A stretch of 64,000 nucleotides of DNA from the human T2T-CHM13v2.0 reference genome, Homo sapiens, in NCBI RefSeq assembly GCF_009914755.1, contig NC_060925.1; one strand, given 5' to 3'. Below, piece by piece: positions 1 to 64,000 of the stretch. The number at the start of each line of letters is the position of its first letter. The first letter of the stretch is position 1. The notes under the pieces were generated by a model. It was given only the letters and a program-made list of their open reading frames with translations. It searched no databases and was not told the origin of the DNA. Made by a program: the position numbers and the translations under genes.

Positions 1-658
1 GATTTGTTGCATTATGCTAGAGCACCAGGGTCAGGGTGCAAGGAAGAGGCTTAAGTATGTTCATTTTTATCAGAATGCAAAAGCGAAAATTATGTCACTT
101 TAAGAAATAGCTACTGTTTGCAATGTCTTATTAAAAAACAACAAAAAAAGACAAATGGAACAAAGAAGCTGTGACCCCAGCAAGATGTCTAATATGTGAG
201 GAAATGAGATGTCCACCTAAAATTCATATGTGACAAAATTATCTCGACCTTACATAGGAGGAGAATACTTGAAGCAGTATGCTGCTGTGGTTAGAAGCAG
301 ATTTTATACTTTTAACTGGAAACTTTGGGGTTTGCATTTAGATCATTTAGCTGATGGCTAAATAGCAAAATTTATATTTAGAAGCAAAAAAAAAAAGCAT
401 AGAGATGTGTTTTATAAATAGGTTTATGTGTACTGGTTTGCATGTACCCACCCAAAATGATTATTTTTGTAGAATCTAAGTTAAACTTACTATTTATAAT
501 GCATAGGTAACCATTAACTATGTACATATAAAGTATAAATATGTTTATATTCTGTACATATGGTTTAGGTCACCAGATCCTAGTGTAGTTCTGAAACTAA
601 GACTAGATATTTTGTTTCTTTTGATTTCTCTTTATACTAAAGAATCCAGAGTTGCTAC

Positions 659-719
659 AATAAAATAAGGGGAATAATAAACTTGAGAGTGAATAACCAT
701 AGTATTCTGCTGCAATAAA
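659..719 (+). terminator. Proximal poly(A) signal cluster (three AATAAA)
   Basis: AATAAA at 659-664, 676-681 and 714-719, followed by GT/T-rich sequence. Confidence 0.65.
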
Positions 720-948
720 TGTTTCTACCCTCTTGCGATAGAATGGTGTCAGATGTCTAACATGTTTATAAACATTTTTTTGAATTGAACAGGTTATGAA
801 AAGGATTTATTAAAAGGTTAAGATACTTTGTTTTGAAAGTACATTGTGATTTGCAGCCACCTAGCACTAAAGCATAGAACTTAAACACGAATCCCTAAAT
901 GAACAGATTATGTTACATTAATCTGAGAATTTTAAATTTAGAAGCTAA

Positions 949-958
949 AATAAATAAA
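949..958 (+). terminator. Distal overlapping poly(A) signals
   Basis: AATAAATAAA at 949-958, followed by ...TCACAGCTGGTTGTAATCTTATGCTTT. Confidence 0.55.
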
Positions 959-1013
959 AATCACAGCTGGTTGTAATCTTATGCTTTCATATATCAGAAG
1001 TGTGCCTCTATGT

Positions 1014-1131
1014 AGAATATATATACATATGTGTGTGTATATACATATATATATGTATGTATATATATACATATGTATATATATATATATATATGTGTAT
1101 ATATATATATATATATACGTATATATATATA
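1014..1131. repeat. (TA)n/(TATG)n microsatellite
   Basis: Direct reading: long TA run with interspersed TG/CA. Confidence 0.95.
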
Positions 1132-1328
1132 GTCCTTCATAGAAAACATAAAGGTCACATTTAGATGACGTACACAGGATACTATTATATTAAGGATTTT
1201 AGAAAAGAAAATGAGAAAGCCCCTGTGTGATAATGAATGTCCACTGACCCCCGCAATGGAGCCTTACCTCCCATGGGTGGCTGCCCAGGAGTTGGTGGTT
1301 GAGGGGCTGGTAAAAATCAGTGCAAAAT

Positions 1329-1347
1329 CAGCGCCCTCTGATGAGCC
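1329..1347 (-). promoter_or_regulatory. Candidate CTCF motif
   Basis: Reverse complement GGCTCATCAGAGGGCGCTG vs CTCF consensus TGGCCACCAGGGGGCGCTA; the core CAGAGGGCGC is intact. Confidence 0.45.
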
Positions 1348-1451
1348 AGCCAAGCACTTTGATCGCGGGCCAGTCTCCTGACAGTGGGTCACTCGCTCAG
1401 TAACCTTCTACCTTCTGTACCATGTGCTGCCATGAGTAAATTATTACCAAC

Positions 1452-1705
1452 TGCAGGGCAAAGGGAAAGCATCCCCTTACCCTTCGGAAGATTTGCTGAA
1501 AAATCAACTCACAAAAAGGCAGATTAATGAGAAAAGGCATACACATTTATTAACTACCATGCACACAGAAAGAATTACAGAGTGATTGTCCAATATCTCA
1601 ATGGGGGTTCACATGCTTAAATATCTTACTGATTAGAGGACAGGGAGATGGAAAAATATAGGTGATTTTAGAGGGATAGTATATGATTTTTAGAGGAATC
1701 CAAGT
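1452..1705 (-). mobile_element. ERV1 LTR fragment, MER34/MER39 group
   Basis: AGGCAGATTAAT.GAGAAAAGGCATACACATTTATT block, homologous to 49964-50572 and 8302-8940. Confidence 0.6.
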
Positions 1706-3914
1706 GTGCTGCCCTGTAAGCATATTTCCTCCCTGCTGACCATGTCCCTGCAATAGAAGACTGCTGTCATGAGGCCAGATCATTGGTTAAGGGTAGAATA
1801 GAGAATCCTTGGAGAATAGAGGCATGCATCCTGCCATAACTGGATCTGCAACATTTCCGATGGTCACAAGCCTTGGTGTGGAGCAGAGTCCTGAGATGCT
1901 CATCAATATAAATCACAGAAGCTGGATTACACTTGGAGAGTGTTATTCTATTTTATGCAATGCAGGAAAAAATAATGGCTAGTTTGCTACAGCTGCTTGG
2001 CTCTAACATGAGAGGGAAGTTCAAAGTCCAGAAAATGAGGAAGTACGTGAAGAAAAACTTCTGAATCAGATGTGATTAATAAGTAATAGAGTGTAGTACT
2101 TAATTTTAGGAACTCGTTTGAATCCGCAGAGAACACATTAAACCTTAATGCCCTTCAGATTGTTGTTAATGTGAAGGGCAAAGTAGAAAAGTAGGAGCAA
2201 GTTTTGCCTCGGCCCCCACCCTAGCAGGCAGGAAAGTAAGGGAGGATGTCTTCCCCAGGGTTTCTTTTTGTCTTTGGCCGATGATGCTGCCCTTTGGTCC
2301 CCAGGGAGAAGCGAGCTTGGTCACCCAGGAGGAGCTCTGGGTCAGCCTCTCAGAGAACAGAAATTCGGCTTGCTGCAGGCATGACAAGGAGGTGGAAGAT
2401 GAACAGTGTAGCTAAGCCAGAACTGACCTTGGGAACCCTTTAGTTGGAGGCGAGAGAGTGGGAAGTTGGAGGTAAAAGTGACTACTAGAGAATTCTGGGT
2501 GATGAGTACAAGCTGAACTCACTTGCTTAGCTTGAGCCTTCAAGATTGAGTTCCTAAGATGCCTGCGGAATGCCCTCAGGGTAGAACAGCAGCAGAAAGC
2601 CTTATCATTCCAGGACATGGTCCTGTGCGTGAACTTAAATGTGACACGTGTCTGGTAGGGATGTTGATTTCAAAGTAGCAGATACACTCCACGTGAGGAG
2701 AGAACACAGAGTATCTCAGAGTGGGAGTTCCTAAGCTCTCAGAAATCCAAGGGAAGAGAGACCAAGGGGTGGGAGTAGTCTCTAAATGAATCATGTAAAA
2801 GATTCCCAGGACAGATAAAGTTTAGCCCAGATCACTCCATTTATGACACTGGTTTCTTTCTATAGTAGTCATGCCACCAAGATATTTTGAAAGTATTTGT
2901 TCAAAAGTTGAAGAAGACAAGTGGGAGAAAAAAGAAACATTTTCTGAAGACAGAAATTTGGTCTGACTTCAAAAAAAATCGAGTAATGTTTAGATTACTG
3001 ACATGGGGTCACTTTTTTTTTTACCTGAGAAAAAAATCACACTCATACTTTCTCCAAACCAGCTTTATGGGCCTTTTGGAAAATGAATGAGGAGATATTT
3101 ACAAATCTGGAGACCTCAAGATAACGGAAATAGGCAATGCAAAACCTTCTTAACTCTTTAAAGTACACTGACCTCTTACTAAAAACAGCTATTTGTTTCA
3201 AAGAAGAAAAGTTTTAAATTGGCAGAAGCACATGTTGGAGAATTAGAACAGTATTATCTGTCTCTTATTCAGAATTCAGTGAGAGCAGAGCCTCCTGATT
3301 GTCTGGCATAATACATTTATTTTGGTATTTGTTGTTGTTAAAGCCTCCATGCTGGGAAGAGCTGTGATAAATACTGATATCCTCAATTTAGGAAGGCAGT
3401 CCCTTTAGGATGTAGTTTCAGCAATGTATATATGGCAAATTTAGAAACAAAAGTTTCTTAGCAACTTATAGTTGAAATTGAAATGAGACAGTATACCATT
3501 TACTTTATTTGACTATGCCAAGTAACTTTTTAAATCTGTCTCTGTAGCATGTTTGAGATTTTCCTATTGTGACTTTTTTTTTTATTTTGCAAGGGTCTTA
3601 CATTGTGGAAATTTGGTGCATCAAAGCCTTTTGTGTGAGGCAAGATGTAAAATTGCTGAAGTCAATTTTCCTAACATCTCTCTTATCTAATATGTACTGT
3701 CAGGCAAACTCAGCTTTTTGGAGTGCAGTAAAGGACCCAGAAGTAAATAAAAATGCTTTTTAAAGTATTTTTCATGCCCTGGTAGGAAAGCACATTTAAA
3801 AAGAAGTAAGCCCTCTCTTTGCTTCACTCATGGCATACACATACTTACTTTGCACACAGTTCTAACAAAATTATTACTCTGTTTTTCCAACCCACAGAAA
3901 ATAAAGGAGAGAGT

Positions 3915-4291
3915 TGTATTAAAAGGCAAATTTAAGACAAATTAATTCAACAGAGTTTATTTGAAATTAAAGGATTCATGAACTGGACAGCATTCAAAGC
4001 CTGAAGAGGTTCAGAGAATTTCACTGTAGCAGCAAGAGGTGTGGGGTTTTATAGGCGGAACATGCAAGCAAAGCAAAGCAATTGCTTGATTGGCTACAGC
4101 TACGTATTTGTCTTAATTGAATATGATCTACTGGAAAATCCCTGGGCTTGTTGGTGGTTTCTGACTGGTAAAGGTTTTTTGTTTGTTTGTTTAACTGTTT
4201 ATGTTGAATTGGGCTTGGCTGGATTTGTTCACCTAGGAAACAAAGGGCTCTGAGGCCATCTCAGCCTAATGGCCTCTCAATTATTTTAACA
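3915..4291 (-). mobile_element. LTR37-type ERV1 solo LTR
   Basis: Reverse complement begins TGTTAAAATAATTGAGAGGCCATTAGGCTGAGATGG; TG...CA ends; CCAAT, TATA and AATAAA in LTR order on the - strand. Confidence 0.65.
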
Positions 4292-5178
4292 ATTGCTACC
4301 CAAATTTTGTGTCAACATAAATGACGTTACAATTTTTGGTGACACAATTAAAGAATTTAAAAGTCTCCATATGCAACTTGGCAATAATTACTGTGCAATC
4401 ACTTAGGCGGCCTTAAAATAGTAAGCAGTCTCTCAGTTTCTGTAAAAGCATCCACAGTACTTGCACCATTCCCTTAGCATCCTGTGGCACTCAGCATCTG
4501 CGTAGAACAGTCTGACCACTCTATTTTATACTGAGAAGGAGAAATGGTCACACCCTCTAGAGACATGACCACCTGTCTTACTGAAAGCAACTTTTGACTA
4601 AGTCTGGAGCCTCATGGCAGCTAACATGCTGCTCTCAAAGGGGGCGCCACAGTGTACTCAGAGCCACAAACCACACACAGGTGGCCTAGCAAATTTTTAC
4701 CAATGTGGAAAACCCACATTTTAAGCCAATGACAGAACATACTCGGGTCAGTATGATTACAAAGTATGAATACTTAACTTGCGGAAAAAAATGGATTTTC
4801 ATTATTTTCATAATGATTTCACTACTGTGATAAGATTTTCATTATTTTCATAATGAAATGTTATTAACACAATTTTCATGACAACATTAAATGATGTTTA
4901 CAGACATAAAGTAAGTGAATAGTATTTCCATGCAAAATGGTTAAAATTTGCTTTAAGATGTTTCCTTTTTAAGTGGTAATTCTCTTTGCTTAGAAAATTC
5001 CCTCAGGCTAAACATCTTATCTTCCACCATGAAGTAACTTGCTGTCTACATATGAAGATGACACTACTGCTAAAATCTTGCATAAATAAATGTCTATATT
5101 ATTTATTTTAGGTGAAGAATTTAGCTTAGTTTTGAGAGTCTTTTTCATCCTCTTGGTTTTATTATTTATATAAATGAC

Positions 5179-6018
5179 TGTAAGCCAAAAAGTATCTGAC
5201 ACAGGTTCAATCAATGCAGAAGTTTATTTTGTCAAGGTTAAGGACGTGCCTGTGACACAGCCTCAGGAGGTCCTGATGACATGTGTCCAAGGTGGTTGGG
5301 CTGCAGCTTGCTTTTATATGTTTTAGGGAGACATAAGACATCAACCAATACATGTAAGATATACATTCGTTTGGTCTGGAAAGGGAGGACAACTCAAGAT
5401 GGGCGGGCTCCCAGGTCATAGGTGAATTCAAAGATTTTTCTGATTGGTAATGAGTTGAAAGAGTTTATCTAAAGACCCAGAGTCAATAGGAGGGTGTGTT
5501 TGGTTTAAAATAAGGGGTGAAGGAGACCAAGGTTCTTATTTTGCAGATAAAGTCTCCAGGTAGCAGGCTTCCGAGAGAATAGCTTGTAAATGGTTTCCTA
5601 TTAGACTTAAAAAGATGCCAGACTTAGTTAATTCTCTCCTAGATCAGAAAAAATACCCAGAAAGAGAAGAGGATTCTCTATAAAATGTAGATTTTCCCCA
5701 CAAGAGACAGCTTTGCAGGGCCATTTCAAAATATATCAAAGAAATATATTTTGGGGTAAAGTATTTCTATTGCTTTCAGGGCCTTCTGTCATATCAGCAT
5801 CTTATTGCTACAAAGAGTCTGTTTTGTTAGACTTAAGGTCTCTGTTTGAATGTTCATGCTGGTCAGTTGTGTCTGAATTCCTTCCATGGAGGCATGTCCA
5901 CCCACTCATTTCCATCACAGCCTGAACTAGTGTTTCAGGTTAACTTTGGAATGCCCTTGGCTGAGAGGAGGGATCCATTTAGTGGTTAGGGGGCTTAGAA
6001 TTGTATCTTTGGTTTACA
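5179..6018 (-). mobile_element. MER4D-type ERV1 solo LTR
   Basis: Reverse complement begins TGTAAACCAAAGATACAATTCTAAGCCCCCTAACC; MER4 hallmark GACACAGCCTCAGGAGGTCCTGATGACATGTG on the + strand. Confidence 0.8.
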
Positions 6019-7022
6019 TTCCATGTGTAATTGCAAACATACATATTTTCACCCACATAACTCAGCATTTAATTTTCGCTTCTAAGCAATGACGAGACAC
6101 CCCGAGCCCATCGGCCACCAGATATTCAGACCTTCCAGTGAGCTCATGGGTGTTCAAAGACATCAGCCTAGTTGACCCCAAACTCCTGCCTTACTTTGTT
6201 CTTGCCCTGCGTAAACATCTTTGGTTTAAATTGCTGCATTCATTTGGGATAAGTGCCCTTTTTGATGTTCTCCCTTGCATAACGAAAGCTTTCCTCTAAG
6301 CGGTTGTTACCAACTTAGTACATGGTGTGATGCATTGCAAATTAGGACAGTGTGACCTTAAAAACTGGAACCAAGCCTATTCTCACCCATTCAGCAGTGA
6401 CCAAGCGAGATTTTAAAGGTCACTGTAATTTATGGCACATGCTAGAGCTGGCAGAACTCTATTAAAAAGTAAAATAATAGATTGCCTTTTTGTCACAGTC
6501 TATCATTTTTCCCTCAGATTTTGGGGAACTGAAAAGGAGATCAGGCTGCCCCAGGGACCCCTGTCTTGGGAGAGTGAAGCAGAGCCCAGGGCATGGGCAT
6601 AGCCAGACATTGACAGCACACATTTCTGTTGGTGACTCCCTCCAAAAGGGGCACTGGCTGGAGAAGGACGACAAGCACAGTGGGTCAATGTGGAAACCTA
6701 GCTGTGCCACCTGGAACACTTCTCCGGTCACTATGGAGGGTCTTAAAGAGACTAATCACTGCACTCACATTTGTTTTCTTTCCAGCTGATCATCTGTGTT
6801 ACTTACGTCTGTAGATTTCAAGGTTCCATGGCTATATCTAAGGTAAAAAGAGGAGAAGTATTTTATGAGTGTTACGCAGAATATCTGGCCGAGTGATTAT
6901 GAAATAGCTTTTCACCCAAGTTGTAAAATGAGAGCATCCTGTGTATTTATTTCCCTTCATACATAATATGTAAAAAGTCCAGTTGCAAGATGCCACTCAG
7001 ACCCAGTGAAATCCACTGAGAA

Positions 7023-7402
7023 TGGCAAGACCCCATCTTTACGAACAATATTAAAAATAGCTGGCTGTGGTGGTGCACACTCAGGAGGCTGAGGTGGGAG
7101 GACCACTTGAACCCAGAAGGTCAAGTCTACAGTGAGCCGTAATGGTGCCCCTGCACTCTAGCCTGAGCAACAGGGCAAGACTTTGTCTCAAACAACAATA
7201 AAATAACCCCATAAATTAAAAAAAATTGACCCAGCATAGTTACATGTACAGGTAGTCCCAACTAATTGGGAGGCTGAGACAGGAAGATCGCGTAAGCCCA
7301 GGAATTCAAGGTGGAAATGAGCTATGATCATGCCATTGCACTCCAGCCTGGACAACAAAGCAAGACCCCGTCTCTGAAAAAAAAATAATTAAAACAAACA
7401 AC
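7023..7402 (+). mobile_element. 5'-truncated old Alu (J-type) followed by a second right-arm monomer (FRAM-like)
   Basis: Two Alu right arms, each ending ...GTCTC/A-rich; the pair is flanked by CCACTGAGAA (7013-7022 and 7403-7412). Confidence 0.8.
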
Positions 7403-8301
7403 CCACTGAGAAGAGATGGATGTGAATATGATTTTCCTGACAATTATACCTGTGAACCAAGGAAAAAGAAAAAGATGCAATCAATGAGGCTAGAGAAAGA
7501 ATGTAGAGTTCATTGAATAAGTGAACACTTTTTAAGGAACATTCTAAAAAATTCAATTTAAGCTACTACATTCATTTAAAAGCCTGGGCTTATTAAATTT
7601 TTTTAATTCTAAGCAATGACTAAAAATCAGTATTCTGAGACAACTATAAATAACAGTGAATCATTATCTTTATGGGTAAATAGAATCTCTGTGCAAACAA
7701 TTCAATGTAATATTACACCATTTGCACACTTAAGTTATGGGCTGTCGCTCCCAGTTCCTTTGCATGTGGCTATATATTTCCAGACCTCTCAGATCAGCCA
7801 TGGAGCCCCTAGTCAGCTGGTGGAGGCCGTGAAGGGGTCCGCGTTAAGCGCTATACCCCCATCTGTTCTACGACAATGGAATTAAATGGTTTCTAAAGGG
7901 AGCTTAGTTCTTCTGGAAACAGGTAAATCTAAGCGTTGTCTAAAAGTGTTAGAGCTCAAGTGTTAAAAGAAGGGAGCTTTTCTGGGGGCAGATTGTAATA
8001 ATGAATGCGAAGCAATCAGTTTGCTAACTGGTGCTTAGCAAACACTTTTCACAATTGTTAGCTGCTACTATTAAAACCAATTTTAGTCATTTTTCTAAAA
8101 CACAAAATGATACCCGCTGCTGTGGAAGTGAAATGTGGCACAGATCTTCAAGGAAATTGCCCGTTTTTTATTTGGAGTATAAACACACACCAATTAGCAA
8201 CACAGGGTCATGAAATTCCAGTGCTAGTTGGTGTCCTGCAAGGAGTCAGCGAAACAATAAACTCAAGGGAGGGGGAGGTCCCTGGGGGTTCCGGTGGATA
8301 A

Positions 8302-8940
8302 TGTCAAGGCCAAAGGAAAACTTCTTCTCTTTCCGAAGGTTTGTGGAAAATCAGCTGATAAAAGCAGCTTAATAGAAGAAAAGCATACAAAATTATTCGA
8401 TCATAGTTTTATGTGACACAGGAGCCTTCAGAATGGGGACCCAAAGAGACAGGTAAAATTGTCAGTTCTTATGCTTTAGTTCAACGAAGTATGGATGGCT
8501 GTATAGAAATATAATTGGACCAAAAGGGAATGATCGAATGCTAGTAGACTAAGAGGGGAAACCCAGCAAGACCTGTCTGTTTAGATTCTTCTCAGCCTCT
8601 CTGAGCACGCATTCCTTCCTTGTGGGTGTGAGGCAGCGCCCTCCCTGGAATGGAGGTCTTATGACCTACAATTAAATGAGATAGGTCAGGAAATTTATTT
8701 ATGTCCAGTTTTTACACAGAAAGACTGGAGGGGGACACTAAGTCATATTTTTCGGTTTTATGGCTGGCTGTGGGGAAAAGGAGTTCCGGTTTCTATGACC
8801 TGCCTTGGAGAAGAGGGATTCTAGTTTCTATGGGTAGCCTTGGGGGAGTTGGGATTGAGAGACAGGAGGGTAGAAGAAGGTCAGAGAATAACTTTTGCTT
8901 CTGAGGCCTTCATTTGGGGTATTGTTTTCTGATTCCAACA
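8302..8940 (-). mobile_element. MER39/MER39B ERV1 solo LTR
   Basis: Reverse complement begins TGTTGGAATCAGAAAACAATACCCCAAATGAAGGCCTCAGAAGCAAAAG; TG...CA ends. Confidence 0.75.
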
Positions 8941-9099
8941 TTAGGAAAGGTTTTGCGGGACACCTGGTCCTTGGAGATTGAGAGTGAGGGCATTTGAGGA
9001 GGCCAGTACAAGCCAAAGTGAAGGCCCCAGCCAGGCAGCAGTAGAATGGTTACTTGGGATACAGCATAGTGGCCCAAGGTGGAGACGCCACCACCAGGC

Positions 9100-9245
9100 A
9101 CACCTGTGCCAGTCTCCAGATGTGGCACCCTGGGCAAGCCTCTCAACCTCAGCTTCCTCACCTACTAGCCACCCCCTTGGGGGATATAAAGATCATAGTG
9201 ACTTCTTGGAAAGCGCTTAGCACAGTGCCTGGTCCATTATGTATC
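9100..9245 (+). mobile_element. MIR SINE fragment
   Basis: CCTGGGCAAG...CTCAGCTTCCTCACCT core and the AAAGCGCTTAGCACAGTGCCTGG 3' motif. Confidence 0.65.
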
Positions 9246-9885
9246 ATAATACAATTTAATTGCCAGTGTTATCGAATGACCATTCTGAATTTTTTCATTC
9301 AGCCTGTTTATTAAATAATAATATTGGCAACTAAAGTATGTTGAGGAGTAGTGACAGCTCGCATCAGTTCAGGAGAGTGAGAGATGGGGGCTTTTGAAGA
9401 CTTGACGGAAGTTCCTGAGTACTTTGACCTGAGGATTGACCTGAGTCCGGAGTGCAGTCAAGTGAGACTGTCATTAGTGTGTAGAAAATGAATATGGAAG
9501 GCATGGTGTTAGGAAGGCTGGCCCACCCAGTGATGCACAGGCTGGATCATTGAGCGGGGTACTGGAGCTGGCAAATACAGCTGGGACGCAGTTCTAGTAA
9601 TGAAAGTCCGAAAGGGAAGCAAAGAAGAGCAGATAGAAGGGGGAAATAATGCTGAGGGCAGTTTTAACGCATAATTAACATGTCTTCCTAACCCGTAATG
9701 ATTATGATGCAGAAACATACTGAAGTTTCCAACCTGAAACTAAGATAATGGTGCTTTAACAAAAAATGTAGGGAAGGGAAGGGAAGTTTGTTTCATGGTA
9801 ATGTTGGGTTTGGTATAATGGAAACTTTCACACAGATTAAATTAGATTACCTGGGCTAAATACCTATCACAATGCCTGACCTGAC

Positions 9886-10016
9886 TTTTTTCTTTTTTCC
9901 AGTGATGGGATCTTGCTATGTTGCCCAGGCTGGCTTTGAACTCCTGGGCTCAAGGGATCCTCCTGCTTCAGCCTCCCAAGTAGTGGAAGCACAGGCATGC
10001 ACCGCTAGGCCTGGCT
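9886..10016 (-). mobile_element. FLAM (free left Alu monomer)
   Basis: T-tract plus Alu left-arm sequence; TSD ACAATGCCTGAC / ACAATGTCTGAC (9869-9880, 10017-10028). Confidence 0.85.
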
Positions 10017-10351
10017 ACAATGTCTGACATTTGGAAGGAAGATATTAAGACTCAGAAAATGGTCAAAGTGTCAACTGCTGAAAAATGTCCAAATAGGTTG
10101 ATGCAAAGGACATTGGATTTAACTACAAGGTGGACTTGGTGACTTCTGATAGCAGAATTTGAATGAAAAGACTAGGAGAGTCTGTGTAGATACCCAAATT
10201 GAAGGGATAGTGACCGTAATAATTGCCTACAAGATAATAGTGCTGATAAACATTTCAAATAGTATAATTTAATGCTTACCTGTACTTTCTGAAATTTTTA
10301 GCAATAATTCAAACATTGTGTTTGTGTCCTGCATAAAATTCCGGTTTACCC

Positions 10352-10352
<1 letters not shown>

Positions 10353-10381
<29 letters not shown>
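10353..10381. repeat. (CA)n microsatellite
   Basis: Direct reading. Confidence 0.95.
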
Positions 10382-10383
<2 letters not shown>

Positions 10384-11211
10384 TGTAACATCTAATACCA
10401 TTCTATTTTATTCTTATGTGGTTATGGTGTTAATTTCAGAAGGCTTATTTGGTAAAATGTTCTCAGCTACTTACAGAACCAATTGCATCTACAGATATTT
10501 TATAATAATGCATTATGCAACATATTTTATTTTTATTTCACCTCATTTAACCAGTGAAGGTGATTTGTCAAATGTATCCATTTCCAAAATTATTTGTCTA
10601 TCCAAGACACCCTGCAGACTGAGCATTTGACACGAGATGCCCTTGATATGAGTTCAGACTATAGAGGTCACCCCCAGGGCCTGCAGTGAGAGCTAGCTCT
10701 TCAGTCCTTGAGGTGAAACCTGATCAGAGTGAAGATCACTTTAAAAATCAGTTATCCCAAGGGAAAGATTTCCCCACATAATTCTAAAACATTTCTTTAT
10801 GCCCCATCAGGATTTAAATGCTGTAGTTTATGAGCTGTATTTCCAGGTAATAACAAACAAGCCGCCAACTCGGAATTTATTTGAACTGGCTCTTGCTGCA
10901 TACTGATAATTAGTGCTCACAAGTGATCCTGGGACCACGCAGAAGATGGCAGTACCTTCTGAAGCATCAAAGAAAGATATCCAGTAGAGTTATAGTCTTG
11001 CAGGGACCTCAGTGCACACTGATTCTTTGATAATGAATAGTTTGGCTTACTCTGCTAATTGCATACACTATTCCTTAGCCACGTCTACATAAAATAATGT
11101 ACAAATATGTACTCGTGAACATTCCTTAAAGTTGCCTAATAGCGCTTAAGAACTGCAATGTCTCTGATTTTTCTTTCTTTTATTGGATATCTGTGGGAAC
11201 ATTGCTATGAG

Positions 11212-11388
11212 AGCCTGGGAGGAAAGAGCCAGCATTATAATTACAGGAAAGCAGAGGGTTTTGTATTTTTATACTATCATATCCAAAGAATTTGTTTTGT
11301 TTTTAAGGTAAGGAAAAAAGAGAGGGACATTCTCTGTTCTTTAACATAAATTTACGTCTCCAATAGCCCTTCTGTCTTGCACCTCTCT
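11212..11388 (+). repeat. Copy A of a ~180-bp diverged local duplication
   Basis: Aligns by eye (~85%) to 19624-19804. Confidence 0.85.
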
Positions 11389-11888
11389 AAAATGAAGGCA
11401 GTGTGTTTTCATCCGCAGATATGCCCAGAACTCAGGAGATTTCCACCTGCTCTGTCAATAATACTAGGTCTGTGTGCTCAGTGATGCCAGACTGGCTGCC
11501 TATGTCTTCATTAGTTTAATTTATTCTTCCTTAGAATGGAACAAATACCAATAATCTCTGAATTCATCGGGACAACATTGAACAAAATTAATTAAGTAGC
11601 CATTTTAGATATATTCATAAAGATTGAGAAGGGATAGAAAAACAATTTTTTTTTGGTGAAGGAGAGAGATGAAGGAGATTATTGAAGGGCTACTGCATTT
11701 AGGAAGTACAGAAGTACAGCATGCAATGAGCTACGTGGAGGGAAAAAGGGGCTATTTTTATTTTCATTGTTTTGATTTTTAGTGTAAGAATGAAATGTGC
11801 CAGTGAAGTAAAAAATCATAGTTGCCAGGAAAACCAAGTTCTCTGTGTTTCATATTTTGTCTTAGAATCTTATATTGGGAGTGATTAC

Positions 11889-12322
11889 TTTCATGTGCGT
11901 CCGTGTGAAGAGACCACCAAACAGGCTTTGTGTGAGCAATAAAGCTGTTTATTTCACCTGGGTGCAGGTGGGCTGAGTCTGAAAAGAGAGTCAGCGAAGG
12001 GAGATAGAGGTGGGGCCGTTTTATAGGATTTGGGAAGGTAATGGAAAATTACAGTCAAAGGGGGTTGTTCTCTGGTGGGCAGGGGCGGGGGTCACAAGGT
12101 GCTCAGTGGGGGAGCTTCTGAGCCAGGAGAAGGAAATTCACAGGGTTAATCACTCAGTTAAGGTGGGGCAGGAACAAATCACAATGGTGGAATGTCATCA
12201 GTTAAGGCGGGGCAGGGCCTTTTCACTTCTTTTGTGATTCTTCAGTTACTTCAGGCCATCTGGGCGTATATGTGCAAGTCACAGGGGATGCGATGGCTTG
12301 GCTTGGGCTCAGAGGCCTGACA
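11889..12322 (-). mobile_element. HERV-H 3' LTR (LTR7)
   Basis: Reverse complement TGTCAGGCCTCTGAGCCCAAGC...GGACGCACATGAAA; preceded on the - strand by PPT AGAAGGCAGGAA (12323-12334); AATAAA on the - strand at 11948-11953. Confidence 0.97.
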
Positions 12323-12484
12323 TTCCTGCCTTCTTATATTAATAAGAAAAATAAAACAAAATAGTGTTGAAGTGTTGGGGCGGCGAAAATTTTTGGGGGG
12401 TGGTATGGAGAGAGAATGGGCGATGTTTCTCAGGGCTGCTTCAAGCGGGATTAGGGGCGGCGTGGGAACCTAGAGTGGGAGAGA

Positions 12485-12780
12485 TTAAGCTGAAGGCAGA
12501 TCTTGTGGTAAGGGGTGATATTGTGGGGACGTTAGAAGAAACATTTGTTGTATAGAATGATTGGTGATGGCCTGGATACGGTTTTGTATGAATTGAAAAA
12601 CTAAATGGAATAAGAGAAGGAGAAAAACAGATATAAAAGGACTAAGAATTGGGAGGACCTAGGACATCTAATTAGAGAGTGCCTAAGGAGGTTCAGCATA
12701 GTCCTGCCAGCAAAGATTATTTATTTACTTCAAGAGTTAAGAGTGGCAGTTTGAGGATAGCACGAGGAGATATCAGCTGT
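12485..12780 (-). pseudogene. env: HERV-H env C-terminal remnant (most of env deleted)
   Basis: - strand reads ...QMFLLTSPQYHPLPQDLPSA* ending at 12485, which is the HERV-H Env tail; upstream boundary approximate. Confidence 0.75.
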
Positions 12781-12959
12781 GATGGCTTGGAGAAACAGTG
12801 TAAACCGGCAGTGTAAACAAGAGCAGGGCATGTATGAGTAGTTGAGAATGGTGAATAGGAGTATGACTAGACAGAAGATAGTAGGGATGACAAGTTATTT
12901 GGGGGCACAGTTTAAGTTCGTCTGGTGTCTGGAATGAGACTGGGGCCTAATAAAAAGGA

Positions 12960-15131
12960 GCTCAAATGGGCTGTACCTTGTAGCATTCCGAGGACAGGCC
13001 TGAATTCTGAGAAGGGAAAGTGGTAAAAGTATTGTCCAGTGCTTTTTAAGTTGGTGGCTGAGCTTGGTGAAGTGTGTTTTTAAAAGACCTTTAGTCCGTT
13101 CTACTTTTCTTGAAGATGGAGGACTGTAAGGGATATAAAGGTTTCAATGAATACAAGAGCCTGAAAAACTGCTTGGCCGATTTGACTAATAAAGTCTGGT
13201 CTGTTATCAGACTGTATAGAGGTGGGAAGGCTAAACTGAGGAATTATGCCTGACAGAAGGGAAGAAATGACTGCGGTGGCCTTCTCAGACCCTGCAGGAA
13301 AGGCCTTTACTTATTCAGTGAAAGTGTCTATTTAGACTAAGAGGTATTTTAGTTTCCTGACTCGGGGCATGTTGAGTAAAGCTAATTTGTCAGTCCTGGG
13401 TGGGGGCAAATCCTCGAGCTTGATGTGTAGGGAAGGGAGGGGGCCTGAATAATCCCTGAGGAGTAGTAGAAGAGCAGATGGAACACTGAGAAGTTATTTC
13501 CTTGAAGATAGATTTCCACGATGGAAAGGAAATGAGAGGTTCTAAGAGGTGGGCTAGTGGCTTGTACTATAGCATAGCCTGCCTTTGCTGGTGTGTGGCG
13601 ATTAGGCCGGATGGAACCGCCATCAATAAATCAAGCGTGATCAGGGTGAGGAACAGGAAAGAAGGAAATATGGGGAAATGGGGTGAATATCAGGTGGATC
13701 AGAGAGATACAGTCATGAGGGTCAGGTGTGATATCAGGAATAATGTGGGAGGCCAGACTGAAGTCTGGGCCAGGAACAATGGTAATTGTGGGACTTAACA
13801 AAGAGTGAGCACAGCTGAAGAAGCCGGGGAGCAGAAAGTATATGCGTCAGATATGAGGAAGAAAATAGATTTTGGAAGTTATGCGAAATGTAGAGCATGA
13901 GTTGAGCATAGATTGTGATTTTTAGGGCCTCTGAAAGTATTAAAGCAGTGGCAGCTGCTGCACGCAGACATGAGGGCTAGGCTAAAACAGTAAGGTCAAG
14001 TTGTTTGGACAGAAAGGCTACAGGGTGCGGTCCTGGCTCTTGTGTAAGAATTCTGAGTGCACTAACTATGCCTAGGAAGGAAAAGAGTTGTTGTTTTGTA
14101 AGGGATTGAGGTTTGGGAGATTAATCGGACATGATCAGCAGGGAGAGCACGTGTGTTTTTATGAGAATTATGCCAGGATAGGTAACAGATGAGGATGAAA
14201 TTTGGACTTGACTGAAGTAATGGGGGCTGTCTGTGAAGCCTTGCCGCAATACAGCCCAGGTAATTTGCTGAGCCTAATGGGTGTCAGGGTCAGTCTAAGT
14301 GAAAGCAAAGAGAGGCTGGGATGAAGGGTGCAAAGGAATAGTAAAGAAAGCATGTTTGAGATCCAGAACAGAATAATGGGTAGTAGAGGGAGGTATTGAG
14401 GATAGGAGAGTATATGGATTTGGCACCACAGGGTGGATAGGCAAAACAATTTGGTTGATAAGGCGCAGATTCTGAACTAACTTGTAAACCTTGTCTGGTT
14501 TTAGGACAGGTAAAATGGGGTAATGGTAAGGAGAGTTTATAGGCTTTAAAAGGCCATGCTGTAGCAGGCGAGTGATAACAGGCTTTAATCCTTTTAAAGC
14601 GTGCTGTGGGATGGGATCTTGACATTGAGTGGGGTAAGGGTGATTAGGTTTTAATGAGATGGTAAGGGGTGCATGATCGGTCGCCAAGGAGGGAGTAGAG
14701 GTATCTTATACTTGTGGGTTAAGGTGGGGGGATACAAGAGGAGGATGCAAAGGAGGCTTTGGATTGGGAAGAAGGGTGGCAATGAGGTGTGGCTGTAGTC
14801 CAGGAATAGTCAGGGAAGCAGATAATTTAGTTAAAGTGTGTCAGCCTAATAAGGGAACTGGGCAGGTGGGGATAACTAAAAAGGAGTGCTTAAAAGAGTA
14901 TTGTCTAAGTTGGCACCAGAGTTGAGGAGTTTTAAGAGGTTTAGAAGCCTGGCTGTCAATACCCACAACAGTTATGGAGGCAAGGGAAACAGGCCCTTGA
15001 AAAGAAGGTAATGTGGAGTGGGTAGCCTCCGTATTGATTAAGAAGGGGACGGGCTTACCTTCCACTATGAGAGTTACCCGAAGCTCAGCGTCCGTGATGG
15101 TTTAGGGGGCTTCCGAGGCGATCGGGCAGTG
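12960..15131 (-). pseudogene. pol: HERV-H pro-pol remnant (protease, RT, RNase H, integrase), disrupted
   Basis: ORF 14841-15065 is protease with DTG changed to NTE (FLINTEATHS). ORF 14295-14687 is the RT N-terminus (SPYHYPILPVLKPD, QNLRLIN, VLDLKHAFF), ending at a TGG->TAG stop. After LRQGFTDSPHYFSQ the YxDD segment is deleted. Integrase-like residues (DTFT, IQSDN) lie near 13150-13350. Confidence 0.9.
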
Positions 15132-16351
15132 TCAGTCTTCAGCTGCTAAGCTGAGAAGATCTGGGAAGGAGTCAGTCAGAGAGCCTTGGGCCAGAGTTCC
15201 AGGGGCTCTGGGAGTGGCTGCCAGGTGAGTTGAACAGTCCGATTTTCAGTGGAGTCCCGCAGAGATGAGACGCGGCTTAGGAGGAATCCCGGGCTGCGGG
15301 CATTCCTTGGCCTGGTGGCCAGATTTCCGTCACTTGTAGCAAGCTCCTGTGGGAGGAGGTTCTGGAGGAACACCTGGCTGCTGCAGTTCAGGCGTTTGGA
15401 AGTTCTTGTGTGCTGGAGATGTGGCTGGGGTTTGTCTCACAGTGGAGGCAAGGAATTGCAACATTTTCTATTATTGTACACCTTGAAGGTGGGTTAATTA
15501 AGTCCTGTTGTGGGGTTTGAGGGCCAGATTCTAATTTTTGGAGTTTTATTTAATGTCAGGAGCAGATTGGGTAATAAAATGTACATTGAGAATAAGACGG
15601 CCTTTTGACCTTTTAGGGTCCAGGGCTGTAAAGCGTCTCAGGGTTGCTGCCAAACGAGCCATGAACTGGGCTGGGTTTTTATATTTGATGAAAAAGAGCC
15701 TAAACACTTCTGATTTGGGATAAAGAAAAAGGAGCATTAACCTTGACTATGCCTTTAGCTCCAGCCACCTTTTTAAGAGTAAATTGCTGGGCAGGTTGGG
15801 GAGGGCTAGTCACAGAACGAAACTGTAAGCCAGACCGGGTGTGAGGAGGGGAGGTGATAAAAGGATTATAGGGTGGAGGAGCGGAGGCTGAGGAAGAATT
15901 GGGACCTAGCTCGGCCTGGCGAGGAGCAGCCTGGTGAGGAGGGGAGAGGTCAGATAGGTCTGTAGAAAAGGAAGATTAGAAAGACTCAGCGACGCTTGGG
16001 GTTGGGACTGAGGGGACAGGCGGGAGGGAAAGAAGGAAGATTTGGGACGAGTTGCATTGGGCACAGAGACTAGGAAGGGACTGATGTGTAAAAGAATGCC
16101 TGGACGTCAGGCACCTCAGACCGTTTGCCTATTTTACGACAAGAATTATTTAGATCTTGCAGAATGGAAAAATTCAAAGTGCCATTTTCTGGCTATTTGG
16201 AACTACTGTCGAGTTTGTATTGGGGTCAAGCGGCATTGCAGAAGAAAATAAGGCATTTAGGTTTTAGGTCAGGTGAGAGTTGAAGAGGTTTTAAGTTCTT
16301 AAGAACACAGGCTAAGGGAGAAGGAGAAATAGAAGATGGAAGCTTGCCCAT
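15132..16351 (-). pseudogene. gag: HERV-H gag remnant
   Basis: ATG at 16351 gives MGKLPSSISPSPLACVLKNLKPLQLSPDLKPKCLIFFCNAA* (Trp->TGA); capsid fragment NPAQFMARLAATLRRFTALDP...HFITQSAPDIK (15546-15737); ends ...FPDLLSLAAED* at 15132. Confidence 0.9.
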
Positions 16352-16374
16352 AGTGAAGGAGGCAAGCCCAGAGA

Positions 16375-17079
16375 AAAGAGTAGAGACACGGAGAAGGGGT
16401 GGGGGGTTCTTGCCCTCCAGAAAAGCAGAGAAGGGGTCGGGGCACAGAGATACGAGGTCGTGGCATGGAAATAAGGGATCAGAGCACAGAGATATAAGAG
16501 GTTGGGGCACGGAAATAAGGGATCGGGGCACAGAGATATAAGAGGTTGGGGTGCGGAAATAAAGGATCAGGGCACAGAGATATAAGAGGTTGGGGCACTT
16601 GCCCCACTCCTAGAAAAGCGGGATTTGCTGCTAACGGTGAAGGAGAAAGGGTAGAGACAATGAGAGAAGGGGTTGGGGTACTTGCCCCTCCCCCAGAAAA
16701 ACAGGACTTGCCGCTAAGGGTGAAGGAGAAGGGATAGAGACATGGAGAGAAGGGGTTGGGGTACTTGCCTCTCCCCCAGAAAAGTGGGACTTGCCACTAA
16801 GGGTGAAGGAGAAGGGGTTGAGGGGTACTTGCCCCTCCCCCAGAAAAGCGGGACTTGCCACTAAGGGTGAAGGAGAAGGGGTTGAGGGGTTCTTGCCCCT
16901 GCCCCAGAAAAGCAGAGAAGGGGTAGAGACACGCAGAGAAGGGGTTGGGGTACTTGCCCCTCCCCCAGAAAAGCGGGACTTGCCGCTAAGGGTGAAGGAG
17001 AAGGGGTTGAGGGGTTCTTGCCCCTGCCCCAGAAAATCAGAGAAGGGGTAGAGACATGGAGAGAAGGGGTTGGGGTACT
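16375..17079 (-). repeat. Tandem repeats of the HERV-H 5' leader
   Basis: Five copies of a ~65-125-bp unit containing CTTGCCCCTCCCCCAGAAAAGCGGGACTTGCCGCTAAGGGTGAAGGAGAAGGGGT, and four copies of a ~45-bp unit containing GGCACAGAGATATAAGAGG. Confidence 0.9.
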
Positions 17080-17197
17080 CTCCCTTGCGAGATCAATCCC
17101 CTGTCCTCCTGCTCTTTGCTCCATGAGAAAGATCCACCTATGACCTCAGGTCCTCAGACCGACCAGCCCAAGAAACATCTCACCAATTTCAAATCCG
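17080..17197 (+). other. Inverted segment of the HERV-H leader (the PBS-to-splice-donor part of exon 1, on the strand opposite to the provirus)
   Basis: + strand reads CTCCCTTGCGAGATCAATCCCCTGTCCTCC...CACCAATTTCAAATCCG, which is HERV-H sense leader sequence, while all flanking provirus is on the - strand. Confidence 0.88.
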
Positions 17198-17210
17198 AGT
17201 CACGGCACCA
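17193..17210 (-). promoter_or_regulatory. Primer-binding site, tRNA-His
   Basis: Reverse complement TGGTGCCGTGACTCGGAT, an 18-nt complement of the tRNA-His 3' end, 2 nt from the 5' LTR. Confidence 0.95.
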
Positions 17211-17212
17211 AA

Positions 17213-17646
17213 TTTTATGTACGTCTGTGTGAAGAGACCACCAAACAGGCTTTGTGTGAGCAATAAAGCTGTTTATTTCACCTGGGTGCAGGTGGGCTGA
17301 GTCTGAAAAGAGAGTCAGCGAAGGGAGATAGGGGTGGGGCCGTTTTATAGGATTTGGGAAGGTAATGGAAAATTACAGTCAAAGGAGGTTGTTCTCTGGT
17401 GGGCAGGGGCGGGGGTCACAAGGTGCTCAGTGGGGGAGCTTTTGAGCCGGGAGAAGGAAATTCACAGGGTTAATCACTCAGTTAAGGTGGGGCAGGAACA
17501 AATCACAATGGTGGAATGTCATCAGTTAAGGCGGGGCAGGGCCTTTTCACTTCTTTTGTGATTCTTCAGTTACTTCAGGCCATCTGGGTGTATATGTGCA
17601 AGTCACAGGGGATGCAATGGCTTGGCTTGGGCTCAAAGGCCTGACA
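17213..17646 (-). promoter_or_regulatory. HERV-H 5' LTR (LTR7) promoter, firing leftward
   Basis: 10 transitions relative to the 3' LTR and no indels; TATA (CCTATAAAA on the - strand, 17343-17351); GC/GT boxes (GGGGCGGGG, GGGTGGGG). Confidence 0.95.
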
Positions 17647-18338
17647 ATTACCAAGATCAGAAATATTTGTTGAATGAATAAGTGATCTCCCAGCACTTCA
17701 TCAAAAGCAAATTAGGAAGACTGATTTGCCATCAGTATCAGAATTCCCAAGGTTTTCTATCTTCCTATCTCTGAATGGATCAGACTCACAATGGAGACAC
17801 AGATCACAGTGTCCTCTCTGTACTGTTGACCTTGCTTCTGATCCAGAAAGCCTGCAATTCCCACTGAGTCTACAGTTTTGAAAAGATAGACAGTCATTCC
17901 AACACCTAACAGGAGTCCACAAATCACACCATGTCCATGTTTTCACGTGAATGGGAAAAGAGTGGGAAGAGAATAAGAGGTATGCTGGCGATAACAGGAT
18001 AGGCCCAATAGAGAGCCCTGAGATCAGGAATCTGAACAGACTTGCAGGGTTAGCAGAAAGGGCTAAGTAGGTCAGAAACCAGAGGCTTGATGTTGAAAGA
18101 AAGGGAGGATAGGACCTATTTATAGAAAGTAGAAAAGCCAAACTAAAGTCAGTATCTGACTCCTTCTTCATAGGCTTAGCCATGTTCCAAACTGGGTTGA
18201 TACTGGCCCATTTAACGGTGAGCAGAGTAGTGAAGTAATTCCAGCCAATCCCTGGAAAACGGATTATTAGCAGAGCATGCCAACAGTTTTGGTGAGTTCT
18301 GTTCTGGGTCAGTAAACAGTACTTAAGAATATTAAAGG

Positions 18339-18450
18339 TAGAGTGACCAACTGCCCCAGTTTTCCCTGAACTGAAGGTTTCCTGAAATGTAGGACTTTCA
18401 GTGCTAAAACCAGGATAGTTCTGGGCAAACCTGAATAGTCGGTTGCCCTA
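18339..18450 (+). mobile_element. MER81-type hAT MITE
   Basis: TAGAGTGACC...GGTTGCCCTA terminal inverted repeats; 8-bp TSD ATTAAAGG/ATTAGGGG. Confidence 0.8.
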
Positions 18451-18474
18451 ATTAGGGGTCACAGCAAGACTGGA

Positions 18475-19450
18475 TTCATTTTTTTTTTTTTTGGACAAAC
18501 ACTTACTGAGATCCTGCACTGTGCCAAGTACTACACTAAGCCTTTATAAAACAAAAAGTTCCTGGAGAAGCTTGCAATATGGTGATTGAATAAGGCATTG
18601 ACTAAATAACACAAATGCTGTAGTGCACCCTGCAGTGGACCCCTTCAGGACTGAGGCCCATCCTTCCCTAGCTGGTGGGAGTGTTGCCTACTAATGGCTC
18701 ACTGCTGAGTCTGTTCTAGTAATCACCCTCTACTGAAGAAAGCTTTCCTGCTCAAGGTTGTATCTCCTACCTGGAGAGTCTTGATGCAGTGATGGCCAAT
18801 GTGAGTTACAAAGGTCCAGCCCTCCTGTTCCATTCCAGGCAACTTCAAGGGCCATTCTAGCTCCAGTGCACCCTATTGGCTCATGAGATGCCTGCTTCAA
18901 CTGCATCACAGTTCAACTCCTCCTTGTGCCTCTCTCACACACGTTGATTGTTCCTAGGATTCCTCACCAACATACCTCTTTTAAACAAACTTCAGAGTCC
19001 CAGAGTCAGTCCCCAGGGAAGCCAACCTGTGACCAACATCTAACATTGCAACTGTGCCAGGTGCTCAGAGGGAAAGGTGCCTAGCACTGTGGGAACCTGA
19101 GAGAGAAAGAGATCTGACCTAATCAGCACATCATGAGTGAACAGGAATTAACTAGGCAAACAAGAAAGGCAACGTGTTCTAGGCACAGCCAATGGCATGA
19201 ACAATGGCCCTGTAGTGGAGAAGACCATTATGGTGATGAGGAGGGACCGAATGTGACCCAAGCATTGACAGTAATAGGAGCAGGCAGGCTAAAAGCTAAG
19301 GCCACAGAGGCAGCCCGCCAGGTCAAGGGATGGAGGATTTTCTATATCCTAAGAGCAATGAGAGGCCAGTGAAGGCTTTTAGGCAGGGGAGTAACAGGAC
19401 CCTACAGATCCCCAAGTGTAGGGGATGAAATTTGCAAGATGCCACAGTTA
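18475..19450 (-). mobile_element. L2 fragments, interrupted by an ERVL LTR
   Basis: TTCATT...CAAACACTTACTGAG...TGTGCCAAG L2 3' end on the - strand; continues 19040-19450 (GAAGGCTTTTAGGCAGGGGAG). Confidence 0.55.
18619..19034 (+). mobile_element. LTR16-family ERVL solo LTR
   Basis: GGCCATTCTAGCTCCAG...ACTGCATCACAGTTCAACT...CAGAGTCAGTCCCCAGGGAAGCCAACCTGTGAC. Confidence 0.65.
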
Positions 19451-19623
19451 CCTTAGAGCCAGTAGCAAGCAAGGATAATAGAAGGCTGGACACTGGCCCA
19501 GGTCTTATGCGCCAACCCCCTCCCCTGGCCACTCCCCCAACACCTAGGGCCAGTATCAGCCTAGTTTGGAACATGGCTAAGCCTATAAGCAGGGGGTCAA
19601 AGAGCTTCTGCCAAATCAATTAA

Positions 19624-19804
19624 AGCCTGGAAGGAAAGAGTCAGCATGATAATTACAGGAAAACAGGATTTTACATTTTATACCGTCATATCCAAAGAAT
19701 GTGTTTTGTTTTTAAGGTAAAGAAAAGAGATGGGGGTGGGGGAATTCTCTATTCTTTGACATCAATTGACACCTCCAATAGCCCTTCTCTTGTCACCTGT
19801 CTCT
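19624..19804 (+). repeat. Copy B of a ~180-bp diverged local duplication
   Basis: Aligns by eye (~85%) to 11212-11388. Confidence 0.85.
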
Positions 19805-20209
19805 TTTGCTTTGCTATTCCCTCTCACCCTCCATTTCTTCAATTAATATTTATTTTCTGAATGTTATATGCCAATTATGGGGTGATGAGCCTCTGAGGTC
19901 CTACCCTTCGTGGCTATTCCCCTGACACCCCCATGTAGGGCCACTGCAGAGCTCATGAGCAGGTCTTCCATGGTTTCTCTGCAGCCTCAGGGCTGGGAGC
20001 CTCACAAAACATTTTCCTCTTCTGGATGGTGCCCAGGCATGTGCAGTCTGAGTGGACACCACTACTGGTTCCAGTAATTGTTGGATGAAAAAGGGAGCCA
20101 AGTGCACTGAGGGTGGGTACAAGGCCTGTTAAGTCATCTTGAGCTTGAAAACTCATAATGTGATCCCTGAGACATTGCCTCTAGAGCCCATCACTTTGCA
20201 GGCACATAG

Positions 20210-20634
<425 letters not shown>

Positions 20635-21374
20635 GAGAGGGCTATTAAGTGAGAAGAAAGGTAAAGTAAGTTTGTCATTGAACGTTTTGCTAAGAGTACT
20701 TTCCACAGAGATGAGTGAATCTGACTTTCTGTTTCTGAAGGGAAAGAGCTGGGAACTTTTACCCTTTTGGGTCTGGAAAGATCTTAGTCCTCCTGAGAGA
20801 AGAGAGGTGTTGTCAGATTGGGGGACATAGATGTCAGAGAGACAAAATTGTAGAAAGAAATGCAGTAGCAAAGGATGGTGTGGTTAAAAAATAAGTAGGA
20901 ATGTTTTTCTGGACCAACCCTGTCAGTATTTAATTGTTCTCATCCTGATATTGCATTTGTTTCTGTGATTTTTTTTCTAGCCATCACCAGGAGATCTCAA
21001 AGCAACTCACAAGTATTCGATTTTCAGGTATGAAACAATTGTAACTTAGGAAACAAAGACAAAAAGAAACAAACAATAAAGCAAGAAAATATGTTGTCCA
21101 AAATACAATTAGTGACATCAATAAGCAGAACCGAGTTTTCTGATTGACATCTGGTCGTCCTCTATATAGCACTTGACTTGTCACCTGGCTGATAAAAATC
21201 ATGTGCAGATGAAGAATTATTTGTTGCCTAAATAACAATTAAAATTGAAGCCATATTACATCACAGAATGCAACCTTTATTATATGAGAATAAGAAAAAC
21301 AACCTCAGGTCTAGGTCTCCTTGTGGATGGTAAGTAAGTACTTCACATACACTTTATTTAAATTAATGCCCACA

Positions 21375-21664
<290 letters not shown>

Positions 21665-22126
21665 TTAATTAATGCCCACAACCTTTCCATGAGCTAAGTC
21701 ATTGTCATTATCTCAGGGGTAAAGGCAAAAATGTTCCAAAAAACATAATATGTATTTAGTTTTATCCATAGAGATAAATGCTTGTGTGATACTGGCTTGT
21801 TCCGACGTGTTTAGAGTAAGCAACGTTTTTCTTGAGAGCTGCTTTCCTTCGGCATCCTTGACCATGTGGCCATCTCCAGGCTGAAGAAACAGAATCTGAC
21901 TTTTTAGATCCTCCATTCAGCTACTTCCAACCAACTGCATGAAAAAGCTGTCTCCTTTTGTTCTCTTCAAGTGAGGCATTATTTTATTTCTCTGAGCAGC
22001 TCTCTCACCTCGTTACCTTTCATACTTCTTTACAACAATATACATTGCAATAAAATACAATTAAAACATCATTTGAGTGCTCCTACACTAGGTCTCTCAG
22101 CCTCTTTAAATGGATGCTTTCCTTAG

Positions 22127-22453
<327 letters not shown>

Positions 22454-23719
22454 AAAAATGCATGCCATTTAAAGTGCAACTTGAAGTTCAAACTGTATTA
22501 TCAGGTCTAAAGATGAATAAGAGCAATGGGGCAGAGAGCATGTTTGCTTCCCAGCCACAGAAGTTTCTATGAGATTCCAATATACTGCCGAGGGGAAGAG
22601 ATGTTTTCTCAGCACCACAACCCACTGCTTCACCCCACTTTAGTGAATTCTGAGGAGTACACTTTTCCACAGGGCATTCAAGGAGTGTTTATTGTCATGG
22701 TTTTCTATTTTTTTAAAAAAGAACTTCAGATGTGGCAGGAAGGAAGGCTTAAAGTTCCATCTGTCAGCTCCTGAAACCGCGTCATTTCTATTCTAGGACT
22801 AGACTTGGAATGGTTATGGCAGCTGCCAAAGAGCGTTTGATAAGGAGAGCCTATAACCTCAGCTCTTTATTAGCCTGGAAAGCCTGGGGTCTTGGAAGCT
22901 GTGAACTCACTTTGTTAGCTAACTGAGGGGACTCCAAACACTGCCTGGTCACCTCAGATATTTCTGCAACCCAGAGATGGGTGCTGCTGGATTGTCCCCC
23001 GGATTAATTCTGTTTCTGACTCAAGCCAAAGGGGTCTAACCTGGGGGAGAATCTCATTAATATTATGAAGACCCAGGGAAGCTTTTGGGAATGATGCGCA
23101 GACAATATCTGGGTAGGTAACATGCTTGTGATGTGGCTACAATAACCTAAAAGCTTAAATGTGGAGGAGATGTTGCAGGGCAAAGTCTTTTGAAATGTCC
23201 GGGGGCTCCCTCCCCGTGACTTCTGTCTACTCCTCCCTAGTGTTGGCTTCTAGTTAAAGAGCTCATTAACCATATATTTGATTTCTCAAACATGAATAAA
23301 TCCACTTAGCAGCTTGCTCAAAACCTTTGTTGTAACTTTCTTTTCTCAAATTTAGACTGTCTCCTCACCTACTGAGAAGTTGTGACACTTTCATAATGAG
23401 AAGGGTGACTTAAATTTAGAATGAGGCACAATCTTAAGATACAGCGGATTCAATTCAGGCTTTGCCACAAGCTCCATGGGTGGTCTCACTATTTAATTTT
23501 TATTTTCCTCATTTCCAGATTTGTCTTCCCCACTGTTTTCTTTGTTATGAACTTTCACAGTCAATTGAGAATTCTGCATCCAGGAAAAAAATTTTATACA
23601 AGTACAATCATCCCTGGGTGTGCTCAGAGAAATGGGTCTGTGCAGTTCAAAACTGCTCTTTGAACAACAAAGTGCAACTGTACTTTTCCCTCTATTCTTC
23701 CCTCTAATTACCACCCTGG

Positions 23720-26700
23720 ATGTTAAATATGAAATAAACATAAGAAGACGTCTTAAAGGTGGAGAGAGGAATGCAGACCAGCTATGGAACTCAGGGTCCA
23801 AGGAAGACACATCAAGCAAACAGCACAGAAAAAACTATGGTCCTACAGTGTCCATGATAGCAAAGACTGAGTGGGGAGCCTAGAGTTTGACCCTCACTAG
23901 GCTGTAATGAGGTATCCCCAATGTCCCTGTCTGGGTGGTATCAGAGAAGGCCAAATAGAGAGCTGGAAACTACTCACCATGTGGTAATGAGTCTCCACTT
24001 TCACCCCAGCCTACCTCCATACACACACAGTGTCAGTGCAACCTGACTTCAACTCCAGAGGCATCTTTTCCTCCTGCTGCGATGAAGTCAGAGAAGGCCT
24101 AGCAGAAAGTCAGGACTTTCAACCCTGCCCAGTGGTAATGGGACCAATCCCACCACAATGTCAGTGGAGAGCCATAATTCTCACCCTCCACTAGCAGTAA
24201 CAACACCTTCCCCTGGGGAAGTGATGTCAGACATAGCCAACTAAAACAGAAGATTTAAATAAGATGCAGTTTCATGACATAATATTTAAAAAAATCATAC
24301 CAAACGCAAGGAAGATCTCAAACAGAATGAAAAAGACAATTGATAGATGCCACCACCAACAAAACAGATGTTAGAATTGTCTGAGAAGGATGTTAAAGCA
24401 GCCACTAATTCAAAGTTTTGATGAGCAGTTATGAACATGCCTGGTCATAACTGAAAATGAAAAATAGAAAGTCTTAACCAAGGAGGAAACTGCCTCAACC
24501 TGATAAAGAGCATCTATAATAAGCCTACAACTAACAGTATACCTAATGATGAAAGACTGAAAGCTTTCCTCCTAAGATTAGAAACAAAGCAAGGGTGTCT
24601 GCTCTCACTGATTTTATTCATCATAGTACTGAAAACTCTAGCCAGTGCAATAAGGCAAGAAAAGGAAAGTAAATTCATACATATACAAAAGGAAGAAATA
24701 AACTGTTCATATTTGAAGATGACATTAATGTCTACATAGAAAATCCTAAAGATCACAAATGACCTAGAATCTTCAAACAAAAGAACAAATTTGAGCCCTT
24801 GTCTTACCCCATATACTAAAATTAACTCAAAGCGGATCAATCTAAGTGCAAGAGTTAAAACTATAATACTCTTAGAGGAAAACACAGGGGAAAATCTTCA
24901 TGACACTGAATTTGGCAATAATTTCTTGGATATGACACCAAAAGCATAAGCAACAAAATAAATACATACGCAAATTAAACTTTATCAAATTTCAAAACTT
25001 CTGTGCATCAAAGGACACTATCAAGAGAGTGAAATGACAACCCAGAGAATGGCAGAAAATATTTGCAAATGACATATCTGATAAGAAATTAATTATTCAG
25101 AACATATTTAAAAACTCCTACAACTCAATTACAGCAATATTACAAACAATCCAGTAAAAAGGGAAATGCAGTTAAAACCACAATGAGATACCATGTTACT
25201 TTTATTATGATGGCTATTATTTAAAAAAACAGAAAACAATAAGTATTGGTGAAGATGTGAGGAAATTGGAACTCTTAATGGGAATATAAGACAATGTAGC
25301 TACTGTGGAAAACATTATGGCAGGTCCTCAAAAAATTAAACATAGAATTACTATATGTTGCAACAATTCCACTTCTGGGTATATACCCACAAGAATTGAT
25401 AGCAGGGACTCCAGGAGACAGTTGCATACCCATGATCACAGCAGCATTATTCACAGTAGCCAAAAGGTGGAAACAACCCAAATGCCCATCAACAGATGAA
25501 CAAATAAACAAAATGTGGCATATGCCTACAGTGGAATATTATTTAAGTTTAAAAAGGGATGAAATTCTGACACATGCTATGACATAGGCAAACCTTGAAG
25601 ACATCATGCTAAGTGAAATAAACCAGTTACAAAAGGACAAACACTGCATGATTCCACTTATATGAGTTACCTGGGATGGTTAAATTTATAGAGATAAAAG
25701 GTAGGATGGTAATTACCAAGGGCTGGGGTGAGGGCAGAATGGGGAGTTATTGTTTAATGGGCACAGAGTTTCATTTTAGGGTGATGCAAAGGGTCTGGAG
25801 ATGGATAGAGATGATGGTTGCATAAGGCATTTATGTACTTAATGCAATTGATGTCTAAACTTAATGATTATAATGATGAAATTTATCTCATGTATATTTT
25901 ATCACAATAAAAAAACTAATGAGCGAGCTCAGCAAGTCATAGGTTACAAGATAAACCTACAAAAATCAATTTTATTTCTATCATAGACAACAAAATTTTT
26001 AAACAATACCATTTACAATTGTTCAAAATATAAAATGTCAGTGTATAAGGCTTCTTTTGTTATACATGTATAACAAAACATGTATAAAGCTTCTCTGCTG
26101 AAAACTAAAAACCATGATGAAATAAATTAAAGACAATAGCTATAAACTGAGAGATATACCATATTCATTGATTGGAAGATCAACGTAATAGTAAAGATGT
26201 CAGGTCTTCCCTACATTGATACACAAATTTAAAACAAATTCTATCAAAATCCTAGCAACATATTTTGTAAATATAGATAAGATTATCCTAAAATATATAT
26301 GGAAATAAAAAGAAACTAGAATAGCTTTAAAATATTTTGAATATGAATAAAGTGGGAAGAATTCTACCTTATTGTAGGATTTATTATCTAGCTAATCAAG
26401 AGGGATAGATGCAGTGATCAATAAAACAGAATAGAGAATCCAGAAATAAACTCATACAAAGATGCCAAATTGACTTTTGACAAACTTATAGGAAGAACTC
26501 AGCGGAGGAAAGATTGGCTTTTAAACAAATAGTGCTGGAGCAATTGACATTTATAGAGAAAACAACAAAAACAGATAAATCTTGACCTTAACCTAAATCT
26601 TACACATGGACTCAAAATGGATTATAGACTTAAGTGTAAAACATAAATAATGCATTTAGAAAAATAATTTTTAAAAGATACTTGGGATCTAGGGCTAGGC

Positions 26701-26812
26701 AAAGCATTCTTAAATTCAACCTCAAAAGCATGATTGATCCATAAAATTTAAAAATATTGATAAATTAGATTTTATCAAAGTAAAAAATTTTGCTCTATGA
26801 AAGACTGCTAAG
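23720..26812 (+). mobile_element. Old L1M (MC/MD-like) with 5'/ORF1/ORF2 fragments, split by a nested L1
   Basis: ORF2-like tracts (GAAAGACTGAAAGCTTTCCTCCTAAGATTAGAAACAAAGCAAGG; ATAGAGAATCCAGAAATAAAC). The CTAGAA|CTAATGAG continuity is broken at 24770-25915. Confidence 0.75.
24770..25915 (+). mobile_element. L1MB-type 3' fragment nested in an older L1
   Basis: ORF2 C-terminus ([22 protein letters not shown]) and 3' UTR ending TATATTTTATCACAATAAAAAAA. Confidence 0.85.
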
Positions 26813-27063
26813 AGGTGTCTCTTTTTCATATACAACATTAGAAGGAAATGTGCACACATTTAAATAGAACAGACAAAAGTGGAGTTGAAGATTTTTATAC
26901 ACAGAAAATGGGTGTGGGACTCAAAGAAAAGAGCCCTTTATTTATTATACATCCCAGCTTCCCTAAGAGTTCCATAAAGGATCTTTGCAGAAACTGTAGA
27001 GACCTAGAAAGAAAATGTAGAAAACCTCGGTATGGGGAGAGAGTAAAGTAAATAAAGTGGTGA

Positions 27064-27438
27064 TGTATTAGTCTGTTCTCACACTGCTGCAGAGGAATAC
27101 AGAGACTGAGTAATTTATAAAGGAAAGAGGTTTAATTGACTCACAGCTCTGCAAGGCTGGGGAGGCCTCAGGAAACACAATCATGGTGGAAGGGGAAGCA
27201 ACCACGTCCTTCTTCACAAGGTGGCAGGACACAGAAGTGCAAGCAGTGGAAATGACAGACGCTTATAAAACCATCAGATCTCTTGAGAACTTACTCTCAT
27301 GGTCATGAGAACAGCATGCGGGAAACCGCCCCCATGATCCAAACACCTCCCTCCAGGTCTCTCCCTAAATACGTGGGGATTATGGCGATTACAATTCAAG
27401 ATGAGATTTGGTTGATGACACAAGGCCTAACTATATCA
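27064..27438 (-). mobile_element. THE1C/D MaLR solo LTR
   Basis: TGTATTAGTCTGTTCTCACACTGCT...CTAACTATATCA; near-TSD GGTGA/GGTGG. Confidence 0.9.
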
Positions 27439-27875
27439 GGTGGAAAGGCAGGATTGTACAGAAACGTTAGAAATGAAGATATATAAAAAGTAGGTGTGAT
27501 CATAATCAATACAATTAATTCAACTGTTAAAACACATCAATTCTTTAGCATTGGAAAACAACTCTTCATGAATATTTTCACATTCCTGTACAGTCAAAAC
27601 CTAGTGAGCAAAAATTTCTGGCAACGTGGGTTAAAGCATGATTGAATGGCAAATGTGCCTTAGAAGTTAGACATTGTATATTTCCCTGGCGGAATTTAAA
27701 GTCTTGTCTTCTCTGGAGACATCTGCTAGGGACATTCCTCTTCTCTCTCCAGAGAGTATTTGTTTACCTTCCAGAGCGGAAATCTTTTTCTCGCTCTTCC
27801 CCACACCCTGGAAGAAAGGAAGCGCAGATGTGTCAGTCACCTGCAGACGCTCAGAGTTTAATAATTTTGGAGTTC

Positions 27876-28293
<418 letters not shown>

Positions 28294-30455
28294 CTATGAA
28301 GGTGCTCTGTGAGCAATAGTCTGTTCTTTGATCCAGACACTTCGTGGCGTTTCCTGTCTGAATAAAGATAGAGATAAAAACTTATCTTGTAAGACGAGTC
28401 TTACTTTCTGACAGCAATCCTATTTTTTAACATTTCAAAGGTTGAGAGTGCATGTTAAACTTCTCTACCAGGTTGCAGGTTCTCATTGATTACGCACAAA
28501 CTGAAATCTACTTACTGCAGACCTTCTTCTACCTTCCTCTCATTTCTCTGGAGCACTGGCACACTAATCTCTGACTTATCCCACACAACAGATCTGCTCC
28601 TTTAAAAACTCCTATTATTGATACACAGCTACTTGATTAGGGGATCCTTGCACTCCTTTAGAAATTGCTTAGTGCTCAAAAAAGCCATAATTTATATTCT
28701 TTTGTTTATTCCTTCAAGGTATTTGGGGGAAATACAAGCATGTTATTGGAGGGGAAAGAAACCTGCCCTGTAAAGACTGTATATATTACTACGGAAGAGT
28801 GAATGCAGGGATTAATAAATGGGTCTTAGACTACATGTTCATCTGTCTAATTTTAAATTTACTGCCACTTCAGGTTCTATTTGCTTTCTTCTTTATTTTC
28901 TGCCATTATTGGCACCAGCTCAGTGCCCATTTGTCCTGACTGCAATCAGCTGCTGTTCTAATAGCCTAATCCTATTCCAGTGCCAGCTTTCACCTCACTG
29001 TCTGTGCTAGTGCCAGCCCTGTCCCTGCTGTTTCTAATTTTCTCTTCCCCCAGCCTCCTTTCTACCCCACCACCTGCTATGTACCCACATCATAATCATT
29101 TCTAGATTCTTTCATTGTTTCAAAGCTGCTCCCTTGAGTCGTGCTGTTCAACTCCAATATTCTCTCTTAACCCCTTCTCCCACAGGGATTGGCTACATCT
29201 CACACTATGTCTTTCTTTTTTGTTTTGCCCAGGTGGATTTTAATATTTTTCTATTAGCTGATTTGTCAAGCCACTAAACAGGAGCCCTTTCTCCTTATTT
29301 CTTGTGTCCAGCAAAGGTGAGCTGAATATACACCAACACAGGCAGGATACATGGTGAGCAGAAGTGTCTCAATGTTAGGTTCACAATGAATGAAATATTG
29401 AAAATGGGGATTGGGAATTAGTATTCGTGTTATCAACAAATATGTATTGAGTTCCTACAATGCAGCATACACAATTTTAGGTGCTTGGGACCCAGTAATG
29501 AAGAGAAGAGACAAAATTCTTGTTCTTAGGAAGCTTACATTTAAGGGGATACATACTACAAGCTAGGCTCAGCTTAGATAATGTACGTGAGTTATCTAAT
29601 TAAATCCTCACGTGAACCCTATAAGGTGGGTGCCACCCCCAAATAACACTGAGAACCTCTTTTGTTGCCTGTTTGAGTCTTCACTTTGTCATCTGTGACT
29701 GGCGGCCAATGCCTCCCTCATAAGATAAATGTCAGGGGAAGACATTGATAATTGTTGAGCACCTACCATAGCCTAGCGGTTTTTTCCAGGTGTTTTTTAA
29801 GCTTTTCCTCATCAGCCCTATGAAATGAATTGGCTTCCCTCAGTTTTCAGGTGAAAACCCTAATTATCAGACTAGTAGAATAACTTGTTTAAAGTCACTT
29901 AGCTACTAAGCAGCAGGGGTGAATTTAAACTCCTTTCCAATTCTGCTGCTAGCTCAGAAATGAGTTCAGGTGGACGTTATTGTCTGTTGAGTATCCTTCA
30001 TGTAAAATGTAATATAACACTACTGAGAAATATTTACACTGAAGAAGATAAAGTTCTTGCCATTAATAACAATATAGTCTTGTGGGGGTGAAATGTTTCA
30101 TTTATAATTAAAATGATTTGCTAGACTGCAGAAAGGTGGGATACAGTCCAGGTGAGTTGATTTAGGACACATGGAGATTTGTCTTCCACCTTGGGGCTGA
30201 TGCATATTGGTTTGGAGCCTTTGGGACACATTTAAAAGTTGATGGCCAAAAGACAATGAGGGGCATGGCTGTAGATTCCAGGTATGAGACCCAGCAAATC
30301 TGTGGTTATGGGAAATGAAGCTATGGAGTGATGGAATTGTCCCAGCTGGGGTTGCAGAATAGTGAGTAAGGAATCTAGCCCAGACAGAAGAACCCAAGGA
30401 CACCAATATTTAAGGCAGTGGTCCTCAAATTTCACTGTGCATAGCAGTTGCCTAG

Positions 30456-30620
30456 AGCCTGGCACAGTGGCTCATGCCTGTAGTCCCAGCAACTCAAGAG
30501 GCTGAGACAGAAGGATTGCTTGAGGCCCAGGAGTTTGAGGCTGCAGTGTGCTGTGATCGTGTCAGTGCACTCCAGCCTGGGTGACAGAGCGAGATTCCAT
30601 TTCTAAAAAAAAAAAATTAA
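30456..30620 (+). mobile_element. FRAM/FAM Alu monomer
   Basis: Single Alu arm with an A tail. Confidence 0.8.
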
Positions 30621-31009
30621 AATGAAATAAATTTTTTTAAAAAGTTACCTAGGACAGTGTTTCCCAGACTTTTTCACCTCATGGATATTCACAGAAATGA
30701 TCCTGCGGGTAAGGTACCTGAGAGAAATGAATGAGGCCGTTCATGCAGGAAGACAATCAGCCCAGGGCTTGTGCCTTTCTTTGCCACAAGCCACTAGAAA
30801 GCTGAGGGTGTCTATTCTTCTTTAATTCATTTGCGGCAAAATCATTGGGAAGTTCTTACCTAAAAAAATGTCTGCTAAAAATTCAGATTCTCGGGCTATC
30901 TCCTCAGCAATTCTGGCTTCGTGAGTCCAGGACACCACATTTTTAATTAGCTCTGAAAGTGATTTTGATCCAGATAGAATGAGGATCTTTCTTTAAGAAA
31001 CCTGATTTT

Positions 31010-32645
31010 AATAGCTTTAAAACAAAATTAAATTTTAAGAAAAGCAATGTGTAATAATCAAACATTATAACTGTATATCTACTTGGTGATATAACCTCAT
31101 ACAGAAGAACCACTTCAAGAAAAATTAAAACATATCAATATTATTGTTCTTACCTAGTAAAATATTCTCTATGGAAAAAAGTGTACCCCCAATAAGAAAA
31201 TATTAAAGTGCTTGTAGATATTACCATATAATGCTGATGGTACTGTTTTCCTGAGACTCTTATATGTGTATTGCGGGATAATCAAATGAGTAATTACAAT
31301 GGTGTCACTGAGAAATGAGTTTTCTGGCAATGCTGAAAGAAAGGAAAGACGTGAGATTGATCAGGTTAATGGGCATGCTTAGCACCCAGAATGTTGCATC
31401 TAAATACATTTCTCACTGAATGGTTCCAGAGCTCTTTGGAGAACTGGCTGTTTCCCAGTATGGGACAGGAAATTATAATCCTGGGACATTTTGTCACAAA
31501 AAGGATACCATCAAAGACAACTGGAGTCATGTCAAAGTGACCCAGAATTCAACATGAATACGCTGCCGCAAGCCAAAGGCAGGAAAATTTGATTATTAAT
31601 TGGAATAACTGCAAGGGATTGAAACAGATTGACTATGTTTAATCCCTGAGCTCATAAAATCATCAATAATTTTTTTAAAAGTCTTTTGAAATCTTTAGAT
31701 AATACTAGGGGACTACTTTTATTATTTTGAATACTAGTTTAAACAGAAAGTATCAGTAGGTTATCCTGTTTTTCCTATACAATCATACCTCAGGACAACC
31801 AAATGCATGATGAAAAAAGTTTCTCTTTTGGAATAATTCCAGAAAAGAAATTTAGTTAATGATTGGAGTAGATTACCATATTCAGTGGCTGCTAGCATCA
31901 CAAAAGGAGAGAAAACCAGATGGGTACCTTCTGATGGAACTTCACAAAATCACCTATGACGGAATCTTTTTATAATTTCACCTAAATCTGATCAAACCTC
32001 TAGATATAACCAATAATTTCTAGAAAATACAAGGAACAGAGACGCATGTTAAATAATGCCAAAAGGACACCTTCACCAAATTGCAGACCCCATGAACTTT
32101 ATAAGACAAATGACCCAGAGTTTTCAACTGAATCAAGATAAAATGCAAGAAGAGGCAGGGAATATAGTAGGACAGCCTATAAACTAAAATACTTAAGGGA
32201 CATGTCAATGAATCTTTATCTCTGTATCTTATTTAGATTTCAATTCAACAAAATTAATTTTTAAAAATCTACAAGAGAAGAAATTGTGAAAACAGGATTG
32301 TTATTAGACTGACATTAAGGAATTATAACAACTACATTTGATGAGATTATAATATTGTGATTATCTTTTCTTTGAAAGAAATTCTCACTATATATAGTGA
32401 TAGAGATCTATATATTCCCACATATATATGATGAAATATTTGCAGGTTAAATAATGTAATGTCTGGGATTTGATCCAAGTCAGGGAGCAGGGAGAAAATG
32501 GATGAAGTATAGAAAAAGTAATATGAGTGTGTATTGCACTGATAAGATGCAGTCATGTGTACACCTAGTTCATTATCCTGTTCTCTTCACTTTTATGTAT
32601 GCTTGAAAATCTACCCCTCAAAAGTTAAGATATAAAAAATAAAGA
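31010..32645 (+). mobile_element. L1MC4/MC5-type 3' region
   Basis: CTAAATCTGATCAAACCTCTAGAT, GTCTGGGATTTG and TGTATGCTTGAAAAT...AAAAGTTAA motifs of L1MC 3' UTRs. Confidence 0.65.
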
Positions 32646-32699
32646 AAGAAACATGATTCTTTCTTGATTCAGGGTCAGCGGGAAAAAGAGGAATGTTAA

Positions 32700-33175
32700 T
32701 TCTCTGTAAAGCAGTGTCCAAAACAGGAAAAAGAACTAGAAAAGCATGATATTGTGAAAGCCAAGCAAACAGTGTTCCAGAAAAGGAGATGGCGAGTCAT
32801 GAGTGCTGTCAAGAAGTCAGGGAATATGCGAACTTAGAAATGTGCTTTCAGTTACCAGCAAGAGGCAGTGACTACAGCTTTCAGAAGCTCAAAGAAGCAG
32901 TGCTCACTACACAGGAAGAAGAGAGCTGAGGGCAGGGTGGTGGGGAGCGGGCTTCCTATGGTTAAATCAAGGGCTGTGCCTTGACTGTTTTTAAAGATGG
33001 AAGGCACTTGAACAAGTTAAACGTATGAGAAGAAACCAGTAGAGGGGAAGTGATTATAATACATGAGACAGATGGGGCAATCTGAGAGAGAGAAGTCTCT
33101 GAGAGGATGAGGAATGGGGAGAGTCGGGAGGGGTGCTTAGTCCAAAAAATAGCTGTCCTCATTTTAGAAGGGCCA
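32700..33175 (-). mobile_element. L2 fragment
   Basis: Purine-rich L2 antisense motifs (GAAAGCCAAG...TTCCAGAAAAGGAG; TGCTGTCAAGAAGTCAGG). Confidence 0.5.
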
Positions 33176-34769
33176 TTCAATGCTGCACTTCCCCAAATGA
33201 GTCATCATCAGAATCACTAGGGAGCTTAGAGAAATCCAATTTCTCCTCTTCCTCCCACCTTGAAGATTCTAACTTTATATATTTGGAGATTTCAATATAA
33301 TAAAAATACAGTAACTATATTATTTAAAGTCCTCTGAAGAAGTCTGCTAATTAGCCAGGCTTTCCGACTATTGACTTTAATGAGTATTAAATTCATGAAA
33401 AAAGTACTTTTTCTTCATCTTTCTCAGAAAAGAGACATTCAGACTCTTGGAGTGAAAACAGTATGTTCTGGGTCTGAGTACCTGGGGGAGGAGAACAGGC
33501 TCAGTTAATCTTTGTTCAAACAACACTTAAATACCAAGATTGATCTGTTTCCAAAACATAGCAACAGCTTTTTTTATTGTGGGGCACAATGATCCTAAGC
33601 ATGCTTGTATTTTGTCATTTATGGTTGTGGGAGTATGGGAGATTAGAAAAATCTATTTAAGAAAGTACAGCATGCAGATGAGGTTATCCTTAATTTCACT
33701 ACAGAAACCCAAATAGAGCCTGGGGATAGGATAAAGACAACAGGAAAATCAAATAACCAAGGGCTTTAGCATTTGGAGCAAAGAACCAGGGGTGCAACTG
33801 TAGAAATCTGGTTCTAATTCCAGTTCTGCCAGTACCTACACATGTCACTAGAGCCTGACATCAGTTTTCTGATCTACACTATTGTGCGTACTAGTTTCAA
33901 TCCCTAACTGCCTTCTGGGAAGGTCACAGCATGAACAGGACATAACAGATGCAATGGTATTTGATATAAACATGCTGTGTAGACACAATTATTGTGCTGG
34001 TCAATGGCCTCAGTGAAAAATTTATCACTCTAAACAATTGGAGAAATTAAGCTGTAAATTTTGAAAGAACTTGGCTTCGTAGATACATGCCATTTCTATC
34101 TACTTCCTGTCAGAATGAAAATGATGTAGAAGCATTTTCTGGCACTTTAACAGTTTACTGATTATGGTGACATAGTATGCATATGACATAAAAATATGTG
34201 TTAAAAATAATGTTGACCTTATTCTATTTATTCAGCTATTAATTTCAGGGATTTCTGGTTTCCTGATGGATATGGAGCAAAAGTCTTCATAAACCTTGAG
34301 TTTTCACTGAATCTTAAGTCTCCTTTTAACCCTCCTTCTCTTAATTGTCACTTAACATATATAAAATATGTCTGAAATTGACATCTTGGCAACCTGAAAT
34401 CTCTCCTATCTCAGTAAATGGTATCATCACCCGTTTTTAATTAAACTAAGACCTCAAGATTTATCCTTTTCCCCCCCTGAAACCTCATATCTTTTTCTCT
34501 GTCATTCACCAACTATAAACATATCAGATTCTTTTCAGTTGCTTAGATAAGCACTAAGCTTGTTTAACACTTCTGGGCTTTTGAACTAATATATTGATGC
34601 TAAGGCATGTAATTTAACATATTTTAATTCATTGTTATCAAAATGTGTTTTACAATCAATTTTGTAATTTACAATTATAATTACAGTTTTTTTTTTTCTT
34701 TTAGAGGTACAATAGTGGCGTCTTAAATCCAATAAAAAACAAAAACAAAATGGTAGTGCCCTCTTCCCT

Positions 34770-35065
34770 TCTCCAGATCTCCATGTGGCTGGCTCAGTCC
34801 AACAGTCCTTTCTGTTGAGCTCAGCTCACTCACCCTCAGTTCAGCTTCCTGCTCTGATGCCACCTTACCTGAAGTTCTCCTCCCCTCATCTCATCCCACT
34901 ACTTGTTTCCTTTATAGCACTTTTGCCACTTAAAAACATCCATTTGCTTGCTTGTTTATTTTCTGTTTTCTCTACAGCCTAAAGCTCCTCAAAACAGGAG
35001 CTTTGTTTTGTTCTCAGCTACACCCCCAGATATGGTGTGTGATCAATGAGTATTTGTTGAAGGAA
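34770..35065 (+). mobile_element. L2 3' end
   Basis: CCAGATCTCCATGTGGCTGGCTC...TAAAGCTCC...TCAATGAGTATTTGTTGAAGGAAT. Confidence 0.65.
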
Positions 35066-35353
35066 TTGTATGGCAAAGGCATCTCTTCCATAGACATTTA
35101 TGTGGCCCATCCCACTATCTCAGTAGTGTCTGAGATGGGCAGCTCCCACCTTATCCTCAATGTTCCCAACCCCAGCCCCGCCACCACCACAAGCAATCGC
35201 TGTTTTAATCTCCACCATCTAAGAAGTGGCAGGACTTCCAGTGTAACAGACAAAGGCCATGTATAGAATTTCTACAGCGAAAGGCATTTGGCAAAAAACC
35301 TACTATTTGAAATGTCTCTAGTCTTAAATCCATCGTTGGGATGAAGGGCAAGT

Positions 35354-35651
35354 ATATTAGTCCATTTTCACACTGCTATAAAGGAATACCAGAGACTGAG
35401 TAATTTATAAAGGAAACAGGTTTCATTGACTCACAGTTCCACATGGCTGAGGAGGCCTCAGGAAACTTACAATCACAGCGGAAAGGGAAGCAGGCACCTT
35501 CTTCACATAGCAGCAGGAGAGAGAAGAGAAAGCAAAGGAGAAAGAGCCTTTCGTGAAACCATCAGATCAAATGAGAACTCACTCACGATCATGAGAACAG
35601 CATGGAGGAAACCGCCCCCATAATCCAATCACCTCTCAGTAGGTCCCTCCC
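35354..35651 (-). mobile_element. THE1D/MSTA-type MaLR LTR, truncated
   Basis: TATTAGTCCATTTTCACACTGCTATAAAG...AGGTCCCTCCC. Confidence 0.85.
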
Positions 35652-37020
35652 TACTGGACCTAGCAGCTGATGGAAGCAGCTTGGAGTTGCATAGTTCCAG
35701 GAGGAGGCACTGGTTCCTGTGTATTCTTCACTTTGTCCTTATCTCCACCCTCCATGTAGTCCAAACTGTCTCTCCAACTGATTGTTCTGCAGTGGTCACA
35801 TATGGCTGTGCAAGGGGCCAGCACTGCTGCAGCTTCCAGTGAGATATTTCAGTTATGTGGAGCATAAGCAAGGGAGATAAAGTAAAATCCCTATGCTCCT
35901 GACAGCATTGCACGGGGCTTCCAGAATGTCACGAAGCCAGCTGCTGGCACTGTTCTCAGGAGAAAAATGACTTTTCTCTGGAATGGCTCTCTTGGTGTAA
36001 GGCCTGGTGGCACATTAATAAATCATACACTTACGGTTTAGATTAAGTCATATTTGAATGAGTCATTTCTCTACACAAATCTCCACTCCCTGTGTCAGCA
36101 AGGCTGATGGGCAGAGGAGGCTGAATGTTGGCAGGTGGTGTTATGTGATCAAGTGTTTTTACTTTAATGCCTAAGGAAGACTCTGCTAGCCAGGTGCACA
36201 ATAGTCTGCACTGTTGGCCTTGGCTAATCTAATCTTAGACACCCTGTGTAATTGGGAAAGAAGGAGAAACTCTGCAATGAGTCATCCAGCAACTTGATCC
36301 CCTGGTTTGTTTTTCATTTTGTTTTAAGATGGGCTCTAAGGTCAGGAGAATTAAGAAGTTGGATGTCTGGAAGGGGAGACGTTTTGCCCCGGAAAGAGCT
36401 GCAGAGATGTTTGCTGGGCCTGACAGCCAGCTGTGGTCAGCCAGAGAGACACATGACAAGTAGAACTCAGGCATCCCTGCCTTGGGAGACCAGGGCCAGG
36501 GCTTCTGTGACATGCACTCGCTTGGAGTCCCATTGATCCCACTGCCCCTCTGGTAGTAGTCCTGTCTTCAGCCCAGATGAGGACTCCCAGAGTTATCCTT
36601 GGAAGTTTCCTTCAGTTAGCAATTACTCTGCCTGCTGTCCCGAGACTAGACAATGCCTCCTAACAGCTCACCCCTCTGAGTCCAGCCCCTCCTCACTTCC
36701 TGCTCTTTATTAAGAACATTTGTTTGTTCCAAAGCTCTATAAAAGGAGGCTTATAATCTTAAGAGTACCCCTAAATCACTAGCTTTTAATGAAGATAAAA
36801 TTATCTGTACAGAAAGCAGTGAAACATCACCATTCATTCTGCAATTCCAGATTTCTCCATTGTGTTGTCATTAAATCCATATTACTATGCTAATAAATTT
36901 AAACATCTTAGAAGGGGCATAGAAGGAAAGGGAAATGTGTCATAAAATTATTAATAACTTCTTTGTCACCTTGGCTACACAATTTATGGTGGCAATCTCC
37001 TGACTACAAAAACAGTGGCT

Positions 37021-37310
37021 GGCCGGGCATGTTGGCTCATGCCTGTAATCCCAGCATTTTGGGAGGCTGAGTCAGGAGGATCACTTGAGCCCAGCAGTTT
37101 CAGATCAGCCTGGACAACATGGGGAGACTCTGTCTCTACAAGAAATAAACAATATTAATCAGGCATGGTGGCATACGCCTGTAGTCTCAGCTATTTGGGA
37201 GGCTGTGGAAGGAGGATCACTTAAGCCTGGGAGGTAGAAGCTTCCACTAACTGAGTTCATGCCACTGCATTCCAGCCTGGGCAACAAAGGAAGATCCTGT
37301 ATTTAAAAAA
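37021..37310 (+). mobile_element. AluJ SINE
   Basis: Diverged dimer with J diagnostics (GGAGGATCACTTGAGCCC). Confidence 0.9.
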
Positions 37311-37678
37311 GAGAGAGAGAGAAAAGAACAGTTTTTGCGAAAACCTACCTTAGATACCTACATAATGATAACGTCAGGGATGATGACTGAGTTTGCTATG
37401 TTTCTATAAAGGAACTAGTTATAGTTGTTATTTGTCACATTCTACACAACATGCGGTACACAGTCATGGAACTCATGCCTGCCCCTTCTCTTTCTCCTTC
37501 CCTCCATTCCTCTCCTTTTCCTGTCCTCTCTTCCTTGCTTCTTTTTTCTATCTTGCTTTTTATTACAAAATATGACTTTACTAAGTGCTTGTAAGTTCCT
37601 CTAAGTAGGGAAGATACCTTTTTTCCACTTCTTAATTGTGGCTACCCCCTGCCATTGACAAAGAGAAAACTTGGCACA

Positions 37679-37833
37679 GGCTGTTCACAGTGGCTCACAT
37701 CTGTAATCCCAGTTCTTTGGGAGGCTGAGGTGGGAGGATTGCTTGAGGCCAGGAGTTCAAGGACACAGTGAGCCATGATCGAGCCACTGCACACTAGTGT
37801 GGGTGACAGAATAAGACCCTATCTCAAAAAAAA
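37679..37833 (+). mobile_element. FAM/FRAM Alu monomer
   Basis: Single arm with an A tail. Confidence 0.8.
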
Positions 37834-37989
37834 GATAAAGAAGAAAATATGACAATAAGGCATATTTGCATTTACCTATATATTAAAAACTAAACCTATA
37901 GAAGAGTATCCAGTGGGAAGAAGCCAATTTTCCTCCATGTTTCCTGACTCTCCCAATATCACTTACCAGAGATAACCATTATTAACTTT

Positions 37990-38400
37990 AAAATATATAT
38001 ATATCCTAACATATTATACATATATGTGTGTATATATACCTATTACATATACATACATATGTGTATATGTATATATAAGAATATATGTATACATATACAT
38101 ACTTTTAATATGTATATGTTAAATATGTATGTATGTATATGTACATATATGTATAATGTAAGGATAGAGATACATATTTGTGTGTTTATATGTATATGTA
38201 AGGGTACATTTATGTATGTGTGTACATATAAGGGTAGATATATATTTTAAAGTTAATGATTATATAGCACTGATGTTTTTATCTAAAGCTATATTATGGT
38301 TAGATATATATGTGTATGTATATGTAAGGGTAGATACATATTTTAAATTTAATAATGATTCTATATAGCATTGATGTTTTTATCTAAAGCTATATTTTGG
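37990..38400. repeat. TA-rich low-complexity tract with a ~96-100-bp-period tandem duplication
   Basis: AAGGGTAGATA.ATATTTTAAA...GATGTTTTTATCTAAAGCTATATT at ~38230-38295 and ~38326-38396. Confidence 0.85.
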
Positions 38401-38870
38401 ACTTCTTTCCATTCTTCATAATTGCTGCATAGTGTCATTGTATGGATATACCATAATTAGGCTGCTACTCCTTTTTTTAAAAAAAATATTTCCTGTTAAC
38501 AAGTCACTTGTGTTCATCATTGAAAACCTGGTAAACATAGGCAAGAATTATAGAGTAAAATGTATCCATGATGGTGTATTACACTTTGGGACTACTTGAT
38601 AAGGCTGCCCAATGGAAAGCTGTCTCTAAGAAGACCCATTGTCCAGCCCTCGAGAGAGAGAGTTGTTGATGAGAGCTTATCTCAGGGGCTCAGATGGGCC
38701 TCTAAAATACCATTCCACCTCTGAAATCAGTACAAACTGTATGAGTGACAAATGTCAAAAGAAGTTGTTAAAAGCCATATCAGGGGATTGGGTATTTCTT
38801 TGGTTTAATCAGTAATAAATTCCCTCCCAAGTACTTGAGGTGGTGGCTTGGGTTTTTCAAAGAAATACCG

Positions 38871-39140
38871 TGTGGTATAACAAAAAATATATCTGGTCTT
38901 TGTGGCTGGTTATCAACTTGAGCTTCAAAAACCCTAGAGCTTTCCTGACTGACAGGAGTGCTCTTACTATGCTATGGAAGAAACTCCTGATGGGCCCCCT
39001 ACATTGCTTCAGGATGGGGGCTGGTCCCCAGAAAGATCAGCCACGTTATTAGAAGATTGACACTTTGGACCAGCTTGATTGATTTAATCATTCCTGCCTC
39101 AGTAATGAAACCCCAGTAAAAACTCTGGACACTGGGGCCA
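38871..39140 (+). mobile_element. MER21-type LTR fragment
   Basis: AAATATATCTGGTCTTTG...GCTTCAGGATGGGGGCTGGTC...GTAATGAAACCCCAGTAAAAACTCTGGACACTG. Confidence 0.7.
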
Positions 39141-41058
39141 TTTACCTACATTCCATCTCCAGCACAGACCCCAAAATCCTGTGTATGTAAACTCTCTTCT
39201 TTCTGGGGTATTTAATATGGGTGCTTTATTACAGTTCTGCAATAACACAATCTCTGTGAGGCTAACTACACAAAATTATGCTTCCTGTTAGTGTTAAAAA
39301 GTATAATGGGAACTAGTAGACCTAGATTCTAGTCTTTTGCTATTAACAAGGCATGTAATCTATATAATTTACTTAATTTGCCTATGCCTTAGTTTTGTCA
39401 TTCATAAGAAAGGGGGGGGGGGTTGTACAGTGAAAACTGAGGAACAAAATGAAAGAGTGTGAAAAGTACTTTGAAATATTAAAAAGTCTCCATCATCTTC
39501 AGTACTCAGATTAACCTAGTGTTGGCTCATTGTGATGGATCTCAGGACATGACAACTCTCTATTATTTGTATTTGTATTAATCTTTTTCTGAATGTACAT
39601 CTAGCTAAGGTTAGTGAGTGCTTAGTTTTGGGTAGGTAATTTGCTGTGGAATTTCTTTTGTAATTTTGTCTTACATTTCACAACAGATCTAAAAAATAGA
39701 CACCCTTATGTTCTCATTTTATAGAGAGAAAAAATGAAGTTTAGCACAGAGAAAAGTCAATTTCTCAATGATATGTAACCAGGGAGTGATGGAAACCAAG
39801 GTTGTCTGCCTCCAGAGCCCTTGTCCTTGGACACAGTCCTCTACACCTTCCAGCTGATGTTCCAACACACCAGATCTCTGCTCTTGTAAATGCTCAAGGA
39901 AGACAGAGAAAAACAAGCTGGTTGCCAATCATGCTATCCTGATGTTCTTCATTTTCATATTTGTCCCAGCAATAATCTATTATTCACAATATGTTGTCAT
40001 TTTGCTTTGTTGAAGCACTTGGAAGCTTATTTTTAAGGAGCTTTTCCTTAAGAAGCATTATTAACCGTTTTGGTTACCAAATACCTTTTTTCTCAAGGCA
40101 TCAAAATTATACTTGATTGCACTCATTTTAATTCATTGCACAGATTACATAATAGTTCATTATCTCCTATTATATCTAAATTCCTCTGCAGAGGCTACGC
40201 TCTGTTATTTTCATGGAATGGACTGTATTAAACAGAAAGTCTATCATTTACTTAGTAATTCCTATGCTACCAGCAAAATAAAATCTATAAATCCTATACC
40301 TATGTGATCTTAGAAATTACCCTTGATTTGTGAAGGAAATTATATAGGATGAAATTTTCCATCATAAACATTTTTTGGCTTGTATATGTCAATGCACTTT
40401 CAAACGTAATAGGCCAATTTTGAGAGAGCATTAGTTTCCAGATGCTGGCTGAGCATACAGTATGCTGGAGAGAGGTGCTGTGGTACACTCAGTAGATCCA
40501 CATTCATAGTATTTGCATTGTAACAGTGTCATTTGAAATAATATAATTCTTTTCTATTCTTCTGGGATTATAAATCTTCCCACCACAATTATCAGAAGCA
40601 GAAAAGAGAAGTAAAAAGTCATTAAGTTTAAGAAGATGAGGGATTTGCTAGGGCCCTGTATTAGTTAAGGTAATGAAAGCTTCTGTGCCAATAAATCTAA
40701 AAATCCAGAGGTTTATACAGTAGAAGTTTAAGATGTAGCAGTCCAATGTGTGTTGAGTGGGTGGCTTTTCACATAGTGATTCAAGATCTAGGCTCATTCA
40801 ATTTTGTGACTCCACTTTCATGTAAGGCTGTAGAGTGTTTCATTTCCAACAGAACACAATAGTATTTTAAAGAATATTAAAATTTGCCTTAATGTCAATA
40901 GAACTTGAATAATCAGTGGATGGCTTAGGGAGAAAAGAAGGAAAACAAGGGATGTTATTTATGTAATATGAATATTCAATGTCATCAGGCTCTGAAAGCT
41001 TGTTATGTTCACCTCCACAGCAGGGATATATAAAGGTAGAGTGAATCTTCTTTCTGAC

Positions 41059-41477
41059 TGTGATCGTTAATTTTATGTGTCAACTTGATGGAATTAAAGG
41101 ATGCCCAGATAGCTAGTGAAACATTATTTCTGGGTGTGTCTGCAAGGGTATTTCTGGAAGGCGTTTCAAAATAAGCATTTGAATCAATAGACTGAATAAA
41201 GAAGATCCTCCTCACTGCCCAGAGTCAGTGAGCACAATCCACTGAGTGCCCAGATAAACAAAAAGGTGGAGAAAGGGTAAATTCTCTCTTTTCTTATCTG
41301 GGCTATCCATCTTCTCCTGCACTCAAACCGAATGACTTCCTGGCTTTCCTTGTTCTCCAGCTTACAGACAGCATGTTGTGGGACTTTTCAGTCTCCACAA
41401 TCATGTGAGCCAATTCTTATAATCTCCTCTTATGTATCTAGACATATCCTATTGGTTTCTGTTTCTCTGACTAATAA
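41059..41477 (+). mobile_element. MLT2-type ERVL LTR
   Basis: TGTGATCGTTAATTTTATGTGTCAACTTGA...CCTATTGGTTTCTGTTTCTCTGACTAATA. Confidence 0.85.
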
Positions 41478-41496
41478 GCAGACATTAGTTGGATGG

Positions 41497-41787
41497 TGAT
41501 ATGGTTTGGCTGTGTCCCCACCCAAATCTCATTATGAATTGTAGCTCCCATAATTCCCACATGTTGCGGGAGGGACCCGGTGGGAGACAACTGAATCATG
41601 GGGGCAGTTCCCTCCATACTGTTCTCGTGGTAGTGAATAAGTCTCACGAGATCTGATGTTTTTATAAGGGGCTTCCCCTTTCACTTGGCTCTCATTCTGT
41701 CTTCCCTGCTGCCATGCCTCTTTTTCTTTATCAATTACCCAGTCTTGGGTATGTCTTTTATCAGCAACATGAAAACGGACTAATACA
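41497..41787 (+). mobile_element. THE1B-type MaLR solo LTR with an internal deletion
   Basis: TGATATGGTTTGGCTGTGTCCCCACCC...GGACTAATACA; perfect 5-bp TSD GATGG. Confidence 0.92.
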
Positions 41788-42079
41788 GATGGATACTGCC
41801 AACTTTGAGACTCTCCTTTTTCTCCGCATCCTTGCTACCCAACTCCTTCTGACCCAGTCTTTTTTTTTTTTTTTGGTGTTTGTTAACACAGGCCTGCCAT
41901 GTTTAGTAGGCTGCATGCAGCATTGATAAAGGATAGAGGTCATCGGCATCACTCTAAAGCAAGCACTAGTTCCATGCCCATCTCTTCCTCCTTGGCAAGG
42001 ACCCCCCCGACACACTGTGCTCACATTAAGTAGTTAGGGGGATATGGGTCATGTTCTAGAATTAAGTAGATCCATCACA

Positions 42080-42421
42080 GCTATGGACTGAATGCTTGTG
42101 TCCTTCAAAATTAATATGTTGAAATTATAACCCTCTAGGTGATGGCATTAGGAGGTGGAACCTCTTGTAGTTGATTCAGTCCCTGGGATTAGTGTCCTAA
42201 TGAAAGGGACCCTGGAGACTCCCTCATCCCTTCCACCATGTGATGACACAGTGAGAAGATAGTCATCTATGAACCAGGAAAAGGCCATCACCAGACACTG
42301 AATCTGCTGGTACCTAGATCTTGGACTTCCCCACCTCCAGAACTGTGAGATATAAATTTCCCTTATTTGTGAGCCACCCAGTCTATGGTGCTTTGTTATA
42401 GCACCCTGCCCAGATTAAGAG
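42080..42421 (+). mobile_element. MLT1A-type MaLR LTR
   Basis: GCTATGGACTGAATGCTTGTGTCC...CTCCAGAACTGTGAGA...TTTGTTATAGCA. Confidence 0.85.
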
Positions 42422-45139
42422 AATCACTAAAACAATTCTAAAGAATGCAGAGAAGATATAGAAATCAGCCAATAAACCTTTAATGGCATTTATATTGTAT
42501 ATACCATATAATAAAATGCTGTAAATATTGTAGATTCACAAGATTTATTAATGTGTATCATGAGTCTGTTTAGCACTGGGTCATTAAGTTTTCTATTTCC
42601 AGGACCACATTCCCACTTCTCAGTGATTATGTCAGGATGTGCATTTCACTTTCAATAGGTTCATCAGCCATAGATCTCAGAGCTCTGTCTCCTTAACAGG
42701 AGCTTATGTATCCCTGCTGTGATACAGAGGGTTTATTTCTAAGTACTTTAGGCACCTCACTGTTGCCCACTCTCACCCCTACTCTCAAGAGACTACAGGT
42801 GACTTTCAGTAATTATTTGTTGTCATCATTAATGATGATTTATTGCAACATTTAATAAGGTATTCTATGCCCAAGAAAAAAAATACTCTATAAATGCTAC
42901 TAATGGGAAATTAAGCAGTTCTGTGGAAAATGGCTGAATTAAGAGTCATTTTCCATGAAGTTAGTGCCATGGCATTGGACGATGTTTTGGGATGACCCTG
43001 GGAGAGTGAACAGCTTCCTGAGTTGAATATTTTGGGAGAAATCAAAAGACCCAGCTGCCTAATCACTTCAAGCTCTGATTAAGCAACTGTCAGTGCCTGA
43101 AATCTACCCTATTGAGCTCAGCTCTAACTGACCTAAACTATTAAAGTGTGAGTGTTCTGCATAGTTAATAATAATTGGCAGATCTAACTAACCCCTTAGA
43201 GTCCAGCAGAAAAAAGGAACTGAGATCACAGGCACGACCATTTTGAAGACTAAAGGTCTGGTGAGGAAGAAAGCACAGGGCTTTCGGGAACTGATCCAGT
43301 TCATTTGGCTAATTGAGTTGGCATGTGTTTCTGGTAAATGCGGGTATCCTCTAGCAATGAGAGGAAGGTAGGGTTTAAATATCCCTTCCCTGATAATGTT
43401 GTTTTCAGACAGTAGATTACAATGCAAGCAAATATTTGATCAAATTATGCCAAGTGTACAAACACTTTCAGCAAGCAGTTGCAGAAACCTCAGACAACCT
43501 TTCTTGGAAGCTCAGCAAAGCTCCACTCTGTTTTCAGGCACTCCAACAGGCACCTGGCATAAATTGTTTGCTCCAAAGTCGAGGCAATAATACTCTGAGG
43601 GCAAGGTCAGCCAGCCATAGAATCAGATCAGGTGACAGAGTCCTCCAAGAAGTGGAGGGCTCTGACCAATGGGAGCACCAGGAACTTACACTTCAAGCCT
43701 GCCTTGAACATATAAGGCTGCTGGGTCTGTCCCTTGTTTAGACCTTGGTCTTCATATATAAGCAGGGGCTGGAGAATCTTTTTGGTCCACCAAATATTTT
43801 CAGCACCACCTATTTATCAATATAAAAATTATTTCTAAAATCCCTTCAAATTATCAAATCCCTGGATATGATAGCCATATTGGGAGGTCCTAAGTAAGCA
43901 CCTCAAGTCATGATCAGTTGTGACCAGACCATGAGCTTTACTGAGGCAGGTGCTTTAACCTGTTTTGTCTCCTAGAATAGTGCCTCAACAACTTTAAGCA
44001 GTTTGTACATATTTGACAGTTGAATGAATGAACAAGTACATGTCAATGGATGGTTAAGAAACTTTGCATGCTAACTAAGCACCTTTCATGGTCAGATTAA
44101 AACTAATTAGCACACACATCACATGTTTATTCTAAAGAACTTTAAAAGTAAGTTACCATACTGACAATGTAACAGGAGCACTACTGGGGAATGGCCACAA
44201 CATAATTAGGTAGGGAAATGATACTGGAGGTGAGAGAGAAAGCTCTGTGAATTTGCACAAGTATTATAATTTTATTTATGTATTGAATGTCTGATATCGT
44301 TCACCAACGCTATATGGATACATTTTAATAGTTTAACAACTAAATGGATACCCTTTAATAATACTTCATTTAATAACTGTACACAGTTCCTTTAAGTACT
44401 CTTCAGATTCTAAGAATACCTCTGCCCACCCCAATTAATCACTTCAGCTCTCCATTATCCACGTGTGCTCACATTCAGCAGATGGCCGATAACTATCACT
44501 TTCACCATTGTTAGTTGCTAGAAAGTTTGATTCTGCACCTATTTTTAATACAAATGCACTTTATTCCTTACATCCTGTGCTTGTACAAAAAAAAAACTCT
44601 TCAAAATCACCTGGGGAGAATAAAGGTGGGGTATGCTTATCACACGTATTTGCTTTTCTCCACCTTCTGCTGCTGGCAATTACTCTGGGTGTCTATCAAA
44701 GAACGTTTCTCTACCAAGGGCTCCATCTTTCCACTTGCAGCTGAAAAGCTAGTCTCACTACTCCAATGTTCCAGAGCCACTTATTTTATTATACTTTAAT
44801 AGGACACACACAAACTGAGCAGCAACAAAGTCACACTGAAAATGAACCAAAGCTTAACCAAAATGTAGCCCAAGAGAAGGCCCCCAAAGGAATAGCAACA
44901 TCCACTACAAGTAAAATAATGGGTTCCTCTCTGCAAGGACTTAGCAATAACCCCTAGGCTCTGGGTCTATGTGAGTCCCAGACTGTCTGGATCTTCTGTC
45001 CCAAACCCCATATCCCCCCATCTCATCAGCCAGAAGCCCCCCTCACTAGTAAATTGTTAGAAATGTGCTGACAATAATGAATATTAATAGGTGATCATTG
45101 CTTTCACTCATTTATAGGACAAATATTTTTTATCAACTA

Positions 45140-45835
45140 CAGTCATGAATGACATAATGATTTTTGGCTAATGACAGATAGCATATATAATGGTGGTCTC
45201 ATAAGATTATAATACCATATTTTTGCTGTACCCTTTTTTTTTTTTTTTTTTGGAGACAGAGTTTATTGCCTGGGTTGAAGTACAGTGGCATGATCATAGC
45301 TCACTACAGCCTTGATCTCCTGGGCTCAAGCCTCCTGAGCAGCTGGGACTACAGGTGCACACTGTTTCACCAAGCTAACTAAAAAACAAAGTTTTTGTAA
45401 AGACAAGGTCTTGCTATGTTGCCTTGTTGGCAAGGATGGAGAGAAATCAGAAAGCTTGTGCACTTTTGGGGAATCGGAACCCTTGTGCTCTTGGGGAATG
45501 TAAAACAGTGGAAAACAGTATGGAGGTTCCTCAAAAAACTAAACATAGAACTACCTCATGGTCCAGCAATCTCAGGTCTGGATATGTTACCCCAGAGAAC
45601 TAAAAGCAGCATCTCAAAGAGATACTTGTACATCCATCCTCATAGCAGCATTATTCAGAATAGCCAGTAGGCAGAAAAACACCTAGATATCTTTGCCTAA
45701 TACAAGGTCACAAAGATTTTCTCCTAAGTTTTTTCTGTAAGTTTTACTGTCTTAGCTCTTACATTTTGGTCTGTGATCAATTTCAAGTTGATTTTTGCAT
45801 ATTCAGGTAAGTGAGAAGGTTCTATTTTGCATACA
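45140..45835. mobile_element. Mosaic: Tigger3/MER7-like end, truncated antisense AluJ, L1 (+) fragment, L1 (-) fragment
   Basis: CAGTCATG...CATAAGATTATAATACCATATTTTT (45140-45232); Alu 45234-45423; L1 GGAAAACAGTATGGAGGTTCCTCAAAAAACT (45424-45690); antisense L1 CAAGGTCACAAAGATTTTCTCC (45690-45835). Confidence 0.7.
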
Positions 45836-46202
45836 AGTTTCTGGTTAGGTCTCAATTTTCTTGTCTACTAAAGAAGAATAACATTAACTACCTTACAAAA
45901 TTATTGTGAGGATCAAAATAATTGTAGCTCATAGTTACTGAGTTTGAGTTCTTAGAATATTTCACATGTAGTGACTCATTTCATTCTCACAATAACCCTA
46001 TCAGTTATTATCTTCATTTTAAAGTTTTAAAAATTAAGACACTGAAAAGCTAAGTAAGTTTTCCAGGGTTGTACAAATGACAAGATTTAGGGGTGAAAAT
46101 TAATTCCAGACAAATAGGCTTCAGAAACTATATTCTTAACCAAAATACTGTATCAAGAAACCACCAGTATGCTGCTAAAAACACTTCTAAGGGCTTGATA
46201 GT

Positions 46203-46843
46203 TGCATTCATTATCTATCGTTGTGTCACAAATTATCTGAAAACTTAGTGGCTTAAAACAACAAAAACATTTATTATCTCACAGTTTTTGTGGGTTGGAT
46301 ATTTGAGTGCAGCTTAGCTGGGTCCTCTGCTCCAGGTTTCTCACAAGGCTGTTGGCTGAAGCTGTGGTCTCATCTGAAAGCTTGCCTGGGGAAAGATGTG
46401 CTTCTAACTCACACATTATATTGTGAGTAGTTCTACTGAGAGACCTGCATATCAAGGAATTGATGTCACCAGCCAAATAGCCAGCAGGTGGGCTTCAGTT
46501 CCTCGCCAGCTGTTGGCTGGTGACATCAATTCCTTGATATGCAGGTCTCTCAATGGAACTACTCACAACATAGCAGCTTGGTTTCCATAGAGTGAGGATC
46601 AGAGGGATATCTGAGGCAAGTGGGGAGGTGGCAGTTTACACATTAGGTTACACAGTCTTTTTGTAACCTAATGTGAGAAAGGACATCCGCTATGCCTTTT
46701 GAATAGTCAGCACTTTTGTCATATTCTGTTTATTACAAGTGAGTCCCTAGGCTCCTGCCCACACTCAAGGAGAGGGTCTTGCTTAAAGGCATAAATGTCC
46801 AGAGCCAGGGATAACTGGGAGTCCTTTTAGAGGCTCTCTATCA
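46203..46843 (-). mobile_element. MLT1F-type MaLR LTR containing an inverted duplication and a templated insertion
   Basis: AAAACTTAGTGGCTTAAAACAAC...ATCTCACAGTTT...CAGCTTAGCTGGGTCCTCTGCT...CCCACACTCAAGGAGAGG. Confidence 0.8.
46421..46568. repeat. Near-perfect inverted repeat (56-bp arms, 36-nt loop)
   Basis: 46421-46476 is the reverse complement of 46513-46568 at 54/56 positions, including a 40-bp perfect run. Confidence 0.95.
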
Positions 46844-47039
46844 AGCTATTCTCCTGACTCGGCCTCCTGAGTAGCTGTGATTACAGGCATGTGCCACCAC
46901 GCCAGGCTAATTTTGTATTTTTGGTAGAGGGGTTTCCCCGTGTTGGTCAGGCTGGTCTCGAACTCCCAACCTCAGGTGATCCACCTGCCTTGGCCTCCGA
47001 AAGTGTTGGGATTACAGGTGTGAGCCACTGCGCCCAGCC
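46844..47039 (-). mobile_element. Partial AluS (tail end missing)
   Basis: CAAGCTATTCTCCTGACTCGGCCTCC...GAGCCACTGCGCCCAGCC; no T-tract. Confidence 0.9.
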
Positions 47040-49003
47040 TCTTCCCCTATTACTATCTCAAAAATAGGGATTAGGTTTTTTAGAATGATTCTGTTTTCTT
47101 TAAATATACTTTTGAGGACTAAGAACTTGATTATCAGTTTTTAGAGACAATTCTTTCCAATTTCCAAGGAACTAAATTTACAGATTTCTACCTCTAGTAC
47201 TTTTTAAAAAAATATGAAGTATGGAGCACTGAAGGATTTACATGCGTAAAGATTTGAGGAAAGTTCTGTGTAGATCTCAGCAGAGTATATTTCTCACATC
47301 CCATCACTGAGACTCTGTCACCTTTTGATGTCAAGGCTTTAAAATGACATTTCCAGGTTTTTAGAGGTTAAATAAAATAAAATAAAGCCAAAATAAAACT
47401 CTTTTACCAATTAAAGGAATAAAGAAAGAACACTCAACTTCTTGGTGGGATGAAGAAGAAAGCATTTTAATTTGCCTTAATCCTTGAGCCCTCTGAAGAG
47501 TCAAGCTTCTTGATGATAATTGATGATAATTCAGCTCCTAAACAACGTTAACAATCCCTCCCTCTTATTTGTGATCCTCTTCCAAAGAGAATCTCAGCTA
47601 ACTTTAGAGGTATGGCAAGAGAAATCACCTGATCAACAGTATTAACAGCTTAAACTTTGGAGTTCTTTCTGTGGATCTCTCAATACTGGCTGGGATGCCT
47701 GCTGTGCTTCAGTGTATATATTTATTTCAAGTAAATAAGACTATTAAATGGAGATTTTGTGTCCCTAAGAACCACTTTCAAGCAGCTCCAGAGATACCAA
47801 TCACCATAGAATGTGGGTGGTCCCTTCCATTAGGGGATAGGAGTCACTACTCCAGGACTGCTTGGCTGCTGGCTGTGCCTTTATTGGTGACTGTTTTTAG
47901 AGGCTCAATATCTTGCCAAAGAAAATTTGAACCACCTGAGTATCTACCTCAGTGCCTTTTGAATAGTCAGCACTGAATAAGTATTTGTTGGCCGAATGAA
48001 TGGATGTCCTATGGGTTCATGCAATTGTAATCCTATTCAGGATACTGTATCTAGGTTCCTTATCCTACCTTTCCAGACACTGTTTCAATGAGTTAAAGGA
48101 ACCTCCTGCCAGGAAGGATCATTAACTACCTTATTTGATCTGATCTTTGTTCTGGAAGGCCCAGAGCTAAGGACAAAACCTACAGCTCCCTCTGCATAAG
48201 ACTTGGATACCTTTAATTCTGTCTGCCCCGAAGTGCCTACAGTCACATGTCAGCCACACTGTGCTCAATCCAAGGACTCATCTGCACAGCCACACTGCTG
48301 TCACTAAAGTGTCTAACACATCAAGGGAAGGACTTGGGACATACTTATGAAAACTGTTCAAACATTTGGCACTTGGTTCAAAGACAGAAACCTGGCAAGT
48401 GCCAACTCCTATTCCTTCTGGGCATTCATTAGGCCCTAAATATCTGAGTTTTGGCATCATCTGATTTGCCCACCACAATCTCCTTGAAGTTCTCTAGGAG
48501 AGAGGAACCAGGCAATAGCAAGTTATGGTTCAGTATATGAGACAGCCTGTTCCATTCATACAAATAAGAGCAACATTTTGCCAAGTACATGCGGTACACC
48601 TGCACCCCACAGAATCTGGTTGTGCTTGCCTGAGGGATGACAGGCTCTCCTGGACAGCTGGCCCTGGCTTCCGGTCATGAGTGAGTGCTGGAATTCATGA
48701 GTGAATGCAGATCATGGGTGAATTCTTTCTGTGCCTGTCCCTGTCTGTACAACTCTGCACAATTAAGGTCTTCAAATTGCCCTATGCTCTGTGCATTTAG
48801 AATATCAGCTGTTTATCCATGATTTACCACATGCCAGATACATTTCTGAACACTTTGCACATTATTAACTGACTTAATCTTCAGTGCAACCCTATCTATG
48901 AATGAGCATTCTTTTTGCCTCCCTTTTTCAGATGAGTCATAGAACTTAAGCAACTTGCCCAATGCCACCTTGAAAATGAGAAATGGAAATGAATTTGAAC
49001 CTA

Positions 49004-49477
<474 letters not shown>

Positions 49478-49963
49478 TTATTTTGATGAAAAGCAAGCTT
49501 TGTCTATCTTGTTAAAGGCGTTTGGATATGATGCAATTCCAAATCAGGCTCTTCTCTTTATTCATATGCCCAACTCACCTGTGGAGACCTCCGAGGAAGC
49601 TCAGCTCATTGGCTTTGATTCAGCAACCAGTTTTCCTGACTTTGGAGTAGGAGTCACATGACAGGCTAGGAGGTAAAAGCTGTATCACAGAGAAATAACT
49701 CCTTGTCAATTTCCAGTTTCTGCCATTACCTAAAAGGGACCTGACTGAGTGACACTGTGTGGCCTAGAGTGACTTTAGCTGAAGAGTTCACTTTACTGGC
49801 TTCTAGGCAATTTATTACCATTATGAACAATCTGCTCTTTTTTTGTCATGCTCTATCATTTCGTAACACTTTCTCTTCTCATAGCAACGTGCTCTTCCCC
49901 AGGATGCCCTTATATGGCAGCTATGCCCAGGGCAATGACACTAGCTCACAGTTGTTGTTTACC

Positions 49964-50572
49964 TTGTGCAGGGGTGAGCAAGGACAGCTTTCCCCTTCAT
50001 CCTCTGAAGGTTCATTGAAAATGAACTAAAAAAAGGCAGATTAATAGGAGAAAAAGGCATACACATCTATTTTAACATGTATAGCATGGGAGAATTGCAG
50101 GAGAATGATTATTCAATAATCCAATGGGGTCCAGGTGCTTATAAACCTTTCTTCATAGGAGAAGGGGTGAGGGGAATGCAGGAGTAAATAAATTTTAGGG
50201 AGAATGAATGCACCCAATATTCAGATAGGGATAACTAAATAATTCTCTTAGGGAATTGAATGGGACTGGAGAACAAACACAGTTCAAAGTTTGTCTGAGC
50301 TCTAGGTTTGGTGTTTAATTTTTAGTCTTTTTCTCTGTGATGAGTTTTAATCTTCCCTGCTTAATGAAATTTCCAGGAAGGGATTGCAGGCAATTGGATT
50401 TCTCTTTGGAAGTCCGGTTTCTGGGCAGATAAGGGAACTTCAGAGAATAGCCTCGTCATCTGCTTTGGGAGAGACAAAGGTGTGAGAGATGGGGGTCGGG
50501 GAAAGGTCAGAGGGATCTTGAGACTTTTTGTTTAGTTCCATATTTTGGGAAGTCATTTCCTGAGCCCCAACA
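49964..50572 (-). mobile_element. ERV1 solo LTR, MER34/MER39 group
   Basis: Reverse complement begins TGTTGGGGCTCAGGAAATGACTTCCCAAAATATGG; homologous to 1452-1705. Confidence 0.7.
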
Positions 50573-51224
50573 CTTTTTTATAAAACCAGATTAGTCACTC
50601 CAGGCTGCTTTCAGGGCTGCTGTGAAACAGGGATAAAAACAGTTATATTGGTCACCTGCAGGGAAATTATGCCAGGAGGCAAGATGCATATAATTGGCCA
50701 TGGCAATTTCCAAAGATATGCTACAAATAATCTTTCTCAATTCCATATAGGTCCTTGAATCCTCAGATAGTCCAGTCAAAGCTGATCCTTTGTCCTTGCC
50801 AGTGACCGGCAGGTCTTTCCAGACACTCAGAGCGGCCAAGACAGCATTTTTAAAAGCGCCACTCTATATTTAGCAGTCCAAATTGCCTATGGCTTCACTC
50901 TCCCTTTGTACTTGCATCACCTAAAAAAGCTCCCCTTCACATGCAAGGTCAAAGAGACGAGGCAGACATTGATTTCTGTTGCCTGTAGAACCCAGAATAA
51001 CTCTACTACTGAAAATGTTGCTCTAGGGTGGAAACTGAAAAGAATGGATGCTATTCAATTCAACTTTGGCAAAGTGCAGAGGCAGGAGAGAATTTTAGCA
51101 AGGTTAGTGCACAGAGGTCCTGGCTTCCCGTGTCCAGAGAATTTCAAGTTCACGTCAGGCCAGGATGATGCCTTGGGATCAGAGGTTTGGCACAATGCCC
51201 TGAAGTTCCCACTCTTTCCCGTTT

Positions 51225-51332
51225 ACTTATTTTCTCTTCTTTTGTTCTCCCTTTTCCTCCTCCCTTCTTTCTTTCCTTCCTTCCTTTTTTCCTCCCTTCT
51301 TTTCTCTTTCTTCTTCCTCCCTATTTTCCTTC
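51225..51332. repeat. CT-rich low-complexity tract
   Basis: Direct reading. Confidence 0.85.
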
Positions 51333-51391
51333 TACTCAGTTCTCAGTTAATGAGCTTTTACTGTTTTTGAGCAAATGGGCTCTCTGCCTGA

Positions 51392-51851
51392 TGTAGACAG
51401 AAACCAAGAACCATGGCACCGGCTTTTGAGAAAAGGAAGGCTTTATTGCAAAATCATCAAGCAGGAAGACAGGAAGTAGGTTCAAATCTGGCTCCCTGAC
51501 TTGGGATCTGGGGAAAGTTTTAAGGGATCAGAGGCTAGGGATAGAATTTAGGAATGCTGACTTGACAGGGTCTGATTGGAAGTATGCTGAGACAGATCTT
51601 AGCACAAGATCTTCCAGGCCAATGAACCTCTTGCTTCTGAAAGAGTTCCAGTATTCAGGTTCTGGTCATATCCTAGTCTTGGTTCTGAGAAAATTGGCTG
51701 GTTACGGACATTATCAGAGGTCAAAGCTTTTTCCCTTGAGCATCCTTGGGCTACATGACATGCAGTTATTTCGCTCTGTTATACCTACAAGGTAACTTGA
51801 CATGTTGTTGTCATGAGAGTAGGCCCAGTTTGTTCTGGTCCCACAGTTACA
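51392..51851 (-). mobile_element. MER89/MER90-type ERV1 solo LTR
   Basis: Reverse complement begins TGTAACTGTGGGACCAGAACAAACTGGGCCTACTCTC...GTTACCTTGTAGGTATAACAGAGC; TG...CA ends. Confidence 0.65.
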
Positions 51852-52380
51852 TTATTAAATTTTGTGCAGTGTGCGAGGCATCAGGATTATTAAAGTTATT
51901 AATAAAAATCACTGACTTAAAAGAGCTCACCTATTAGAGGGCTGGACACACAAACAGGCCATCATAATACAGTGTCATACTAGGATGACAAAGAAGGAGA
52001 AAAGGCATTCAGCTAGCCTGAGAGGTGCCAGGGAAGGCTGCCCAGTTAGGATAACACGGAGCTGTGTAACTCTTCATCCCACCAGATAAGAGCTGGCCCC
52101 GTGAAGAGCATGCCCCTTATTTCTCCTTTTTTAAGCTTGCATGGCAAATAAGAAAGCCATGTCAGCGGCACTTCAGCCTGCTGCATTCTGCGTCGAGCTC
52201 CTGTCTGATTTACCACCTTAGCCTCCTTTCACTGTTGGCATTCTCATTCCTCTGGCCTATGGTTATAGGGTCACACCATCTTCTTTGAGCTTAAGAAAAG
52301 GTCTATAAATAAAATAAAATCTCAAAAGGTAAATAGTAATTCTGCATTACACGAGGCAAATATTTAAAACATGATCTACT

Positions 52381-53511
<1,131 letters not shown>

Positions 53512-56500
53512 CTAAAATTATTTACCTTTTCAAGGAATAAGAGTGTTGGGAGTTAATGGTGTGTCTGGTGGTTGCAATAAGTCAAAAACTGCTGCAGGCT
53601 GGGAGCGGTGGCTCACACCTAGCACTTTCGGAGGCTGAGGCGGGTGGGTCACCTGAGGCCAGTGTTGTAGGAAAAAAAGCCAGGTTCTTGTCACACGACC
53701 AGGAAAAGTTAGGCACACAGACACTTTGAAGGGGAGAGGGAATGGAATTTATTGTGTGAAAAGGAAGAAAACCTCTCAGAAAAGTGAGAGAAGTTCCTGT
53801 TAACGGGGCCCCATTTCACAGTTTGAATCCCAGGTTCTACCCAGGAACAGAAGGGGCCAGCCTCCCCCAGTGCAAACAGCGCAAATTTCCCGAGACTCCA
53901 CCCCATCCCTCCATCACGCAGGCCGGTGGGAGATTCTCTGGGGATATTCACCGTTATTTTCCTCCTGCAGCTATCATTCCTCCCTCTGAAGAAGTACATG
54001 TCACTGCCATCAGAGTAAGGATAAGGATGAAGATCAATCTTAACTGCTTCCTGCTGACAGGGGGCACTGTTTTGAGGAAATGGTAGTCAGAGCTCCCTCA
54101 GAGGCCTATGTAAGGGTCCTTGGCAGAAGGGGCCAGCATCCAAGGCTTCAACTGCATGACCATTTGGAGTGGGATGGCCTGAAGGCAAGAAGAGACAAAC
54201 CGGGTTATTAGAAAACATGTATCAAAACGAAATAAGGTTTGGGCTGGGGGCGGGTAACGACAACTCAAAAATCCCAAGGCCTTTTACCAGTTTGCACAGG
54301 GAAAGAGAAGCCAAAGGCCCGTTTGGGAGCATGTCAGGTTTCTGGGTTTTCTTCCACTGAGCCCAATCCTAAGGCAACCAGTTTAAGGTTTGGGAAGTTA
54401 ACTGTTTCTAGTTTAGAGGATGCATCTGAGGGGAGTGTCCTGTAGTACGGAGACACAATTACTTATCAGTAAAGAGGGGACAGAAGAGGAGGAAGGAAAA
54501 AAAAACACTCATTTTCAAAGGAGTCCCAGGGGTTCAGGATGCATTTGAAAGCAGTTACAGACTGAAGATGAATGGCTACTCCTCTAGAAAGAGTGCAGCA
54601 GGTGACCCTGGTTTCTTTCTCTTTCTAGCAAAAACTTGGGGTATGTGAGGGAGGGAAAGTGAGGCCTTCCTCTTTCTTTGTTCTGACCTTGTATCCCTGA
54701 GTCCTAGTGACTGCGACAGGGCGCCACACATAAGCGTTAAAGCAGCTTTCACCATATTAACAGGGGGCCTAGTAGGTGGGAGGATCTGCTCTTACCCACA
54801 TATGCCCAATATCCTCTGCAGTCAATAGCCTTGAATTCCCTAGACTTCATTTATGGATAAGTGTGATACTAGTGTGAGCTTTATCCATGAAATGGGAAGC
54901 TTGGCTTAATTGGCAGCAATCAGCCATGTTCACCTGTGTTGTGCGTTTTAATTTCTGTTATTATCTGCCTCTGGATCCCTCAGATACAGTTTTCTTTCCT
55001 AGAGCTTTGACTTGAAGCTTGACATTGAGTTTCAGACAAAAATTTGTCTCAGGGGGTTTGCGTGGACTCCTTATCGTAATCCAAATGCTAAGGTGAGCTG
55101 TGGAATTGAGTCCTCCTCTAACAAGGGAGAAAAAAGGGTGTCTTGTGACATGGCCAGATAACTGGTGGCTATAGTTGTGCTTTCTAAGATTTGGGTGTGT
55201 GGTGCTTGGCTTTGGTTAACACTCCTGGTCTTACTTTCCCAAAAAAAAAAAAAAACCTCCAGGGATGGGCATCCTATTTATTCCCATCACCTGATAGGAT
55301 TTGCAGGACAATTGTTTAGAACTAGAATATTGATCCATATTTCTACATTACCCATCCCTTTTGTTCTTTCTGAGCTACAGCCAGAGATTGCTGGTTGGTT
55401 TACAGAACCAGGTAGGGTTAGTCTAAAATGCAGGCAAAAACTTAAAAATAACTAATGAGTTTAGAATTTAATGACAGATGTAAGTTTTGAAACATAATTT
55501 CTATCTCTCAGGTCCTCATTTTTGTTAAAAAAAATGAGAAGACTGTGTTGTTTGCAAAATAAATTTAGGCTTATACTTGGCCTGATTATTTGCATAAAGT
55601 GCAGCAAGAATAACTATTTCTACATAGGCCTTTTAGACTGGCTTTGATGAAACTCTGTTCCACAAGGAATCTCAGATAAGACCTTTTAAGCTGAGCCCAG
55701 CCATGGGTTTACAAGACCTTTGAAGCCAAGGCCAGCCATGGGTTTGTATCCTCAAATACCTGTGAGTTGGATGATCCTCTCCTCTAAAGGTCCCAAAATA
55801 AACGTGGAGCTCCTGGGCCTGTTAGAAAGTGACATGCTTTACTAACTACAGGCCAGGAACCCTGTACAGGGACTGTGTAGACAAGGGTATGAGGCCAGTT
55901 TTCTCAAGGGCCTTTTATTGGCTCTGCAAGTTGAGCTTGACTCCTTAAAGGGAAGCATACCCTTCTAGTCAAAGCCTTGGTAAAACAACCAGTTTCTCTA
56001 AATTGAGTTTTTCTCTAAAAAGAGAAAAACCAGTTTCTCTTGCAAAAGAAAATGGATTCTTAATTGCATTGATGCAAACAACTATATTGCCATAAATTGA
56101 GAATACTCACGATAGTTTCCAAATTCTACAGGAACCAGGCAAAGAGAAACAAACATACTCCAAATTTTGTCCACAGGAGTATAACTTACTCAATTATTAA
56201 AGGCCATAAATAGTTCAAAATAAGTTTCCTTGACTCTGAAAAACAAAACAAGGATTAGCAATATTCCAAGCAAAAGTTAAAAAGATTGGTTCAGCATTCT
56301 GAATTCAGTCTGTCATTTAGTTAACTCCTTGTTTTGCTTGATACTTGTCAAGATTTTAGCTCTTCATGAGTCCTGTACATTTTTCTTTTATTCCATTGTC
56401 ACAATCTCCTAAGTTATCAGAAACCTGTATTTGAGAGCACCTGTCCAAGTCCTATAGCTTACTATAAACCATCTTTTGAAAAGGATTAAAACAAGACAAT

Positions 56501-57858
56501 GATCTTCTGTGAATAACAAAATGTCCAGGGTAGTTACAGTTGGAAACACAATTGAAAAGGAAGTTTGGTTATCTCTGCAGTTTACAATAAATTAACATAA
56601 CCTTAATCATGGTTAATAGCATATATTTTAGACATTAGAATTTTAGAAATCCCATACAATTTTGGAACTTACGTTAGTATCATTCACCAAAATTTAACCT
56701 AAAGATAATTGAACACCATTTTGGCAATCCCATGTACCAAACATGTCAAATAATCCTGTTTACCTCTTTTGGATACTCCAGGGGCCCTCTGAAGCATCCA
56801 AAAGCCAGGGGTGAGGAAAGACAATTTTGAAACTGAGGTTTGATTTTGGGAAGCCTGTTAAGTGTTAGAGATTTAAAATACTTGATGTTAGGAAATAGAA
56901 TTCCAGATTATCATAAATTATTTATTTTGCCAAAATGATGACTCAGAAATTTATAAAAAGCAAAAACTTTCTATAACCCTTTAAAAATTTTGCTAGCACA
57001 GATTCGTGCCTTAAGAGTACCTTATTGTGCCTTTATTTCAATGTTCAATTTACAGAAAAGCCATATAATACCTTTTCGAATTTAGTCCATATGTTCACAC
57101 ACAGAATTTTTGCAAGATTAATTTTGACAGTCTTGCCACCACTTATTCAAATTTTTAGCTTTATTCTATCTAATTCGAAACAAGGCTTTAACCCTAGGCA
57201 AGAATTTACATTTCCATGCCTTCTTATAGTCTTACACTAAAACACGTTTTACTGTTCCTGCACACCTAGCATATAAATTTATTTCCAGTAGTTTCAATTA
57301 CATGTTATAATGGTAACTCCTAGCAATTTTTAACTTTAATGTAAAACTTGGCAAGTTGTTTTGATTGTGTGCCAGGTGCAGCGAAGGTTTTACTCCTTCC
57401 AGCATAATTAATTGTGTGATTAGTTCTGTATGTCCTCAGGCCTTACCAAATGTGGAGAAGGCAAGTCAAACAGTTGTCAAAATCCAAAAAGCAGCTTATA
57501 ACCTTAAAACATTTAGCAAACCCGGCACCTGACCTGCATAATTTAGCCAATCTATTTATATTTTGACAACATCTGCTTTTAGCCAGTAATCTTTAATACT
57601 GTTTTTATTTCTCAAAGATTAAAGTCACATGAACTGAAAGGTACCACAGCTTTTTATCTTCCCTTTAAAAAATATTTGATCTAAGCGCTTATCTTCCTTT
57701 AGGTCAATTAGAGGTCTTTTTATAGTCATCACACACAACACATATATAGCTACAGAGACAGGCAGAAGAAAACCCAGTCACCATAAGATCTTTCATTTGC
57801 CAATCTCCTAATTGGATTATTGGCCTCTGGGTGGAGCCCTTTAAGAAACAGGGCTGGC

Positions 57859-58169
<311 letters not shown>

Positions 58170-58180
58170 GAAACAGGGCT

Positions 58181-58516
<336 letters not shown>

Positions 58517-60244
58517 CTAATAAACAGCCATAAATGGGGCAAAAAACAGATTTTGAGAGGTATCTATCCACTTTTAATTTCTGGGCTTCCGTGAGGAAAA
58601 CAGAGGTCTCTCTTCTCTCATGTAGGCACTGAGAGTGGCAAGGCCAAATGGAGAAAAATAATTCAGTCGACTGAGAAAAAAACCTCTTTCTAGCAAAACA
58701 AGATCCAAGAAAAGAAAAACGTAAAGGCCTTTTAAATATACTTATGACTTATATCCACTTATAATTAACCTGGGTGCTCTTTAAGAAAATCTTTTTAACT
58801 CTCTTATAACCTTAATTTAGCCACGCCAGGGGGCCAATATTTCTGGCTTTCAAACTTCATTAAAGGCTCAGAGAAAGGAAAATTCAAGGCTGTTTGTGGA
58901 GGGGAAGAGAACAGAGAGCAAAGGTTGCGTAGATACCAAACCAGAAAGGACTCATTCCCTACACCAGGATTGAACCCCAGGCCACCATTGTAAAATGGCG
59001 GAGGCCAAAACAAAACCATTGTCACGTGGTTGCAGGCCACACTCCCAAAGATGTGAAACAAGATGGAGGCCTGCCACAGAGTTTGCTGCGGACTATACAG
59101 AAAGACATGGAAAGCACACCAGATTGGCTACAACTCAAGACCAACCTCATAAATCCTTTTTCATAATTAAAACTTTACAGAGAATATAAACAGTGATCTC
59201 TATTATTTTTGGCACATCAAAATGTCTTCCAAAAGGGAAAAAAAAACTCACTTAAAAGTCAACTGCTGACAGGGTAGGGAAAAGAAAAAAGATGCCTGGG
59301 GAAGAACGTTTTATTCTTTTGCAAATGAGTTCCTCCACCAGGGAGAGTAACTTAATTGCTGTCCGATGGAGTGGGACCCCTTGGCTGGGGGAGGGGAAGG
59401 CTCTGTGGCTGTGTGGCAGGGAGCTGGCCAGCCTGCCTTTGGGCACCCTTGGGCCATGCATTCCAGCCCTGGCCAGGAGGGGAGCAGGAGAGCCACCATT
59501 CACTGATCTATCCCACGTGCACCTGCAGCTGTTGTGGTGGGGTGGGGTACAGTTTTCTCTATCCTCAGAAGAGGTATGAGGACAAAAAGGCTTAGAAGCA
59601 AAAGAAAAAAATGATCTTTTGGTTTGCGTGATACTCACCCTCCCTCACGCCCTATGTCTGGATGCCAAAAATATCATAGAAAAAAAAAACTGCGTTCTTG
59701 TCACACGACCAGGAAAAGTTAGACACGCAGACGCTTTTAAGGGTGAGGGAGAATGGAATTTATTGGGTGAAAAGGAAGATAAACTCTCAGCAAAGTGAGA
59801 GAGGTTCCTGTTAACAGGCCCCCATCTCACAGATTGAGAAGGAACCACGCTCCTCCCCCTGCAAATGGCAGGAACTTCCCAAGGCTCCACCCCATCCACC
59901 CAGTGGGCAGGCCAGTGGAAGATTCTCCAGGCCCCCTTATCTTCCTTCTGTATCTCAGGAGTTTGAGGCCAGCCTGGCCAACATAGTGAAATCCCGTCAT
60001 TACTAAAAATACAAAAATTAATAGGGCATGGTGGCACATGACTGTAATCCCAGCTACTCAGGGTGCTGAGGCATGAGAATAGTTTGAACCTGGGAGGTGG
60101 AGGTTGCAGTGAGCCAGTGAGCTGAGATCATGCCACTGCATTCCAGCCTGGGTGACAGAGTGAGACTCTGTCTCAAAAACAAAAACAACCAACAAGACAC
60201 TGCTGTACAAGTGAACTGAGATATCTAGTACAAAATAAGCTTTG

Positions 60245-60540
60245 GGCCAGGTGCAGTGGCTCACACCTGTAATCCCAGCACTTTGGGAAGCTGAGGCAGG
60301 TGGATCACCAGAGATCAGGAGTTCGAGACCAGCTTAGCCAACAGGGTGAAAACCCGTCTCTAGCAAAAAATACAAAAATTAGCTGGGTATGGTGGCATTC
60401 ATCTGTAATCCTAGTTAGGAGGCTGAGGTGGGAGAATCGCTTGAACTGGGGAGGTGGAGGTTGCAGTGAGCCAAGGTTGTGCCACTGTACTCAGCCTGGG
60501 TGACAAAGTGAGACCCTGTCTCAGAAAAAAAAAAGAAAAA
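60245..60540 (+). mobile_element. AluS-type SINE
   Basis: Full diverged dimer with an A tail. Confidence 0.9.
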
Positions 60541-61013
60541 AGCAAGCAAGCTTGTTTATCCTAAGAAAGACTTTTTAATAAGAGGGTTTGCCTTTGGTTA
60601 AAAGCTATCTTAAAAATTAGATCTTTTAGTTTATTTGTACAGTCATAGGTTAGATCTGATACTGGTAAGACTGATCTGGGGCTGAAGTCTCCTGTATCTT
60701 ATGAATATCTTATGATTCTGTGAGTGAATTCTGTGTGAATGCTGATATATGTAGATGTCAAAAAAAGAGCCAAACTCTGTAAAACATTTGAAGAGATATA
60801 TTCTGAGCCAAATATTAGTGGCCATGGCCCAAGGCACAGTCTCAAGAGGTCCTGGGACATGTGCCCACGGTGGTTGGGTTACAGCTTGGTTTTATACCTT
60901 TTAGGAAGACATAAGACATTAATCATTGATACATGGTTTGGTCCAGAATTGCAGAACAATTTGAAGTGGAGGCTTACAGGTCATAGGTAGATTTAAAGAT
61001 TTTCTGATTGGCA

Positions 61014-61330
61014 ACTAGGCACGGTGGCTCATGCCTGTAATCCCAATACTTTGGGAGGCCGAGGTGGGCAGATCCCTTGAGACCAGGAGTTTGAGACTAG
61101 CCTGGCCAACCTGGTGAAACCTGATCTTTACTAAAAATACAAAAATTAGCCCAGCATGGCACATGCCTGTAATTCCAGCTACTCTGGAGACTAAGGCATG
61201 AAAATCACTTGAAACCTGGGAGGCAGAGGTTACAGTGGGCCAAGATGGCACCACTGCACTCCAGCCTGGGCAACACAGCAAGACTGTCTCAAAAAAATAA
61301 CCAAAAAAACACAAACACGCAAAACCAAAA
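61014..61330 (+). mobile_element. AluJb/S SINE nested in MER4E
   Basis: Dimer; TSD ATTTTCTGATTG[G/T]CAA. Confidence 0.9.
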
Positions 61331-61828
61331 AATTTTCTGATTGTCAATTGGTTGAAACAATTAAGTTATGATCTGAAAGCCTGGAATCAACAGAAAGAAG
61401 TGTCTGTGTTAAGAGAAAGGGTTGTGGAGACCAAAGTACTTATTATGTAGATCAAATGTCAGAACTGGCCACTCTTAGAGATAATAAGTGGCAAATATTT
61501 CCTATTCAGACCTGTAAAAAGTGCTAGACTCTCAATCTCTTCAGGATTGGGAGGGTCTGGAAGGGAAAATATTTCATTGTGTTAATAGATTCTTTACAGG
61601 ATGCAAATCTCCCCCCAACAAAAGACAACTCCACAGAATCATTTCAAAATATGGCAAAGAAACATATTTTGTGTTAAAATATTTTGATTTCTTCTTTATC
61701 CGTCATGTGATGTTATGCCAGAGTCAGGTTGGAAAGTATTATATAGGGTTAAATGCAACCCATCTGGCAAGATTTTATGGTGTGTAGAGCATGACTCCCA
61801 GGCCGCTTAGATAGAAATTTGGGCAAAA

Positions 61829-62165
<337 letters not shown>

Positions 62166-63024
62166 TTAGTTCTCATAGAGATGGGACATTTTTCTGGAAA
62201 ATGAACTTTTCTTAGCTCCAAAGTTCCCACTTAATTCTGCCTAGGAAGATTTGGTTTCTTTGGTTTAGAAGTACATCCCGTTTTGGGGTAATTACTCACT
62301 CCATCCAAGCTTTAAACTTAAAGTTCAGATTCTCTATCAGTTCTGTTGTGTATTGCCTGTCTCCTAGGACGGCATCTGTGTACAGCAGGGTTCACGTCCT
62401 GGTGCTGTCCTCTGGGTCCTACCAGCTTTGATCTGCATAAACTCTTGATCTTTGTAAGGTGATCTCTAGTCCTTCCGCACCTGCTGCAGATCTCCTTGGT
62501 CCCACCTAGTCTTCCAGAGGGGACAGTGCGCCTATTGCTGATATCATTTTTTCTCTGTCAGGTGTGGGACCACAAAGCCTGCACACTCTGCAGCATTCTC
62601 TTGCCGGCCTCAGGCCTCTTCCAATCCACCAATACCCTCTACATTCCTTCGACCCTCACTAGACTTGCGGAAACACCTGCCTCTCTCCTCATTCAGGCAG
62701 GCCAGAGAGGTACTATTTTGAGCTTTTTTTCTCTGCAGCCTACCAACTACCAATTCTAAGTCACTGTCCCAACCTGTCATAAGTATGGGGAAGCTTTTGA
62801 GATGGTTTCCTTCCGATAGTTCCAAACAAAAAATAAAAAACAAGCCCTATCAATTCTTTAATCTATCATCTGCTGCCCCATCCCTCATACACACACCTAC
62901 ACATATACACAAGGGCCAGGGTGGCTGAGGCACTGGGTCCCTACTCAGTCTACCATCTGCTCCTTAGCTTCAAATAGCTCCTGCATCCTTGTGCAGGTCA
63001 GAAAAAGTTTCCATGCCTTCCTTT

Positions 63025-63703
63025 TGTCAGAGGTGTTTGAACCAGAGCGACTCCATCTTGAATAGGGGCTGGGTAAAATAAGGCTGAGACCTACTGGGCT
63101 GCATTCTAAGTCACAAGATGAGGGACAAGGTCAACACAAGAGTGTGTTCCCCTCACTTATGACAGGTTGGGACAGTGACCTAGAATTGGCAACAGGGTAG
63201 GTAAAACAGCATGTGGTAAAGAAGTCAGCGAAAACCTACCAAGATGATGAACGTGACCTCTGGTCGTCTTCACTGCTCTGGTCGTCTTCACTTCGTGACC
63301 TCTGGTGGTCTTCACTGCTCATTATGTGCTAATTATATTGCATTAGCATGCTAAAAAACACTCCCACCAGAGCCATGACAGCTTGCCAATGCCATGGTCA
63401 ACGTCAGGAAGTTACCCTATATGGTCTAAGAAAGGGAGAACTCTTGGTTCCGGAAATTGCCCACCCCTTTCCCAGAAAACTCATGAAAAATCCACCTGTT
63501 GTTTAGCATATAATCAGGAAATAACCATAAAATAGACAACCGGCAGTCCTGAGGGCCTGTGGAGTAGCCATTCCTTATTCCTTCACTTTATTAATAAATA
63601 AACTTGCTTTCACTTTACTCTATGGACTCACCTCAAATTCTTTCTTGTGTGGGATCCAAGAACCCTCTCTTGAGGTCCTGATTGAGACCCCTTTCCGGTA
63701 ACA
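63025..63703 (+). mobile_element. MER41B-type ERV1 solo LTR
   Basis: TGTCAGAGGTGTTTGAACCAGAGCGACTCCATCTTGAATAGGGGCTGGG...CCCCTTTCCGGTAACA; tandem GAS region at 63448-63477. Confidence 0.9.
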
Positions 63704-64000
63704 TTTTGAGCCAGGGAAATGTTCGAACATGATATCTTCATCTTTCCTACCTATGTTTAGTTTATAAACCTAGATTCCAGGAAGTTTTGGCTCACTGGGA
63801 CTTGAAAATCTCTTTTTCTCTCAAAAAAGTCTAGCTCTAGCTTTTTGCAACTATTGTCTCTGAAAAGGGCTTCAAGAGTGCTTTGAATGCCAAAAGGGGG
63901 CCATTTAATTCCCTTGCTCTTGTTTAGATTTTATCTTCTTTTAAAGCAAGGAGCATAACTCAGCCTTAATGTCTGGACAGCCTCAGGGCAGCAAAAATGC

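What the first reader, a model, noticed from the sequence alone, without database searches (positions are those of the whole stretch)
17080..17197. HERV-H with an inverted first-exon leader: a possible trans-antisense RNA against its own family
Seen: the provirus is on the - strand, but 17080-17197 reads as HERV-H sense leader on the + strand. The right junction is a 5-bp microhomology: ATCCG is both the end of the exon (..TCAAATCCG) and the reverse complement of the PBS end (CGGAT). This points to a template switch. Known: in ordinary HERV-H this segment follows the PBS and ends at the major splice donor (CCG|GTAAG), and nearly all LTR7-driven transcripts share it. Inference: the 5' LTR and TATA are intact, so RNA from this locus would carry 118 nt complementary to the common first exon of hundreds of HERV-H RNAs, ending exactly at their splice donor. 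It could form intermolecular dsRNA (ADAR/Dicer/MDA5 substrate) or mask the donor in pluripotent or tumour cells. I know of no description of this, but cannot search.
Basis: partly seen in the sequence, partly recalled or inferred. Interest (0 to 1): 0.8.

Follow-up and report, generated by a model that had tools for sequence, protein, structure and literature searches.

The report
Recurrent leader inversion in HERV-H proviruses
A 118-base stretch beside the primer-binding site of a human endogenous retrovirus copy really is flipped, and two other copies carry a flip with the same right-hand junction that seems to have arisen separately, so it looks like a repeated copying error of reverse transcription rather than a regulatory device.

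Summary
Window 17080-17197 is the HERV-H leader in sense on the + strand, inside a provirus that lies on the - strand (11889-17646). In 38 of 39 other HERV-H 5' ends examined, the leader has the opposite orientation relative to LTR and PBS. The right junction is the 5-nt overlap ATCCG, shared by the PBS 3' end and the last exon bases.

The inversion is not unique. Exhaustive pattern scans of the assembly find this right junction at 3 loci (chr1, chr16, chr3), against 764 normal junctions. The three copies have different left junctions, each unique in the genome, and different flanks. Their LTRs fall in three separate clades (AU test p = 2.7e-36). They share no derived leader substitution.

Best reading: the same template-switch error happened repeatedly during reverse transcription, each time giving a dead-end provirus without the splice donor.

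The trans-antisense function is unsupported. A published table scores this LTR (7u2) as not highly transcribed (RNA-seq over 2 fpkm) and outside the top GRO-seq septile in H1 cells, with no H3K4me3 or H3K27ac call. That table also mis-annotates the LTR as "solo".

The parts
11884..11888 (.). Target-site duplication (ATTAC on +, GTAAT in proviral sense), copy next to the 3' LTR
   Evidence: The same 5 nt are found at 17647-17651.
11889..12323 (-). 3' LTR (LTR7, 7u2 type)
   Evidence: 98% identical to the 5' LTR over 434 nt. Sister to the 5' LTR in the tree.
12324..16379 (-). HERV-H internal region (short, deleted form of the provirus)
   Evidence: Collinear with the chr3 provirus at 84-91%. Window 15800-16379 is 86-94% identical to other loci.
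16380..17079 (-). Tandem-repeat array of the pre-gag region, in proviral sense (periods 44, 64, 83, 125)
   Evidence: Homologous arrays in normal copies have the same orientation as their LTR.
17079..17080 (.). Left junction, where the repeat array (...GGGGTACT) meets the start of the inverted leader (CTCCC...). There is no clean microhomology. The roughly 306 nt that normally lie between donor and array are missing.
   Evidence: Unique in the assembly.
17080..17197 (+). Inverted HERV-H leader, the part of the first exon between the PBS spacer and the splice donor. It is sense on the + strand, so antisense in any RNA made from the 5' LTR.
17178..17186 (-). Consensus-like 5' splice site created on the proviral sense strand by the inversion (TTG|GTGAGA; GT at 17183-17182)
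   Evidence: Read. Its use is not tested.
17193..17197 (.). Right junction: the 5-nt overlap ATCCG, which is both the end of the leader and the complement of the PBS 3' end
   Evidence: The same junction is at chr16 and chr3.
17193..17210 (-). Primer-binding site for tRNA-His (18 nt)
   Evidence: Its complement, apart from the terminal CCA, is identical to the 3' end of tRNA-His(GTG) genes of the same genome.
17211..17646 (-). 5' LTR (7u2), full length. TATAAAA at 17349-17343 and AATAAA at 17277-17272, in sense.
   Evidence: Published label 7u2.
17647..17651 (.). Target-site duplication, copy next to the 5' LTR

Best explanation
The locus is a two-LTR HERV-H provirus of the young 7u2 type. Its leader, from just after the PBS spacer to the last base before the splice donor, was copied in reverse orientation, and about 0.3 kb downstream of the donor was lost.

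I read this as a product of two template switches during the reverse transcription that made this copy. One switch uses the 5-nt complementarity between the PBS 3' end (...CGGAT) and ATCCG at the splice donor. [quoted passage not shown] The other switch falls at the PBS edge, where the annealed tRNA would stall the polymerase, and it lands further downstream.

The same error seems to have happened independently in at least two, probably three, HERV-H lineages (chr1, chr16, chr3). Each time it gave a provirus without the major donor and left no daughter copies.

Shown: the inversion, its recurrence, the different left junctions, the different LTR clades, and the absence of daughters.

Inferred: that the event took place during reverse transcription, which strand switched, and that the locus has no function of its own.
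For: (1) Orientation. 38 of 39 other loci are normal. The right junction is found at exactly 3 places by a 25-nt pattern with up to 3 mismatches (control 0). A looser gapped pattern (PBS, 0-40 nt, inverted leader end) finds the same 3 places. The normal junction is found 764 times.

(2) Independence. In the LTR tree of 44 rows, the three copies sit in three separate clades, each with 100/100 support. The AU test rejects a single clade (p = 2.7e-36).
- The window LTR is 96% identical to more than 10 normal copies, but only 75-79% to the chr16 and chr3 LTRs.
- There are 0 alignment columns where all three inverted leaders share a state against the majority of 38 normal leaders.
- The chr3 leader carries 6 variants found only in normal copies of its own LTR clade, in 0 of 14 other normal copies.

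(3) Separate integrations. The flanks differ, and the target-site duplications are GTAAT (window) and CTTCA (chr16).

(4) Left junctions. They differ but cluster within about 20 nt of the PBS edge.
- The window junction stops before the 8-nt spacer.
- The chr16 junction stops after the spacer.
- The chr3 junction stops 12 nt into an inverted second copy of the PBS.
- Each is unique in the genome.

(5) The duplicated, inverted PBS part in chr3 requires copying, not a flip.

(6) A deletion starts at the donor in all three: at least 306 nt in the window, 228 nt in chr3, and through to env in chr16.

(7) ATCCG on the sense strand is rare. There is one other site in the window provirus, one in chr3, and none in chr16.

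(8) Inversions are a recognised class of defective HIV-1 proviruses: 6% of 531 sequences (PMC6235535, passages) and 2 of 78 non-duplicate proviruses (PMC9278108, passages). PMC6235535 describes proviral defects in general as arising during reverse transcription.
Against: - Nothing here dates the inversions relative to integration, because no ape orthologues could be searched.
- Five nucleotides is a short overlap.
- The window's left junction has no clean microhomology. The chr3 and chr16 left junctions have only 1-3 nt, or imperfect matches.
- Independence of the window and chr16 events rests mainly on the LTRs. HERV-H LTRs are reported to recombine between lineages (PMC8912925). The two leaders differ at only 3 of 118 positions.
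- The chr3 target-site duplication is ambiguous.
- The identity of the intermediate template is not addressed by any result. It could be the co-packaged RNA or a second minus strand.
- Folding gives no support for a special structure of the leader (z = -0.01).
Confidence: 0.62

Rival explanations
1. Single origin. One ancestral HERV-H acquired the inversion and spread as a small subfamily. The three copies later lost different stretches to the left of the inverted piece and acquired different LTRs by recombination.
For: The right junction is identical at all three loci. The window and chr16 leaders are 97.5% identical. LTR7 lineages are reported to exchange blocks by recombination (PMC8912925).
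Against: The LTRs fall in three strongly separated clades, and one clade is rejected at p = 2.7e-36. The three leaders share no derived substitution. The chr3 leader has 6 variants specific to its own clade, spread across the 118 nt. No two copies share a left junction, and each left junction is unique. This model also needs three independent deletions that all start within about 20 nt of each other.
Confidence: 0.08
2. Rearrangement after integration. Replication-fork template switching (of the FoSTeS/MMBIR type, or quasi-palindrome-driven) at each locus separately, guided by the short inverted repeats between the PBS region and the end of the leader.
For: An inversion with an adjacent deletion and short microhomology is the usual signature of such events (general knowledge). 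The U5 end plus PBS start is complementary to the leader's end over about 10 nt, in addition to the 5-nt overlap (seen in the fold).
Against: It requires three hits at the same junction among about 770 paralogous sites, and none at neighbouring positions. The junction coincides with the PBS 3' end, a landmark of reverse transcription that has no meaning for chromosomal replication. The left ends cluster at the PBS edge.
Confidence: 0.17
3. The locus is, or acts as, a source of RNA antisense to the common first exon of HERV-H. This RNA would form double-stranded RNA or mask the donor in pluripotent or tumour cells.
For: The 118 nt are 97-99% complementary to many leaders. The 5' LTR is complete, with its TATA box. 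The 7u2 subfamily is reported active in epiblast and naive lines (PMC8912925). KLF4 binding is scored at this LTR. The hub's table lists a RefSeq enhancer feature at 16983-17812, whose source I could not check.
Against: In the published H1 table, RNA (the over-2-fpkm call), GRO-seq (top-septile call), H3K4me3 and H3K27ac are all scored 0 for this LTR. The hub's table shows no transcript over the provirus. A consensus-like donor 14 nt into the segment could remove most of it from mature RNA (untested). The two other inverted copies and many antisense-oriented copies would give the same complementarity. The structure is explained without any function.
Confidence: 0.04
4. Assembly artefact of the T2T sequence.
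For: None found.
Against: An independent assembly (hg38), as annotated in PMC8912925, has the same total element length (5757 nt). Its repeat annotation breaks at the same place, with a 193-nt gap between the 'truncated' element and the 'solo' LTR. Two other loci show the same junction.
Confidence: 0.01

Closest known systems
Ordinary HERV-H (RTVL-H) provirus with LTR7-type LTRs
   Same: Two LTRs with a 5-bp target-site duplication, a PBS for tRNA-His, the 118-nt leader, the pre-gag tandem array and the internal region all match other copies at 86-99%.
   Different: The leader is reversed. The GTAAG that follows the leader in normal copies (recalled to be the major splice donor) and about 306 nt after it are missing.
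Defective HIV-1 proviruses with internal inversions
   Same: An inverted stretch, often with a deletion, lies inside an integrated two-LTR provirus. PMC6235535 attributes proviral defects in general to errors of reverse transcription (passages seen).
   Different: These are germ-line copies millions of years old. The same junction recurs in three copies, and it sits exactly at the PBS 3' end. I did not see junction sequences for the HIV cases.
Errors of strand transfer and non-homologous template switching in retroviral vectors (Temin laboratory work of about 1990-91; recalled, not read here)
   Same: Rearrangements with short microhomology that arise in a single replication cycle, some involving mis-placed strong-stop DNA transfer.
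   Different: Those reports concern deletions and insertions. A recurrent inversion anchored at the PBS end and splice donor was not found in print by my searches.
5' inversions of LINE-1 insertions by twin priming (recalled, not read here)
   Same: An inversion with a small deletion or duplication at the junction and microhomology, made during reverse transcription, and seen repeatedly in a family.
   Different: The mechanism is target-primed reverse transcription on the chromosome, not tRNA-primed synthesis inside a particle. The breakpoints vary, whereas here one junction is fixed.
Double-stranded RNA from endogenous retroviruses ('viral mimicry') and natural antisense transcripts
   Same: RNA complementary to retroviral transcripts could pair with them.
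   Different: No evidence of transcription of this locus was found. In the known cases the complementarity comes from bidirectional transcription, not from an inverted piece inside a sense transcript.

Membership tests
HERV-H provirus (LTR7 group) | Two LTR7-type LTRs flanked by a short target-site duplication | tested here: met
   The LTRs at 11889-12323 and 17211-17646 are 98% identical. The duplication is GTAAT on both sides.
HERV-H provirus (LTR7 group) | PBS complementary to the 3' end of tRNA-His | tested here: met
   The complement of window 17193-17207 is identical to the 3' end of tRNA-His(GTG) genes: 10 pattern matches, one confirmed by ARAGORN. The last 3 nt pair with the added CCA (general knowledge).
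HERV-H provirus (LTR7 group) | Leader in sense after the PBS, ending at the donor CCG|GTAAG | tested here: not met
   The leader is inverted and GTAAG with the following ~306 nt is absent. The element is a rearranged member, not a different family.
LTR7u2 subfamily (Carter et al. 2022) | Placement of the LTR in the published 7u2 clade | tested here: met
   Supplementary files 1, 2, 5 and 6 of PMC8912925 list hg38 chr1:233688773-233689204 as 7u2. I did not re-derive this placement.
Propagating HERV-H variant with inverted leader | Two or more copies sharing both junctions and forming one clade | tested here: not met
   Each left junction is unique. One clade is rejected.
Inversion made by template switching during reverse transcription | Inverted piece inside an otherwise collinear two-LTR provirus, with an adjacent deletion | tested here: met
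Inversion made by template switching during reverse transcription | Microhomology at the junctions | tested here: inconclusive
   The right junction has 5 nt at all three loci. The left junctions have none (window), 1-3 nt (chr3) or imperfect homology (chr16).
Inversion made by template switching during reverse transcription | Copying rather than cut-and-flip (sequence present twice) | tested here: met
   The chr3 copy has 12 nt of the PBS both direct and inverted. The window copy itself shows no such duplication.
Inversion made by template switching during reverse transcription | Present from the moment of integration | not testable with these tools
   This needs orthologous loci in other apes, and only the human assembly was searchable.
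Trans-acting natural antisense RNA | The locus is transcribed through the inverted segment | tested here: not met
   The published H1 table scores RNA 0, GRO-seq 0, H3K4me3 0 and H3K27ac 0. The RNA and GRO-seq calls are thresholds (over 2 fpkm; top septile), so weak transcription is not excluded. Naive cells and embryos are not covered per locus.
Trans-acting natural antisense RNA | Duplex formation with target RNAs, or an effect on them | not testable with these tools
   No expression, editing or crosslinking data could be queried.

The most novel reading that the evidence does not exclude
In naive or epiblast-like cells, where 7u2 LTRs are reported to fire, this provirus (and perhaps the chr16 and chr3 copies) would make an RNA carrying 118 nt antisense to the first exon shared by HERV-H transcripts. 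That RNA would pair with those transcripts at their splice donor, giving double-stranded RNA or changing their splicing. In that case a recurrent reverse-transcription error would have created a family-wide antisense regulator.
Probability: 0.04. Interest if true: 0.75.

Novelty: new variant of a known kind. Interest (0 to 1): 0.33.

Why it matters
Three apparently independent copies with the same junction point to a preferred mis-step in HERV-H reverse transcription. The junction lies at the PBS 3' end, the landmark where plus-strand strong-stop DNA ends. This is a fossil record of how that step failed, and it can be tested in vitro and in ape genomes.

There is also a practical consequence. 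The inversion breaks repeat annotation. A published HERV-H catalogue lists this full two-LTR provirus as one "solo" LTR plus one "truncated" element. Its regulatory calls were therefore made as if for a solo LTR.

Nothing suggests that the flipped segment does anything.

Tried and rejected
- Leader folding. I folded the normal leader and the rearranged 5' end to look for a structure that would explain the junction or give the RNA a special shape. Both fold no better than shuffled sequence (z = -0.01 and 0.56).
- Read-through of the tRNA beyond the 18 nt. The leader's last 10 nt resemble the tRNA-His T-arm in 9 of 10 positions, which could lengthen the homology. However, the junction bases in all three copies are those of each copy's own leader type, and chr3 would need two extra changes. 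I do not rely on this idea.
- Literature on the locus. The pair HERVH + KCNK1 gave one paper with nothing on this locus. Five searches for a described HERV-H leader inversion, or for PBS-anchored proviral inversions, gave nothing relevant. These searches cover only the held library.
- Naming the LTR subfamilies of the chr16 and chr3 copies from the published tables. I gave this up because I could not convert T2T to hg38 coordinates reliably.
Its closest normal relatives are therefore known only from the hit table, not from the tree.
- The chr3 target-site duplication could not be settled.

Full report
**What is in the window**

A HERV-H provirus lies on the - strand from 11889 to 17646.
- Its LTRs (11889-12323 and 17211-17646) are 98% identical.
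- They are flanked by the same 5 nt, GTAAT in proviral sense.
- Read in proviral sense, the 5' LTR is followed by two bases and then an 18-nt PBS (17210 down to 17193).
- The complement of the PBS equals the 3' end of the tRNA-His(GTG) genes of this genome.
- Directly after the PBS, 17197 down to 17080 is the reverse complement of the HERV-H leader.
- To the left, the sequence continues at 17079 with the pre-gag tandem array (16380-17079), in normal proviral orientation.

**Is it really inverted?**

I used the 118 nt to search the window's own assembly.
- Of 1025 first-look candidates, 40 were scored. The 39 places other than the window itself matched at 97-99%.
- In the 19 fetched loci, 18 have the leader in the opposite orientation relative to LTR, PBS, array and internal region.
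- Adding 20 further 5' ends, found through an LTR search, gives 38 normal of 39.
- A normal copy (L017) reads PBS ...CTCGGAT, an 8-nt spacer, the leader ending ...CAAATCCG, then GTAAG.

The overlap ATCCG/CGGAT at the right junction is real, and so is the position of the leader's end next to GTAAG. That GTAAG is the major splice donor is recalled knowledge, not tested here.

The 306 nt that follow the donor in L017 have no match anywhere in the window. The inversion therefore comes with a deletion.

**Not an assembly error**

Carter et al. 2022 (PMC8912925; supplementary files 1 and 2 seen through term hits and one table part) list in hg38:
- a "truncated" 7u2 element at chr1:233683448-233688579;
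- a "solo" 7u2 LTR at 233688773-233689204.

Together these span 5757 nt, the same length as in the T2T window. The 193-nt gap between them falls on the end of the array, the inverted leader and the PBS. The inversion thus exists in a second assembly, and it has split the published annotation of a complete two-LTR provirus.

**Not unique**

- A 96-nt query across the right junction matched over its full length at only three places. These are the window, chr16:66369336-66369431 (98%) and chr3:181010932-181011027 (88%). All other hits covered one half only (40 of 950 candidates scored).
- A 25-nt pattern with up to 3 mismatches gave the same three places and 0 control hits. The tool states that its pattern counts are whole.
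- A looser pattern (PBS end, 0-40 nt, inverted leader end) also gave only these three.
- The normal arrangement (PBS end, spacer, leader start) occurs 764 times at up to 3 mismatches.

**The three copies compared**

All three read PBS ...CGGAT followed at once by the inverted end of the leader. The left ends differ:
- Window: the inverted piece stops at the leader's first base and joins the tandem array.
- chr16: it runs on through the 8-nt spacer and then joins env. This leaves a 1.7-kb provirus with the target-site duplication CTTCA.
- chr3: it runs through the spacer and 12 nt into an inverted second copy of the PBS. It then joins the sequence 228 nt downstream of the donor.

Each left junction is unique in the assembly. 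The three left ends lie within about 20 nt of the PBS edge. The duplicated PBS part in chr3 shows that the piece was copied, not cut and turned.

**One origin or several?**

- In a maximum-likelihood tree of 44 LTRs, the three proviruses fall in three separate clades with 100/100 support. The 44 rows are the six LTRs of the three proviruses and 38 normal 5' LTRs. The window and chr16 5' LTRs pair with their own 3' LTRs, and the chr3 LTRs share a clade. The AU test rejects putting the three together (p = 2.7e-36).
- The window LTR is 96% identical to many normal copies, whose matches stop exactly at the junction. It is 75-79% identical to the chr16 and chr3 LTRs.
- The chr16 LTR's best other match is a normal copy at 92%. 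The chr3 LTR's best matches are normal copies at 94-95%.
- Across the 118-nt leader, no column has the three inverted copies sharing a state against the majority of 38 normal leaders.
- The chr3 leader carries six variants that occur only in normal copies of its own LTR clade, in 0 of 14 other normal copies. One lies six bases from the right junction.

I conclude that the chr3 event is independent of the other two. The window and chr16 events are probably independent of each other as well. That last step rests mostly on the LTRs, which in this family can recombine.

LTR-to-LTR identities are 98% (window), 93% (chr16) and 94% (chr3). They suggest different ages, which fits the published young age of 7u2.

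**How it most likely arose (inference)**

The PBS 3' end is where plus-strand strong-stop DNA ends. This is established knowledge of retroviral replication.
- Its last five bases can pair with ATCCG at the donor, 126 nt away on a plus-sense template such as the co-packaged RNA.
- Extension from that point would copy the leader backwards until it meets the tRNA-bound PBS of that template.
- A second switch to the minus strand further downstream would complete the molecule. This gives an inverted leader, a fixed right junction, variable left junctions near the PBS edge, and a deletion that starts at the donor.
- A mirror-image version during minus-strand synthesis gives the same product. In it, the polymerase copies back along a second minus strand stalled at the PBS. 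I cannot tell the two versions apart.

ATCCG is rare on the sense strand of these proviruses: at most one other site each. This helps to explain why this site is used.

The product lacks the donor and the region after it. In related viruses that region holds packaging signals (general knowledge). This fits the finding that none of the three left daughters.

**Rivals**

- A rearrangement after integration at each locus remains possible (I give it about 0.17). It does not explain why three hits among about 770 sites use one junction that is a landmark of reverse transcription.
- A single origin with spread is disfavoured by the trees and the unique left junctions.

**Function**

RNA from the 5' LTR would indeed carry the leader in antisense.
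- In the published H1 embryonic stem cell table, this LTR scores 0 for RNA (over 2 fpkm), 0 for the GRO-seq top septile, and 0 for H3K4me3, H3K27ac, NANOG and OCT4. It scores 1 only for KLF4. The RNA and GRO-seq calls are thresholds, so weak transcription is not excluded.
- The paper reports 7u2 as weakly active in H1, and active in epiblast and naive lines. I saw no per-locus data for those states, so expression there is open.
- On the sense strand, the inversion creates TTG|GTGAGA 14 nt into the segment. This site is about as close to the donor consensus as the family's own CCG|GTAAGA. If it were used, the mature RNA would keep only 14 antisense bases. This is untested.
- The rearranged 5' end does not fold better than shuffled sequence.

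I see no reason to assign a function.

**Compared with what is known**

Inversions inside integrated proviruses are a recognised class of defective HIV-1 genomes. Template switching by reverse transcriptase is textbook knowledge. What I did not find in print is a recurrent inversion anchored at the PBS end and the splice donor, in HERV-H or elsewhere (searches, limited to the held library). I therefore rate it a new variant of a known kind, of moderate interest to retrovirologists and of practical interest for annotation.

Noticed in passing
window 11889-17646 (hg38 chr1:233683448-233689204): A published HERV-H catalogue (PMC8912925, supplementary files 1 and 2) lists this complete two-LTR provirus as a 'solo' 7u2 LTR plus a separate 'truncated' element. 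The break falls at the inverted leader. Its regulatory calls were made as for a solo LTR.
   Followed up: partly
L037 2968-4698 (T2T chr16:66368968-66370698): A 1.7-kb HERV-H provirus with the same right junction. The inverted leader and spacer are joined directly to the transmembrane part of env. It has two LTRs 93% identical and the target-site duplication CTTCA.
   Followed up: yes
L036 1549-8812 (T2T chr3:181010549-181017812): A 7.3-kb HERV-H provirus with the same right junction. The inverted piece includes 12 nt of a second, inverted PBS, so the true PBS and its inverted partial copy flank the leader as an inverted repeat. Its target-site duplication is unclear.
   Followed up: yes
window 17188-17197 and L068 1502-1573: The last 10 nt of the HERV-H leader (TTCAAATCCG) match the tRNA-His gene just upstream of, and into, its PBS-pairing part (TTCGAATCCG) in 9 of 10 positions. 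This could be chance, or a trace of how the leader evolved. I could not link it to the inversion.
   Followed up: partly
L017 1490-1650 (-), and the same bases in the window: The U5 end plus PBS start (GAAATTTGGTG) is complementary to the leader just before the donor (CACCAATTTC). In the inverted copies this becomes a direct repeat 27 nt apart. The predicted fold pairs them, but it is no better than shuffled sequence (z = -0.01).
   Followed up: partly
window 16380-17079: The pre-gag tandem array is about 700 nt long here (periods 44, 64, 83, 125). In most of the other copies fetched it appears to span roughly 300-570 nt. I judged that range by eye from the hit coordinates and did not measure it systematically.
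   Followed up: no
window 16983-19472: The hub's table lists three adjoining RefSeq 'enhancer' features of equal length. They cover the inverted leader, the 5' LTR and the upstream flank. I could not find out which assay or cell type they come from.
   Followed up: no
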